DNA from: Yuukianura sp. NJ FZ-2021
Taxonomy: Eukaryota
Direction: 5' to 3'
Length of the DNA stretch: 64,000 nt
NCBI GenBank assembly: GCA_046563655.1
Contig: CM102286.1
Coordinates: 10,478,001-10,542,000 of the forward strand
This document shows positions 1-64,000 of this stretch, piece by piece. The number at the start of each line of letters is the position of its first letter. Positions within the stretch are counted from its first letter, which is position 1. The position numbers were made by a program, and so were the translations under genes. The notes under the pieces are model-generated. The model was given only the letters and a program-made list of their open reading frames with translations, searched no databases and had not been told where the DNA came from.

Positions 1-1086
1 CCGTTTCTGCCGGCCATGAACGTCTTCTCGGATCCGCTGAGTCCGCAGTACTGGCCAGCACATTTTATGCCGAACTGGTACAATACTTGGGTTGGCAAAG
101 AACTTTTCAGTACTTGCGAGTGGTACTGCACTGCCAGCGGTGGGTATGCAACCGCCGTGTTTGTCACGTTACTCGTCATGCACATGCACACGCTCAAGTC
201 ATGGCTCAGTTTCTTCAGGTAACTCCAAAATTACTGAATTTGAAGTACAGTAAAACCTCTGATTCGGAAACTTGCTCTGATTGGCTGATTTTAAAAGTTT
301 TGCTTACCGTAAACGTTCCAATTATAGCCCACAGGAGACCAATCAAAATGTTCAACAAAATAAAGTTCCCACCATAACGTTCAACAAAAAAATATTTCCT
401 CCAAACTGGTCAACAAGAAAAAGTTTTCAAATCAGAGGTTTTACTGTATACCAAAGAAAAGTTAACAGAATTTCAAACATCATTTGAGTTTTTATCATTT
501 CACCTACATCAAAAAACTTTGATTTCAGTTGAATATTTATAAATTCAACCACAAAACTTTGATTTCAGTTAACTAACATTGAATTTTGAATTTTTTTAAC
601 AGTTCCAGAGTTGATGAAAATGACGCAAATACATTGGACAGCACGGGAAAAGATTTTCGACTTGAATCGATTTATGCATACAAAGAACTGCAGTTGTTGG
701 ACATCAGTTATGAAGATGCCATTAGAACATACTTGCCCATAGCTTATTTCCAGTTCATCGGTTATCACTGTGTACTAAATTTAACTTTAATTCGAAATCA
801 CAGTTTCCCACGTCAGTTCATACCGGCACTCATAATTGCAGATTGCCTCCTCTTCTCATTTGCGCATGTGTGGTTTGGGAGTGGCGGAAAAGTAAGCAGT
901 GCTGCAGAAGAATTGAAACTGCGTCTGCATTGCTCTACGTCACAGGCACACAAAAAAGGCGCCAACTCTTGTCAGGTGCTGTTCGTTGAAATTGGCCCGT
1001 ACATTAAGTTGAACAAACGATCAGTCATTGAGTATCTTTCCGTTTTGAGTAACTGTGTCATTCAGGCACTACTTTATGTTGAATAA
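1..1086 (+). CDS. 3' part of a 7TM insect-type chemoreceptor (GR/OR-like); exons <1-218 and 603-1086
   Basis: GT donor at 219 and AG acceptor at 601-602 join the two ORFs in frame (AG+T=Ser). The C-terminal exon has hydrophobic segments and the layout YKELQLL...SCQVLFVEIGPY..LNKRSVIEYLSVLSNCVIQALL*, resembling TM5-TM7 of hexapod GR/OR-like receptors. The 5' end lies outside the window. Confidence 0.65.
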
Positions 1087-2201
1087 ATTGTTTAAAAAAC
1101 GTTTTTCAAAAAATGACACAACCTTTTTTCAAAAAAGTACAAAAACTTTGTGTTTGTGAAGGTGATTTATTTATCTTAATGTCATTAGACAATGAGGATG
1201 AGCTTGTTGAAAACTTTGACTTTGATTTGTTTTTGCTGCGCCAAATTTTTGTCAAGGTCATTTAGTGGTGTAGCACTTGTAAAAATTGGCAAAAACGGCA
1301 CACGGTTGCAAATTCTTGCAAGGTCATCACTCTAATTGCTACGCGCAAACAGAGTAGTTTTTGTTCGACTTTTTTATGTAAAGTTTTCAAAAATTGCTTT
1401 TCTCTGGAGGCGTTTTGAACAATTTTGCTTTGAAAATTTTGCTTTTAAAATTTTAGCATACAACTGGTGTCAAACCAAGTATGACATCTTTGCCATAAGC
1501 GTTAGCTTTTCAGTTTTTGAGTTACAGTTTTCAAAAATTGGTGAAACACACTTTTCTTTTGCAATTCAGGACAAAAGAAGTGTAAAAGCAGGGCTTGAAT
1601 ATATCTGCAAAAGCCCTAGCAACAATACGAAACTGGAATCACTTGATAACCACGTTATCAAAAAGTCGGACGATGCGAATTGACATCACTAAATCAGTGC
1701 TAACTCTACTTAAACTGATTATTGAAATGAAATCATGCGATAAAGGTGTCAAATTATTATTGCAATTTAATCTTCAAGTTCACAAAACGTCAATGTTGAG
1801 TTAGTAAATCCAGTTTATTGTTGATAACAATCCAGTTTATAAGTGTCCGCTACGCTGGCTCTTATTGGACTCCGAAATTCAGTTGCACTTTTGCCAACGA
1901 GCGTAATCTTTGTATTTTACATCCTTCAACCGGTTTACCCCCGAGAGCAGAGAACTGTTGTGAAGTTACGGATGGAAGGAGTTGTCTACGGAACTAGTAA
2001 CACTCAACACTAAAAGAGGTAGTCTCCTGCGCACCCTTTTGTCCACTTCCCAGTAAGAAACTTTATAACATTGACTTAAGAGGAATGTTTTTGAGTTTTA
2101 AGTGAGTTATTGTGTAGCTCTTGTATTCAATTTAGGAATTTATTTCCAGTTGTCAATCTCAGCAGAAAGGACGGATAGGCGTAAGTCCAGAGTGTTTCAA
2201 A

Positions 2202-5200
2202 ATGGCTCGTTTTCTCATCTTTTCTTTGCTCCTCCTTGCGTTTTTCACGGGAGCTCCGACGCCGGCTGATAGCAGAGGTAAGCCTGAATTTTAAGCAGCG
2301 CCAGTTAAACAGGTTGCAAAACCTTTTTTGGAATCAATCACGCACAGGCACAATATCAAATAGTTCCTGTTTCTTCAGTTTATGTAACTGATGTTGCGTC
2401 AGCAAGTTGCGCGCGACAACTTTTGGTTTGAAAATCGAGTCTGAAAATCGTTTCGTTTGAAAATCGAAAAACATCCTTCAAGCAACTACGTTTGAACATA
2501 GTAATTACATTACGGCTGCACTACAAAAAATGTGATTTTTGTCTATAAACTTACAATTTGCAACTTCCAAACCATGATTTCAAAGGAATCAGGAATTGAA
2601 CGCCTGAAAAACTGTTTGTAATGTTTCATAGTGAAAGCAGTGGAGAAATAGAGAGACAATAAGAAATAGACAACTCTATCAAGTGGCAAAGTGCAAAAGC
2701 TTTGTTATCAATTGGTGCTTGATTATTTGTGTCAAAATCAAGTTAAACACGCAAAACAAAATCTAACACCACTTCAAAATACACAAATTCCATAGTTTTA
2801 AGCATACGAGATTGCGGTTACTCTAGATCATTTGAATATCGCATCAGCTCCGGACGATAATCAGGAACACACGATTTGCATTCAGGAACACCAATATTAT
2901 TGAAACCGAGTGAGAAAAATGACGCAATCATCTCCACCAGTAATCATAATTTTATAAAATCTGATTATCCATTGGTTAGTGTTATTCGAGTGGGCAATTC
3001 TTTTGTGTTCTTTGTGTTGGCGTTTTGTTGAATACGTTGTAAAAACTCAAATGTTGCTATGTAATTTTTAGATGTTTTTCCGTACCCATACCTTCCCATG
3101 AGACACATACCTGTCAGTTCGCAGTTTGTACGACATCCAATCTGGCCAGGACCTGTGCATTATCTTAACGATGGTCCTCCAGGAGCAAATCGTCCAATTG
3201 GAGATAGACAAAACAATCAATTCTCATGCAAACGACGATGCGGTTTAGAACCCCGCCCTTCATGGCAATGTCAATGTCATGCTGCGTGTCAGGACCTTAA
3301 TAACTGCTGCGATGATTTTGAAGCATTATGTTATACGTGCACTGGGCGCTGCAAAGGTTTCATCAAACATGCTCTATGTCAATGCAACAAAAAGTGTGTC
3401 CAGGTTTGTAATGTTTTTTTCGCTACTGTTTGTTTTTCAATTTTTTGCAATGTGTGACTTTGTAACCCAGAGTTTGTTTTCTATGATTATATGTGCTTCA
3501 CATTTTAGTTTAAAAACTGCTGTTCCGATTACGAACAGAAATGCCCGAGGCCTAAAGGTATGGAGGTAGACGTTTGATGGTGAATTCATTTTCTACTAAC
3601 CTTAAAGCTAATGCTGCACTACCAATTGCAATTACTAATTTCTGGAGTGACTGAAGTATATATTTCATGAGAATGTGAACGATTTCATAAAAAAAATTCT
3701 AGTTTTTAAACTAAATTTTACTATTAACACAGTAACCCGACCTGGATTAAGCAAAGATTGGTTTGGAACTCTTACGAAACAAGCAGTCGATGATAACTCT
3801 TGCGTTGGTCGATGTGGCGTCCTTGACACGACGAAACCCTGCCAATGCAATGATTCTTGTGAGGTACGAAATGCAATAATTCTTGTATGCTGGATTTTTC
3901 ATTTAAATAGTACAAATTGTAATGTTTTTCTTGTGTTTAAAAGTCTTTTGGAGACTGCTGCGATGACTATGAAGCAGTTTGCAACGGCTTGTCATGCTCC
4001 GGCAAATGTAACGCAGCATACGACCCTGCTGACCCCTGCCATTGCAATGACCTATGTGATCAGGTAGAGCCAGTAGAATTCTGTTTTCACTCAACTAAAA
4101 AAAATCACGCAAAAACCTTGTTTTTAGTATAACAACTGCTGTCCAGACTACTACGACCTCTGCGACGGAAATTCTGGTGAAAGCAAATACAATTAGCTAG
4201 CACGGTGTCTGTTGTTGTGGTCGCTAGCACAAAGTCGCCTGTGAAGGCGCATGTCTGTTCAACAGGGACGTCCATCAGTGTTCCTTGTTCAATGTTCATG
4301 TTGAGTTGAAGCGTTGTGTGAATTTTCGCTTTGCTTTACTTCTGCTTCCAGCTTTAACCGAGTCCTATCTTTTGCTTATTTTTTCTGAACTCGAATGCTA
4401 ATTCAAGACTTTATAAAACTTAAGGCGTAAGCGACGCCGTCCTGGCAGCCATTTCAGAAGAATTACTGGCCATGGATAACGACAACAACATCGCTTCTTT
4501 TGTATCAGTCAATCTACAGGCAAAGTCTAGGCAGGATGGCTCAGACCAGGCACCTCAACCGTAAGATTAACATCACATACTAATTAAAAAAAATATAAAA
4601 AGTTACGATGTTGCTTTATTAATATAAAGTAGTAAATTCATATACTGCAAAATATTTGCATCGTTTTAGATTAATGACTGTCGATCCCGCAGCCTACAAC
4701 AAGCCCACAGTTGCAAAACTGATTAAGATGCATGACAATTTCGTGCCTGAAGTAGGAGTAAACGAAGATGTCTCAGCCGCAGAGCAAACCGAAGTCAATG
4801 AATTTTTGGACGCACTATTGGCCACTCCCATCATGATCAGAACTGCCGAATTTCTAGCTGAAACGGGATACATCCCAAACAATTTCCGTGAAACTTTTGA
4901 ACTGATTTGGTTCGGACTCTACAGTCGTTCTAATGGAAAACTAGGTTCTTCCGGATTTGAGCACGTTTTCTTGGGAGAGCTCAAGAGTGGTGTTTCCGGT
5001 TTCCATCATTGGGCATACTGGGCTAGGGAAGAGGCCAACGGCAACCTCAACTACAAAGGATACATCGAGCAACAAAATTTTGGATCTGTAAGTGCATTTT
5101 TGTCATAGGAACTTCCACCAGCGTGTTTGTTCTAATTCCGGAAATTATCTCCGTAATTTAACATACGCCATTTGTATCTTGTTTCTTTTTCAGAAAGGAA

Positions 5201-5424
5201 TGGCTCTTTCCGAAAGCTTTGAATGGCTAAATGAAGATAAATCTATCAGCTCCATGTTTATTGGTCCAAGTCCAGAGCTGGAAATGGCAATTTACACAAT
5301 TTGCTTTTACGCACGACGCAACGCTCAATGCCCAATCGTCTTCAACGGGCAAGCTGTAGATGTTCAAACGTATGACATCACTTACAATGGTCAGCAGTAT
5401 GTTGCAACTGCCTATGCAGTATAA
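2202..5424 (+). CDS. EndoU: Secreted poly(U)-specific endoribonuclease (EndoU/XendoU family) with signal peptide and 4 somatomedin-B domains; exons 2202-2277, 3072-3403, 3509-3557, 3733-3863, 3944-4063, 4128-4176, 4425-4560, 4670-5087, 5194-5424
   Basis: All introns are GT-AG and phase-compatible. Signal peptide MARFLIFSLLLLAFFTG; four SCxGRC...CxCxxxC...CCxDY SMB repeats; EndoU motifs SSGFEHVFLGE, GFHHW, K...FIGPSPELEMAIYT and the C-terminal ATAY. Confidence 0.93.
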
Positions 5425-6388
5425 CTTATTCATTTCTAATTCAAGCAATCGCTTTTTAAAATTATGTATCACTATTAAACGCACCCACTACATTTCTGCG
5501 ACTGTTTTAGTGTAACTACTTTTGTGAAATGTTCCGGGTTATTTAGACATCATAATTGTAACTGGTTGGCGGGCGTGGTTATACAGGGAATGTAGAAACG
5601 GAATGAAATAGAAATTGAAAAATTGAAAATGAATGAAAAACGTTTGAATTGCACACTTTGGCTTGGCTGTTGTTGATTGGTTGCGAGTAAAACTAAAGCC
5701 TAATAGTAAGTATTACAATATAACCAACGCGGCAGTGCAAGAAAAAAAAGCTGCATAATTTCCCCTCAAATTATCGATGATTCCAAGTTTTTTTTAACAC
5801 ATGATTTCCAAAAGTAACTGAAGAAGCATTTCATTTCTGAACCTCCATCGGAGAATATTAACGAAGAATGAGGCTGTGCATCTGCGTGGTGTGAATCGCA
5901 AACCACAAAATACGAAAAGATGAGTGCATTTCCTGGTTTTGAGCGTGAGAATTTTACATTACGTTGTAAAGTATTGTTGAGGATCTCGATCCAATTTTAG
6001 TAGCGTTGACGCAACCATATACCTTATGCCCAATCCCCAACGAAGCAATTTATTCCCCCAAGTCACGATTCGGAGACTATGAAATGAAGAGCTATTCTTT
6101 CTTACTCTCGTCGGTAGATATTTAGCTTAACTACTATTTAATTTCCCAATTTGTCCAATTTGCATGCAATAAGTTTTTGACCAACACTTCCTGGGGCACC
6201 CACTCAATTGAATCAAGTTATGCAAAACCCTCGTTTTCTGCACGTCGTTGATTCTAACGAGCCACATCGCCATATCGTATATTTCCACACTTTGTGGAAC
6301 ATGAAGCGTTAGTGAAAGTCGGACGCGGTAATGGTGAAATTTAGTTGGGTAGAGTACGTACAGAAATGAATACAGGAAGACTGGAAAT

Positions 6389-6581
6389 TAGGGGTCGGAA
6401 TTCGTAGGCTTTCTCATCAAATCCGAATTCCGAATTAATTCGGATTTGAGCAGGTCGAATTCGAATTTGAATTTGGATTTCAGCCTCCATACATTTTGCC
6501 GATTCCACTTCAAAATTAAGACATTAGAAAGATGCATACTTCTTTTATTAAATAGCGAAAGCTATTTAATAATCTGATTCA

Positions 6582-6621
<40 letters not shown>

Positions 6622-7888
6622 CACCTCAATTATCTCAGAAACTACTGGACGGATTTGATTCCGGTTTTCTCCTATCAACACCTCATGACCCCAACCTGGT
6701 CACTATTGAATATTATCCCGGTAGGTCAACTCCTTCCGGGTCAAAGGTCAAGGTCAACCGGTTTTATCCACGGTAACCCGCAAAATGACCTCTACAAAAG
6801 TTGTTCATCTCGTCGAGACCAACAACTTTTGTGTACATCACATGACCCCAAGTGACCTAGTTCCGGGTCAAAGGTCAACTTTTTTTTTCATATTAACGTC
6901 CTGCTAGCTGGGAAGCGGAAGGAACCCACCCCACAGCGCCGGGTGATCCACCGTCACCCCGGGTGACCCACTGTCACCCCCGGGTGACCCACCGTCACAC
7001 ACCCCGGGTGACCCACTCTCACACCACTGGGTGGGCCCACGCCCCTCCCCCGGGGATCCCACTCCCTCTCCCCCGGGGAACACACCCCAACGCCTCCTGG
7101 GGTGCGGAGCTAAAAAGTAAGGGGAACCCATCCCTACGCCCCCTGGGGTGCGGAGCAAATAAGCGGGGGGAACACACGCCAACGTCCCCATGGGGTGCGG
7201 AGCAAAAAAGTGGGGGGAAGCCACCCCCACGCCCCGGGGGTAACCCCACATTCCCCACCTGGGGGGAAACCGTCTTTTGGCTTGAGCTATTTCGTTATGC
7301 GCGGTTTACAACCGGTTTATTCCACTTAAACCTGACCTCCATCAACAACACTAATGTTCCTTCCCGTATTGTCATATTGTGTGAACCTTTTTATTTTTGT
7401 TAGAATTTGCGGAATCTAATTTGGTTTTCCTTAAATTGATATTTTGAAATTGAATTTTTCTTAAGGGAAACTTGATTTAAGTTTGGAGTTATTAGTGCAT
7501 TAATACTGATACCTCAGAGTTCTGTTGATGACAGACTTCAATGAATCGTAAGCAATTGCATTAGTAGCAAATACACAACTCGGTTCGAAATCCCGAAAGA
7601 AAAAAAAAATTAAAAAGTAATCTTGGAGTTTTTTAAAAATAATTTCAAATCAAATTAAAAAGCCGGAAATAATTTCCAACGAACTCTGACGGGGAAGAAC
7701 GATAGCTAAATGATTATTATTTGGGTTCATTAAAACTTTGGTATTCCCATAAATCCCCATGCCTCAAATGTACCAAAATATTCGTCCAAATTCGAATTCG
7801 AATGCTGCGGAATCCGAATTCCGAATAATTCGTATTCGTCGAAAATTCGGATTTAAATTCGGAGTCAAAATCCGAATTCCAACCCCTC
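6389..7888. mobile_element. Old non-autonomous DNA transposon (hAT-like MITE) hosting a Helentron-like insertion
   Basis: Ends TAGGGGTCGGAATTCG (6389) and CGAATTCCAACCCCT (to 7887) are inverted. Both ends have subterminal clusters of (C)CGAATTC(G) motifs. Flanks ACTGGAAAT and ACTGGAAT resemble a degenerate 8-bp TSD. Confidence 0.6.
6545..7321 (+). mobile_element. DINE-1/Helentron-like non-autonomous element (HINE), family A, intact copy
   Basis: 5' hairpin TTATTAAATAGC-GAAA-GCTATTTAATAA, (GTCT)n microsatellite at 6583-6620, GC-rich internal repeats, 3' sub-terminal AGCTATTT, terminal hairpin CGGTTTACAACCG and a T-rich end. A near-identical second copy lies at 14007-14294 + 20865-21250. Confidence 0.75.
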
Positions 7889-8078
7889 ACTGGAATACTA
7901 AATAAATTATACTTTAAAAGAAACTTAAAACAAGATAGAATTCAAATAAAATTTTACTCCTCAATTAGTAACTCCAAATGGAAAATGGAAGTCATCAGTT
8001 CTGCTTCATCTGCTTAACTTTTGATTCACGTTTAGAACTTTTTGTTTGGAAGTAAATCCTTTGTCTCAACCATATAAA

Positions 8079-8921
8079 TTAAACTTGTCGGGTTTTTGAT
8101 GACAGAAAAGAGTAGCGGTGACTGCGCCTAATTTTTGGGACTCTCTTCCTCAGCACTTTTTTGAAGGAACGTCGAAGTGATTCATGATGTTGTAGCGACG
8201 GTGTGTTCTGTAGAATAACGCTAGAAATAGGTTCATAGGTAACGTTTGCGTGGTAGCCACTTGCATCCACGTAGTAGCTGACGACTTGTCTCCGTCCATC
8301 CGGTAGCAAAACAAAGTACTGTCCGCTCGTTTCTGTCCCGCGTCGTCGTTCCGCGTGTCCATAAAAGTTTCCACCGCCTTGGATCTCATACTCAAAGTCA
8401 TACGTCTTCCTCTCCTGCAAAAACATTGGTTGCACATTCTCCATGTTCAAAGGATTCCATGTAATTTGATCGCAATTGAAAAGGTCGAAAACCTAAACCT
8501 AACCCTTGCATTAGAAACAAAACTACCTGAAAGAGAAGGGTCATACACTATTGCCGACCTCTGCGTTTGCGACCTTTTTACTTGCGACCAAATTACCTGC
8601 TACGGTTCAAAGGAAGTATTAAAAACTTGACTGTTAGGATTAACAGTGGTTGAAATGAAATTGTTGCTTATGTTTACATTGCTGGAAGTATCTTCAGCAG
8701 GAACAAAAATTCTATTGTGCCGAGGTTCCGTCGCTACATGGCTTCCTTCCTTCCGTGTACGTACAGCAACTGCTGAGAAAGTTTGTTGGAACCGTGTGAG
8801 TCCAATAAAGCACAGCATCCAAACCTATAATGTTAGAGAAAAGTTTAACCCAACGTAACATAATTTTCAAGTAAAAGTGAAAGGAAGAACTTGCTCTGAA
8901 GTGGAGAAAGTCCATGTCCAT
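8079..8921 (-). CDS. Cuticular protein with chitin-binding Rebers-Riddiford domain (pro-resilin-like); multi-exon, last exon about 8079-8415
   Basis: YDFEYEI...FYGHAERRRGTETSGQYFVLLPDGRRQVVSYYVDASGYHANVTYE is an R&R consensus. Upstream exons at about 8500-8600, 8675-8824 and 8895-8921 are inferred from splice signals and are less certain. Confidence 0.85.
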
Positions 8922-9876
8922 TGGCCTGTTTGCGGCGCTGGTTTGCCGTGTGTATTAGATTTGAAGTGGTTGAATGCTTCGAGTGTCCATGTTGGTTGCA
9001 GTGGAGTTGTGTTTTGGATGAGAGGAAATATTTAAATGTGGACGTAGGAAGATGGTCTTTGTGACTTTATAGGTTGTCCACTGGGATCAAGTGGTTCCTT
9101 GGGAATTGTTTCCACATCCCAAGGCATCTGCGGAGATTCCTGTAATTCCATTGTTCTCTGTAGTTGTCACCGCAGGCAAAGATTCTGCCTCTAATTGCTT
9201 CAACGAAGGAAACTGCAACTGAGACCAAGATGATCTGAGGAATTGTAGATTGGGATGAAATGACATAATTGTGTATCTTTTGTTTGTAACTGGGAGTGAA
9301 AGTAGAGTTGCTTAATGGGTTAATGTGCGTGGGATCATTCAACTTTTATTCTAATAATCATTTAATTTGTAATTGGATTTATGTCAACTAAAAACCTCTT
9401 CCTCAAATCATCCACTCGAATTCTTCTGCCAGCCTTTGAATTTAAAAGTCTTTGCATAACATGTCTCCCGTGTACTTTTGAATTGCACGGCCACAGTTAC
9501 AATGCCTTTTTCAAATGGTGATGCATCATTAAGCACTGTTTGAAAATCATCATCATGTCGTTGTGACATGTAAAATGTTTTACATTGTGATTTTTAAAAG
9601 ACATGATATTTTGAAAGATGATTTGTTAAATTTCACGTCATACAACTTGGGTGATTCGATTAGTTTAATGGAAGGATGTCAATTTCAATTCAATACTGAA
9701 TACTAGTTTTCGGAATGATTTCAGGAATGAGGACATGGATACTATTATCTATTCATTAAAAATGTCAACAAATTTTGGAAATTGGGAAACAATTTCCCAG
9801 TTTTCCAAAACGAAACATTTTCACTTTTCAATTTCACTTATTGTTGTGGAGTAAGGGCGAACAACCGGTAGTAAAA

Positions 9877-12302
9877 ATGTTCCAATTTTGTGCGAGTTTT
9901 TCTTTGTTAATTTCGTTAGCAACTTCAGTCTTATGTGATTTTCAAAATATTCAAAACACAATAATTTCTTTAGACAAGTGTAGATTGATCAAGAGATTTG
10001 TGGAAATGAAAATTGTAGGATTCGGAGGGAGAGAGGTTTGGATTCTGGCTGATTATGATTCTAGAGATGCTTTCTGCGAGTCTTCAACCGTTCCTCATGG
10101 AATAAGTCGAGGCGTCGACTTTGTGGCTGTCAGAAATTGCTTCTGGACCAACCAGACGGCTTTCATTTCCAATCAAAGCTGTGGACAATTGTCGTATCTA
10201 ATGTTGTGTAACTATAACCAAACGGTAACGAAAGTATAAACCGCATCAACGATAATATCGACTGTCTTCTCTTTTCTTCGCGTTTTTGCAGATTAAATTC
10301 CTTCAAGAATTTGAACGGTTCACCTCATGCGCATTTCCACAATTTTGGATTTTGGATACAAGCAGAAATTTGTCTGGACATTTGGATTCGCACAAATTCA
10401 AACGGCTTTCAAGAATCATTGGGCTTCAATTTCACGACGAAAAGCAGTCGCTTGAATTGCATCAATATTGGCGGTAAACATGTTTGAATTTCTGGATTTT
10501 ACCAATTGTTTATACGCTCACATTCAGAATTAGTGAATTTAATTTTTAATAGACCTGTTCCAGACGGAAGTTGGCAGCACAGGATCCTGGGCAAAATTCA
10601 AGCCCAACTGAAACCTCAACTTCCTTCCAACTATCTTACGCCATTTTCTGAATTGAGCTTTTCAAACTTTGGTGGTCAAACATTGAGGGTTACTGCAGTT
10701 GTAAAAAAAATGGAAATCTGATTGTCAGTTGTTGGAGAGCTTAATTTTTAATTTTAAAAACGAAATTTGTTCAGATGAGTGATGTTTATGCCTACGACAC
10801 GAAAATCGAGAAGACCGGAAATGGATATGAATTCAGAAGGAGTTTGGCAGTGGATATGCTTGGGGCATTGGAACTCACGCTGAATTTTACGTAAGAGAAA
10901 CCAAACATCGTTAAAGACCAAATACTTGTGTTAATGTTGCAATCCAATCTAATTGCTCAGAGTCACTGTCACTTGTTCATGATTAATTGCAATTCATTCA
11001 TCAACCCAGGTCACTGCCCATCGTCACTTCTGCCTGGGGTCATCTTGTCAACTCCAAATGGATAGGCATGATTGGACTACTTGAGAACGGACAGGCGCAT
11101 TTAGCCCTCAGTTCCACTTCAGATAGGCCATTTCGCAGAACAGTAGTTCATTTTAACTTTCCAACTACAGAGCTGCATCTTGGCTTGTTTTTCAAGCGCC
11201 CGCGGGCTCCTTTGACTTCCAACCCTCTGTGGAGGCCTTTTCAAATCGATCTCTGGTCTGCTCTCAGTGTCTACCTTTTACTCTGCGCTACTTCTGCTGC
11301 AGTCATCGTCGCAGTTGCCCGTGGCAAGCGAGTGGATGGTTGTATTTTTTGGGGAAATGACTGGAAAACGCCAGACTGTTTGCAGTGGGTGCTGGGTGCA
11401 GTTTGTTACAATCCATACCATCATTTTCCAAGTCTGCTTTCCTTGAGAATCGTTGGAGCTACTGTTTTGATGGGCGTTGTCGTCTTGTACGCAGCTTACA
11501 GCGCAACTCTTATCAGGTTCTAGGCAGAGTTTACAATTTAGCGTAGCCTACAATAGAGTTGACATGTTTTTGTTTTAGTTTTTTGTTTGTCCAAGTGGAG
11601 CCAATAACCTCAGTCAAGGAACTCGTTAAGACTGACTTCCGATTCGGACTGGCACGTGACCCGCTGATCCACAAAGCACTCTCGGTAAGAACTTTCCTTT
11701 TAAAGCCATTGCACACTGATCCAAACGTTTGTTGTGAACAATGTTGAGGAGTCGACGTATGTTGAAGATCGGAGAATGTACGAACGCAGGGACAGAATAC
11801 AAAAAACGATGGCTGAGGCAGGAGAGGAGCTGAAACGTGGTTCGTATGTTTTTGTGGTGGACCAGGCGACTGGCTACCAAACTCTGGCAAATGACTTTTC
11901 GAAGGAGGAGGTGTGCGAAATGCGGGTGATTGAAATGGCAGAGGGCCCTCAGAAGCAAGGCTCCATGGTCAAGAAGGGCTCTCCTCTGGCTCGAATTATG
12001 GACTTCCAGTAATTTCAAACGATTTATGTCGCGTAAGACAAATAACAATTTATATAATGTTTCTGATTCATAGGTTGGTTCGCATGGGTGAGGTTGGTTT
12101 GATTGTGAAGTGGCGACAGACGTATCTATTGAAGAAACCATGTTGCGATGTCCGTCGTTCTTTCGATGGCGTTCCAATTGAAGCAGTTCAAATTGCTCTG
12201 GTCTCCTACAGTGTTGCTATCTTCTCAGTACTCTTCTTCTTTATTGTGGAAGTGATGAAACATAGAATTCTGAATTCACGCAAGTTACGCTTTATCCGTT
12301 GA
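9877..12302 (+). CDS. Divergent ionotropic receptor (IR / variant iGluR), multi-exon
   Basis: Signal peptide MFQFCASFSLLISLATSVLC. S1 motifs WGHLVNSKWIGMIGLL...R..VVHF, then PFQIDLW-M1, SLRIVG..M3 VLYAAYSATLI, PITSVKEL, KGSPL, EVGLIVKW and a C-terminal TM. GT-AG introns lie between the ORF pieces. Confidence 0.88.
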
Positions 12303-13128
12303 AAGCATCTCCTAGCAGCAGCGAAGGCGCAATTCACAGCTATAATTTATAATATGGTAAAGAATTAATTTGTTAACTATCATTTAAGTCTAGTGTAAAG
12401 TGATCTTTGCTAACTCTGACCATTTGAACGTTTAGGAACAATGGTTCTACATTAAGAGAGGCAAGGATGCCAATGGCATCATGCCATGGACGGGATTAGA
12501 AGGAAGATTGGGAGCGACTAGCATAAGCGAAAATTACATAATGCAACAATTTATCTGTTTCACAATTTACCTATACTTGTAATAAACTCAACGCCTATTA
12601 TAATCGGTTAAAAGCATATCTCGGGTTTTAATATCCGAAAGTAGTAGTAAAAACGCGAGTCTAAGATTGCTATCTTAAGGCGAGCATAAGGACGACGCTT
12701 ACGGAAGCGTCCACACGCTGTGAAAACTTGTGTCGCGGCTGACAACGTATTGTCTTCAAGACAGCAGAATGCCTGCTACCGCTGTTTCGCGGCGAACGTG
12801 AAGCCTTCGAGACTGCGTGTGGTTGCGGTCTCGAAGAAATCTCAGACAACTTTGTGCTACTGGAAAAAGAGCTCAGAAACAATTCATTTGAAACAATGGC
12901 ATGGAACCGGTTTCGGTTACACTCAAAATATCTTGAAACAACAACGTTTTGATCTTGTCATTTTGTGACAGTTGATTTAGTTAACGCTGTTAAACTAAGA
13001 CGGACTAAAAGGTAGAAAACCCGGCTTCAACTGTTAACATGTGAACAGTATTTGGCAGGGTTCAAAATTGTATTTACAAGATAATATTGATTCTCCTCCA
13101 TCTCATGTTAATTGTTGTCCATGGTGTA

Positions 13129-13245
13129 CAGGATGGGCCCCAGAAGAGTTTACCCATGTGAAAGAAAGAGAAACTCTCACACGAGTTTCAAATGAGAAGA
13201 GTGAAAGGAAAAGAAAGAGGGTAAACTCTTCTGGGGCCCTACCTG
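13129..13245. mobile_element. 117-bp Tc1/mariner-type MITE
   Basis: 27-bp TIRs (CAGGATGGGCCCCAGAAGAGTTTACCC and GGGTAAACTCTTCTGGGGCCCTACCTG, 25/27 match) flanked by TA on both sides (13127-13128, 13246-13247). Confidence 0.8.
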
Positions 13246-13834
13246 TACACTTATATAAGTATAACACGCCGAGCAGTGGACATTGTCGTAACATCGACAG
13301 TTTCTGCACGCCTGGGAGCAACTGCGCATTTATCCTATGCAATATGAGTCACATGCGAACAATTTTGCACTGGATGTTGCGCTTCGCAGCAAATGTAAGT
13401 ACTGTGGAACAATTATGTGCACTACGAAGTTTTAGTGCATAAGTCTAGTGAAAACGGGTTTTCATCGTTTTTGTTTACGGTTTTGCGGCCGGTATGAGTA
13501 ATATCAGTTGTCAGCTCCGTCAACCTCCAGAAGACCAACACTCAATCATTGTGCATCGAGCTTCTATATAATAGGCTAATTCGGATTTGGGATTGGGACT
13601 GGGCTTGTGGACTGTGCTACAAGCTACAAGCTACAATCCACGAGTCCAGACAAAACAGTTTCGGTTTTTCTAGATGGTGGACTGTGGACGGTAGAAATAA
13701 TCGTGCTCACTTTGAATTTTTTTAAACAAGTATTACATATAATATGACATATTTGTATAATATAATGGAGATTATTTAATTCATCATATCATTCAAAAAT
13801 GGTATTGGAACAATAGCGGTTGAATTAGTTGAGA

Positions 13835-14007
13835 AGCGGGAAAGTGGGGGGAACAGCCCCGCTCCCCCGGAGGGGGGGGGGCGGCAAAGTGGGGGGAGCA
13901 CTCCCACTCCCCCTGGGGGCCGGAAAATGGGGGGAACACCCCCACACCCTGGAGGGCAACCCCTTATTCCTGAGCTATTATCAGTATGCGCGGTTTACAA
14001 CCGGTTT
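13835..14007 (+). mobile_element. 3' fragment of a Helentron-like element, family B
   Basis: Matches the 3' end of the element at about 22250-22418 (GGGCAACCCCTTATT.CTGAGCTATTA.CAGTATGCGCGGTTTACAACCGGTTTATT) and abuts a family A 5' end directly. Confidence 0.7.
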
Positions 14008-14294
14008 ATTAAATAGCGAAAGCTATTTAATAATCTGATTCATGTCTGTCTGCCTGTCTGTCTGTCTGTCCACCTCAATTATCTCAGAAACTACTGGACG
14101 GATTTGATTCCGGTTTTCTCCTATCAACACCTCATGACCCCAACCTGGTCACTATTGAATATTATCCCGGTAGGTCAACTCCTTCCGGGTCAAAGGTCAA
14201 GGTCAACCGGTTTTATCCACGGTAACCCGCAAAATGACCTCTACAAAAGTTGTTCATCTCGTCGAGACCAACAACTTTTATTTACATCACATGA

Positions 14295-14666
14295 TGTTGC
14301 GATATGTCGCAAAACGATCAGTTAGGGAGAGCAATTGAATTGATTTTATGACTTTGATTTTATTAATTACTAATTTAAACTTAATCGTGAGAAGTTGCGA
14401 ATTGAAAAAGTGCGAAGTTAAAATCTGACTTAATGAATGAATTGAAGTGTAAGTAAAGACTATGACTTGTATTCCTATACTAATGCTATTCTGTTCTTAG
14501 ACTATATCGATGTTGTGTTGATTTTTCCTTTTTTTACCGTTGAGACGCTTCCTATAGCTTAAGGATAAAAGTCAACGCTAACCCTATCCTAAGGCTAAAA
14601 GTAGACGCTATTCTAAAGTCTATGTTTTTGGTATTTCAAAAAATGTACAAAGGAAAAGCCACAACA
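14295..14666 (-). repeat. 3' LTR
   Basis: Direct repeat of 20493-20864 with no mismatch seen by eye. Preceded on the minus strand by the PPT-like TTTGGGGCCCGGCA. Confidence 0.97.
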
Positions 14667-15171
14667 TGCCGGGCCCCAAATTAGACCTGAGTCTAATTTT
14701 GCAATTAATGAAAATGAAAATGAAAAAGCGACATGAACTTCAGATCTTTGCAGGGAATGTTGTGAAATAAAGGGCCCTTCAACATCGGTGGCTGAGGGGT
14801 GGACTAAGTCCCTCTCCTGCTGGAGCTGACAGGATTTGCCGTTTGCATGACCTTGTTGAAAGGTGACAGACAGCAGGAGAAATGTAGGGCATCGATCTGA
14901 GATGCATGACGATTGCACTTTTAAGTGCTGAATTGAATTTTAAAGTGAAAATAGGCTCTGCATGTTGCGTTTTCCGCTAACCTATGAAAAGTAAACTAAA
15001 TTAAAAATTGTTTTGAAAATTGAATGCTAAAAAATTAAAGTTAAAGTGTGAGTTGAAAATTGAGAAAATTGAAAATTGTAACTACTCTAAAATTAATGTT
15101 TGATTAAAATTAAAGTTAAAGTACAGTTAATTGGGATACAAACTTGGTACAAATGGTGATTTGAGGATTGA

Positions 15172-18100
15172 CTATTGAGTTGACTTGCGTTTCATGCGGT
15201 AAATGGCAGGATCATCATTGTTTTGATCTTCTGCTGGCAACAGTACGCAGACTTTGGAGACAGGACGTTTGACAGAACCTTTGTTCGTCTTCAGTTTCAC
15301 GACACGAACAAGTCCGTCTTGACCAGGATATGTCTCCATGACTCTGCCCATTCGCCATTTCAGTTGTGGAGTGTCATCTTCTTTGATTATGACCAAGTCA
15401 CCGACTGCAATGTTGCGGTTCTGACTTCTCCATTTGTTTTTCTCTTGTAAGGAGTTGATGTACTCCTTGTGCCAACGAGTCCAGAAGTGCTGGACCATTT
15501 GAGTGGTTCTTTGCCACCTGGAGAGTCTGTTCTCCTTTTGATTGGTCAAGTCAGCATCTGGAACAGCACAAAGAGAATTATTAATGAGAAAATGACCTGG
15601 TGTTAATGGTTCCAAATCATTAGGATCTGGTGACAATGGACAAATTGGTCTTGAGTTTAGCACTGCCTCCACCTGACAGAGGACAGTGAATAGCTCTTCT
15701 AATGTGAGCGTTGTAGAACCAATTATGCGACGAAGGTGATACTTGGTGCTTTTTACACCAGCTTCCCAATACCCTCCTTGACTTGGCGCTGAGGGTGGGT
15801 TGAAGTGCCATTGGACACCTTTGTCACCTAAAAAGTCGCAGACTGAAGAATTGAATTTTTGGTTTTGAACTAATTCTCTCAGTTCACGCTCTGCTCCGAC
15901 GAAGTTAGAGCCACAGTCACTGTAAATTGCGACTGGCAATCCTCTCCTGGACACAAAACGTTTGAGAGTGGCAATGAATGCCTCTGTCGTCAAGGCTGTG
16001 ACTGCCTCTAGGTGAACTGCCTTGGTGGAAAAACAAACAAAAATGCAAAAATACCCATTAAAGTGTTTTTTACCACGGCCGGTCACTTCCTGTAGAATGA
16101 ATGGGCCAGCAAAGTCCACGCCTGCGTGTGTGAACGGAGGTGATGGAGTTGTTCTGCCCTTTGGTAGTTGACCCATGAGTTGCTCTGTGACCTTGACCTT
16201 GAGTTTTTTGCACGTCATGCAAAGTCGTCGAATTTGGCGGATGATGACTCTGGCCTTCAGGAACCAGTACTCAGTCTGCAAATTGGACCAGAGCAACTGA
16301 TATCCAGCATGATGGAGGTGGTGATGTGTGTTTCTGATGATGAGAATCGCCAGTAGATTTTTTCCATTCAGAATAATTTGATGTTTTTGCGATTCTGGGA
16401 GTGACGAATTGCCAAGTCTCCCTCCAATGCGCAGAATTCCATGCCTGTCTAGAAATGGGGATAGAGCAACCAACTTTGATTCGTTAGAAACTTTACCCTT
16501 GACCTTGAGGTCATCCAAATCCTGTTGAAAATCCTGTTGTTGTGCCAATTTGACCAAAGTTGTAACTGCACATGCCCGTTCCTCCACTGTCAGAGGACCA
16601 TTGACAGTTAAAACTTTTGGATGGCAGTGACCTGTATGAACTTTTAAGTTATTGACAAACCTTTTGACATAGCACATTACATGAATCAGTTTGTTCAAAT
16701 TTGAGTATTTTGACAAAATTGAGTAGTCACTTACGACCTTTGAGGTCAAAACCTTGCGTACCTCTGGAATTTGACCTACGTCTGGTGTTTCAAACGTAGT
16801 AATTCCATGTTCTTGAAGAAACGAAGGTCCGTGCCACCATAAGTCGCAGTTCAGAAGTTCCGTTGAGGTCATCCCTCGAGTGCCACAGTCAGCAGGATTT
16901 TGTAATCCTGGGATGAACTTCCACGACTTGGCTGGAATCTTCTCCTGAATGGCTGAGACTCGGTTGGCAACAAATGTTTTTAATTGGCGTGACTGTAGGC
17001 GGAGCCATTTCAGCACAATTTCGCTGTCAGACCAGGCAGTGACTTGTGCATTGATTTGTGTTGACTCCAAAATTGACATGACGAGTTTTGATACAAGATG
17101 AGCTCCACAAAGTTCCAACTTGGGGAGACTCTGTTGCTTAATTGGAGCGACCTTGGTTTTGGCTGCAATTAGGTTGACTGCGATGGAATTCTGAAAAAAT
17201 ACTCTCAAAAAAACTGCACCACAGTAAGCACTTTCAGATGCATCCGAAAATGCATGAATTTCCATTTTTAAGTTTCCCGCGGGTTTAATGCACCGAGGAA
17301 TTTTGACCTGACAAATGTTTACCATGTGACCTTGGTGCTGTACCCATCGTTCCTGAAGTTCGGCTGGCAACTCGTCGTCCTATTGTAGGCGCTTAGAGTC
17401 AACTGCCTCCAGCCAAAGCTTCTGTAAGAAGATTTTTGCCACGATGGTCAATGGCGCCAAAAATCCCAACGGGTCAAAAACCCTGGAAATTTCTGCCAAA
17501 ACTGTCCGTTTTGTGATTCTGGACATGACCTTGGGCTCATATCCTGAGAAATGGAACATGTCAGTCCTTGAGTCCCAAGACACCCCTAAAGCTTTGGAAT
17601 CATTTTGTGAATTGGAATCAATGTTAGGGTTAACTTCACATAATTTCTCAGGAATTGATTTTAACACAGAAGTTGAGTTGGAATCAATCTTACAGATTTC
17701 CAACTTTGCACAACTTACTAATGCTGTCAATTCCTGACGAAGTTTGATGGTTTCTGCCTCTGTCTCACTTCCCCCCATAAAGTCGTCAACATAGAAGTTG
17801 TTGAGAAGGGCGTGTTTAGCCAGTGGAAATTTGTCCCCGTCATCAATGGCTAGTTGACGGAGGCATCTGACCGCGGAGAACGGAGCTGAGGCTGTACCAT
17901 AGGTGATTGTCTTCAACCTAAATTCCTGAATTGGGTCAAGGTGAGACTTTCGCCACAAAATCGATTGTAAACATTGATCATTTTTATGTACCAAGAATTG
18001 TCGGTACATTTTGGTTACATCACCCTTTAGTGCAATTGGGTACTTACGAAACTGAAGGAGTAAGGAAAAAATGTCTCCTTGTACCGTTGGACCCACTTGA

Positions 18101-20352
18101 AGGCATTGGTTAAGTGAAATGTCACTTGATGTTTTTGCGGAGCCATCAAAAACGACTCGAAGTTTGGTGGTGGTGCTGGACTCCTTGAGAACAAAGTGGT
18201 GCGGAAGGTAGACGACCTTTGACCCGGATGGAAGTTGCATGTCTGTCACTACTTCCATATGACCCAATTTTTGGTACTCATCCATGAACTTGATGTAGTC
18301 AGGATGATGGACCGGGTTGAGTCGTAGCCTCTTTTCCACTTGTTGGAGTCTGCGCAGTGCGATGTCGCGGCTGTCACCTAATTTGGAAATGTTTTCATTA
18401 AGTGGCAACCTTACGACGTACCTTCCCTCCTCATTTCGAGTGTGCGTAGCGACGAAATGGTCCTCGCAAAATTGCTCCTCGATAGTGTAGTTTGATCGCT
18501 TTGGTAGTTCCTCCAGTTCCCAGAATTTCTGTAAAATGTTAACACTGGCATGGTTGACGTGAACTGTAGGTTGACTGCTTGTACCCGTCGGCCCTGATAT
18601 GATCCAACCAAATGTTGTCTACTGTGCAATTGGAGTCTGAGGCGGACCAATGATTTTGCCACTGAGTGTGATTGATGCTGCGAACTCAGCTCCGAGAATT
18701 ATGTCGACATCTCTCGGATTGGTGAAATTGGGATCTGCCAATTGTACCTGCATGAGGTGAGTCCACTTCTGCGAGTTGACTCTGAATGATGGCAAGAAAC
18801 CTGTGACTTTTTGCAAAATTAGTGCATTAACTTGAATTTTAAAATTGGAAATGCGTGAGCACAGGTCAAATGTGACTTGACCGAGTGCCTTCCCAGCATT
18901 GGAACCTGAAATTCCTACAATGTTTACATTAGACTTCTTACGTGCAAGTCCGAGTTTCGTCACACAGCGGTCGGAGATGAAGTTAGATTCTGATCCCTGA
19001 TCCAATAGGATACGACATTCTTGGAATTCGCCTGCTGCATCGATCAGTTTGACAACGGCGGTACTTAACAGTACTTTGGAAGTGGAGCAATGATTTGCTA
19101 ATGTTGGAGTCTCTTCATCAATTTGTTGCGACGTAGAGTGAGCTTCAGCCGTGTCAAAATGAAGTAAAGTGTTATGTGGCTCTTGGCACGTCCGACATCT
19201 GTACTTGGACTGGCACTTTCCTACATTATGCTTGGAACTGAGACAGTTAGTACACAAATTTTTTTTCTTGACAAAACTAAATCTGTCTTTCACTGTTAAC
19301 TGTAACCATTTCTCACATTTGAACAAACCATGTTCACCTTGGCACTGTGGACAAGTGAACTTGTGTTTTTGTTCAGTGGGCTTACTGTCTGTGAAGCTGG
19401 AATGAGCCTTACTTTGGCCAGAAGATCCGGAAGACGAAGATGCTGAATTTGATTTTAGTCCCCGGATGTAGTTTTCCAGAAATTCCTTTGTTTCGGAGAA
19501 TTTCGGAACCTCTGAGCCCTTTAGTTGCTTAGTCCAGTCACGACGGCAGTCTGGATCCATCTTTTCCTTGAGAAGATAAACGATGATTGAATCCCAATGT
19601 TCTGTTGGTTCGTTGAGGGTCTCTAACTGTGTGAGAGATTCCTTGAAACAATCGATCAATTTCCTTAACTGAGTGGAATTTTCTTGTTTCAGTTTTGGAA
19701 AGTTGACCAATTTCTCAATTAGTGTGAAAATGAGTTCTCTTCTGTTATGATAACGTTCTTCCATCAGCTGCCATGCTCCTTGGAAGTTGTCATCAGTGAT
19801 GGGAGTGCCCTTGATGACAGTAGCTGCTTCACCCTTCAGAGAGGAGTGAAGATACCAAAATTTCACACTGTTCGGTAAGGTAGTGTTGTTGATGATGGTA
19901 CTGCGAAATAAATCGCGAAAAGTCAGCCAATCTTCATACTTTCCGTCGAAAGTTGGTAAGGACATCTTCGGAAAGTAAGAATGGACATTGTGGTGATGTG
20001 ACTGTGCAGAAGTTGAAGGAACTGATGGACCTTGTACTGATACTGGAGTTTGTACTGGCTGAATCATGATCAGCTTTTCGTTGATAGTGCCAATCATGGT
20101 GACAAATTCTATGTACGTCTTTGAATGATCTTCAATATCTTCATCGTTTGTCGTGGCGATGATGATCTTGTTGTGTAGTGTGTCGAGGTCATTCCTGACT
20201 CTGATCAGTTCCCGTTCTGCAGTTTTGACTGTTAGATTTGGTGTCTCTTCATTGTATAGTGCGATGACCCTGTTGTGCATAAGGATCTGTTGGCCCAAAC
20301 TTTGACGTAACTTGAGAAGATCAGCCAATGTTGTTTTTGTTCCTGCTGCCAT
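15172..20352 (-). pseudogene. BEL/Pao gag-pol polyprotein interrupted by two in-frame TAG codons (18619-18621, 17380-17382)
   Basis: Gag (LPTFDGKYEDWLTFRDLF, three CCHC knuckles), protease LLDQGS, RT (YLPHH, KLRVVFDGS, FYVDD), Pao RNase H (HAFSDASE, NPADCGTRG) and integrase (GVDFAGP, SDCGSNF, GGYWE). All three ORF pieces share one frame: PIAQ*TTFGW and LQ*DDEL. Confidence 0.92.
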
Positions 20353-20469
20353 GCTGTCAGTCTCAGAAAACAACAATTAACCAAACTGTAATGTTAGTGG
20401 ATGATTTGACCTTAAACGTTTGTCGTCGGTTGATGCTGACTGTAGTCTTCCGTTGACATCCGCTCAAGG

Positions 20470-20487
20470 TCCCGGCTTTCGGCACCA
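20470..20487 (-). promoter_or_regulatory. Primer-binding site, tRNA-Phe-like
   Basis: The minus strand reads TGGTGCCGAAAGCCGGGA 5 nt after the 5' LTR. This is complementary (1 mismatch) to the eukaryotic tRNA-Phe 3' end ...UCCCGGGUUUCGGCACCA. Confidence 0.75.
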
Positions 20488-20492
20488 TAAAA

Positions 20493-20864
20493 TGTTGCGA
20501 TATGTCGCAAAACGATCAGTTAGGGAGAGCAATTGAATTGATTTTATGACTTTGATTTTATTAATTACTAATTTAAACTTAATCGTGAGAAGTTGCGAAT
20601 TGAAAAAGTGCGAAGTTAAAATCTGACTTAATGAATGAATTGAAGTGTAAGTAAAGACTATGACTTGTATTCCTATACTAATGCTATTCTGTTCTTAGAC
20701 TATATCGATGTTGTGTTGATTTTTCCTTTTTTTACCGTTGAGACGCTTCCTATAGCTTAAGGATAAAAGTCAACGCTAACCCTATCCTAAGGCTAAAAGT
20801 AGACGCTATTCTAAAGTCTATGTTTTTGGTATTTCAAAAAATGTACAAAGGAAAAGCCACAACA
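20493..20864 (-). repeat. 5' LTR
   Basis: Direct repeat of 14295-14666, followed on the minus strand by the PBS. Confidence 0.97.
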
Positions 20865-21249
20865 CATGACCCCAAGTGACCTAGTTCCGGGTCAAAAGTC
20901 AACTTTTTTTCATATTAACGTCCTGCTAGCTGGGAAGCGGAAGGAACCCACCCCACAGCGCCGGGTGATCCACCGTCACCCCCGGGTGACCCACCGTCAC
21001 ACACCCCGGGTGACCCACACTCACACCACTGGGTGAGCCCACGCCCCTCCCCCGGGGAACACACCCCAACGCCTCCTGGGGTGCGGAGCTAAAAAGTAAG
21101 GGGAACCCATCCCTACGCCCCCTGGGGTGCGGAGCAAAAAAGTGGGGGGAAGCCATCCCCACGCCCCGGGGTAACCCCACATTCCCCACCTGGGGGGAAA
21201 CCGCCTTTTGGCTTGAGCTATTTCGTTATGCGCGGTTTACAACCGGTTT

Positions 21250-22418
21250 ATTATAATAGCGAAGCTATTATGATAAAAGTGGTTTGTCTGTCCGTCCCTC
21301 TGTCCCTCTGTCCGTCCGTCCGTCCGTCCGGACCATGAACCTCGGAAACTACTGGTCCGATTTGATTCCGGTTTTCACCAGTGACTATGTCATGACCCGG
21401 GCTTGGTCACTATTGAATATGACCCCTGGGCGTCAACTCCTTCCGGGTCAAAGGTCAACCGGTTTTATCCCCGGTAACATGCAAAATGACCTCTACAAAA
21501 GTTGTTCATCTCATCGAGGGGAACAACTTTTGTGTGTAATCTGTGACCCTAGGTCACCTGCTTCCGGGTCAAAATCGATTTCAAAAGTCATTTTTAATGC
21601 AAGTGTGGGTAAAAAAAACTCTGCTTGTGAGACTGGAAAGGCAATTGGCATGGGAGTTGGTTCTCTGCTTAGCAAAAAATCTATTACGCAGTTGACATAT
21701 ACACGTGTCCAGACAGAGTCACCTATTCATTCGTTCTGTTGTTGCTTCATCCGAATCCCACCTCTCTGTCCACATCTTTGTTTGATGTCACTGCGACACC
21801 CCATGTGGGTTAAGGAAGTGGGGGAAACACCCCCTCTCCCCCGTGGAACCCACCCCCTCTCCTCCCGGGGAACCACCCCTCTTCCCTGGGGGAACCACCC
21901 CCTCTCCCCCGGGGAACCACCCGTTCTTCCCCGAGGAACTCACCCCTCTCCCCTGGGGCACACACCCCCTCTCCCCCGGCGCACACACCCCCTCTCCCCG
22001 GCGCACACACCCCCTCTCCCCTGGGGCACACCCCCCCTCTCCCCCGGGGAACACACCCCCGCGCTTCCTGGGGTGCGGAGCAAAAAAACGGGGGAACACC
22101 CCCACTCCCCCCAGAGGGACGGGAAACTGGCGGAACACACCCCCGCGCTTTCTGGGGTGCGGAGCAAAAAAGTGGGGGAAACACCCCCACTCCCCCGAGG
22201 AGGGCGGAAAAGTGGGGGAAGACACCCACTGCCCCTGGGGGGGCGGAAAATTGGGTGGTAACACCCTTACTCCCCCGGGGGGCAGGCGTCAAAGTGGGGG
22301 GAACACACCCCCACTCCCCCGGGGGGGGGGCGGAAAGTGGGGGAACACCCCCACCCCCTGGGGGGCAACCCCTTATTTCTGAGCTATTACCAGTATGCGC
22401 GGTTTACAACCGGTTTAT
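21250..22418 (+). mobile_element. Helentron-like element family B, head-to-tail with family A
   Basis: 5' hairpin TTATAATAGC-GAA-GCTATTATGATAA, (GTCC)n microsatellite, a core homologous to family A (GCAAAATGACCTCTACAAAAGTTGTTCATCTC), C/G-rich tandem units of about 21 bp at 21830-22370, and the same 3' end TATGCGCGGTTTACAACCGGTTT. Confidence 0.75.
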
Positions 22419-22524
22419 TTATTGTTGCAAACCTAAATTGACAACAGCATTACTCTCAGCTTTTCTGAAAATCAAAAGCGGGAATTAGATTTCCACCGTC
22501 CAGTCCCTGCAAGAGACGTGTTTC

Positions 22525-23450
22525 AAACAAGGTAGGGCGATGCTCAAGGGTTGAGCATAGGTCTTCTGGAGGGAGGTGACATTTAGACCGGCCTACCGCA
22601 AAACTGTGGACGAACTGAAAAACCGTTTTCATGGAATTGAAGCTCTAAAACGTCGCTAAAAATTTTCAGTGCGAATGTAAGATCGTATTTTGTGCATGAG
22701 TTGCACCAAAATTGTCTTAGCAATTTTACCAATTGAACCAAAATCATGTTAAAGGTTTGAGGCCCAAAATATCTGCACTGAATTGATGTGAATTTGTTGT
22801 GTACAAAATGCACAAGATTGAACGTTTTGGAGAAGGGGTCGAGTATCGTTCTTGATTGATGTTCTTAATTTGTTGAGGAAGATGCACCTAATGTATTGTC
22901 CGTGTTGGTATGGCAATACTCAATGTAGTTCTCAAACCTGCACAAACCTTCAATTGTGTGCGTCATGCACAAAATTGTACGTTGTTGGGTAAGGGTCGAA
23001 TATCGTTTCTTTAAAATCAAAATCATAAAAATTTCTTGCAAATGCAAATGTAAACCCTGCCATGTACTGTTTACATATTACGAATTTAACTCGGCATTTG
23101 TAACATCTAATCACGCTTAATTTAACAACGTAATTATACTAACTGTCAGAAAATGACCAGATCAAAAATTCGTTGTTTAAAAATATTTTGAGTGCAATCG
23201 AAACCAAAAAATTTCGGCGAGGGATACAGCGGTTACGTAGAAAAGCCAACTTTTACGTTGTTAATTTAACACTTTGAGTGCAATGTAGACCTACTGAAAA
23301 CTCCTGAGCCATACATAACCCCCCGAACAGAATGGGGCTTATGTTTTAGTGCAAAGAGTCCTGAACAATGTGACAGACAGACAGGGACAAAGTCGTAACA
23401 ATAGTGTTCTTCAGCATGTCGTTGACATGCGTCTCCAAAAGACTAAAAAA
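22525..23450 (-). mobile_element. Third Helentron-like element (family C), minus strand
   Basis: Minus-strand 5' end TTTTTTAGTCTTTTGGAG, hairpin GCATGTC-AAC-GACATGC and short (CTGT)n at about 23373-23385. Inverted sub-terminal copy GTCTTCTGGAG at 22561-22571 (10/11 match), followed by hairpin ATGCTCAA-GGG-TTGAGCAT (22540-22558) and a T-rich end. Confidence 0.6.
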
Positions 23451-23783
23451 TGAAAAAAATATAACATTTGTAGCATTTCTGTTTACGATGAAATTCTTAA
23501 CTCAGCCGCTACAAATTTCAGGCAACAATGTAATTACATGCAACGATGATTACACATGGCGGTCGGCTCTGAATTCCATTGGAGTTTTTGGTAATTAACG
23601 AATTAATACAACGAACTAATTAATTAACGAATTAATATAGTTAACGAAATTAGGATCAGAACATAGTTACGTAGACTTCACACACTTTCAGAGCACAGCA
23701 AAGGTCTCAGTTGCGTGTATCGGGTTTAATCCCGTTGCCGATTTTAATTACGCCTTTAACAGGCAACGTTGATTAGATTGCAT

Positions 23784-25800
23784 AGTAGAGTGTTCGAACG
23801 TTGTTTTACCTCATTTATTTTTAGCTCAGCCGCGGGGGCTAGTCGGGCGCAATATTGGGGAGGGGAAAAACCTAAAAATATTCTCAGCCCATAGAAATCC
23901 CCCTCCCCAATAAATTATAAAATACAAAATGTTAACAAGAAAATAGTCGACGAAAAATGTTGACAATGAAAAAGTCAATTACTTAATTTTAATTTCAATA
24001 AGATAATAAATTAAAAACAAAATGTATGAAAAATATAGTTATTATTTAGATTAAGTTAATTGAGATGATTTTGTATAATAAAAAGACCAAACAAAAATAA
24101 TAAGTTTTTTTTTTAAAAATATGAACGTATGATCAGTTAACTTAATACGTTGCGCGCGATATTGGAGGAGAATGAAAAACCACATGGATTCTTATTGCTA
24201 TGATGAACTGAATGTGACTGCGATACATAGTTTTAGACGTGGACAGTCTCCTACTCCTTTTTGAGAGTATTTTGAGATTGGAATTTCCAACACCCGAGGC
24301 TATTTGACAAAACAGAACGAAACTATGCAAAGTTTTCACACACAGTTTTAGACGTGGACCGTCTCCCCCTCTTTTTTGAGAGTATTTTGAGATTGGAATT
24401 TCCAACACCCGAGGCGATTTGACAAAACAGAACGAAACTATGTGTGATAGCCTACTGTCTAAGTGCTTGTAACTACTTTTCTGCGGTCGCTGGTTCGAAT
24501 ACCACACGGATCAACGTTTGTGGTTAAGAAGTTACAAGTACTTAGATACAAGATTGGGGTCAATGTTATTGCTATTTTCAAATTTTTTTTGGTTGAGGAT
24601 TAAAAAAGTTCTAAAACCAATTCTCTAGAAAAACGTTTTTTGAAAAATTCTAAAATAGTAATTCAACCCTTTTCTTGGAAAAGACTCGCTTCTGTTGGAA
24701 AACGTATCCCCCAATATTTTAAAAGATGGCTACAGAGTACAAAGTATTCAAGCTGAAACGCTTGAACACCTCATGGCTACAGCGTTGGATTTATCCAGCC
24801 CAGTCCTGGGGAAGCCTTTGGGCCGTGTGAGCCAGCCCTTGGACGCCAGCCCTTGGACGCCAGCCCTTGGACGCCAGCCCTTGGACGCCAGCCCTTGGAC
24901 GCCAGCCCTTGGACGCCAGCCCTTGGACGCCAGCCCTCAATTCGCATGAATTTTTAACGTAATATAACAACTTCACTGCATAATACAATGGCCTCTCTAC
25001 ATAATACAATGGCGTCTCTGCATAATACAATGGCCTCTCTGCATAATACAATGGTCTCTCTGTATAATACAATGGCCTCTCTGCATATTACCATGGCCCA
25101 GTTGTATAATTCCACAACGTCATTACATAATGCCGAGTTTATTCTGTACAACATAGCGAGTTTGCGAGAGTAAAGTCTAGACTTTGTCAATGTCACGGGA
25201 ACTTACTCCGTGAGTACACCTTGCAGAGTTCTTCCTCGGGATTATTTCCCGCAGGTAACCTTCCTTCGAGAGTCAGATCATCGTTAATACCATGGTCACG
25301 TTGTATAATACCATGACCTCTCTGCATAATACCATGGCCCAGTTGTATAATACCACAACGTCATTACATAATGCCGAGTTTATTCTGTACAACATAGCGA
25401 GTTTGCGAGAGTAAAGTCAGACTTTGTCAATGTCACGGGAACTTACTCCGTGAGTACACCTTGCAGAGTTCTTCCTCGGGATTATTTCCCGCAGGTAACC
25501 TTCCTTCGAGAGTCAGATCATCGTCAATACCATGGTCACGTTGTATAATACCATGGTCACATTGTATAATACCATGGTCACGTTGTATAATGCCATGGTC
25601 ACGTTGTATAATGCCATGGTCACGTTGTATAATACAATAACCTCACTGCATAATACAACATTTTTTGTCAATTTTACATCCAACCACCACCACCACCACC
25701 ACAACCCCAACGTGCCCACCCATGGAAAAGTATAAATAGGGACATTGACTTGCTCATCTCTCAGTTTCATTTCAGACGTTGAGCTGTGAAGACGTGAAGA
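23784..25800 (+). repeat. Left terminal inverted repeat (2017 bp)
   Basis: Reverse complement of 28161-29957 with scattered substitutions. Contains a 115-bp duplication (24229-24440), a 14-bp minisatellite (24831-24937), 21-bp minisatellites, a 240-bp duplication and (CAC)n. Confidence 0.95.
25731..25766 (+). promoter_or_regulatory. Core promoter (TATA + Inr) upstream of the ATPase gene
   Basis: TATAAATA at 25731 and arthropod initiator TCAGTT at 25761 (30-nt spacing); ATG at 25819. Confidence 0.7.
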
Positions 25801-25818
25801 ATCTGTGGACTATATCTC

Positions 25819-26633
25819 ATGGATACCAGTACAGCGTGCGATATTTGCTGCAGACAATTCTCACGAAGGGACGCATTGAAACGACACAAGTTAACTTGTC
25901 ATAGTAGTGTCGCAGTATCGAAAATGCTTCAGGTATGCATGAATCAGCGGGAAAAATCTACTATGTTTCGACATGTACACTCTGGGAAAAAGTTTGACCC
26001 GCATTTGGTTGCACCGTTTACTATGTGCATCAGTGGAATGACTCAGAGCGGCAAAAGCACCCTTGTGAAGCAAATACTTCTACGACGAAACGAAATTATC
26101 GAGACTAATATTGACGAGCCATTGGAACGTATCATGTATTGCTACACTGAGTTCCAGCCTACGCTGTTTGGAGAATTGAAGACCAAGATTCCAACTATAC
26201 AATTTCATCGTGGGCTCCTGAAAAATGGCATGACGGAACCGACAAGCCGTCAGTCGTCGTCCTTGACGATTTGATGCATGAAGCAGGCAAAAACGGAGAA
26301 GTTGGAGCTGCGTTCACAAGGACTTCGCATCACCGCAACGTATCACTCATCATTCTTGTGCAAAACTTTTTTCACAGGAATATGAAAGAAATCACGTCAA
26401 ACTGTCACTACATTGCTCTAATGAAGAATCCGCGAGGCTCTCAATTTGTAGCTTGTCTTGGACGTCAAATGAATGGAGGAAAGAAGAATACAACCATGGA
26501 AGAAGCCTACAAGGAATGCATGTTAAAGCAATATGGATATCTATTCATCGATTTAACTCAACGACAAAATGATTTGTTTCGCATTAGAGATAATATATTT
26601 CCTGAAAATTGTCGAATCTATGCTAATGAATGA
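25819..26633 (+). pseudogene. Polinton/adintovirus-type DNA packaging ATPase (A32/FtsK-like) with an N-terminal C2H2 zinc finger; one frameshift at about 26217
   Basis: C2H2 finger CDICCRQFSRRDALKRHKLTCH and Walker A PFTMCISGMTQSGKST. After restoring one C the protein reads HRGL-PEKWHDGTDKPSVVVLDDLM (Walker B), FTRTSHHRNVSLIILVQNFF, HYIALMKNPR, LGRQM and YGYLFIDL. Confidence 0.85.
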
Positions 26634-26636
26634 ATG

Positions 26637-26682
26637 AATAAACACATTACACGATAAAAGTTCTATTTTCAAGTTTTTTATT
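26637..26682. terminator. Convergent polyadenylation signals
   Basis: AATAAA on the plus strand at 26637-26642 and on the minus strand at 26682-26677, in the 97-bp gap between the two stop codons. Confidence 0.55.
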
Positions 26683-26730
26683 TTGAAAATTCGGAATCTA
26701 ACGAATTTACAGTCATAAAGGTGTATAATT

Positions 26731-28128
26731 CTACGAAATTACGCTAGTGAGAAACTCTCCAAGTATTGGTAATGCGGCAGCGAGAAGAGCTGGCAGGAAC
26801 CCGCCGTGCTGTATAAGTAGTTTTTTCTTGTCTTCAATCGATCCTTTAGCTTCTGCAACACGTTTAATCTTATATCGATGCGGTCTCAAGATATTTTTGA
26901 CGGTGGCTTCAATAGGAATGTTGCCCTGGATTACGTCCTGAACACATTTGTGTAACCCAAGAATTTGACCAGGAGACGCTGTGGAGAGCAGTGTCTCGCG
27001 TATAATAAGGGAGTGTTGGTTCATCTGGTGGAGAAATTGATAATGTCGTATGGGACCTGGTGATGGTTTAGCTCCTCCAGTTTGTCTATACTCTTCTTCC
27101 CCTTCTTCATCCCTTTCGTCTTCCTCGTTTTCCTCCTCTTCTTCTACTTCTTCTTCTACTTCTTCTTCCCATTCTTCATCCCCCTCGTCTTCCTCATCAC
27201 CTTCTTCTTCTTCATTTTCTACATCACTTTCCACGTGCGGGCGATTTCTAGAAAGCTTTTTAGGTTCATCTCGACCGAGCAAGCCTCGGTGGCTGATCGG
27301 AAGCAGATATTTTGGAATGCCTGTCTGAATCATAAAGTCTACGATGACAGGAATCATTTGTCTTGTCAACTTATATCTTCCATCCGCAAGTTTTCGTATT
27401 CCCTCCTCGAACTCGCTCCTGGGTATGTTGGCATCACCCAGACTAACGCTATTGTTCGCAAAGGTTGCACCATTTGCTACAAAAAATTGTGCTAGCTGTT
27501 TTCCAACAGCTGAAAACTGGTCCATAGTAAACGGTGGAGTTGTCGGTGCTGCTGTCGGCGTTTCATCTTTCGCTATTTGCGATTCTTTTTTAAATCTCTT
27601 GGAAAATGGCATCTCGAGCGCGTCATTCGGCTTTACCACAGTATTTGACCAACCATTCGTTGGATTTTCTGACCAGGTGGTAATTCGGTCATATCTGTCT
27701 TCGGTTTTTCTGGCTGACTTTTCCGGTACACCATCCCATCCGGTAAAGTTACTTGTAGCCATATCATTCCACCGCCTATCGTTTACAACGTTCACATTGA
27801 CGTAGCCTTCCCTTTGCTTCCGTTGATTTTCCCAGTTCTGGCGTAATTCCGTTTGCATCATATGATTCTGAAGTTCGATTGGAATGTTGTTCCCAGAATC
27901 TCGCGAATTACGCTCATGAAGCTCCATTGGTCCACGGCTCTGAGACATGTTCATTGTATGTTGTGGTAAGTATTGTACGGGTTTAGTATCAAGCAAAAAA
28001 CCATCATGGATTTGCTTTTCTCCAAAATAACTTTTGCAAGGGCTGTTTTGCTGAGACTCATATGTCTCAAGCTGATCCAGTAGACTGTTGTAGTCGTCTT
28101 GGTGAACAAGAATGTATTTTTGCGACAT
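26731..28128 (-). CDS. 465-aa Maverick-type hypothetical (putative virion core / membrane-lytic precursor) protein
   Basis: Intact ORF from the ATG at 28128 (the TTG start at 28182 lies inside the TIR). N-terminus MSQKYILV, a long poly-Glu tract, and the C-terminal domain ..VIQGNIPIE..KKKLLIQHGGFLPALLAAALPILGEFL*, which resembles small conserved ORFs found next to the ATPase in animal Mavericks. Confidence 0.7.
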   Translation of the reverse strand: MSQKYILVHQDDYNSLLDQLETYESQQNSPCKSYFGEKQIHDGFLLDTKPVQYLPQHTMNMSQSRGPMELHERNSRDSGNNIPIELQNHMMQTELRQNWENQRKQREGYVNVNVVNDRRWNDMATSNFTGWDGVPEKSARKTEDRYDRITTWSENPTNGWSNTVVKPNDALEMPFSKRFKKESQIAKDETPTAAPTTPPFTMDQFSAVGKQLAQFFVANGATFANNSVSLGDANIPRSEFEEGIRKLADGRYKLTRQMIPVIVDFMIQTGIPKYLLPISHRGLLGRDEPKKLSRNRPHVESDVENEEEEGDEEDEGDEEWEEEVEEEVEEEEENEEDERDEEGEEEYRQTGGAKPSPGPIRHYQFLHQMNQHSLIIRETLLSTASPGQILGLHKCVQDVIQGNIPIEATVKNILRPHRYKIKRVAEAKGSIEDKKKLLIQHGGFLPALLAAALPILGEFLTSVIS

Positions 28129-28160
28129 GACTGTTAGCCTAACCGCTCCAGATGGTAAAA

Positions 28161-29957
28161 TCTTCACGTCTTCACAGCTCAACGTCTGAAATGAAACTGA
28201 TAGATGAGCAAGTCAACGTCGCTATTTATACTTTTGTATGGGTGGGCACGTTGGGGTTGTGGTGGTGGTGGTGGTTGGATGTAAAATTGACAAAAAATGT
28301 TGTATTATGCAGTGAGGTTATTGTATTATACAACGTGACCATGGCATTATACAACGGGACCATGGTATTATACAACGTGACCATGGTATTATACAATGTG
28401 ACCATGGTATTATACAACGTGACCATGGTATTGACGATGATCTGACTCTCGAAGGAAGGTTACCTGCGGGAAATAATCCCGAGGAAGAACTCTGCAAGGT
28501 GTACTCACGGAGTAAGTTCCCGTGACATTGACAAAGTCTAGACTTTACTCTCGCAAACTCGCTATGTTGTACAGAATAAACTCGGCATTATGTATTGACG
28601 TTGTGGTATTATACAACTGGGCCATGGTAATATGCAGAAAGGCCATTGTATTATGCAGAGAGGCCATTGTATTATACAGAGAGGGCATTGTATTATACAG
28701 AGAGGCGATTGTATTATACAGAGAGGCCATTGTATTATGCAGAGAGGCCATTGTATTATGCAGAGAGGCCATTGTATTATGCAGAGACGCCATTGTATTA
28801 TGTAGAGAGGCCATTGTATTATGCAGTGAAGTTGTTATATTACGTTAAAAATTCATGCGAATTGAGGGCTGGCGTCCAAGGGCTGGCGTCCAAGGGCTGG
28901 CGTCCGAGGGCTGGCTCACACGGCCCAAAGGCTTCCTCAGGACTGGGCTGGATAAATCCAACGCTGTAGCCATGAGGTGTTCAAGCGTTTCAGCTTGAAT
29001 ACTTTGTACTCTGTAGCCATCTTTTAAAATATTGGGGGATACGTTTTCCAACAGAAGCGAGTCTTTTCCAAGAAAAGGGTTGAATTACTATTTTAGAATT
29101 TTTCAAAAAACGTTTTTCTAGAGAATTGGTTTTTAGAACTTTTTTAATCCAAAAAATTTGAAAATAGCAATAACATTGACCCTAGTCTTGTGTCTAAGTA
29201 CTTGTAACTTCTTAACCACAAAGGTTGACCCGTGTGGTATTCGAACCAGCGACCGCAGAAAAGTAGTTACAAGCACTTAGACAGTAGGCTATCACACATA
29301 GTTTCGTTCTGTTTTGTCAAATCGCCTCGGGTGTTGGAAATTCCAATCTCAAAATACTCTCAAAAAAGAGGGGGAGACGGTCCACGTCTAAAACTGTGTG
29401 TGTGAAAACTTTGCATAGTTTCGTTCTGTTTTGTCAAATTGCCTCGGGTGTTGGAAATTCCAATCTCAAAATACTCTCAAAAAGGAGTGGGAGACTGTCC
29501 ACGTCTAAAACTATGTATCGCAGTTACATTCAGTTCATCATAGCAATAAGAATCCATGTGGTTTTTCATCCTCCTCCAATATCGCGCGCAACGTAGTAAG
29601 TTAACTGATCATACGTTCATATTTTTAAAGAAAAACTTATTATTTTTGTTTGGTCTTTTTCTTATACAAAATCATCTCAATTAACTTAATCTAAATAATA
29701 ACTATATTTTTCATACATTTTGTTTTTAATTTATTATCTTATTGAAATTAAAATTAAGTAATTGACTTTTTCATTGTCAACATTTTTCGTCGACTATTTT
29801 CTTGTTAACATTTTGTATTTTATAATTTATTGGGGAGGGGGATTTCTATGGGCTGAGAATATTTTGAGGTTTTTTCCCCTCCCCAATATTCCGGCCGACT
29901 ATCCCCCGCGGCTGAGCTAAAAATAAATGAGGTAAAACAACGTTCGAACACTCTACT
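28161..29957 (-). repeat. Right terminal inverted repeat (1797 bp)
   Basis: Reverse complement of the left TIR. It lacks the 240-bp duplication and has different minisatellite copy numbers. Confidence 0.95.
28195..28230 (-). promoter_or_regulatory. Mirror-image core promoter (TATA + Inr) upstream of the minus-strand gene
   Basis: Minus-strand TATAAATA (28230-28223) and TCAGTT (28200-28195); first ATG at 28128. Confidence 0.7.
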
Positions 29958-30320
29958 TGCATATGGCGGTCAGCTCTAAATTCCATTGAAATTTTTGTGT
30001 CTACAACGTAATCGTTACCTCAGCCACTTCAAATTTCCAATTGGCGTCCAATTAACGAAATTAGGATTAGAACATAGTTACGTTGTTACACATCACATTC
30101 TTTCAGAGCCATAGCAAAGGTCTCACTTTCGTGTATCTGGTTAAAAGTTGCACTCAAAAAAAATGTGTCAATACGTTGTTTACATCGCGCTACCTTTTAG
30201 TTGTTATCTAAAACGTTCAGAACACATTCTTACGCAGAATTGGCACGTTGTTTAATTCGATGTCCATGTAAAAGCTGATAGGAAAACCACTCTCATGAAA
30301 ATTTCACGTTTCGAAGTTCA

Positions 30321-30706
30321 GATTATATAATTAATATTAATATAATATTCATATAAATACTAATTATATGTGATATATGCATCAATATTATATTATATAT
30401 TATATAATTATATGCAAATTAGGTTGGGCAATGCCACCGTTATGAAATAGGTTATATATAATATAATACTTACTTATATAAATACACATAAAACGGCAAT
30501 ATATCTATATATTACGTTATATAGGTGTGTGTATATAGACGTACTATGTGTATTATATTATACATAACCTGTTTGGTAATGTTGTAATAACCTAAACTAA
30601 TTTGCATATAATTATATAATCCATAATATAATACTGATACATATATATCACATATAATTAATATAAATATATAATTATTATATATATTAATATTAGTTAT
30701 ATAATC
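30321..30706. mobile_element. AT-rich fold-back MITE (PIF/Harbinger-like 3-bp TSD)
   Basis: Long imperfect inverted arms GATTATATAATTAATATTAATATA...TATATTAATATTAGTTATATAATC, including TTATATAATTATATGCAAATTAG / CTAATTTGCATATAATTATATAA. TCA flanks both sides (30318-30320, 30707-30709). Confidence 0.6.
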
Positions 30707-30894
30707 TCATTTAATTATCGAATTACTTCCGTTTCCCACCAAAAAAAAATTGAAAAAAAAACTATCGTAAAAAATAAGCTGACAAACCGAAACATGTTCC
30801 CTCCAAAATTAAAACTTTACGGTAACGCGACTTCGAGTGAAAATAAGAAGGAGGAGGAGCTCCTCCGTCCCTTATTTAAAGAATGTACTGTATT

Positions 30895-32220
30895 TTTAGT
30901 TAACAAAGTAGATTGGGAGCCCTTACCTCCGCACAGTGAGAAATTTATTTGGTGTAAGTTGCACTCAAACAAAATGTGTCAAAACGTTGTTTACATCGCG
31001 CTACATTTTAGTTGTTATTTAAAACGCTCAGAACACATCCTTATGCAGAATTGGCACGTTGTTTAATTCGATGTCCATGTAAAAGCTGATATTTAGTTAA
31101 CAAAGTAGATTGGGAGCCCTTACTTCCGCACAGTGAGAAATTTATTTGGTAAAGGTTGCACTCAAACAATATGTGTCAATACGTTGTTTACATCGCGCTA
31201 CATTTTAGTTGTTATTTAAAACGCTCAGAACACATCCTTATGCAGAATTGGCTCGTTGTTTAATTCGATGTCCATGTAAAAGCTGATATTTAATTAACAA
31301 AGTAGATTGGGAGCCCTTACCTCCGCACAGTGAGAAATTTATTTGGTATATGTTGCACTCAAACAAAATGTGTCAAAACGTTGTTTACATCGCGCTACAT
31401 TTTAGTTGTTATTTAAAACGCTCAGAACACATCCTTATGCAGAATTGGCACGTTGTTTAATTCGATGTCCATGTAAAAGCTGATATTTAGTTAACAAAGT
31501 AGATTGGGAGCCCTTACTTCCGCACAGTGAGAAATTTATTTGGTAAAGGTTGCACTCAAACAATATGTGTCAATACGTTGTTTACATCGCGCTACATTTT
31601 AGTTGTTATTTAAAACGCTCAGAACACATCCTTATGCAGAATTGGCTCGTTGTTTAATTCGATGTCCATGTAAAAGCTGATATTTAATTAACAAAGTAGA
31701 TTGGGAGCCCTTACCTCCGCACAGTGAGAAATTTATTTGGTATATGTTGCACTCAAACAAAATGTGTCAAAACGTTGTTTACATCGCGCTACATTTTAGT
31801 TGTTATTTAAAACGCTCAGAACACATCCTTATGCAGAATTGGCACGTTGTTTAATTCGATGTCCATGTAAAAGCTGATATTTAGTTAACAAAGTAGATTG
31901 GGAGCCCTTACCTCCGCACAGTGAGAAATCTATTTGGTATATGTTGCACTCAAACAAAATGTGTCAAAACGTTGTTTACATCGCGCTACATTTTAGTTGT
32001 TATTTAAAACGCTCAGAACACATCGTTATGCAGAATTGGCTCGTTGTTTAATTCGATGTGCATGTAAAGGCTGATATTCAATTAACAAAGTAGATTGGGA
32101 GCCCTTACCTCCGCACAGTGAGAAATTTATTTGGTAAAGGTTGAACTCAAACGAAATGTGTCAATACGTTGTTTACATCGCGCTACATTTTAGTTGTTAT
32201 TTAAAACGCTCAGAACACAT
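30895..32220. repeat. 197-bp tandem repeat, about 6.7 copies, partly organised as 394-bp dimers
   Basis: TAACAAAGTAGATTGGGAGCCC recurs at 30901, 31098 and onward every 197 bp with alternating variants. A detached partial copy lies at 30143-30280. Confidence 0.95.
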
Positions 32221-32566
32221 GTGTACTTACCACCAGCTTAGTGTAAAAATGCGACCAACACGATATAGCTTGTGCAATATGGCTCAACACCGGTTTCGTG
32301 CCGCGCTGCAAAGTGGCATCTATTATGTTTTACAACAAAGGCATTATAAGAAGCAAAAGTTGCTGCTTCTTACCTTTTTGTGAAAAGTATCAGTGAGAGT
32401 TTTGTTTACCACCTTCCCTACCCCTCTTGTGGAATATATTTTTTTCTATGCGAAGCTGACATTTAGGTAAATTAACCGCATAAAACCACGGCTTCTACTC
32501 CGTTCTGGTAACTCAAGCAGGCCAGATTAAAAGCTAAATGTGTCAATAGAAATTTGGGGCGTGATA

Positions 32567-34780
32567 GTCTTATAATTGGAGCGCTTCAATAAACAACCAA
32601 TGGTTTAGTGCGTCAAAAATCCGCCTTTTACGTAATTCAGTTTTCAATCCAAAGATTGTGTTGTTAAGGGTCGTCAAACTTAGGCTAAAATCATGGCCGT
32701 ATTCTAGGGCGTAGTTGAAGGCGTAATTTTTCCTGTTACAATTTAATGCTGAAATTAAGCTGCAAACAATTTGAGTAAGAATGTCACGTTACAACTTGGT
32801 GTGCCAGCATTAACCATTCCTTCTTAACCACGAGTCACACAATTAGAATTTCCAGGCAAGTATGCTTCACAGTATAGAATTTTTTTTTAGTGCAAAGGTT
32901 TTATGTGTTGCGTCAGATGGTCTTATAATTGGAGCGCTTCAATAAACAACCAATGGTTCAGTGCGTCAAAAATCCGCCTTTTACGTAATTCAGTTTTCAA
33001 TCCAGAGATTGTGTTGTTAAGGGTCGTCAAACTTAGGCTCAAATCATGACCGTATTCTAGGGCGTAGTTGAAGGCGTAATTTTTCCTGTTACAATTTAAT
33101 GCTGAAATTAAGCTGCAAACAATTTGAGTAAGAATGTCACGTTACAACTCGGTGTACCAGCATTAACCATTCCTTCTTAACCACGAGTCACACAATTAGA
33201 ATTTCCAGGAAAGTTTGCTTCACAGTATAGAAATTTTTTTTAGTGCAAAGGTTTTATGTGTTGCGTCAGATGGTCCTGTAATTGGTGCGCTTCAATAAAC
33301 AACCAATGGTTCAGTGCGTCAAAAATCCGCCTTTTAAGTAATTCAGTTTTCAATCCAAAGATTGTGTTGTTAAGGGTAGTCAAGCTTAGGCTGAAATCAT
33401 GGCCGTATTCTAGAGCGTAGTTGAAGGCGTAATTTTTCAAGTTACAATTTAATGCTGAAATTAAGCTGCAAACAATTTGAGTAAGAATGTCACGTGACAA
33501 CTTGGTGTACCAGCATTAACCATTCCTTCTTAACCACAAGTCACACAATTAGAATTTCCAGGCAAGTATGCTTCACAGTATAGAATTTTTTTTAGTGCAA
33601 ATGTTTTATGTGTTGCGTCAGATGGTCTTATAATTGGAGCGCTTCAATAAACAACCAATGGTTTAGTGCGTCAAAAATCCGCCTTTTAAGTAATTCAGTT
33701 TTCAATCCAAAGATTGTGTTGTTAAGGGTAGTCAAGCTTAGGCTGAAATCATGGCCGTATTCTAGAGCGTAGTTGAAGGCGTAATTTTTCCTGTTACAAT
33801 TTAATGCTGAAATTAAGCTGCAAACAATTTGAATAAGAATGTCACGTTACCACTTGGTGTACCAGCATTAACCATTCCTTCTTAACCTCGAGTCACACAA
33901 TTAGAATTTCCAGGAAAGTTTGCTTCACGGTATAGAAATTTTTTTTAGTGCAAAGGTTTTATGTGTTGCGTCAGATGGTCTTATAATTGGAGCGCTTCAA
34001 TAAACAACCAATGGTTTAGTGCGTCAAAAATCCGCCTTTTAAGTAATTCAGTTTTCAATCCAAAGATTGTGTTGTTAAGGGTCGTCAAGCTTAGACTGAA
34101 ATCATGGCCGTATTCTAGAGCGTAGTTGAAGGCGTAATTTTTCCTGTTACAATTTAATGCTGAAATTAAGCTGCAAACAATTTGAGTAAGAATGTCACGT
34201 TACAACTTGGTGTACCAGCATTAACCATTCCTTCTTAACCACAAGTCACACAATTAGAATTTCCAGGCAAGTATGCTTCACAGTATAGAATTTTTTTTTA
34301 GTGCAAAGGTTTTATGTGTTGCGTCAGATGGTCTTATAATTGGAGCGCTTCAATAAACAACCAATGGTTCAGTGCGTCAAAAATCCGCCTTTTAAGTAAT
34401 TCAGTTTTCAATCCAAAGATTGTGTTAAGTATCGTCAAACTTAGACTGAAATCATGGCCGTATTCTAGAGCGTAGTTGAGGGCGTAATTTTTCCTGTTAC
34501 AATTTAATGCTGAAATTAAGCTACAAACAATTTGAGTAAGAATGTCACGTTACAACTTGGTGTACCAGCATTAACCATTCCTTCTTAACCACAAGTCACA
34601 CAATTAGAATTTCCAGGCAAGTATGCTTCACAGTATAGAAACTTTTTTTAGTGCAAAGGTTTTATGTGTTGCGTCAGATGGTCTTATAATTGGAGCGCTT
34701 CAATAAACAACCAATGGTTCAGTGCGTCAAAAATCCGCCTTTTAAGTAATTCAGTTTTCAATCCAAAGATTGTGTTAAGG
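32567..34780. repeat. 353-bp tandem repeat, about 6.3 copies
   Basis: TATAATTGGAGCGCTTC-like motif at 32571, 32924, 33277, 33629, 33982, 34335 and 34685. Confidence 0.95.
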
Positions 34781-37700
34781 TTCGTATTCACATTGTTGGA
34801 TCAGTGATACGCAGAGTCACTAGTTTTCCGGGTACCTTATCAACAGAAATTTTCTGCTGGACAAAATTCGATGTTTATCGGAGTGTCGATTGCAGCCAAA
34901 AATTTTCCTGTAGGAGAGAGAAGTTAAGGTTCGTATTCACATTGTTGGATCATTGCTACACAAAGTCACTAGTTTTCCGGATACCTTATCAACAGAAATT
35001 ATCTGCTGGACAAAATTTGGTGTTTATCGTAGTGTCGATTGCAGCCAAAAAATTTTCCTGTAGGAGAGAAAAGTTAAGGTTCGCACTCACATTGTTAGAT
35101 CAGTGATACACAGAGTCACTAGTTTTCCGGGTACCTTATCAACAGAAATTTTCTGCTGGACAAAATTCTATGTTTATCGTAGTGTCGGTTGCAGCCAAAA
35201 AATTTTTATGTCGGAGAGAGAACTTAAGGTTCGTATTCAAATTGTTGGATCAGTGATGCGCAGAGTCACTAGTTTTCCGGGTACCTTATCAACAGAAATT
35301 TTCTGCTGGACAAAATTTGATGTTTATCGGAGTGTGAATTGCAGACAAAAAATTTTCCTGTAGGAGAGAGAAGTTAAGGTTCGTATTCACATTGTTGGAT
35401 CATTGCTACATAAAGTCACTAGTTTTCCGGGTACCTTCTCAACAGAAATTTTCTGCTGGACAAGATTCAATAATTATCGGAGTGTGAATTGCAGCCAAAA
35501 AAATTTCCTGTCGGAGAGAAATGTTAAGGTTCGTATTCACATTGTTGGATCAGTGATACGCGGAGTCACTAGTTTTCCGGGTACTTTATCAAAAGAAATT
35601 TTCTGCTGAACAAAATTCGATGTTTATCGTAGTGTGAATTGCAGCCAAAAAATTTTCTTGTAGGAGAGAGAAGTTAAGGTTCGTATTCACATTGTTGGAT
35701 CAGTGGTACGCAGAGTCACTAGTTTTCCGGGTACCTTATCAACAGAAATTTTCTGCTGGACAAAATTTTATGTTTATCGCAGTGTCGATTGCAGCCAAAA
35801 AATTTTTATGTCGGAGAGAGAACTTAAGGTTCGTATTCAAATTGTTGGATCAGTGATGCGCAGAGTCACTAGTTTTCCGGGTACCTTATCAACAGAAATT
35901 TTCTGCTGGACAAAATTTGATGTTTATCGGAGTGTGAATTGCAGACAAAAAATTTTCCTGTAGGAGAGAGAAGTTAAGGTTCGTATTCACATTGTTGGAT
36001 CATTGCTACATAAAGTCACTAGTTTTCCGGGTACCTTCTCAACAGAAATTTTCTGCTGGACAAGATTCAATAATTATCGGAGTGTGAATTGCAGCCAAAA
36101 AAATTTCCTGTCGGAGAGAAATGTTAAGGTTCGTATTCACATTGTTGGATCAGTGATACGCGGAGTCACTAGTTTTCCGGGTACTTTATCAAAAGAAATT
36201 TTCTGCTGAACAAAATTCGATGTTTATCGTAGTGTGAATTGCAGCCAAAAAATTTTCCTGTGGAAGAGAGAAGTTAAGGTTCGTACTCACATTCTTGGAT
36301 CAGTGATACGCAGAGTCACTAGTTTTCCGGGTACCTTATCAACAGAAATTATCTGCTGGACAAAATTTGGTGTTTATCGTAGTGTTGATTGCAGCCAAAA
36401 AATTTTCCTGTGGAAGAGAGAAGTTAAGGTTCGTACTCACATTCTTGGATCAGTGATACGCAGAGTCACTAGTTTTCCGGGTACCTTATCAACAGAAATT
36501 ATCTGCTGGACAAAATTCGATGTTTATCCCATTGTCGGTTGCAGCCAAAAAATTTTTCTGAGGGAGAGAGAAGTTAAGGTTCGCACTCACATTGTTAGAT
36601 CAGTGATACACAGAGTCACTAGTGTTCCGGGTACCTTATCAACAGAAATTCTCTGCTGGACAAAATTGGATGTTTATCGGAGTGTGAATTGCAGACAAAA
36701 AATTTTCCTGTAGGAGAGAGAAGTTAAGGTTCGTATTCACATTGTTGGATCATTGCTACATAAAGTCACTAGTTTTCCGGGTACCTTATCAACAGAAATT
36801 TTCTGCTGGACAAGATTTAATGATTATCGGAGTGTGAATTGCAGCCAAAAAAATTTCCTGTCGGAGAGAGATGTTAAGGTTCGTATTCACATTGTTGGAT
36901 CAGTGATACGCAGAGTCACTAGTTTTCCGGGTAACTTATCAACAGAAGTTATCTGCTGGACAAAATTTGTTGTTTACAGTAGTCTCAATTGCAGCCGCAG
37001 AATTTTCTTGTGGGAGAGAGAAGTTAAGGTTCGTACTCACATTGTTAGATCAGTGATACACAGAGTCACTAGTTTTCGGGGTACCTTATCAACAGAAATT
37101 TTCTGCTGGACAAAAGTCGATGTTACTCAGTGTTTCCAATTGGCATCTAATTAACGAAATTATGATCAGAACATAGTTACGTTGTTACACTTCAGACTCC
37201 TTCAGCGCCACTGCAAAGGTCTCACTTGCTTGCATCTTTTTTACTCCTGTTGCCGCTTTTAATTACGACGTTCAACACACAACGATGATTTTATATAGCG
37301 GTCAGCTCTCAATTCCATTGAAATTTTTGTGTCTACAATGTAATCCTTACATCAGCCACTACAAATTTCCAATTGGCATCTAATTAACGAAATTAGGATT
37401 AGAAAATAGTTACGTTGTTATACTTCACACTCTTTCAGAGCCATAGCAAAGGTCTCACTTGCGTTTATCTGGTTTACTCCTATTGCCGCTTTTAATTACG
37501 ACGTTCAACAGACAACGATGATTTTATATGGCGGTCAACTCTCAATTCCATTGAAATTTTTGTGTCTACAATGCAATCCTTACCTGCGCCAATACAAATT
37601 TCTAATTGGCATCGGATTAACGAAATAAATTTTCCCTTAGGAGAGGGAAGTTAAGGTTCGTATTCACATTGTTGGATCAGTGATACGCAGAGTCACTAGT

Positions 37701-40700
37701 TTTCCGGGTACCTTATCAACAGAAATTTTCTGCTGGACAAAATTCGATGTTTATCGTAGTGTCGGTTGCAGCCAAAAAATTTTTCTGAGGGAGAGAGAAG
37801 TTAAGGTTCGCACTCACATTGTTAGATCAGTGATGCGCAGAGTCACTAGTTTTCCGGGTACCTTATCAACAGAAATTTTCTGCTGGACAAAATTTGATGT
37901 TTATCGGAGTGTGAATTGCAGACAAAAAATTTTCCTGTAGGAGAGAGAAGTTAAGGTTCGTATTCACATTGTTGGATCATTGCTACATAAAGTCACTAGT
38001 TTTCCGGGTACCTTCTCAACAGAAATTTTCTGCTGGACAAGATTCGATGTTGATCGGAGTGTGAATTGCAGCCAAAAAAGTTTCCTATAGGAGAGAGAAG
38101 TTAAGGTTTGTATTCACATTGTTGGATCAGTGATACGCAGAGTCACTAGTTTTCCGGGTACCTTATCAACAGCAATTATCTGCTGGACAAAATTTGATGT
38201 TTATCGGAGTGTCGATTGCAGCCAAAAATTTTCCTGTGGGAGAGAGAAGTTAAGGTTCGTATTCAAATTGTTGGATCATTGCTACACAAAGTCACTAGTT
38301 TTCGGGGTACCTTATCAACAGAAATTTTCTGCTGGACAAAAGTCGATGTTACTCAGTGTTTCCAATTGGCATCTAATTAACGAAATTATGTTCAGAACAT
38401 AGTTACGTTGTTACACTTCAGACTCCTTCAGCGCCACTGCAAAGGTCTCACTTGCTTGCATCTTTTTTACTCCTGTTGCCGCTTTTAATTACGACGTTCA
38501 ACAGACAACGATGATTTTATATAGCGGTCAGCTCTCAATTCCATTGAAATTTTTGTGTCTACAATGTAATCCTTACATCAGCCACTACAAATTTCCAATT
38601 GGCATCTAATTAACGAAATTAGGATTAGAAAATAGTTACGTTGTTATACTTCACACTCTTTCAGAGCCATAGCAAAGGTCTCACTTGCGTTTATCTGGTT
38701 TACTCCTATTGCCGCTTTTAATTACGACGTTCAACAGACAACGATGATTCTATATGGCGGTCAACTCTCAATTCCATTGAAATTTTTGTGTCTACAATGC
38801 AATCCTTACCTGCGCCAATACAAATTTCTAATTGGCGTCGGATTAACGAAAAAAATTTTCCCTTAGGAGAGGGAAGTTAAGGTTCGTATTCAAATTGGAT
38901 CGTTGATACACAGAGTCACTAGTTCTCCAGGTACCTTATCGACAGAAATTTTCTGCTGGACAACATTCGATGTTTATCGCAGTGTCAATTGCAGCCAAAA
39001 ATTTTCCTGTGGGAGAGAGAAGTTAACGTTCGTATTCAAATTGTTGGATCATTGCTACAGAAAGCCACTAGTTTTCCGGGTACCTTCTCAACAGAAATTT
39101 TCTGCTGGACAAGATTCAATGATTATCGGAGTGTGAATTGCAGCCAAAAAAATTTCCTGTCGGAGAGAGATGTTAAGGTTCGTATTCACATTGTTGGATC
39201 AGTGATACGCAGAGTCACTAGTTTTCCGGGTACCTTATCAACAGCAATTATCTGCTGGACAAAATTTGATGTTTATCGGAGTGTCGATTGCAGCCAAAAA
39301 TTTTCCTGTGGGAGAGAGAAGTTAATGTTCGTATTCAAATTGTTGGATCATTGCTACACAAAGTCACTAGTTTTCGGGGTACCTTATCAACAGAAATTTT
39401 CTGCTGGACAAAAGTCGATGTTACTCAGTGTTTCCAATTGGCATCTAATTTACGAAATTATGATCAGAACATAGTTACGTTGTTACACTTCAGACTCCTT
39501 CAGCGCCACTGCAAAGGTCTCACTTGCTTGCATCTTTTTTACTCCTGTTGCCGCTTTTAATTACGACGTTCAACACACAACGATGATTTTATATAGCGGT
39601 CAGCTCTCAATTCCATTGAAATTTTTGTGTCTACAATGTAATCCTTACCTGCGCCAATACAAATTTCCAATTGGCATCTAATTAACGAAATTAGGATTAG
39701 AAAATAGTTACGTTGTTATACTTCACACTCTTTCAGAGCCATAGCAAAGGTCTCACTTGCGTTTATCTGGTTTACTCCTATTGCCGCTTTTAATTACGAC
39801 GTTCAACAGACAACGATGATTTTATATGGCGGTCAACTCTCAATTCCATTGAAATTTTTGTGTCTACAATGCAATCCTTACCTGCGCCAATACAAATTTC
39901 TAATTGGCATCGGATTAACGAAATAAATTTTCCCTTAGGAGAGGGAAGTTAAGGTTCGTATTCAAATTGGATCGTTGATACACAGAGTCACTAGTTCTCA
40001 AGGTACCTTATCGACAGAAATTTTCTGCTGGACAACATTCGATGTTTATCGCAGTGTCAATTGCAGCCAAAAAATTTTCCTGTGGGAGAGAGAAGTTAAC
40101 GTTAGTATTCAAATTGTTGGATCATTGCTACACAAAGCCACTAGTTTTCCGGGTACCTTATCAACAGAAATTTTCTGCTGGACAAAATTTGATGTTTATC
40201 GGAGTGTGAATTGCAGACAAAAAATTTTCCTGTAGGAGAGAGAAGTTAAGGTTCGTATTCACATTGTTGGATCATTGCTACATAAAGTCACTAGTTTTCC
40301 GGGTACCTTCTCAACAGAAATTTTCTGCTGGACAAGATTCAATGATTATCGGAGTGTGAATTGCAGCCAAAAAAATTTCCTGTCGGAGAGAGATGTTAAG
40401 GTTCGTATTCACATTGTTGGATCATTGCTACATAAAGTCACTAGTTTTCCGGGTACCTTCTCAACAGAAATTTTCTGCTGGACAAGATTCAATGATTATC
40501 GGAGTGTGAATTGCAGCCAAAAAAATTTCCTGTCGGAGAGAGATGTTAAGGTTCGTATTCACATTGTTGGATCAGTGATACGCAGAGTCACTAGTTTTCC
40601 GGGTACCTTATCAACAGAAATTTTCTGCTGGACAAAAGTCGATGTTACTCAGTGTTTCCAATTGGCATCTAGTTAACGAAATTATGATCAGAACATAGTT

Positions 40701-43700
40701 ACGTTGTTACACTTCAGACTCCTTCAGCGCCACTGCAAAGGTCTCACTTGCTTGCATCTTTTTTACTCCTGTTGCCGCTTTTAATTACGACGTTCAACAC
40801 ACAACGATGATTTTATATAGCGGTCAGCTCTCAATTCCATTGAAATTTTTGTGTCTACAATGTAATCCTTACATCAGCCACTACACATTTCCAATTGGCA
40901 TCTAATTAACGAAATTAGGATTAGAAAATAGTTACGTTGTTATACTTCACACTCTTTCAGAGCCATAGCAAAGGTCTCACTTGCGTTTATCTGGTTTACT
41001 CCTATTGCCGCTTTTAATTACGACGTTCAACAGACAACGATGATTTTATATGGCGGTCAACTCTCAATTCCATTGAAATTTTTGTGTCTACAATGCAATC
41101 CTTACCTGCGCCAATACAAATTTCTAATTGGCATCGGATTAACGAAATAAATTTTCCCTTAGGAGAGGGAAGTTAAGGTTCGTATTCAAATTGGATCGTT
41201 GATACACAGAGTCACTAGTTCTCAAGGTACCTTATCGACAGAAATTTTCTGCTGGACAAAATTCGATGTTTATCCCTTTGTCAATTGCAGCCAAAAAATT
41301 TTCCTGTAGGAGAGAAAAGTTAAGGTTCGCACTCACATTGTTAGATCAGTGATACACAGAGTCACTAGTTTTCCGGGTACCTTATCAACAGAAATTATCT
41401 GCTGGACAAAATTCGATGTTTATCGGAGTGTCGATTGCAGCCAAAACATTTTTCTGAGGGAGAGAGAAGTTAAGGTTCGTATTCAAATTGTTGGATCATT
41501 GCTACACAAAGCCACTAGTTTTCCGGGTACCTTATCAACAGAAATTTTCTGCTGGACAAACTTTGATGTTTATCGGAGTGTGAATTGCAGACAAAAAATT
41601 TTCCTGTAGGAGAGAGAAGTTAAGGTTCGTATTCACATTGTTGGATCAGTGATACGCAGAGTCACTAGTTTTCCGGGTAACTTATCAACAGAAGTTATCT
41701 GCTGGACAAAATTTTATGTTTATCGTAGTGTCGGTTGCAGCCAAAAAATTTTTCTGAGGGAGAGAGAAGTTAAGGTTCGTACTCACATTCTTGGATCAGT
41801 GATACGCAGACTCACTAGTTTTCCGGGTACCTTATCAACAGAAATTTTCTGCTGGACAAAATTTGATGTTTATCGGAGTGTGAATTGCAGACAAAAAATT
41901 TTCCTGTAGGAGAGAGAAGTTAAGGTTCGTATTCACATTGTTGGATCATTGCTACATAAAGTCACTAGTTTTCCGGGTACCTTCTCAACAGAAATTTTCT
42001 GCTGGACAAGATTCAATGATTATCGGAGTGTGAATTGCAACCAAAAAATTTTTTGTCGGAGAGAGATGTTAAGGTTCGTATTCACATTGTTGGATCAGTG
42101 ATACGCAGAGTCACTAGTTTTCCGGGTACCTTATCAACAGAAATTATCTGCTGGACAAAATTTGATGTTTATCGGAGTGTCGATTGCAGCCAAAAATTTT
42201 CCTGTGGGAGAGAGAAGTTAAGGTTCGTATTCACATTCTTGGATCATTGCTACACAAAGTCACTAGTTTTCCAGGTACCTTATCAACAGAAATTTTCTGC
42301 TGGACAAAATTTGATGTTTATCGGAGTGTGAATTGCAGACAAAAAATTTTCCTGTAGGAGAGAGAAGTTAAGGTTCGTATTCACATTGTTGGATCATTGC
42401 TACATAAAGTCACTAGTTTTCCGGGTACCTTCTCAACAGAAATTTTCTGCTGGACAAGATTCAATGATTATCGGAGTGTGAATTGCAGCCAAAAAAATTT
42501 CCTGTCGGAGAGAGATGTTAAGGTTCGTATTCACATTGTTGGATCAGTGATACGCAGAGTCACTAGTTTTCCGGGTACCTTATCAACAGCAATTATCTGC
42601 TGGACAAAATTTGATGTTTATCGGAGTGTCGATTGCAGCCAAAAATTTTCCTGTGGGAGAGAGAAGTTAAGGTTCGTATTCAAATTGTTGGATCATTGCT
42701 ACATAAAGTCACTAGTTTTCCGGGTACCTTCTCAACAGAAATTTTCTGCTGGACAAGATTCAATGATTATCGGAGTGTGAATTGCAGCCAAAAAAATTTC
42801 CTGTCGGAGAGAGATGTTAAGGTTCGTATTCACATTGTTGGATCAGTGATACGCAGAGTCACTAGTTTTCCGGGTACCTTATCAACAGCAATTATCTGCT
42901 GGACAAAATTTGATGTTTATCGGAGTGTCGATTGCAGCCAAAAATTTTCCTGTGGGAGAGAGAAGTTAAGGTTCGTATTCACATTCTTGGATCATTGCTA
43001 CACAAAGTCACTAGTTTTCGGGGTACCTTATCAACAGAAATTTTCTGCTGGACAAAATTTGATGTTTATCGGAGTGTGAATTGCAGACAAAAAATTTTCC
43101 TGTAGGAGAGAGAAGTTAAGGTTCGTATTCACATTGTTGGATCATTGCTACATAAAGTCACTAGTTTTCCGGGTACCTTCTCAACAGAAATTTTCTGCTG
43201 GACAAGATTCAATGATTATCGGAGTGTGAATTGCAACCAAAAAATTTTTTGTAGGAGAGAGAAGTTAAGGTTCGTATTCACATTGTTGGATCAGTGATAC
43301 GCAGAGTCACTAGTTTTCCGGGTACCTTATCAACAGCAATTATCTGCTGGACAAAATTTGATGTTTATCGGAGTGTCGATTGCAGCCAAAAAATTTTCCT
43401 GTAGGAGAGAGAAGTTAAGGTTCGTATTCACATTGTTGGATCATTGCTACATAAAGTCACTAGTTTTCCGGGTACCTTCTCAACAGAAATTTTCTGCTGG
43501 ACAAGATTCAATGATTATCGGAGTGTGAATTGCAACCAAAAAATTTTTTGTCGGAGAGAGATGTTAAGGTTCGTATTCACATTGTTGGATCAGTGATACG
43601 CAGAGTCACTAGTTTTCCGGGTACCTTATCAACAGCAATTATCTGCTGGACAAAATTTGATGTTTATCGGAGTGTCGATTGCAGCCAAAAATTTTCCTGT

Positions 43701-46700
43701 GGGAGAGAGAAGTTAAGGTTCGTATTCAAATTGTTGGATCATTGCTACATAAAGTCACTAGTTTTCCGGGTACCTTCTCAACAGAAATTTTCTGCTGGAC
43801 AAGATTCAATGATTATCGGAGTGTGAATTGCAGCCAAAAAAATTTCCTGTCGGAGAGAGATGTTAAGGTTCGTATTCACATTGTTGGATCAGTGATACGC
43901 AGAGTCACTAGTTTTCCGGGTACCTTATCAACAGAAATTTTCTGCTGGACAAAATTTGATGTTTATCGGAGTGTGAATTGCAGCCAAAAAATTTTCCTGT
44001 GGAAGAGAGAAGTTAAGGTTCGTATTCACATTGTTGGATCATTGCTACATAAAGTCACTAGTTTTCCGGGTACCTTCTCAACAGAAATTTTCTGCTGGAC
44101 AAGATTCAATGATTATCGCAGTGTCGATTGCAGCCAAAAAATTTTTATGTCGGAGAGAGAAGTTAAGGTTCGTATTCAAATTGTTGGATCAGTGATGCGC
44201 AGAGTCACTAGTGTTCCGGGTACCTTATCAACAGAAATTCTCTGCTGGACAAAATTGGATGTTTATCGGAGTGTGAATTGCAGCCGCAGAATGATTCCTG
44301 TAGGAGAGAGAAGTTAAGGTTCGTATTCACATTGTTGGATCATTGCTACACAAAGTCACTAGTTTTCCGGATACCTTATCAACAGAAATTATCTGCTGGA
44401 CAAAATTCGATGTTACTCAGTGTTTCCAATTGGCATCTAATTAACGAAATTATGATCAGAACATAGTTACGTTGTTACACTTCAGACTCCTTCAGCGCCA
44501 CTGCAAAGGTCTCACTTGCTTGCATCTTTTTTACTCCTGTTGCCGCTTTTAATTACGACGTTCAACACACAACGATGATTTTATATAGCGGTCAGCTCTC
44601 AATTCCATTGAAATTTTTGTGTCTACAATGTAATCCTTACCTGCGCCAATACAAATTTCCAATTGGCATCTAATTAACGAAATTAGGATTAGAAAATAGT
44701 TACGTTGTTATACTTCACACTCTTTCAGAGCCATAGCAAAGGTCTCACTTGCGTTTATCTGGTTTACTCCTATTGCCGCTTTTAATTACGACGTTCAACA
44801 GACAACGATGATTTTATATGGCGGTCAACTCTCAATTCCATTGAAATTTTTGTGTCTACAATGCAATCCTTACCTGCGCCAATACAAATTTCTAATTGGC
44901 ATCGGATTAACGAAATAAATTTTCCCTTAGGAGAGGGAAGTTAAGGTTCGTATTCAAATTGGATCGTTGATACACAGAGTCACTAGTTCTCAAGGTACCT
45001 TATCGACAGAAATTTTCTGCTGGACAACATTCGATGTTTATCGCAGTGTCAATTGCAGCCAAAAAATTTTCCTGTGGGAGAGAGAAGTTAACGTTCGTAT
45101 TCAAATTGTTGGATCATTGCTACACAAAGCCACTAGTTTTCCGGGTACCTTATCAACAGAAATTTTCTGCTGGACAAACTTTGATGTTTATCGGAGTGTG
45201 AATTGCAGCCAAAAAATTTTCCTGTAGGAGAGAGAAGTTAAGGTTCGTATTCACATTGTTGGATCAGTGATACGCAGAGTCACTAGTTTTCCGGGTACCT
45301 TATCAACAGAAATTTTCTGCTGGACAAAATTCGATGTTTATCCCATTGTCGGTTGCAGCCAAAAAATTTTTCTGAGGGAGAGAGAAGTTAAGGTTCGTAC
45401 TCACATTCTTGGATCAGTGATACGCAGACTCACTAGTTTTCCGGGTACCTTATCAACAGAAATTTTCTGCTGGACAAAATTTGATGTTTATCGGAGTGTG
45501 AATTGCAGACAAAAAATTTTCCTGTAGGAGAGAGAAGTTAAGGTTCGTATTCACATTGTTGGATCATTGCTACATAAAGTCACTAGTTTTCCGGGTACCT
45601 TCTCAACAGAAATTTTCTGCTGGACAAGATTCAATGATTATCGGAGTGTGAATTGCAGCCAAAAAAATTTCCTGTCGGAGAGAGATGTTAAGGTTCGTAT
45701 TCACATTGTTGGATCAGTGATACGCAGAGTCACTAGTTTTCCGGGTACCTTATCAACAGCAATTATCTGCTGGACAAAATTTGATGTTTATCGGAGTGTC
45801 GATTGCAGCCAAAAATTTTCCTGTGGGAGAGAGAAGTTAAGGTTCGTATTCAAATTGTTGGATCATTGCTACACAAAGTCACTAGTTTTCGGGGTACCTT
45901 ATCAACAGAAATTTTCTGCTGGACAAAAGTCGATGTTACTCAGTGTTTCCAATTGGCATCTAATTAACGAAATTATGATCAGAACATAGTTACGTTGTTA
46001 CACTTCAGACTCCTTCAGCGCCACTGCAAAGGTCTCACTTGCTTGCATCTTTTTTACTCCTGTTGCCGCTTTTAATTACGACGTTCAACACACAACGATG
46101 ATTTTATATAGCGGTCAGCTCTCAATTCCATTGAAATTTTTGTGTCTACAATGTAATCCTTACATCAGCCACTACAAATTTCCAATTGGCATCTAATTAA
46201 CGAAATTAGGATTAGAAAATAGTTACGTTGTTATACTTCACACTCTTTCAGAGCCATAGCAAAGGTCTCACTTGCGTTTATCTGGTTTACTCCTATTGCC
46301 GCTTTTAATTACGACGTTCAACAGACAACGATGATTTTATATGGCGGTCAACTCTCAATTCCATTGAAATTTTTGTGTCTACAATGCAATCCTTACCTGC
46401 GCCAATACAAATTTCTAATTGGCGTCGGATTAACGAAAAAAATTTTCCCTTAGGAGAGGGAAGTTAAGGTTCGTATTCAAATTGGATCGTTGATACACAG
46501 AGTCACTAGTTCTCCAGGTACCTTATCGACAGAAATTTTCTGCTGGACAACATTCGATGTTTATCGCAGTGTCAATTGCAGCCAAAAAATTTTCCCGTCG
46601 GAGAGAGATGTTAAGGTTCGTATTCACATTCTTGGATCAGTGATACGCAGAGTCACTAGTTTTCCGGGTACCTTATCAACAGAAATTTTCTGCTGGACAA

Positions 46701-49700
46701 ACTTTGATGTTTACCGGAGTGTGAATTGCAGCCAAAAAAATTTCCTGTCGGAGAGAGACGTTAAGGTTCGTATTCACATTGTTGGATCAGTGATACGCAG
46801 AGTCACTAGTTTTCCGGGTACCTTATCAACAGAAATTTTCTGCTGGACAAAATTTTATGTTTATCGCAGTGTCGATTGCAGCCAAAAAATTTTTATGTCG
46901 GAGAGAGAAGTTAAGGTTCGTATTCAAATTTTTGGATCAGTGATGCGCAGAGTCACTAGTTTTCCGGGTACCTTATCAACAGAAATTTTCTGCTGGACAA
47001 AATTTGATGTTTATCGGAGTGTGAATTGCAGACAAAAAATTTTCCTGTAGGAGAGAGAAGTTAAGGTTCGTATTCACATTGTTGGATCATTGCTACATAA
47101 AGTCACTAGTTTTCCGGGTACCTTCTCAACAGAAATTTTCTGCTGGACAAGATTCAATGATTATCGGAGTGTGAATTGCAGCCAAAAAAATTTCCTGTCG
47201 GAGAGAGATGTTAAGGTTCGTATTCACATTGTTGGATCAGTGATACGCAGAGTCACTAGTTTTCCGGGTACCTTATCAACAGCAATTATCTGCTGGACAA
47301 AATTTGATGTTTATCGGAGTGTCGATTGCAGCGAAAAAATTTTCCTCTGGGTGAGAGAAGTTAAGGTTCGTATTCACATTGTTGGATCATTGCTACACAA
47401 AGTCACTAGTTTTCGGGGTACCTTATCAACAGAAATTTTCTGCTGGACAAAAGTCGATGTTACTCAGTGTTTCCAATTGGCATCTAATTAACGAAATTAT
47501 GATCAGAACATAGTTACGTTGTTACACTTCAGACTCCTTCAGCGCCACTGCAAAGGTCTCACTTGCTTGCATCTTTTTTACTCCTGTTGCCGCTTTTAAT
47601 TACGACGTTCAACACACAACGATGATTTTATATAGCGGTCAGCTCTCAATTCCATTGAAATTTTTGTGTCTACAATGTAATCCTTACATCAGCCACTACA
47701 AATTTCCAATTGGCATCTAATTAACGAAATTAGGATTAGAAAATAGTTACGTTGTTATACTTCACACTCTTTCAGAGCCATAGCAAAGGTCTCACTTGCG
47801 TTTATCTGGTTTACTCCTATTGCCGCTTTTAATTACGACGTTCAACAGACAACGATGATTTTATATGGCGGTCAACTCTCAATTCCATTGAAATTTTTGT
47901 GTCTGCAATGCAATCCTTACCTGCGCCAATACAAATTTCTAATTGGCATCGGATTAACGAAATAAATTTTCCCTTAGGAGAGGGAAGTTAAGGTTCGTAT
48001 TCAAATTGGATCGTTGATACACAGAGTCACTAGTTCTCAAGGTACCTTATCGACAGAAATTTTCTGCTGGACAACATTCGATGTTTATCGCAGTGTCAAT
48101 TGCAGCCAAAAAATTTTCCAGTCGGAGAGAGATGTTAAGGTTCGTATTCACATTGTTGGATCAGTGATACACAGAGTCACTAGTTTTCCGGGTACCTTAT
48201 CAACAGAAATTATCTGCTGGACAAAATTCGATGTTTATCGGAGTGTCGATTGCAGCCAAAAATTTTCCTGTGGGAGAGAGAAGTTAACGTTCGTATTCAA
48301 ATTGTTGGATCATTGCTACACAAAGCCACTAGTTTTCCGGGTACCTTATCAACAGAAATTTTCTGCTGGACAAACTTTGATGTTTATCGGAGTGTGAATT
48401 GCAGACAAAAAATTTTCCTGTAGGAGAGAGAAGTTAAGGTTCGTATTCACATTGTTGGATCAGTGATACGCAGAGTCACTAGTTTTCCGGGTACCTTATC
48501 AACAGAAATTTTCTGCTGGACAAAATTCGATGTTTATCGCATTGTCGGTTGCAGCCAAAAAATTTTTCTGAGGGAGAGAGAAGTTAAGGTTCGTATTCAA
48601 ATTGTTGGATCAGTGATGCGCAGAGTCACTAGTTTTCCGGGTACCTTATCAACAGAAATTTTCTGCTGGACAAAATTTGATGTTTATCGGAGTGTGAATT
48701 GCAGACAAAAAATTTTCCTGTAGGAGGGAGAAGTTAAGGTTCGTATTCACATTGTTGGATCATTGCTACATAAAGTCACTAGTTTTCCGGGTACCTTCTC
48801 AACAGAAATTTTCTGCTGGACAAGATTCAATGATTATCGGAGTGTGAATTGCAGCCAAAAAATTTCCTGTCGGAGAGAGATGTTAAGGTTCGTATTCACA
48901 TTGTTGGATCAGTGATACGCAGAGTCACTAATTTTCCGGGTACCTTATCAACAGCAATTATCTGCTGGACAAAATTTGATGTTTATCGAAGTGTCGATTG
49001 CAGTCAAAAATTTTCCTGTGGGAGAGAGAAGTTAAGGTTCGTATTCAAATTGTTGGATCATTGCTACACAAAGCCACTAGTTTTCCGGGTACCTTATCAA
49101 CAGAAATTTTCTGCTGGACAAACTTTGATGTTTATCGGAGTGTGAATTGCAGACAAAAAATTTTCCTGTAGGAGAGAGAAGTTAAGGTTCGTATTCACAT
49201 TGTTGGATCAGTGATACGCAGAGTCACTAGTTTTCCGGGTACCTTATCAACAGAAATTTTCTGCTGGACAAAATTCGATGTTTATCGCATTGTCGGTTGC
49301 AGCCAAAAAATTTTTCTGAGGGAGAGAGAAGTTAAGGTTCGTATTCAAATTGTTGGATCAGTGATGCGCAGAGTCACTAGTTTTCCGGGTACCTTATCAA
49401 CAGAAATTTTCTGCTGGACAAAATTTGATGTTTATCGGAGTGTGAATTGCAGACAAAAAATTTTCCTGTAGGAGGGAGAAGTTAAGGTTCGTATTCACAT
49501 TGTTGGATCATTGCTACATAAAGTCACTAGTTTTCCGGGTACCTTATCAACAGAAATTTTCTGCTGGACAAAAGTCGATGTTACTCAGTGTTTCCAATTG
49601 GCATCTAAATAACGAAATTATGATCAGAACATAGTTACGTTGTTACACTTCAGACTCCTTCAGCGCCACTGCAAAGGTCTCACTTGCTTGCATCTTTTTT

Positions 49701-52700
49701 ACTCCTGTTGCCGCTTTTAATTACGACGTTCAACACACAACGATGATTTTATATAGCGGTCAGCTCTCAATTCCATTGAAATTTTTGTGTCTACAATGTA
49801 ATCCTTACATCAGCCACTACAAATTTCCAATTGGCATCTAATTAACGAAATTAGGATTAGAAAATAGTTACGTTGTTATACTTCACACTCTTTCAGAGCC
49901 ATAGCAAAGGTCTCACTTGCGTTTATCTGGTTTACTCCTATTGCCGCTTTTAATTACGACGTTCAACAGACAACGATGATTTTATATGGCGGTCAACTCT
50001 CAATTCCATTGAAATTTTTGTGTCTGCAATGCAATCCTTACCTGCGCCAATACAAATTTCTAATTGGCATCGGATTAACGAAATAAATTTTCCCTTAGGA
50101 GAGGGAAGTTAAGGTTCGTATTCAAATTGGATCGTTGATACACAGAGTCACTAGTTCTCAAGGTACCTTATCGACAGAAATTTTCTGCTGGACAACATTC
50201 GATGTTTATCGCAGTGTCAATTGCAGCCAAAAAATTTTCCAGTCGGAGAGAGATGTTAAGGTTCGTATTCACATTGCTGGATCATTGATACACAGAGTCA
50301 CTAGTTTTCCGGGTACCTTATCAACAGAAATTATCTGCTGGACAAAATTTGGTGTTTATCGTAGTGTCGATTGCAGCCAAAAAATTTTTCTGAGGGAGAG
50401 AGAAGTTAACGTTCGTATTCAAATTGTTGGATCATTGCTACACAAAGCCACTAGTTTTCCGGGTACCTTATCAACAGAAATTTTCTGCTGGACAAACTTT
50501 GATGTTTATCGGAGTGTGAATTGCAGACAAAAAATTTTCCTGTAGGAGAGAGAAGTTAAGGTTCGTATTCACATTGTTGGATCAGTGATACGCAGAGTCA
50601 CTAGTTTTCCGGGTACCTTATCAACAGAAATTTTCTGCTGGACAAAATTCGATGTTTATCCCATTGTCGGTTGCAGCCAAAAAATTTTTCTGAGGGAGAG
50701 AGAAGTTAAGGTTCGTACTCACATTCTTGGATCAGTGATACGCAGACTCACTAGTTTTCCGGGTACCTTATCAACAGAAATTTTCTGCTGGACAAAATTT
50801 GATGTTTATCGGAGTGTGAATTGCAGACAAAAAATTTTCCTGTAGGAGGGAGAAGTTAAGGTTCGTATTCACATTGTTGGATCATTGCTACATAAAGTCA
50901 CTAGTTTTCCGGGTACCTTCTCAACAGAAATTTTCTGCTGGACAAGATTCAATGATTATCGGAGTGTGAATTGCAGCCAAAAAAATTTCCTGTCGGAGAG
51001 AGATGTTAAGGTTCGTATTCACATTGTTGGATCAGTGATACGCAGAGTCACTAATTTTCCGGGTACCTTATCAACAGCAATTATCTGCTGGACAAAATTT
51101 GATGTTTATCGAAGTGTCGATTGCAGTCAAAAATTTTCCTGTGGGAGAGAGAAGTTAAGGTTCGTATTCAAATTGTTGGATCATTGCTACACAAAGTCAC
51201 TAGTTTTCGGGGTACCTTATCAACAGAAATTTTCTGCTGGACAAAAGTCGATGTTACTCAGTGTTTCCAATTGGCATCTAATTAACGAAATTATGATCAG
51301 AACATAGTTACGTTGTTACACTTCAGACTCCTTCAGCGCCACTGCAAAGGTCTCACTTGCTTGCATCTTTTTTACTCCTGTTGCCGCTTTTAATTACGAC
51401 GTTCAACAGACAACGATGATTTTATATAGCGGTCAGCTCTCAATTCCATTGAAATTTTTGTGTCTACAATGTAATCCTTACATCAGCCACTACAAATTTC
51501 CAATTGGCATCTAATTAACGAAATTAGGATTAGAAAATAGTTACGTTGTTATACTTCACACTCTTTCAGAGCCATAGCAAAGGTCTCACTTGCGTTTATC
51601 TGGTTTACTCCTATTGCCGCTTTTAATTACGACGTTCAACAGACAACGATGATTTTATATGGCGGTCAACTCTCAATTCCATTGAAATTTTTGTGTCTAC
51701 AATGCAATCCTTACCTGCGCCAATACAAATTTCTAATTGGCGTCGGATTAACGAAAAAAATTTTCCCTTAGGAGAGGGAAGTTAAGGTTCGTATTCAAAT
51801 TGGATCGTTGATACACAGAGTCACTAGTTCTCCAGGTACCTTATCGACAGAAATTTTCTGCTGGACAAAATTCGATGTTTATCCCTTTGTCAATTGCAGC
51901 CAAAAAATTTTCCTGTAGGAGAGAAAAGTTAAGGTTCGCACTCACATTGTTAGATCAGTGATACACAGAGTCACTAGTTTTCCGGGTACCTTCTCAACAG
52001 AAATTTTCTGCTGGACAAGATTCAATAATTATCGGAGTGTGAATTGCAGCCAAAAAATTTCCTGTCGGAGAGAGATGTTAAGGTTCGTATTCACATTGCT
52101 GGATCATTGATACACAGAGTCACTAGTTTTCCGGGTACCTTATCCAAAGAAATTTTCTGCTGAACAAAATTCGATGTTTATCGCAGTGTCAATTGCAGGC
52201 AAAAATTTTCCTGTCGGAGAGAGATGTTAAGGTTCGTATTCAAATTGTTGGATCAGTGATGCGCAGAGTCACTAGTTTTCCGGGTACCTTATCAACAGAA
52301 ATTTTCTGCTGGACAAAATTTTATGTTTATCGCAGTGTCGATTGCAGCCAAAAAATTTTTATGTCGGAGAGAGAAGTTAAGGTTCGTATTCAAATTGTTG
52401 GATCAGTGATGCGCAGAGTCACTAGTTTTCCGGGTACCTTATCAACAGAAATTTTCTGCTGGACAAAATTTGATGTTTATCGGAGTGTGAATTGCAGCCA
52501 AAAAATTTTCCTGTAGGAGAGAGAAGTTAAGGTTCGTATTCACATTGTTGGATCAGTGATACGCAGAGTCACTAGTTTTCCGGGTACCTTATCAACAGAA
52601 ATTTTCTGCTGGACAAAATTCGATGTTTATCGCATTGTCGGTTGCAGCCAAAAAATTTTTCTGAGGGAGAGAGAAGTTAAGGTTCGTATTCAAATTGTTG

Positions 52701-55700
52701 GATCAGTGATGCGCAGAGTCACTAGTTTTCCGGGTACCTTATCAACAGAAATTTTCTGCTGGACAAAATTTGATGTTTATCGGAGTGTGAATTGCAGACA
52801 AAAAATTTTCCTGTAGGAGAGAGAAGTTAAGGTTCGTATTCACATTGTTGGATCATTGCTACATAAAGTCACTAGTTTTCCGGGTACCTTCTCAACAGAA
52901 ATTTTCTGCTGGACAAGATTCAATGATTATCGGAGTGTGAATTGCAGCCAAAAAAATTTCCTGTCGGAGAGAGATGTTAAGGTTCGTATTCACATTGTTG
53001 GATCAGTGATACGCAGAGTCACTAGTTTTCCGGGTACCTTATCAACAGAAATTTTCTGCTGGACAAAAGTCGATGTTACTCAGTGTTTCCAATTGGCATC
53101 TAATTAACGAAATTATGATCAGAACATAGTTACGTTGTTACACTTCAGACTCCTTCAGCGCCACTGCAAAGGTCTCACTTGCTTGCATCTTTTTTACTCC
53201 TGTTGCCGCTTTTAATTACGACGTTCAACACACAACGATGATTTTATATAGCGGTCAGCTCTCAATTCCATTGAAATTTTTGTGTCTACAATGTAATCCT
53301 TACATCAGCCACTACAAATTTCCAATTGGCATCTAATTAACGAAATTAGGATTAGAAAATAGTTACGTTGTTATACTTCACACTCTTTCAGAGCCATAGC
53401 AAAGGTCTCACTTGCGTTTATCTGGTTTACTCCTATTGCCGCTTTTAATTACGACGTTCAACAGACAACGATGATTTTATATGGCGGTCAACTCTCAATT
53501 CCATTGAAATTTTTGTGTCTACAATGCAATCCTTACCTGCGCCAATACAAATTTCTAATTGGCATCGGATTAACGAAATAAATTTTCCCTTAGGAGAGGG
53601 AAGTTAAGGTTCGTATTCAAATTGGATCGTTGATACACAGAGTCACTAGTTCTCAAGGTACCTTATCGACAGAAATTTTCTGCTGGACAACATTCGATGT
53701 TTATCGCAGTGTCAATTGCAGCCAAAAAATTTTCCAGTCGGAGAGAGATGTTAAGGTTCGTATTCACATTGCTGGATCATTGATACACAGAGTCACTAGT
53801 TTTCCGGGTACCTTATCAACAGAAATTATCTGCTGGACAAAAATCGATGTTTATCGGAGTGTCGATTGCAGCCAAAAATTTTCCTGTGGGAGAGAGAAGT
53901 TAACGTTCGTATTCAAATTGTTGGATCATTGCTACACAAAGCCACTAGTTTTCCGGGTACCTTATCAACAGAAATTTTCTGCTGGACAAACTTTGATGTT
54001 TATCGGAGTGTGAATTGCAGACAAAAAATTTTCCTGTAGGAGAGAGAAGTTAAGGTTCGTATTCACATTGTTGGATCAGTGATACGCAGAGTCACTAGTT
54101 TTCCGGGTACCTTATCAACAGAAATTTTCTGCTGGACAAAATTCGATGTTTATCCCATTGTCGGTTGCAGCCAAAAAATTTTTCTGAGGGAGAGAGAAGT
54201 TAAGGTTCGTACTCACATTCTTGGATCAGTGATACGCAGACTCACTAGTTTTCCGGGTACCTTATCATCAGAAATTATCTGCTGGACAAAATTTGATGTT
54301 TATCGGAGTGTGAATTGCAGACAAAAAATTTTCCTGTAGGAGAGAGAAGTTAAGGTTCGTATTCACATTGTTGGATCAGTGATACGCAGAGTCACTAGTT
54401 TTCCGGGTACCTTATCAACAGAAATTTTCTGCTGGACAAAATTCGATGTTTATCGCATTGTCGGTTGCAGCCAAAAAATTTTTCTGAGGGAGAGAGAAGT
54501 TAAGGTTCGTATTCAAATTGTTGGATCAGTGATGCGCAGAGTCACTAGTTTTCCGGGTACCTTATCAACAGAAATTTTCTGCTGGACAAAATTTGATGTT
54601 TATCGGAGTGTGAATTGCAGACAAAAAATTTTCCTGTAGGAGAGAGAAGTTAAGGTTCGTATTCACATTGTTGGATCATTGCTACATAAAGTCACTAGTT
54701 TTCCGGGTACCTTCTCAACAGAAATTTTCTGCTGGACAAGATTCAATGATTATCGGAGTGTGAATTGCAGCCAAAAAAATTTCCTGTCGGAGAGAGATGT
54801 TAAGGTTCGTATTCACATTGTTGGATCAGTGATACGCAGAGTCACTAGTTTTCCGGGTACCTTATCAACAGAAATTTTCTGCTGGACAAAAGTCGATGTT
54901 ACTCAGTGTTTCCAATTGGCATCTAAATAACGAAATTATGATCAGAACATAGTTACGTTGTTACACTTCAGACTCCTTCAGCGCCACTGCAAAGGTCTCA
55001 CTTGCTTGCATCTTTTTTACTCCTGTTGCCGCTTTTAATTACGACGTTCAACACACAACGATGATTTTATATAGCGGTCAGCTCTCAATTCCATTGAAAT
55101 TTTTGTGTCTACAATGTAATCCTTACATCAGCCACTACAAATTTCCAATTGGCATCTAATTAACGAAATTAGGATTAGAAAATAGTTACGTTGTTATACT
55201 TCACACTCTTTCAGAGCCATAGCAAAGGTCTCACTTGCGTTTATCTGGTTTACTCCTATTGCCGCTTTTAATTACGACGTTCAACAGACAACGATGATTT
55301 TATATGGCGGTCAACTCTCAATTCCATTGAAATTTTTGTGTCTGCAATGCAATCCTTACCTGCGCCAATACAAATTTCTAATTGGCATCGGATTAACGAA
55401 ATAAATTTTCCCTTAGGAGAGGGAAGTTAAGGTTCGTATTCAAATTGGATCGTTGATACACAGAGTCACTAGTTCTCAAGGTACCTTATCGACAGAAATT
55501 TTCTGCTGGACAACATTCGATGTTTATCGCAGTGTCAATTGCAGCCAAAAAATTTTCCAGTCGGAGAGAGATGTTAAGGTTCGTATTCACATTGTTAGAT
55601 CAGTGATACACAGAGTCACTAGTTTTCCGGGTACCTTATCAACAGAAATTATCTGCTGGACAAAATTCGATGTTTATCCCATTGTCGGTTGCAGCCAAAA

Positions 55701-58700
55701 CATTTTTCTGAGGGAGAGAGAAGTTAACGTTCGTATTCAAATTGTTGGATCATTGCTACACAAAGCCACTAGTTTTCCGGGTACCTTATCAACAGAAATT
55801 TTCTGCTGGACAAACTTTGATGTTTATCGGAGTGTGAATTGCAGCCAAAAAATTTTCCTGTAGGAGAGAAAAGTTAAGGTTCGCACTCACATTGTTAGAT
55901 CAGTGATACACAGAGTCACTAGTTTTCCGGGTACCTTATCAACAGAAATTTTCTGCTGGACAAAATTCGATGTTTATCCCATTGTCGGTTGCAGCCAAAA
56001 AATTTTTCTGAGGGAGAGAGAAGTTAAGGTTCGTACTCACATTCTTGGATCAGTGATACGCAGACTCACTAGTTTTCCGGGTACCTTATCAACAGAAATT
56101 TTCTGCTGGACAAAATTTGATGTTTATCGGAGTGTGAATTGCAGACAAAAAATTTTCCTGTAGGAGGGAGAAGTTAAGGTTCGTATTCACATTGTTGGAT
56201 CATTGCTACATAAAGTCACTAGTTTTCCGGGTACCTTATCAACAGAAATTTTCTGCTGGACAAAAGTCGATGTTACTCAGTGTTTCCAATTGGCATCTAA
56301 ATAACGAAATTATGATCAGAACATAGTTACGTTGTTACACTTCAGACTCCTTCAGCGCCACTGCAAAGGTCTCACTTGCTTGCATCTTTTTTACTCCTGT
56401 TGCCGCTTTTAATTACGACGTTCAACACACAACGATGATTTTATATAGCGGTCAGCTCTCAATTCCATTGAAATTTTTGTGTCTACAATGTAATCCTTAC
56501 ATCAGCCACTACAAATTTCCAATTGGCATCTAATTAACGAAATTAGGATTAGAAAATAGTTACGTTGTTATACTTCACACTCTTTCAGAGCCATAGCAAA
56601 GGTCTCACTTGCGTTTATCTGGTTTACTCCTATTGCCGCTTTTAATTACGACGTTCAACAGACAACGATGATTTTATATGGCGGTCAACTCTCAATTCCA
56701 TTGAAATTTTTGTGTCTGCAATGCAATCCTTACCTGCGCCAATACAAATTTCTAATTGGCATCGGATTAACGAAATAAATTTTCCCTTAGGAGAGGGAAG
56801 TTAAGGTTCGTATTCAAATTGGATCGTTGATACACAGAGTCACTAGTTCTCAAGGTACCTTATCGACAGAAATTTTCTGCTGGACAACATTCGATGTTTA
56901 TCGCAGTGTCAATTGCAGCCAAAAAATTTTCCAGTCGGAGAGAGATGTTAAGGTTCGTACTCACATTGTTAGATCAGTGATACACAGAGTCACTAGTTTT
57001 CCGGGTACCTTATCAACAGAAATTATCTGCTGGACAAAATTCGATGTTTATCCCAGTGTCGATTGCAGCCAAAAATTTTTCTGAGGGAGAGAGAAGTTAA
57101 GGTTCGTATTCAAATTGTTGGATCATTGCTACACAAAGCCACTAGTTTTCCGGGTACCTTATCAACAGAAATTTTCTGCTGGACAAACTTTGATGTTTAT
57201 CGGAGTGTGAATTGCAGACAAAAAATTTTCCTGTAGGAGAGAGAAGTTAAGGTTCGTATTCACATTGTTGGATCAGTGATACGCAGAGTCACTAGTTTTC
57301 CGGGTACCTTATCAACAGAAATTTTCTGCTGGACAAAATTCGATGTTTATCCCATTGTCGGTTGCAGCCAAAAAATTTTTCTGAGGGAGAGAGAAGTTAA
57401 GGTTCGTACTCACATTCTTGGATCAGTGATACGCAGACTCACTAGTTTTCCGGGTACCTTATCAACAGAAATTTTCTGCTGGACAAAATTTGATGTTTAT
57501 CGGAGTGTGAATTGCAGACAAAAAATTTTCCTGTAGGAGGGAGAAGTTAAGGTTCGTATTCACATTGTTGGATCATTGCTACATAAAGTCACTAGTTTTC
57601 CGGGTACCTTCTCAACAGAAATTTTCTGCTGGACAAGATTCAATGATTATCGGAGTGTAAATTGCAGCCAAAAAATTTTCCTGTAGGAGAGAGAAGTTAA
57701 GGTTCGTATTCACATTGTTGGATCAGTGATACGCAGAGCCACTAGTTTTCCGGATACCTTATCAACAGCAATTATCTGCTTGACAAAATTTGATGTTTAT
57801 CGAAGTGTCGATTGCAGTCAAAAATTTTCCTGTGGGAGAGAGAAGTTAAGGTTCGTATTCAAATTGTTGGATCATTGCTACACAAAGTCACTAGTTTTCG
57901 GGGTACCTTATCAACAGAAATTTTCTGCTGGACAAAAGTCGATGTTACTCAGTGTTTCCAATTGGCATCTAATTAACGAAATTATGATCAGAACATAGTT
58001 ACGTTGTTACACTTCAGACTCCTTCAGCGCCACTGCAAAGGTCTCACTTGCTTGCATCTTTTTTACTCCTGTTGCCGCTTTTAATTACGACGTTCAACAG
58101 ACAACGATGATTTTATATAGCGGTCAGCTCTCAATTCCATTGAAATTTTTGTGTCTACAATGTAATCCTTACATCAGCCACTACAAATTTCCAATTGGCA
58201 TCTAATTAACGAAATTAGGATTAGAAAATAGTTACGTTGTTATACTTCACACTCTTTCAGAGCCATAGCAAAGGTCTCACTTGCGTTTATCTGGTTTACT
58301 CCTATTGCCGCTTTTAATTACGACGTTCAACAGACAACGATGATTTTATATGGCGGTCAACTCTCAATTCCATTGAAATTTTTGTGTCTACAATGCAATC
58401 CTTACCTGCGCCAATACAAATTTCTAATTGGCGTCGGATTAACGAAAAAAATTTTCCCTTAGGAGAGGGAAGTTAAGGTTCGTATTCAAATTGGATCGTT
58501 GATACACAGAGTCACTAGTTCTCCAGGTACCTTATCGACAGAAATTTTCTGCTGGACAACATTCGATGTTTATCGCAGTGTCAATTGCAGCCAAAAAATT
58601 TTCCTGTCGGAGAGAGATGTTAAGGTTCGTATTCACATTGTTGGATCATTGATACACAGAGTCACTAGTTTTCCGGGTACCTTCTCAACAGAAATTTTCT

Positions 58701-61700
58701 GCTGGACAAGATTCAATAATTATCGGAGTGTGAATTGCAGCCAAAAAAATTTCCTGTCGGAGAGAGATGTTAAGGTTCGTATTCACATTGCTGGATCATT
58801 GATACACAGAGTCACTAGTTTTCCGGGTACCTTATCCAAAGAAATTTTCTGCTGAACAAAATTCGATGTTTATCGCAGTGTCAATTGCAGGCAAAAATTT
58901 TCCTGTAGGAGAGAAAAGTTAAGGTTCGCACTCACATTGTTAGATCAGTGATACACAGAGTCACTAGTTTTCCGGGTACCTTATCAACAGAAATTTTCTG
59001 CTTGACAAAATTCGATGTTTATCCCATTGTCGGTTGCAGCCAAAACATTTTTCTGAGGGAGAGAGAAGTTAAGGTTCGTACTCACATTCTTGGATCAGTG
59101 ATACGCAGAGTCACTAGTTTTCCGGGTACCTTATCAACAGAAATTATCTGCTGGACAAAATTTGATGTTTATCGTAGTGTGAATTGCAGCCAAAAAATTT
59201 GCCTGTAGGAGAGAGAAGTTAAGGTTCGTATTCACATTGTTGGATCATTGCTACATAAAGTCACTAGTTTTCCGGGTAACTTATCAACAGAAGTTATCTG
59301 CTGGACAAAATTTTATGTTTATCGTAGTGTCAATTGCAGCCAAAAAATTTTCCTGTAGGAGAGAAAAGTTAAGGTTCGCACTCACATTGTTAGATCAGTG
59401 ATACACAGAGTCACTAGTTTTCCGGGTACCTTATCAACAGAAATTATCTACTGCACAAAATTGGATGTTTATCGGAGTGTGAATTGCAGCCAAAAAATTT
59501 TCCTGTAGGAGAGAAAAGTTAAGGTTCGCACTCACATTCTTGGATCAGTGATACACAGAGTCACTAGTTTTCCGGGTACCTTATCAACAGAAATTATCTA
59601 CTGCACAAAATTGGATGTTTATCGGAGTGTGAATTGCAGCCAAAAAATTTTCCTGTAGGAGAGAAAAGTTAAGGTTCGCACTCACATTGTTAGATCAGTG
59701 ATACACAGAGTCACTAGTTTTCCGGGTACCTTATCAACAGAAATTTTCTGCTGGACAAAATTTGATGTTTATCGGAGTGTGAATTGCAGCCAAAAAAATT
59801 TCCTGTCGGAGAGAGACGTTAAGGTTCGTATTCACATTGTTGGATCAGTGATACGCAGAGTCACTAGTTTTCCGGGTACCTTATCAACAGAAATTTTCTG
59901 CTGGACAAAATTTTATGTTTATCGTAGTGTCGGTTGCAGCCAAAAAATTTTTCTGAGGGAGAGAGAAGTTAAGGTTCGCACTCACATTGTTAGATCAGTG
60001 ATGCGCAGAGTCACTAGTTTTCCGGGTACCTTATCAACAGAAATTTTCTGCTGGACAAAATTTGATGTTTATCGTAGTGTGAATTGCAGCCAAAAAATTT
60101 TCTTGTAGGAGAGAGAAGTTAAGGTTCGTATTCACATTGTTGTATCATTGCTACATAAAGTCACTAGTTTTCCGGGTAACTTATCAACAGAAATTATCTG
60201 CTGGACAAAATTTGTTGTTTACAGTAGTGTCAATTGCAGCCAAAAAATTTTCCTGTAGGAGAGAAAAGTTAAGGTTCGCACTCACATTGTTAGATCAGTG
60301 ATACACAGAGTCACTAGTTTTCCGGGTACCTTATCAACAGAAATTATCTACTGCACAAAATTGGATGTTTATCGGAGTGTGAATTGCAGCCAAAAAATTT
60401 TCCTGTAGGAGAGAAAAGTTAAGGTTCGCACTCACATTGTTGTATCAGTGATACACAGAGTCACTAGTTTTCCGGGTACCTTATCAACAGAAATTATCTA
60501 CTGCACAAAATTGGATGTTTATCGGAGTGTGAATTGCAGCCAAAAAATTTTCCTGTAGGAGAGAAAAGTTAAGGTTCGCACTCACATTGTTAGATCAGTG
60601 ATACACAGAGTCACTAGTTTTCCGGGTACCTTATCAACAGAAATTATCTACTGCACAAAATTGGATGTTTATCGGAGTGTGAATTGCAGCCAAAAAATTT
60701 TCCTGTAGGAGAGAGAAGTTAAGGTTCGTATTCACATTGTTGGATCAGTGATACGCAGAGTCACTAGTTTTCCGGGTACCTTATCAACAGAAATTTTCTG
60801 CTGGACAAAATTTTATGTTTATCGCAGTGTCGATTGCAGCCAAAAAATTTTTATGTCGGAGAGAGAAGTTAAGGTTCGTATTCAAATTGTTGGATCAGTG
60901 ATGCGCAGAGTCACTAGTTTTCCGGGTACCTTATCAACAGAAATTTTCTGCTGGACAAAATTTGATGTTTATCGTAGTGTGAATTGCAGCCAAAAAATTT
61001 GCCTGTAGGAGAGAGAAGTTAAGGTTCGTATTCACATTGTTGTATCATTGCTACATAAAGTCACTAGTTTCCCGGGTACCTTATCAACAGAAATTTTCTG
61101 CTGGACAAAATTTGTTGTTTACAGTAGTGTCAATTGCAGCCAAAAAATTTTCCTGTAGGAGAGAAAAGTTAAGGTTCGCACTCACATTGTTAGATCAGTG
61201 ATACACAGAGTCACTAGTTTTCCGGGTACCTTATCAACAGAAATTATCTACTGCACAAAATTGGATGTTTATCGGAGTGTGAATTGCAGCCAAAAAATTT
61301 TCCTGTAGGAGAGAAAAGTTAAGGTTCGCACTCACATTGTTGTATCAGTGATACACAGAGTCACTAGTTTTCCGGGTACCTTATCAACAGAAATTATCTA
61401 CTGCACAAAATTGGATGTTTATCGGAGTGTGAATTGCAGCCAAAAAATTTTCCTGTAGGAGAGAAAAGTTAAGGTTCGCACTCACATTGTTAGATCAGTG
61501 ATACACAGAGTCACTAGTTTTCCGGGTACCTTATCAACAGAAATTATCTACTGCACAAAATTGGATGTTTATCGGAGTGTGAATTGCAGCCAAAAAATTT
61601 TCCTGTAGGAGAGAGAAGTTAAGGTTCGTATTCACATTGTTGGATCAGTGATACGCAGAGTCACTAGTTTTCCGGGTACCTTATCAACAGCAATTATCTG

Positions 61701-62187
61701 CTGTACAAAATTTGATGTTACTCAGTGTTTCCAATTGGCATCTAATTAACGAAATTATGATCAGAACATAGTTACGTTGTTACACTTCAGACTCCTTCAG
61801 CGCCACTGCAAAGGTCTCACTTGCTTGCATCTTTTTTACTCCTGTTGCCGCTTTTAATTACGACGTTCAACAGACAACGATGATTTTATATGGCGGTCAA
61901 CTCTCAATTCCATTGAAATTTTTGTGTCTACAATGCAATCCTTACCTGCGCCAATACAAATTTCTAATTGGCATCGGATTAACAAAATAAATTTTCCCTT
62001 AGGAGAGGGAAGTTAAGGTTCGTATTCAAATTGGATCGTTGATACACAGAGTCACTAGTTCTCCAGGTACCTTATCGACAGAAATTTTCTGCTGGACAAC
62101 ATTCGATGTTTATCGCAGTGTCAATTGCAGCCAAAAAATTTTCCTGTCGGAGAGAGATGTTAAGGTTCGTATTCACATTGCTGGATT
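34774..62187. repeat. 27-kb composite satellite: 150-bp monomers punctuated by blocks of a 233-bp dimer (higher-order repeat)
   Basis: Monomer GTTAAGGTTCGTATTCACATTGTTGGATCAGTGATACGCAGAGTCACTAGTTTTCCGGGTACCTTATCAACAGAAATTTTCTGCTGG... repeats every 149-150 bp. Blocks of about 500 bp start at 37125, 38351, 39423, 40647, 44415, 45938, 47462, 49583, 51256, 53078, 54901, 56275 and 57947, with a single-unit block at 61720. Confidence 0.98.
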
Positions 62188-62624
62188 CATATTGCAGCAT
62201 CAGTGATGCTGCAATAATAGTATGATTTGACCGTCTGACCCTAAGCAAGTGTTTAAGAAGGTGTAGAGATGAGTTCGGGCTGAGTCATCCGTCCCCACAT
62301 TTGAGGTGTCGCAAGATGGCTTCTTGCGACAGAACTGCTAAACTAGTTGAATGGAATTATGCTCCGTTTCAAAAATATATTCCGCCTGTGTATTTCTCTG
62401 GTCCCCGCTCCCAACGCCTCCCCCTCTACCTTTCTCCAAATTTTGAATCAGGTTGGCGCGAAATATTCTGGTTTGTTTACATTTTTTCAAAACTTTGCTT
62501 ACAGCTGATTCTCTTCAAAAACACTTTTAAAGTTTCTCTGTCGTTAAGTTTTAATCTTTTTAAACCTAATTGCGAAAGGTTAGGTTAGTTTTGTTAGTTT
62601 TGCACTGGTGAGTAAAGTGTAGCG

Positions 62625-63069
62625 ATGAGTGCATTAACACCGCCGAATCCTCCTCCAGTACGTAAGATTAAGTCTCCAAACATTAAGTTGTCCGAGACTA
62701 GATACATCCAAAACATCTATGAGTACTTGAAATTTGTGAAAGAGAACACTGGCAAAGAAAATATTCCAATTGGATTCGTTACTCCAGGGAAGAAAAACGT
62801 AAGTACATAATACGTCGGATTGAAAATCAAATCAAATACTTCAATTCTGAATACGTCATATTTTGAAATTGTGTATGACTGTAAGAAATCAATTCCTGTA
62901 ATTTCAGATTCCTCAAATCATAGGGAAAATGGTCGGGGTTACCGAAAGGGCAGTGACGAGGAATCATTTAAAGAGAACGGACTTGGAAAAGTACTGGATC
63001 AGAGACGGAATTTCGTCAATGACACCAATTCAACCCATTGTTTTCATGGTGAACACTGGAGACAGATGA
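62625..63069 (+). pseudogene. Possible two-exon fragment of a transposase-like N-terminus (HTH)
   Basis: Exon 62625-62798 with a GTAAGT donor and TTTCAG acceptor at 62907 gives ...YIQNIYEYLKF...IPQIIGKMVGVTERAVTR. This is loosely like Tc1/mariner-superfamily N-termini, but no catalytic domain is visible. Confidence 0.25.
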
Positions 63070-64000
63070 AAGTGACGAGTTTGAAGAAACCGATAACGAG
63101 GAAAATTAAATCGCTAATTATCTGATAGTTTTATGTGAATGTTTTGTTTGTATACCATAAAAATGCTACTGAATATTAAAAAAGTTTTTTGGTTATTTTC
63201 GTGATGTCTTGCTTATTGTCACTACATTTCTAGGAGACGCATGGTTTTACCTCCAAGTTGAGACAAACCTCCTTCGAGAGAAAGTGAAAGCGGTGGGGGA
63301 GCCCGTCAAGAGGAGACGGAATATAACTTTGAAACGGAGTATAATTGGTGTTGTTCCTGTACTTTTGTGAATCAGTTTGTATGCCACATGTTTGCTCTCC
63401 CTCCGCAAACCCGCGTGGTTTATGTTTTTTATTACATATTACAAAGCCGATGTGCTTTACTTAAACAAGAACTCCTGTCATTGTCTTCAACCAATCTCAT
63501 GTTCACTACATTTTGGATTGGATAATTGCAGGATGTAACTAATTTTAATTTTAATTACAGCACCTTGCCCGCAAAGTAAGAATCACTAACAATAACAGTG
63601 ATTTCCTGAGCTACTGACCCGCAATTGTGCATAACAATAACACCATGCGGAATTATATTAGCAACTTTGAATTCAAAACTTTATTAATTCCTTTGTTATT
63701 TTATTTTCCCTAACTCTTTCCAATTAAAAGGCGTCGTAAAGCTATGGGAGTGTGAAGAAAAGAAAGTTTATGCGTCATTTCAAGAGAAAAAATTTGAGTA
63801 AATTTCAACCTTGGTAAGAACTTAAAAGTCTAAATGTACATAGGAAACGTTTCGGTAAGCACGTCCCGACAAACTTTGAAACTTCGGAAAGTCACACATT
63901 CCTGGCCGTCAGCACAGTCGGAGTTTTTTACGCAGAAGCAAGAGTCCATTAGTGAGCAGTGCTGCTCTTCTTTACTCAAAGTCAGCTGATTAGACACTCC

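Follow-up and report, generated by a model that had tools for sequence, protein, structure and literature searches.

A 6.2-kb Polinton-type insertion with 2-kb inverted ends and a convergent ATPase/pX-like gene pair, probably a non-autonomous Maverick derivative mobilised in trans

The 64-kb window analysed here, a stretch of genomic DNA from Yuukianura sp. NJ FZ-2021, contains a unit of ~6.2 kb (23784-29957) that is probably a non-autonomous, trans-mobilised derivative of a Polinton/Maverick (adintovirus-like) element, which we call a mini-Polinton. The derivative would have kept both ends, as needed by the protein-primed polymerase and rve-type integrase of a helper, along with one conserved virion-module gene pair, a zinc-finger ATPase and a precursor ending in a pX-like module. 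The polymerase, integrase, capsid proteins and maturation protease would have been lost. Complete relatives in the same genome presumably copy the unit and insert it in trans, which would give the 5-bp target duplication that flanks it. That a mini-Polinton was replicated and integrated in trans was already part of the original prediction for this DNA, and that part fits the Polinton-type ends, the target duplication, the ATPase and the missing genes described below.

The features of the unit are collected in Table 1. Its termini, AGTAG...CTACT, are of the AG...CT type seen in Polintons, and the TGCAT duplication is present at both ends, as predicted; the arms of 2017 and 1797 bp and the 2360-bp core were likewise found where expected. 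Polintons are described as elements of 13-25 kb, with terminal inverted repeats (TIRs) of 100-1500 bp and target site duplications (TSDs) of 5-8 bp (PMC10748475). Of the marks by which they are recognised, those of the ends (TIRs, 5'-AG...CT-3' termini and a TSD of 5-8 bp) are all present. The terminus AGTAGAGTGTTCGAACG occurs exactly twice in the window, at the two unit ends and inverted; the chance expectation is 0.11, and at least two occurrences were seen in 0 of 100 shuffles. In a global alignment the arms are 96.9% identical (1736 matches, 56 mismatches, 230 gap columns), and the gaps are copy-number differences of the internal 14-nt and 21-nt tandem repeats. No remnants of Polinton proteins were found in the left TIR by tblastn or tblastx. 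Neither 80 related loci nor the remainder of the window has nucleotide similarity to the TIRs, the terminus is absent from the 80 loci, and a scan of the 17-nt terminus against the IMG/VR viral contigs gave no relatives. Six close loci, whose contigs are short, contained no inverted repeats, and Rfam and tRNA scans gave no matches. The surroundings of the element are satellite-rich DNA.

Table 1. Coordinates of the unit and its parts, numbered within the 64-kb window
Feature	Position	Strand	Remarks
Left TSD copy, TGCAT, 5 bp	23779..23783	.	read from sequence; identical letters follow the right end
Left TIR, 2017 bp	23784..25800	+	begins AGTAGAGTGTTCGAACG; non-coding, internally repetitive
115-nt repeat x1.9, left TIR	24225-24442		
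14-nt repeat x7.6, left TIR	24831-24937		
21-nt arrays, left TIR	24976-25131, 25285-25372, 25526-25656		
TATAAATA box	25731..25738	+	inner end of left TIR, ~80 nt upstream of ATPase ATG
Core, 2360 bp	25801-28160		
Packaging ATPase, A32/FtsK/IVa2 type (predicted)	25819..26633	+	frame broken once near 26215
Spacer, 97 bp	26634..26730	.	separates the convergent genes
AATAAA	26637..26642	+	4 nt past ATPase stop codon; read from sequence
AATAAA	26677-26682	-	inside spacer; read from sequence
P0001, 465-aa mosaic virion-protein precursor (predicted)	26731..28128	-	three parts
pX-like module of P0001	26734-27072	-	residues 353-465
Second QxGG of P0001	26800-26811	-	residues 440-443; then hydrophobic tail FLPALLAAALPILGEFLTSVIS
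First QxGG of P0001	27073-27084	-	residues 349-352
Acidic linker of P0001			residues 295-346; D/E = 36/52
Module A of P0001	27259-28128	-	residues ~1-290
Right TIR, 1797 bp	28161..29957	-	left-TIR repeat families, fewer copies
Mirror TATAAATA box	28223..28230	-	inner end of right TIR, upstream of P0001; read + aligned
21-nt arrays, right TIR	28323-28432, 28606-28826		
14-nt repeat x3.6, right TIR	28865-28915		
117-nt repeat x1.9, right TIR	29297-29516		
Right TSD copy, TGCAT	29958..29962	.	read from sequence

Is the inverted structure real? Assemblies easily go wrong at long inverted repeats that hold tandem arrays, and a one-letter break in the ATPase frame may itself be an assembly error, so one might suspect that the assembler had created the inverted duplication, a danger that the original prediction had itself named. 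However, contigs from public runs span the convergent junction between the two genes (X1 record 4, 26122-26895; X2 record 9, 25802-26958; X4 record 27, 25877-26978) as well as the right TIR/core boundary (X2 record 12, 26969-28352; X3 record 23, 28074-28209); they come from two studies, one of which may be the window's own source, in which case there is one independent study. Because the convergent junction is crossed, at high word depth, in contigs of two studies, it is not a mis-assembly. The arms, moreover, differ by their 56 substitutions and several indels, unlike a duplicated read, and the 5-bp duplication is intact on both sides of the unit. We regard an artefact as almost certainly the wrong explanation. 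No bridge of the left TIR/core boundary was found among the contigs listed, which start at 25789-25802. Starts at these positions are as expected at a branch of the assembly graph.

The plus-strand gene of the core encodes the packaging ATPase that had been predicted. It opens with a C2H2 zinc finger, C7-x2-C10-x12-H23-x4-H28 (Pfam zf-C2H2_4, E 0.005), and its translation contains the Walker A sequence GMTQSGKST and the Walker B sequence VVVLDD. The C part matches Pox_A32 with E 5e-4 and 20.0 bits, just below the cutoff of 22.8, and ten relatives were found at E <= 0.001, seven of which are 61-79% identical and have PF04665. If the A32/FtsK/IVa2 class is taken to comprise P-loop ATPases with Walker A and B motifs and a match to PF04665 or PF02456, the predicted product belongs to the packaging ATPases of this type. 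By reading, the finger also opens the ATPase in six of seven fetched relatives (P0004, P0006, P0007, P0008, P0010 and the 508-aa ORF of L003), and an IMG/VR scan with the C part gave no relatives. In the window a shift near 26215 divides the gene between two frames, and the expectation that each gene would be complete fails for this copy. L001 and L003 are uninterrupted at that point, where, in frame, residue 133 of the N part meets residue 5 of the C part, and in all four public runs the contigs have a length difference of one letter from the window exactly at the break, at full depth. The break is therefore either private to the window copy or an assembly error. An ATPase phylogeny, proposed with the original prediction, covers 79 loci plus the window and leaves out L015 of the 80 related loci. 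It puts the window in a starred four-row clade with L001, L002 and L003, which nests within a starred 15-row clade; the contigs there have pPolB and/or integrase beside the ATPase. The window copy thus nests among elements that bear these genes.

The minus-strand gene, P0001, corresponds to the predicted QxGG-FL protein, being a 465-aa ORF with QxGG motifs and a hydrophobic tail. With its last 113 residues, HMMER gave 388 protein matches at E <= 0.001, mostly of ~110 aa, and QxGG lies within the last 45 residues in 138 of 150 among the matches listed (of 388). Stand-alone 110-aa relatives start exactly at the position of the first QxGG of P0001. Pfam Adeno_PX (PF05829) was matched at E <= 0.01 by 4 of 56 aligned family members (best E 8e-6); P0001's own pX module falls below the threshold, and the PDB chain 'PX' 9lr9_E matched the family profile at only E 0.71. 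We provisionally assign the C-terminal ~113 residues to a widespread adenovirus-pX-like family. A C-terminal Gly-Gly motif with the tail (QHGG/FLPALLAAALPIL) is a putative cleavage site. Module A represents a rare family, which is free-standing in P0015 and P0030 and stands behind the ATPase as a fusion in P0004, P0005 and L003. A word-based homologue search with the whole of P0001 found no relatives, the acidic linker probably having drawn the words, and exhaustive HMMER later found the modules. The word-based search with P0015 found itself only, and an IMG/VR scan with P0001 found no relatives.

What is missing from the unit? Neither the element nor the 64-kb window contains pPolB (tblastn with the L033 and L070 pPolB; tblastx with the 16 closest loci) or an rve-family integrase of Polinton type (tblastn, tblastx), and the sole integrase-like domain in the window is that of a BEL/Pao retrotransposon at 15172-20376. 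These searches used 11 reference proteins for tblastn and the 16 closest loci for tblastx. Capsid and protease genes were not found in the window by tblastn with the L033/L070 proteins, where the capsid queries were capsid-sized ORFs, marked 'MCP?' by size and position only and without a family match; the tblastx comparison with the 16 closest loci showed none either. The element thus lacks both pPolB and the rve integrase that define Polinton membership, and of the virion module it has the ATPase alone, without a jelly-roll capsid or an adenain-like protease.

The original prediction also offered the unit as a candidate segment of a multipartite Maverick-like virus, whose sister segments would have the same ends and supply the pPolB, integrase, capsid and protease genes. 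Bidnavirus segments are ~6-kb TIR-bounded units of protein-primed linear genomes, and the size and layout of our unit recall them. The three runs of one sample show ~5-10x the core's word depth at the inner TIR end, where 2x is expected, and more TIR-bearing DNA may exist than the element's core accounts for. Such an excess, however, is equally to be expected of parents, solo ends or smaller derivatives. No sister segment was found in the window, the 80 loci or the viral contigs, which leaves the multipartite proposal without support. The nearest ATPase relatives adjoin pPolB or integrase genes, that is, they lie in unsegmented elements, and the copy in the window is integrated with a TSD, diverged and broken, as an ordinary transposon copy would be. 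A viral segment is, in our judgement, very improbable.

By what rearrangement could the mini-Polinton have come about? Of the 80 related loci, 44 have the partner gene after the ATPase and in the same orientation, and in none of these 44 is it convergent. In the canonical relatives L033 and L070, one strand carries pPolB, the ATPase, the pX-like gene, an rve+chromo integrase, three ORFs and adenain; in the longer, more distant relatives annotated, the ATPase/pX-like pair sits between the polymerase and integrase genes. Gene order varies in the closest relatives, the next gene after the ATPase being pPolB, reversed, in L004, L007, L008, L010 and L014 and integrase, likewise reversed, in L002, L005 and L011. 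This variation gives some credit to a plain internal deletion, by which the parent's outermost, inward-facing genes were joined at the 97-bp spacer in one step. The original argument against such an event, namely that truncated genes should remain after a deletion, is a weak one, as the two genes form a conserved neighbouring pair in relatives. But the pair is co-directional in relatives and internal in the canonical ones, so it does not represent "the two outermost genes", a layout that the original prediction had named as one that would speak against it. Both genes also close with their own AATAAA, no truncated ORF is present at the spacer, and an identical promoter and 5' leader before two unrelated genes require an end duplication anyway. 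We therefore hold a single deletion to be improbable. Because the pair is co-directional in relatives, the convergent structure needs an inversion or an end duplication beyond mere deletion, and to judge from gene order the architecture would be the product of such an event rather than a "segment" by design.

The inner ends of the arms suggest how this may have happened. In an alignment of these ends, the sequence shared by the arms reaches 25800, 19 nt short of the ATPase ATG, and on the right side it stops at 28161, 33 nt before the ATG of P0001. One common predicted TATA-box promoter, carried in the inner TIR ends, would feed both genes. The prediction that the genes start just inside the TIRs and have poly(A) signals of their own is borne out by the ATGs at these distances and by the two AATAAA sequences. 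The 2-kb TIRs probably derive from one end, promoter included, an inverted copy of which was added to the other, truncated or rearranged end; after such an end duplication, both genes would begin just inside identical promoter-bearing repeats. As a counterpoint to this origin, a convergent pair was seen in 0 of 44 relatives and the rearrangement is without an observed intermediate. A spliced-leader origin of the common 5' leader was considered and dropped, GT being absent where the arms diverge.

The core has a word depth of ~2000 in X1, ~115 in X2 and ~170-200 in X4, against 3-120 for diverged ATPase contigs. Contig word depth is not a copy number, but from the high values the element is probably multi-copy, and it seems abundant. 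Between the dominant contigs and the window there are ~20 fixed differences and one indel. Among the listed differences between window and contigs, 8 of 15 in the ATPase and 6 of 20 in P0001 are synonymous, a sample too small for selection to be judged. From the differences listed, the dominant contigs of both studies would have both reading frames open. The copy in the window would be an older, decaying insertion, with arms ~2-3% diverged, a broken ATPase and many private amino-acid changes. The open frames are a counterpoint to the mini-Polinton reading, as a pure junk derivative need not keep them.

Might both genes be functional and kept by selection, in a satellite-like parasite of a Polinton virus? 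The finger-ATPase would then recognise the 14-nt and 21-nt TIR arrays and steer helper capsids to the mini-genome. The helper's protease would cut the precursor at the two QxGG sites to give a core or membrane-active pX-like protein, and the helper would also supply the polymerase, integrase and capsid. The open frames are consistent with such a parasite, as are the TIR-borne TATA box and separate AATAAA of each gene, the finger shared by the window ATPase and most fetched relatives, and the coincidence of the first QxGG with the start of the stand-alone relatives. A parallel is offered by adenovirus IVa2, a homologous ATPase described as binding repeated packaging-domain motifs near one genome end (PMC5033970). 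On the other hand, the window copy is decaying, and abundance with open frames is also expected of any young non-autonomous family. We think a selected parasite rather unlikely.

How does the mini-Polinton compare with known systems? It is like animal Polinton/Maverick elements in its AG...CT ends, 5-bp TSD, A32/FtsK-type ATPase and adjoining putative pX-like virion protein. It is unlike them in having no pPolB, integrase, capsid or protease, and in that its gene pair is convergent and not co-directional. Defective adenovirus genomes are short protein-primed linear DNAs in which the packaging end is present as a long inverted duplication, though such genomes with long inverted left-end duplications were not found in the literature searched. 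These and the bidnavirus DNAs are free viral molecules, whereas the mini-Polinton is a chromosomal insertion with a TSD. At 6.2 kb, with TIRs of 1.8-2.0 kb, it also departs from the dimensions outlined for Polintons (PMC10748475).

Among other comparable elements are polB-less Polinton-related insertions and Polintons with ~2-kb TIRs in butterflies, the former described as having stayed active (bioRxiv 10.1101/2025.02.07.637071); the mini-Polinton, too, is a Polinton derivative without a polymerase and with TIRs of that length. By the account in that preprint, the butterfly elements are large, keep most virion genes and have hexon and adenain in their TIRs, whereas the mini-Polinton has two genes left, and its TIRs are non-coding, repetitive and carry a promoter only. 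The adintovirus accessory virion genes PLA2X and GasderminX are reported to have a C-terminal pX-like domain (Starrett et al. 2021, PMC8502044). P0001 likewise joins an N-terminal module to a pX-like module with a Gly-Gly motif and hydrophobic tail, but this N-terminal module, module A, matches neither PLA2 nor gasdermin in Pfam. Transpovirons are presented as ~7-kb linear, TIR-bounded derivatives of the Polinton class, thought to be products of gene loss and dependent on a larger virus (PMC5499653). As set out there, they have lost the virion module but still carry a helicase/inactivated-polymerase gene; the mini-Polinton does the reverse, and unlike them it is integrated in an animal-type genome. 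Foldback/Galileo transposons, as characterised in PMC3573991, also have long inverted ends built of tandem repeats around a short core. Unlike these, the mini-Polinton has ends, a TSD and two genes of Polinton type, and it contains no transposase, P-element-like or other.

Polintons are regarded as transposons and viruses alike, and to our knowledge almost nothing is known of Polinton packaging or of the parasites of Polintons. Should the unit be only a deletion product in decay, it would add one more ordinary entry to the repeat catalogue. If the satellite-like parasite were the true reading, it would be an animal-genome counterpart, within the Polinton world, of hyperparasitism in the style of virophages and transpovirons. 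As a mini-Polinton, it is a compact natural system for the end sequences needed by the polymerase, integrase and packaging motor of Polintons. Do non-autonomous Polintons compete with their helpers? The mini-Polinton lets one ask this question, and it bears on the origin of very long inverted ends in protein-primed replicons.

The two arms of the 6174-bp unit, its terminal inverted repeats (TIRs), are 96.9% identical in a global alignment (1736 matches, 56 mismatches and 230 gap columns), and arm stretches outside the tandem arrays, which are abundant in both arms, are about 98% alike; the 220-bp difference in arm length is due to the copy numbers of 14-nt and 21-nt tandem repeats. Exactly two copies of the 17-nt terminus, AGTAGAGTGTTCGAACG, exist in the 64 kb, one at each unit end and inverted to each other; the chance expectation is 0.11, and none of 100 shuffles reached two. 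Both ends are flanked by TGCAT, a 5-bp target duplication. Because arms, terminus count and TGCAT flanks were all verified, the anatomy drawn in the original prediction is correct, namely the coordinates, ends, duplication, arm lengths and 2360-bp core. Comparison of the arms with Polinton proteins and related loci revealed no recognisable coding remnants. Close to each terminus, the 11-nt inverted pair TTGGGGAGGGG and CCCCTCCCCAA, about 40 nt apart, may form a hairpin in the outermost stretch of the arm.

Features of the element and its surroundings, in window positions, with the contig pieces (X1-X4, public sequencing runs) that bridge the convergent junction and the right TIR/core boundary
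Feature	Position	Strand	Remarks
Unit, 6174 bp	23784-29957		
Arms	23784-25800 and 28161-29957		inverted copies of each other
TTGGGGAGGGG/CCCCTCCCCAA pair	23845-23915; mirror at 29826-29896		
TATAAATA box	25731-25738; mirrored 28223-28230		shared by arms
Packaging ATPase	25819-26633	+	Walker A GMTQSGKST, Walker B VVVLDD
P0001, partner protein, 465 residues	26731-28128	-	three-part mosaic
Convergent junction	26634-26730		bridged by X1 record 4 (26122-26895), X2 record 9 (25802-26958), X4 record 27 (25877-26978)
Right TIR/core boundary			bridged by X2 record 12 (26969-28352), X3 record 23 (28074-28209)
BEL/Pao LTR-retrotransposon gag-pol frame	15172-20376	-	~1730 codons, two in-frame stops; Pfam DUF1759, Pao retrotransposon peptidase, DUF5641, integrase zinc-binding domain
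G+C-rich block	20946-22365		tandem repeats of 23-124 bp with GGGGAACACACCCCC...-type units; both strands have long, spurious ORFs
197-bp array	30895-32220		6.7 copies, 95-96% matches
353-bp array	32563-34000		at least 4.1 copies, 95-96% matches
150-bp-unit satellite	~34750-64000		~120 copies, 85-99% identity; breaks every few units, spacings ~620-920 bp

What kind of element is this? On comparison with Polinton proteins and the closest loci, neither the unit nor the rest of the 64-kb window has a gene for a polymerase, integrase, capsid or protease, so that by the definition in PMC5499653 the unit is a non-autonomous derivative rather than itself a Polinton. Its 5-bp duplication fits the Polinton range of 5-8 bp (PMC10748475), whereas 6.2 kb in length and TIRs of about 2 kb are outside the usual ranges stated there, 13-25 kb and 100-1500 bp, respectively. 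A 2026 preprint (10.1101/2025.02.07.637071) describes, in butterflies, polinton-related insertions that lack polB and remained active, and also TIRs of 2 kb; there is thus precedent for both polymerase loss and the long TIRs of our unit, but not at so small a size. The original prediction raised the possibility that the unit is one segment of a multipartite virus whose sister segments carry the missing genes. No sister segment was seen in the window, in the 80 related loci described below or in viral contigs, and we consider the multipartite reading very improbable.

The C-terminal part of the ATPase reaches Pfam Pox_A32 (E 5e-4), and ten relatives have E ≤ 0.001; seven are 61-79% identical, all seven with PF04665. 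A C2H2 zinc finger with a weak Pfam score occupies residues 1-28, and by reading is also present in six of seven relatives inspected. Module A of P0001 (residues ~190-290, or 1-290 in its widest extent) matches two proteins that stand alone, P0015 (255 aa) and P0030 (194 aa), as well as the C-terminal parts of the ATPase-fused ORFs P0004 (E 1e-16), P0005 (E 2e-11) and the 508-aa ORF of locus L003; by eye, YILVHQDDYNSLL, the start of P0001, aligns with YLLVVKQDDYKRFL, the stretch that follows the ATPase domain in L003. An acidic linker (residues 295-346, D or E at 36 of 52) leads to the pX-like module (residues 353-465), which belongs to a large family with members mostly of about 110 aa (388 matches with E ≤ 0.001, 11 with ≤ 1e-10). 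QxGG in the last 45 residues, then a hydrophobic tail, is seen in 138 of the 150 pX-like matches listed. Of 56 aligned members, 4 reach Pfam Adeno_PX (best E 8e-6), but the module in the window is not among them, and the family profile matches a PDB chain named PX with an E of only 0.71. According to Starrett et al. 2021 (PMC8502044), the adintovirus accessory virion genes PLA2X and GasderminX end in such a domain. Two QxGG motifs are present in P0001, at 349-352, the exact start point of stand-alone family members, and at 440-443, before the hydrophobic tail; P0001 would be a precursor, cleaved by an adenain/Ulp1-type protease that the element does not encode. Several members of the pX-like family alignment, P0028 and P0042 among them, have an N-terminal FLYWCH, C2H2 or BED finger and an acidic stretch, both ahead of the pX-like part, which suggests that they are DNA-binding core-protein precursors.

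How are these genes arranged elsewhere? A metagenome scan with the ATPase alignment gave 80 related loci, of which 44 have a P0001-like module (a pX-like one in 42; L001 and L003 have module A alone). The module lies 3' of the ATPase gene on the same strand in 44 of 44 and is convergent in none; no such module was seen on the remaining 36 contigs. On two longer, Pfam-annotated contigs, L033 and L070, one strand throughout encodes pPolB, the ATPase, a pX-like protein (in L033), an rve plus chromodomain integrase, unmatched ORFs and an adenain-like protease. Order varies among the 15 closest loci: pPolB may precede the ATPase or be faced by it, and L002 has the ATPase, a reversed integrase, pX and module A. 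In the ATPase maximum-likelihood tree, which holds 79 loci and the window (L015, with a split match, was omitted), the window joins L001, L002 and L003 in a starred 4-row clade, nested in a starred 15-row clade whose contigs bear pPolB and/or integrase. Gene orders and tree together argue that ordinary Polintons have the ATPase and its partner as conserved neighbours, of which one has been turned round in the window. In the two more distant relatives with full annotation the pair lies between polymerase and integrase. This placement argues against the pair as the outermost genes of an element that lost its middle, and loss of the other genes by plain deletion seems to us improbable. In the two closest relatives, L001 (ORF P0004, 527 aa) and L003:790-2316 (508 aa), the zinc-finger ATPase and module A form one continuous ORF; L002 has module A and the pX-like gene as two distinct, adjacent genes in reverse order. 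These small virion genes are freely shuffled and fused.

The original prediction also held each gene to be complete, which fails for the window's ATPase, as a single frame shift occurs near 26215. In L001 and L003 both ATPase halves adjoin in one frame, and contigs of all four public runs compared over the core differ from the window in length by one letter at the same place, at full depth; the break therefore either belongs to the window's copy alone or stems from an error in assembly. In the prevailing form of the element the frame appears to be unbroken. Between 27 and 51% of the unit's sampled words are present in five public runs from two studies, one of which may be the window's own source. 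Among the contig pieces listed, compared over 25600-28360, several bridge the convergent junction and the right TIR/core boundary (Table) and none bridges the left one; that the unit is an assembly artefact is scarcely credible. Between the window and the dominant contigs there are about 20 differences in 2.5 kb (8 synonymous and 7 non-synonymous in the ATPase, 6 and 14 in P0001), a pattern that fits decay of the window's copy and says nothing firm on selection. Word depth over the core is ~2000 in X1, ~115 in X2 and ~170-200 in X4. Diverged ATPase contigs, with word depths of 3-120, lose all likeness to the core at 26488, 26522, 26532 and 26612; they probably represent further Polinton ATPase genes in the same genomes. 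In the three runs of one sample, word depth at the inner TIR end is about 5-10 times that of the core. Because depths summed over contigs do not give copy numbers, these values only hint at a multi-copy element and extra TIR-bearing DNA.

What is the origin of the long arms? Arm likeness reaches 25800 and 28161, 19 nt and 33 nt before the ATPase and P0001 ATGs, respectively, and includes the common TATAAATA box, so that two unrelated genes share one promoter and 5' leader. Because they do, we propose as the simplest explanation that an inverted copy of one end, promoter included, replaced or extended the opposite end. Inverted end-copying events occur in protein-primed linear genomes. A homologous ATPase, adenovirus IVa2, binds repeated packaging-domain motifs near one end (PMC5033970); by analogy, one might speculate that the zinc-finger ATPase and the arm repeat arrays act together in packaging in a similar way.

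The BEL/Pao frame left of the element points to an animal host. The 150-bp satellite fills the window's right half, and the 197-bp and 353-bp arrays sit between it and the element. Overall, we think it probable that the unit is a mini-Polinton mobilised in trans, formed through gene loss and end duplication, and that the window's copy, set in satellite-rich DNA, is an older insertion in decay. A bolder form of this reading, rather unlikely in our judgement, is that the unit would be a satellite of a Polinton virus, with both of its genes in use.

Follow-up and report, generated by a model that had tools for sequence, protein, structure and literature searches.

The window, a 64,000-nucleotide stretch of contig CM102286.1 of Yuukianura sp. 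NJ FZ-2021, contains an element in which long inverted arms enclose two convergent genes (Table 1). Eleven copies of this family, 5.0 to 7.1 kb in size with arms of 1.3 to 2.4 kb, are found in the genome; ten hold the same two genes and one has a different, gene-less centre. The Polinton-type features are the AG/AGT-type ends (AGTAG..CTACT), an A32/FtsK-type ATPase, and a target duplication in 9 of the 11 copies (5 bp in eight, 6 bp in one, absent from two), the Polinton range being taken as 5–8 bp. Both genes are preceded by the same module of ca. 0.9 kb and by an identical stretch of ca. 40 nt at the start of the leader. The core motif of the 21-bp arrays is found 9–18 times on each strand of every family locus, against 0–1 times in 12 loci of longer relatives, and the arrays are a candidate enhancer or packaging signal; the small ORFs within them were put down to the repeats themselves. 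A search of the element against Rfam gave no matches.

Table 1. Features of the element in the window copy (positions in the 64,000-nt window)
Feature	Position	Strand	Remarks
Whole element	23784-29957		ca. 6 kb; AGTAG..CTACT ends, 5-bp target duplication, arms of ca. 2 kb
Left target site duplication	23779..23783	.	TGCAT; repeated at 29958-29962
Right target site duplication	29958..29962	.	TGCAT; matches left copy
Left terminal inverted repeat	23784..25800	+	starts AGTAGAG (Polinton-type end)
Right terminal inverted repeat	28161..29957	-	ends CTCTACT
Outer arm segment	23804..24442	+	98% identity to one end of full-length Polinton L071
Second outer segment	24448..24705	+	91% identity to other subterminal end of same full-length element (L080)
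14-bp tandem repeat	24831..24937	+	near beginning of family-specific inner module
21-bp-period arrays, left arm	24976-25098, 25285-25355, 25526-25635 (span 24976..25635)	+	with 240-bp duplication
21-bp arrays, right arm	28323-28432, 28606-28826	-	in right terminal inverted repeat
TATA box motif, left arm	25731-25738	+	TATAAATA
Initiator motif, left arm	25761-25766	+	TCAGTT; predicted start A at 25763
TATA box motif, right arm	28230-28223	-	TATAAATA
Initiator motif, right arm	28200-28195	-	TCAGTT; predicted start A at 28198
ATG codons	25819 (+), 28128 (-)		
Stop codons, end	26633 (+), 26731 (-)		
AATAAA for plus-strand gene	26637-26642	+	
AATAAA for minus-strand gene	26682-26677	-	
Plus-strand gene	25819..26633	+	C2H2 zinc finger + A32-type packaging ATPase; frameshift near 26.2 kb in window copy
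Minus-strand gene	26731..28128	-	465-aa fusion: conserved Polinton protein (aa 1-ca. 290), acidic linker, GasderminX-like domain
GasderminX-like domain	26731..27063	-	GGFLP motif; model pLDDT 94.6

The ATPase of an unbroken copy scores 25.8 bits against Pox_A32 of Pfam (cut-off 22.8). In the window copy its gene is split into pieces of 151 and 119 aa; the original prediction of two convergent genes had their start and stop codons right and missed this frameshift, the 815 nt from start to stop not forming one frame. The minus-strand gene codes for a fusion whose two halves exist in full-length elements as separate adjacent genes, the first presumably being PZ. Its second half is modelled with the fold of adintovirus GasderminX, the Foldseek match being to GasderminX of Terrapene adintovirus (TM 0.87, E 4.4e-6), with none among solved structures. 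For the N-terminal part (model pLDDT 64) there was no Foldseek match at E < 0.001, the best VIA score was Z 4.5, and atlas, PDB profile, and homologue searches gave nothing informative. A PHROGs search with six proteins returned zero matches, and the 465-aa protein had no relative among viral contigs. Full-length elements carry an rve integrase (Pfam) and a DJR-like capsid protein. tblastn with polymerase, integrase, capsid, and protease queries from these relatives gave no match inside the element; the integrase was labelled by Pfam, the major capsid protein as DJR-like, the minor capsid protein and protease from gene order, and what we take to be the polymerase by its motifs.

The TATA box and initiator (Inr) motifs lie where they had originally been placed, and the inverted repeat reaches 69 nt past the start of the TATA box, in agreement with the claim that they lie 35–70 bp from its inner edge. 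A strict TATA+Inr pattern has three matches in the window, two of them at the mirrored sites of the element, against 0.047 matches per shuffled element and ca. 6e-4 per given 150-nt zone; the mirrored sites are a single sequence present twice and count as one observation. Looser TATA-like and Inr-like pairs precede many genes of longer Polintons (10 of 16 with a pattern fitted post hoc, 2 of 16 with the strict one), and the mirrored motifs appear to constitute one ordinary Polinton-type candidate Pol II core promoter. The pair of AATAAA signals, weak by itself (P=0.055 in shuffles of the gap, which is 76% AT), is kept in all ten gene-bearing copies. The two genes are likely to be transcribed jointly in an active element, and their co-regulation by the mirrored predicted promoter is plausible.

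A search with the inner arm gave 22 matches in the genome, all from the 11 elements. The motifs, whose lack of conservation within the family would have spoken against the original prediction, are present in 22 of 22 arms for TATA and 20 of 22 for Inr; this conservation tells little, because the copies are just 0.6–2.7% apart (P=0.037 for the invariance). A clean target duplication flanks the gene-less copy, and broken copies likewise bear such duplications; the genes are thus dispensable in cis.

The two arms of a copy are more alike than are arms of different copies: in eight copies and 259 columns, divergence is 0.7% within a copy versus 2.2–2.7% between copies, minor variants number 19 on both arms of a copy versus 16 on one arm, and fixed differences between left and right arms amount to 0. 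It is this homogenisation of the arms that makes the predicted promoter occur twice. In a single copy, ca. 11 nt of the right-arm leader have been added to the left arm. Post-insertion gene conversion or assembly collapse could be alternative sources of this likeness. The outer arms vary among copies and often match, at 92–98% identity, a single end of a longer Polinton, although the sequence is present on both ends of the element. Full-length relatives have terminal inverted repeats (TIRs) of 81–100 bp (ca. 96 bp in L071), while family copies carry 0.4–1.5 kb of their one-end sequence, the same on both arms in eight of the nine copies with both arms tested. For two copies the best match in a longer element is only 82–90%, and two donor elements are themselves palindromic and provide no test of one-end capture. 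No counterpart of the inner module occurs in the longer elements retrieved. The outer arms seem to have arisen by capture of ends from longer Polintons followed by copying to the opposite end, and the presence of such end pieces on both arms suggests that the element lives off its larger relatives.

On this evidence the element is a non-autonomous Polinton/Maverick, probably mobilised in trans, i.e., copied and integrated by the proteins of longer Polintons, with swapped ends and equalised arms. As in a non-autonomous derivative, its ends and target duplication are common to longer elements, among which 5-bp duplications occur as well, and several copies are dispersed in the genome. Replicating beside longer Polintons, the element would take over their end sequences, and sequence on one arm would be copied to the other by panhandle-type repair during protein-primed strand-displacement replication, a process known from adenovirus work. 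The same copying would have placed one TATA+Inr promoter together with the 21-bp arrays before both genes.

With animal Polintons/Mavericks, including adintoviruses with GasderminX (Starrett et al., PMC8502044; Barreat & Katzourakis, PMC8097293), the element shares the AGT..ACT ends, target duplication, ATPase, GasderminX-like gene, and inward-pointing genes on opposite strands, the last being the usual Maverick layout (PMC8097293). It differs from these 13–25-kb elements in its size, in the absence of polymerase, integrase, capsid, and protease genes, in having two genes fused in reversed order, and in arms holding promoter motifs and captured ends of longer elements. Butterfly polintons that lack polB and are mobile, and others with gene-bearing 2-kb TIRs (bioRxiv 10.1101/2025.02.07.637071), are likewise mobile without their own polymerase or have genes duplicated by long TIRs, but they retain most core genes, whereas the present element keeps two and its ends change among copies. 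In the end-module turnover of Polinton-like viruses (PMC11296320) the ends are also exchanged while the core stays, and the TIRs of parasite and putative helper are similar; there, however, an entomopoxvirus acts as helper and turnover affects replication genes, while here end pieces of other Polintons are found on both arms. Judged by titles and abstract openings, the mainly open-access papers listed on non-autonomous, segmented, or satellite Polintons and on Polinton promoters describe no such family. On the question whether animal Polintons replicate as free linear molecules and form particles, a capsid-less family with a packaging motor, ends exchanged with full-length relatives, and equalised arms offers signs, indirect but testable, that Polintons co-replicate outside the chromosomes and have parasites.

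A further reading, compatible with that of a non-autonomous Polinton but claiming more, is that of a true satellite: an old capsid-less lineage that retains a zinc-finger ATPase of its own and a partner protein, by which helper capsids would be directed to genomes bearing the 21-bp arrays as a mark, and that acquires helper ends so that its origin and integrase site continue to match. We regard it as a tentative possibility with the odds against it. Its ATPase forms a distinct clade, placed together with capsid-less elements that carry ATPase fusions (96/93) and separate from the full-length group (100/100), which hints at an old satellite lineage, although the base of the ATPase tree lacks resolution; helper dependence would follow from the missing genes. 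Synonymous sites are near or at saturation against all six relatives tested, and in a sister family both functions are likewise retained, as a fusion, and preceded by a 21/42-bp array of its own. Similar fusions occur in 2 of 80 metagenome ATPase loci; none of the 80, on contigs mostly of 1–5 kb, has a promoter mirrored in TIRs. Among unbroken copies, 35 of 98 changes are synonymous versus 26% expected (P=0.02), but this signal fades at higher transition bias (P=0.06–0.11), and the dispensability of the genes in cis also speaks against the satellite. The spacing of adenovirus packaging repeats, given as 21 bp in PMC5033970, accords with a packaging role of the arrays, which, lying upstream of the promoter, may instead be plain enhancers. 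Slightly less probable still is the full combination, in which old satellites of Polinton viruses have kept only the zinc-finger packaging ATPase and its partner, with phased 21-bp arrays as the DNA mark, one arm-mirrored promoter for both genes, and repeated capture of helper ends copied to both termini. If true, these elements would be to Polintons what packaging pirates are to phages, a virus-of-a-transposon analogue, and the numerous exchanges of ends in a single genome would document, in fossil form, the strand-displacement replication of free linear Polinton DNA in an animal germline. Phage satellites such as PICIs are small capsid-less elements that keep a packaging protein and whose redirection of packaging is proven; the present element is likewise small, capsid-less, and in possession of a packaging protein, while its redirection of packaging is hypothesised only.

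Passive copying of a decaying deletion derivative, whose promoter and genes no longer matter, is unlikely. Frameshifts are found in 7 of the 10 gene-bearing copies, the 271-aa ATPase frame being open in five and both genes in only three, and this reading would also suit the insertion of the gene-less copy and the modest P value for TATA/Inr invariance. However, no close autonomous parent was found among 93 ATPase matches, the next best (81–84%) being capsid-less and the full-length group reaching 76–77%; pN/pS is 0.36 and 0.45; and four of the five one-base indel columns lie within runs of at least four equal bases and may reflect slippage or assembly error.

The TIR pair was also proposed to act as a universal expression cassette, and the element could be one segment of a multipartite Polinton with common arms; either is improbable. 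Both arms do carry the same promoter module, one copy has a different centre, and the genome holds minis with a capsid gene and a comparable size, long inverted repeats being present at 14 of 20 loci examined. Nevertheless, the inner arms belong exclusively to this family, ten of whose members have the same genes, and the centre that was swapped in, a non-coding array from the sister family (82–85% identical), has replaced the Inr. The capsid minis, compared for 20 of 98 capsid matches, have tandem genes, other ends (the long-armed ones included), and no DNA match to the element beyond 39 nt. A palindromic element that carries polymerase only shares the AGTAG ends. The inner arm offers a short candidate promoter, not a demonstrated universal cassette.

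An endogenous ambisense densovirus, or a replicon derived from one with promoters in its ITRs, is refuted by gene content and has practically no chance of being right: despite the ca. 6-kb size, convergent genes, and near-identical inverted repeats with TATA boxes close to the centre of the element, as in JcDV, whose ITRs of 547 nt carry the two TATA boxes at their inner edge (PMC3738899), Pfam showed no NS1 in either gene, the only Parvo_NS1 match of the genome lies ca. 90 kb away, both genes are explained by Polinton homologues and none is a parvoviral capsid gene, and the AGT..ACT ends bear integrase-type target duplications and no Y-shaped hairpins, the terminal 150 nt folding weakly at -16.6 and -18.0 kcal/mol (values without a shuffle control). 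The densovirus-type layout originally proposed is a fair likeness at the level of motifs, i.e., TATA boxes inside inverted repeats facing convergent genes, and an analogy only, the genes, ends, and target duplications being those of a Polinton/Maverick. The mirroring of the predicted promoter is itself of modest weight: it is a side effect of homogenising the arms and has converged on the layout of densoviruses.

What lies here is a mini-Polinton with two genes; homogenisation of its arms (the terminal inverted repeats) accounts for the mirrored promoter, and its ends appear to have been exchanged with those of longer Polintons. It occupies 23784-29957 of the window, starts with AGTAGAG, ends with CTCTACT, has arms of ca. 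2 kb and is flanked on both sides by TGCAT. The + gene codes for a C2H2 zinc finger and an A32-type packaging ATPase (Pox_A32 is over the cut-off in an unbroken copy), and the − gene for a 465-aa fusion, whose residues 1 to ca. 290 resemble a conserved Polinton protein, which we take to be PZ, and whose last ca. 105 residues (model pLDDT 94.6) match GasderminX of a Terrapene adintovirus (TM 0.87, E 4.4e-6). Elsewhere in this genome (G000), full-length elements carry both halves of the fusion as separate adjoining genes in reversed order, together with an rve integrase and a DJR-like capsid protein; their polymerase and protease genes are presumed from sequence motifs and gene order. For the model of the PZ-like part (27229-28128, −), chains from three adenovirus capsid structures came up as weak structural matches (Z 3.4-3.9, within noise), a lead only.

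Since the genes are of Polinton type, the interior has no match to the integrase, capsid, polymerase or protease genes of the full-length elements, and NS1 has no match within the element (the sole one in the genome lies ca. 90 kb off), the element is a non-autonomous Polinton/Maverick, and a densovirus identity is ruled out. The layout had been ascribed to ambisense densoviruses, an affiliation that stands as analogy alone, inward-pointing gene modules being usual for Mavericks (PMC8097293). The likeness itself is real: in the densovirus JcDV, too, the TATA boxes sit at the inner edge of the inverted repeats (PMC3738899). A parvoviral NS1-like fragment, ca. 90 kb from the element, is in frame with a reverse-transcriptase-like ORF (L253:4385-4774, G000:C4:10598384-10598773); no terminal repeats were found around it.

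Promoter and gene features of the window copy, all motifs lying where the original prediction had placed them
Feature	Position	Strand
TATA motif TATAAATA	25731	+
Inr motif TCAGTT	25761	+
Mirror copies of TATAAATA and TCAGTT	28230 and 28200	−
ATGs	25819 and 28128	+ and −
Stop codons (end positions)	26633 and 26731	+ and −	
AATAAA	gap separating the two genes	one on each	

The inner end of the inverted repeat lies 69 nt past the start of the TATA box. The strict TATA+Inr pattern matches three times in the window against 0.047 times per shuffled element, so its siting ahead of the ATG is beyond chance, although the left and right sites are a single sequence counted twice; the AATAAA pair taken alone is borderline (P=0.055). 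The limits predicted for the + gene stand, but the gene is not intact, its 815 nt being split into frames of 151 and 119 aa. Of 16 gene types in longer relatives, 10 are preceded by a TATA-like and Inr-like pair spaced ca. 30-33 nt (0.4 in shuffles), the pattern having been fitted once the sequences had been viewed; under the strict pattern the number is 2 of 16. Judged from sequence, the promoter type would be ordinary for Polintons of this genome, and co-expression of both genes is plausible.

The inner arm has 22 matches in the genome, belonging to 11 elements, ten of 5.0-7.1 kb and one of ca. 13 kb with a large insertion; target duplications are of 5 bp in eight, 6 bp in one and absent in two. 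Ten elements have the same two genes, in copies 0.6-2.7% apart, with the ATPase frame open in five, that of the second gene in seven, and both in three. Since four of the five one-base indel columns fall within runs of at least four equal bases (that of the window copy lies in a run of two), some of these breaks may be due to slippage or assembly error. Conservation of the motifs, on which the prediction had been staked, was found in the family: TATAAATA is carried by 22/22 arms and TCAGTT at +30 by 20/22, and none of 14 motif columns varies vs 19 of 97 overall (P=0.037, 8 copies), weak evidence among such close copies. In the eleventh element, the arms are the same until just beyond the TATA box; there the Inr is gone and a gene-less centre follows, which is 82-85% identical to the repeat array in the middle of sister-family elements. 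This single natural centre swap, together with the shared genes of the other copies, argues against the universal expression cassette that had been proposed. One copy (L027, G000:C1:4620055-4626591) has no target duplication and is nested in a full-length Polinton, at that element's capsid gene; another has inserted next to a host-gene exon (L024:1775-2215) whose translation presumably resembles lin-7. A solitary left arm (L249:480-1620, G000:C3:1938879) stops short of the promoter and has no gene matches.

The arms were compared over two non-repetitive blocks (259 columns), both present in 8 of the 11 copies. Left and right arms of one copy diverge by 0.7%, vs 2.2-2.7% between same-side arms of different copies, a likeness that may also reflect conversion after insertion or assembly collapse. 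Nineteen minor variants are found on both arms of a copy and 16 on one, no site splits left from right, and one copy has ca. 11 nt of the right-hand leader appended to its left arm; the mirrored promoter is the result of arm homogenisation. Beyond a shared inner module of ca. 0.9 kb, the arms vary between copies and match ends of longer elements (best match among 16 loci): 640 nt at 97-98% in the window copy, 1.1-1.3 kb at 94-98%, 1.5 kb at 97%, 1.4 kb at 94% and 0.4-0.5 kb at 92% in others, and only 82-90% in two. Three of the donors are full-length and have TIRs of just 81-100 bp, and therefore the matched sequence, in which an entire accessory gene and its promoter motif are sometimes contained, is single-ended in them and double-ended in the mini copies. 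In 8 of the 9 copies for which both arms were tested, the two arms match the same donors; two donors, being palindromic, are uninformative on one-end capture. These matches point to exchange of ends with longer Polintons: an end would be captured through recombination or template switching during co-replication, and then copied onto the opposite terminus by panhandle-type repair, known for adenovirus ITRs.

After the family itself, the nearest of the 93 ATPase matches (81-84%) lie in elements with the ATPase fused to or preceding a PZ-like protein. These elements, most of them fold-backs with a 21/42-bp array at the centre, have no polymerase, integrase or capsid matches in their cores. The exceptions are a locus with polymerase and capsid matches further out, probably a neighbouring element, and another with a 28% integrase match, attributed to a retroelement insertion. 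A tree built on 22 ATPases (one of the 23 loci tried was dropped) places the family as sister to the capsid-less fusion elements (96/93), with the full-length group, 76-77% identical to it, standing apart (100/100); the base lacks support. That the family is a true packaging satellite is a tentative reading, rather doubtful on balance. This placement favours it, as do synonymous sites near or at saturation vs 6/6 relatives tested, the same fusion in 2 of 80 metagenome loci (in one of them beside a convergent partner gene that has another promoter motif), and a synonymous excess (35/98 changes vs 26% expected, P=0.02), which weakens to P=0.06-0.11 under higher transition bias; within-family pN/pS is 0.36 and 0.45 (5 and 7 unbroken copies only). 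Each arm has arrays with a 21-bp period, which the full-length elements examined lack; PMC5033970 gives a 21-bp spacing for adenovirus packaging repeats, but an enhancer role would fit as well. Gene-less and broken copies with clean target duplications speak against the genes being needed in cis. In the sister fold-back family (L075, L076, L243/L244, L245/L246, L074; e.g. G000:C4:8283652-8291569), two divergent ATPase-PZ-like fusion genes flank the central 21/42-bp array, the inverse of the layout studied here.

A multipartite virus with shared arms, having capsid-carrying minis as segments, is unlikely: such minis are of like size, and at 14 of the 20 loci examined they have long arms, but their ends differ, their genes stand in tandem and their DNA does not match that of the element. 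They (L146-L158, L161) are Polinton-like, ca. 5-8 kb in size, with 1.0-2.5-kb arms, and carry one or two genes besides a divergent capsid gene; one sits within the ATPase region of another Polinton. L067/L068 (G000:C9:1272369-1285096) is a 12.7-kb near-perfect palindrome with AGTAG ends, a 5-bp duplication and polymerase-like genes on both arms, no other core gene being matched. Polymerase-like ORFs of longer elements (L063:6614-6892, L066, L067) are interrupted near the YTDT motif (by eye), which suggests an intron. A tandem array of ca. 270-bp period (G000:C4:10331951-10340031), 31 units of which include this Polinton family's terminal motif, is possibly satellite DNA derived from an element end.

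Titles and abstract openings on non-autonomous, segmented or satellite Polintons and on Polinton promoters gave no account of such a family. Earlier work deals with GasderminX in adintoviruses (PMC8502044), polB-less mobile polintons and gene-bearing 2-kb TIRs (bioRxiv 2025.02.07.637071), Polinton size, TIR and TSD ranges (bioRxiv 2023.08.22.554363), and end modules (PMC11296320); see also PMC6521256, PMC11161782 and PMC9863843.

Elsewhere in the window, BEL/Pao retrotransposon ORFs (DUF1759, Peptidase_A17, DUF5641) lie at 15172-20376 (−), and satellite DNA at 30895-61719, with 197-bp, 353-bp and 150/300-bp arrays and interspersed 233-bp dimers, whose unit the flanks of the element resemble by eye. 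GC-rich short-period repeats at 6939-7235, 13877-13949 and 20946-22365, related to one another, are probably another repeated element.
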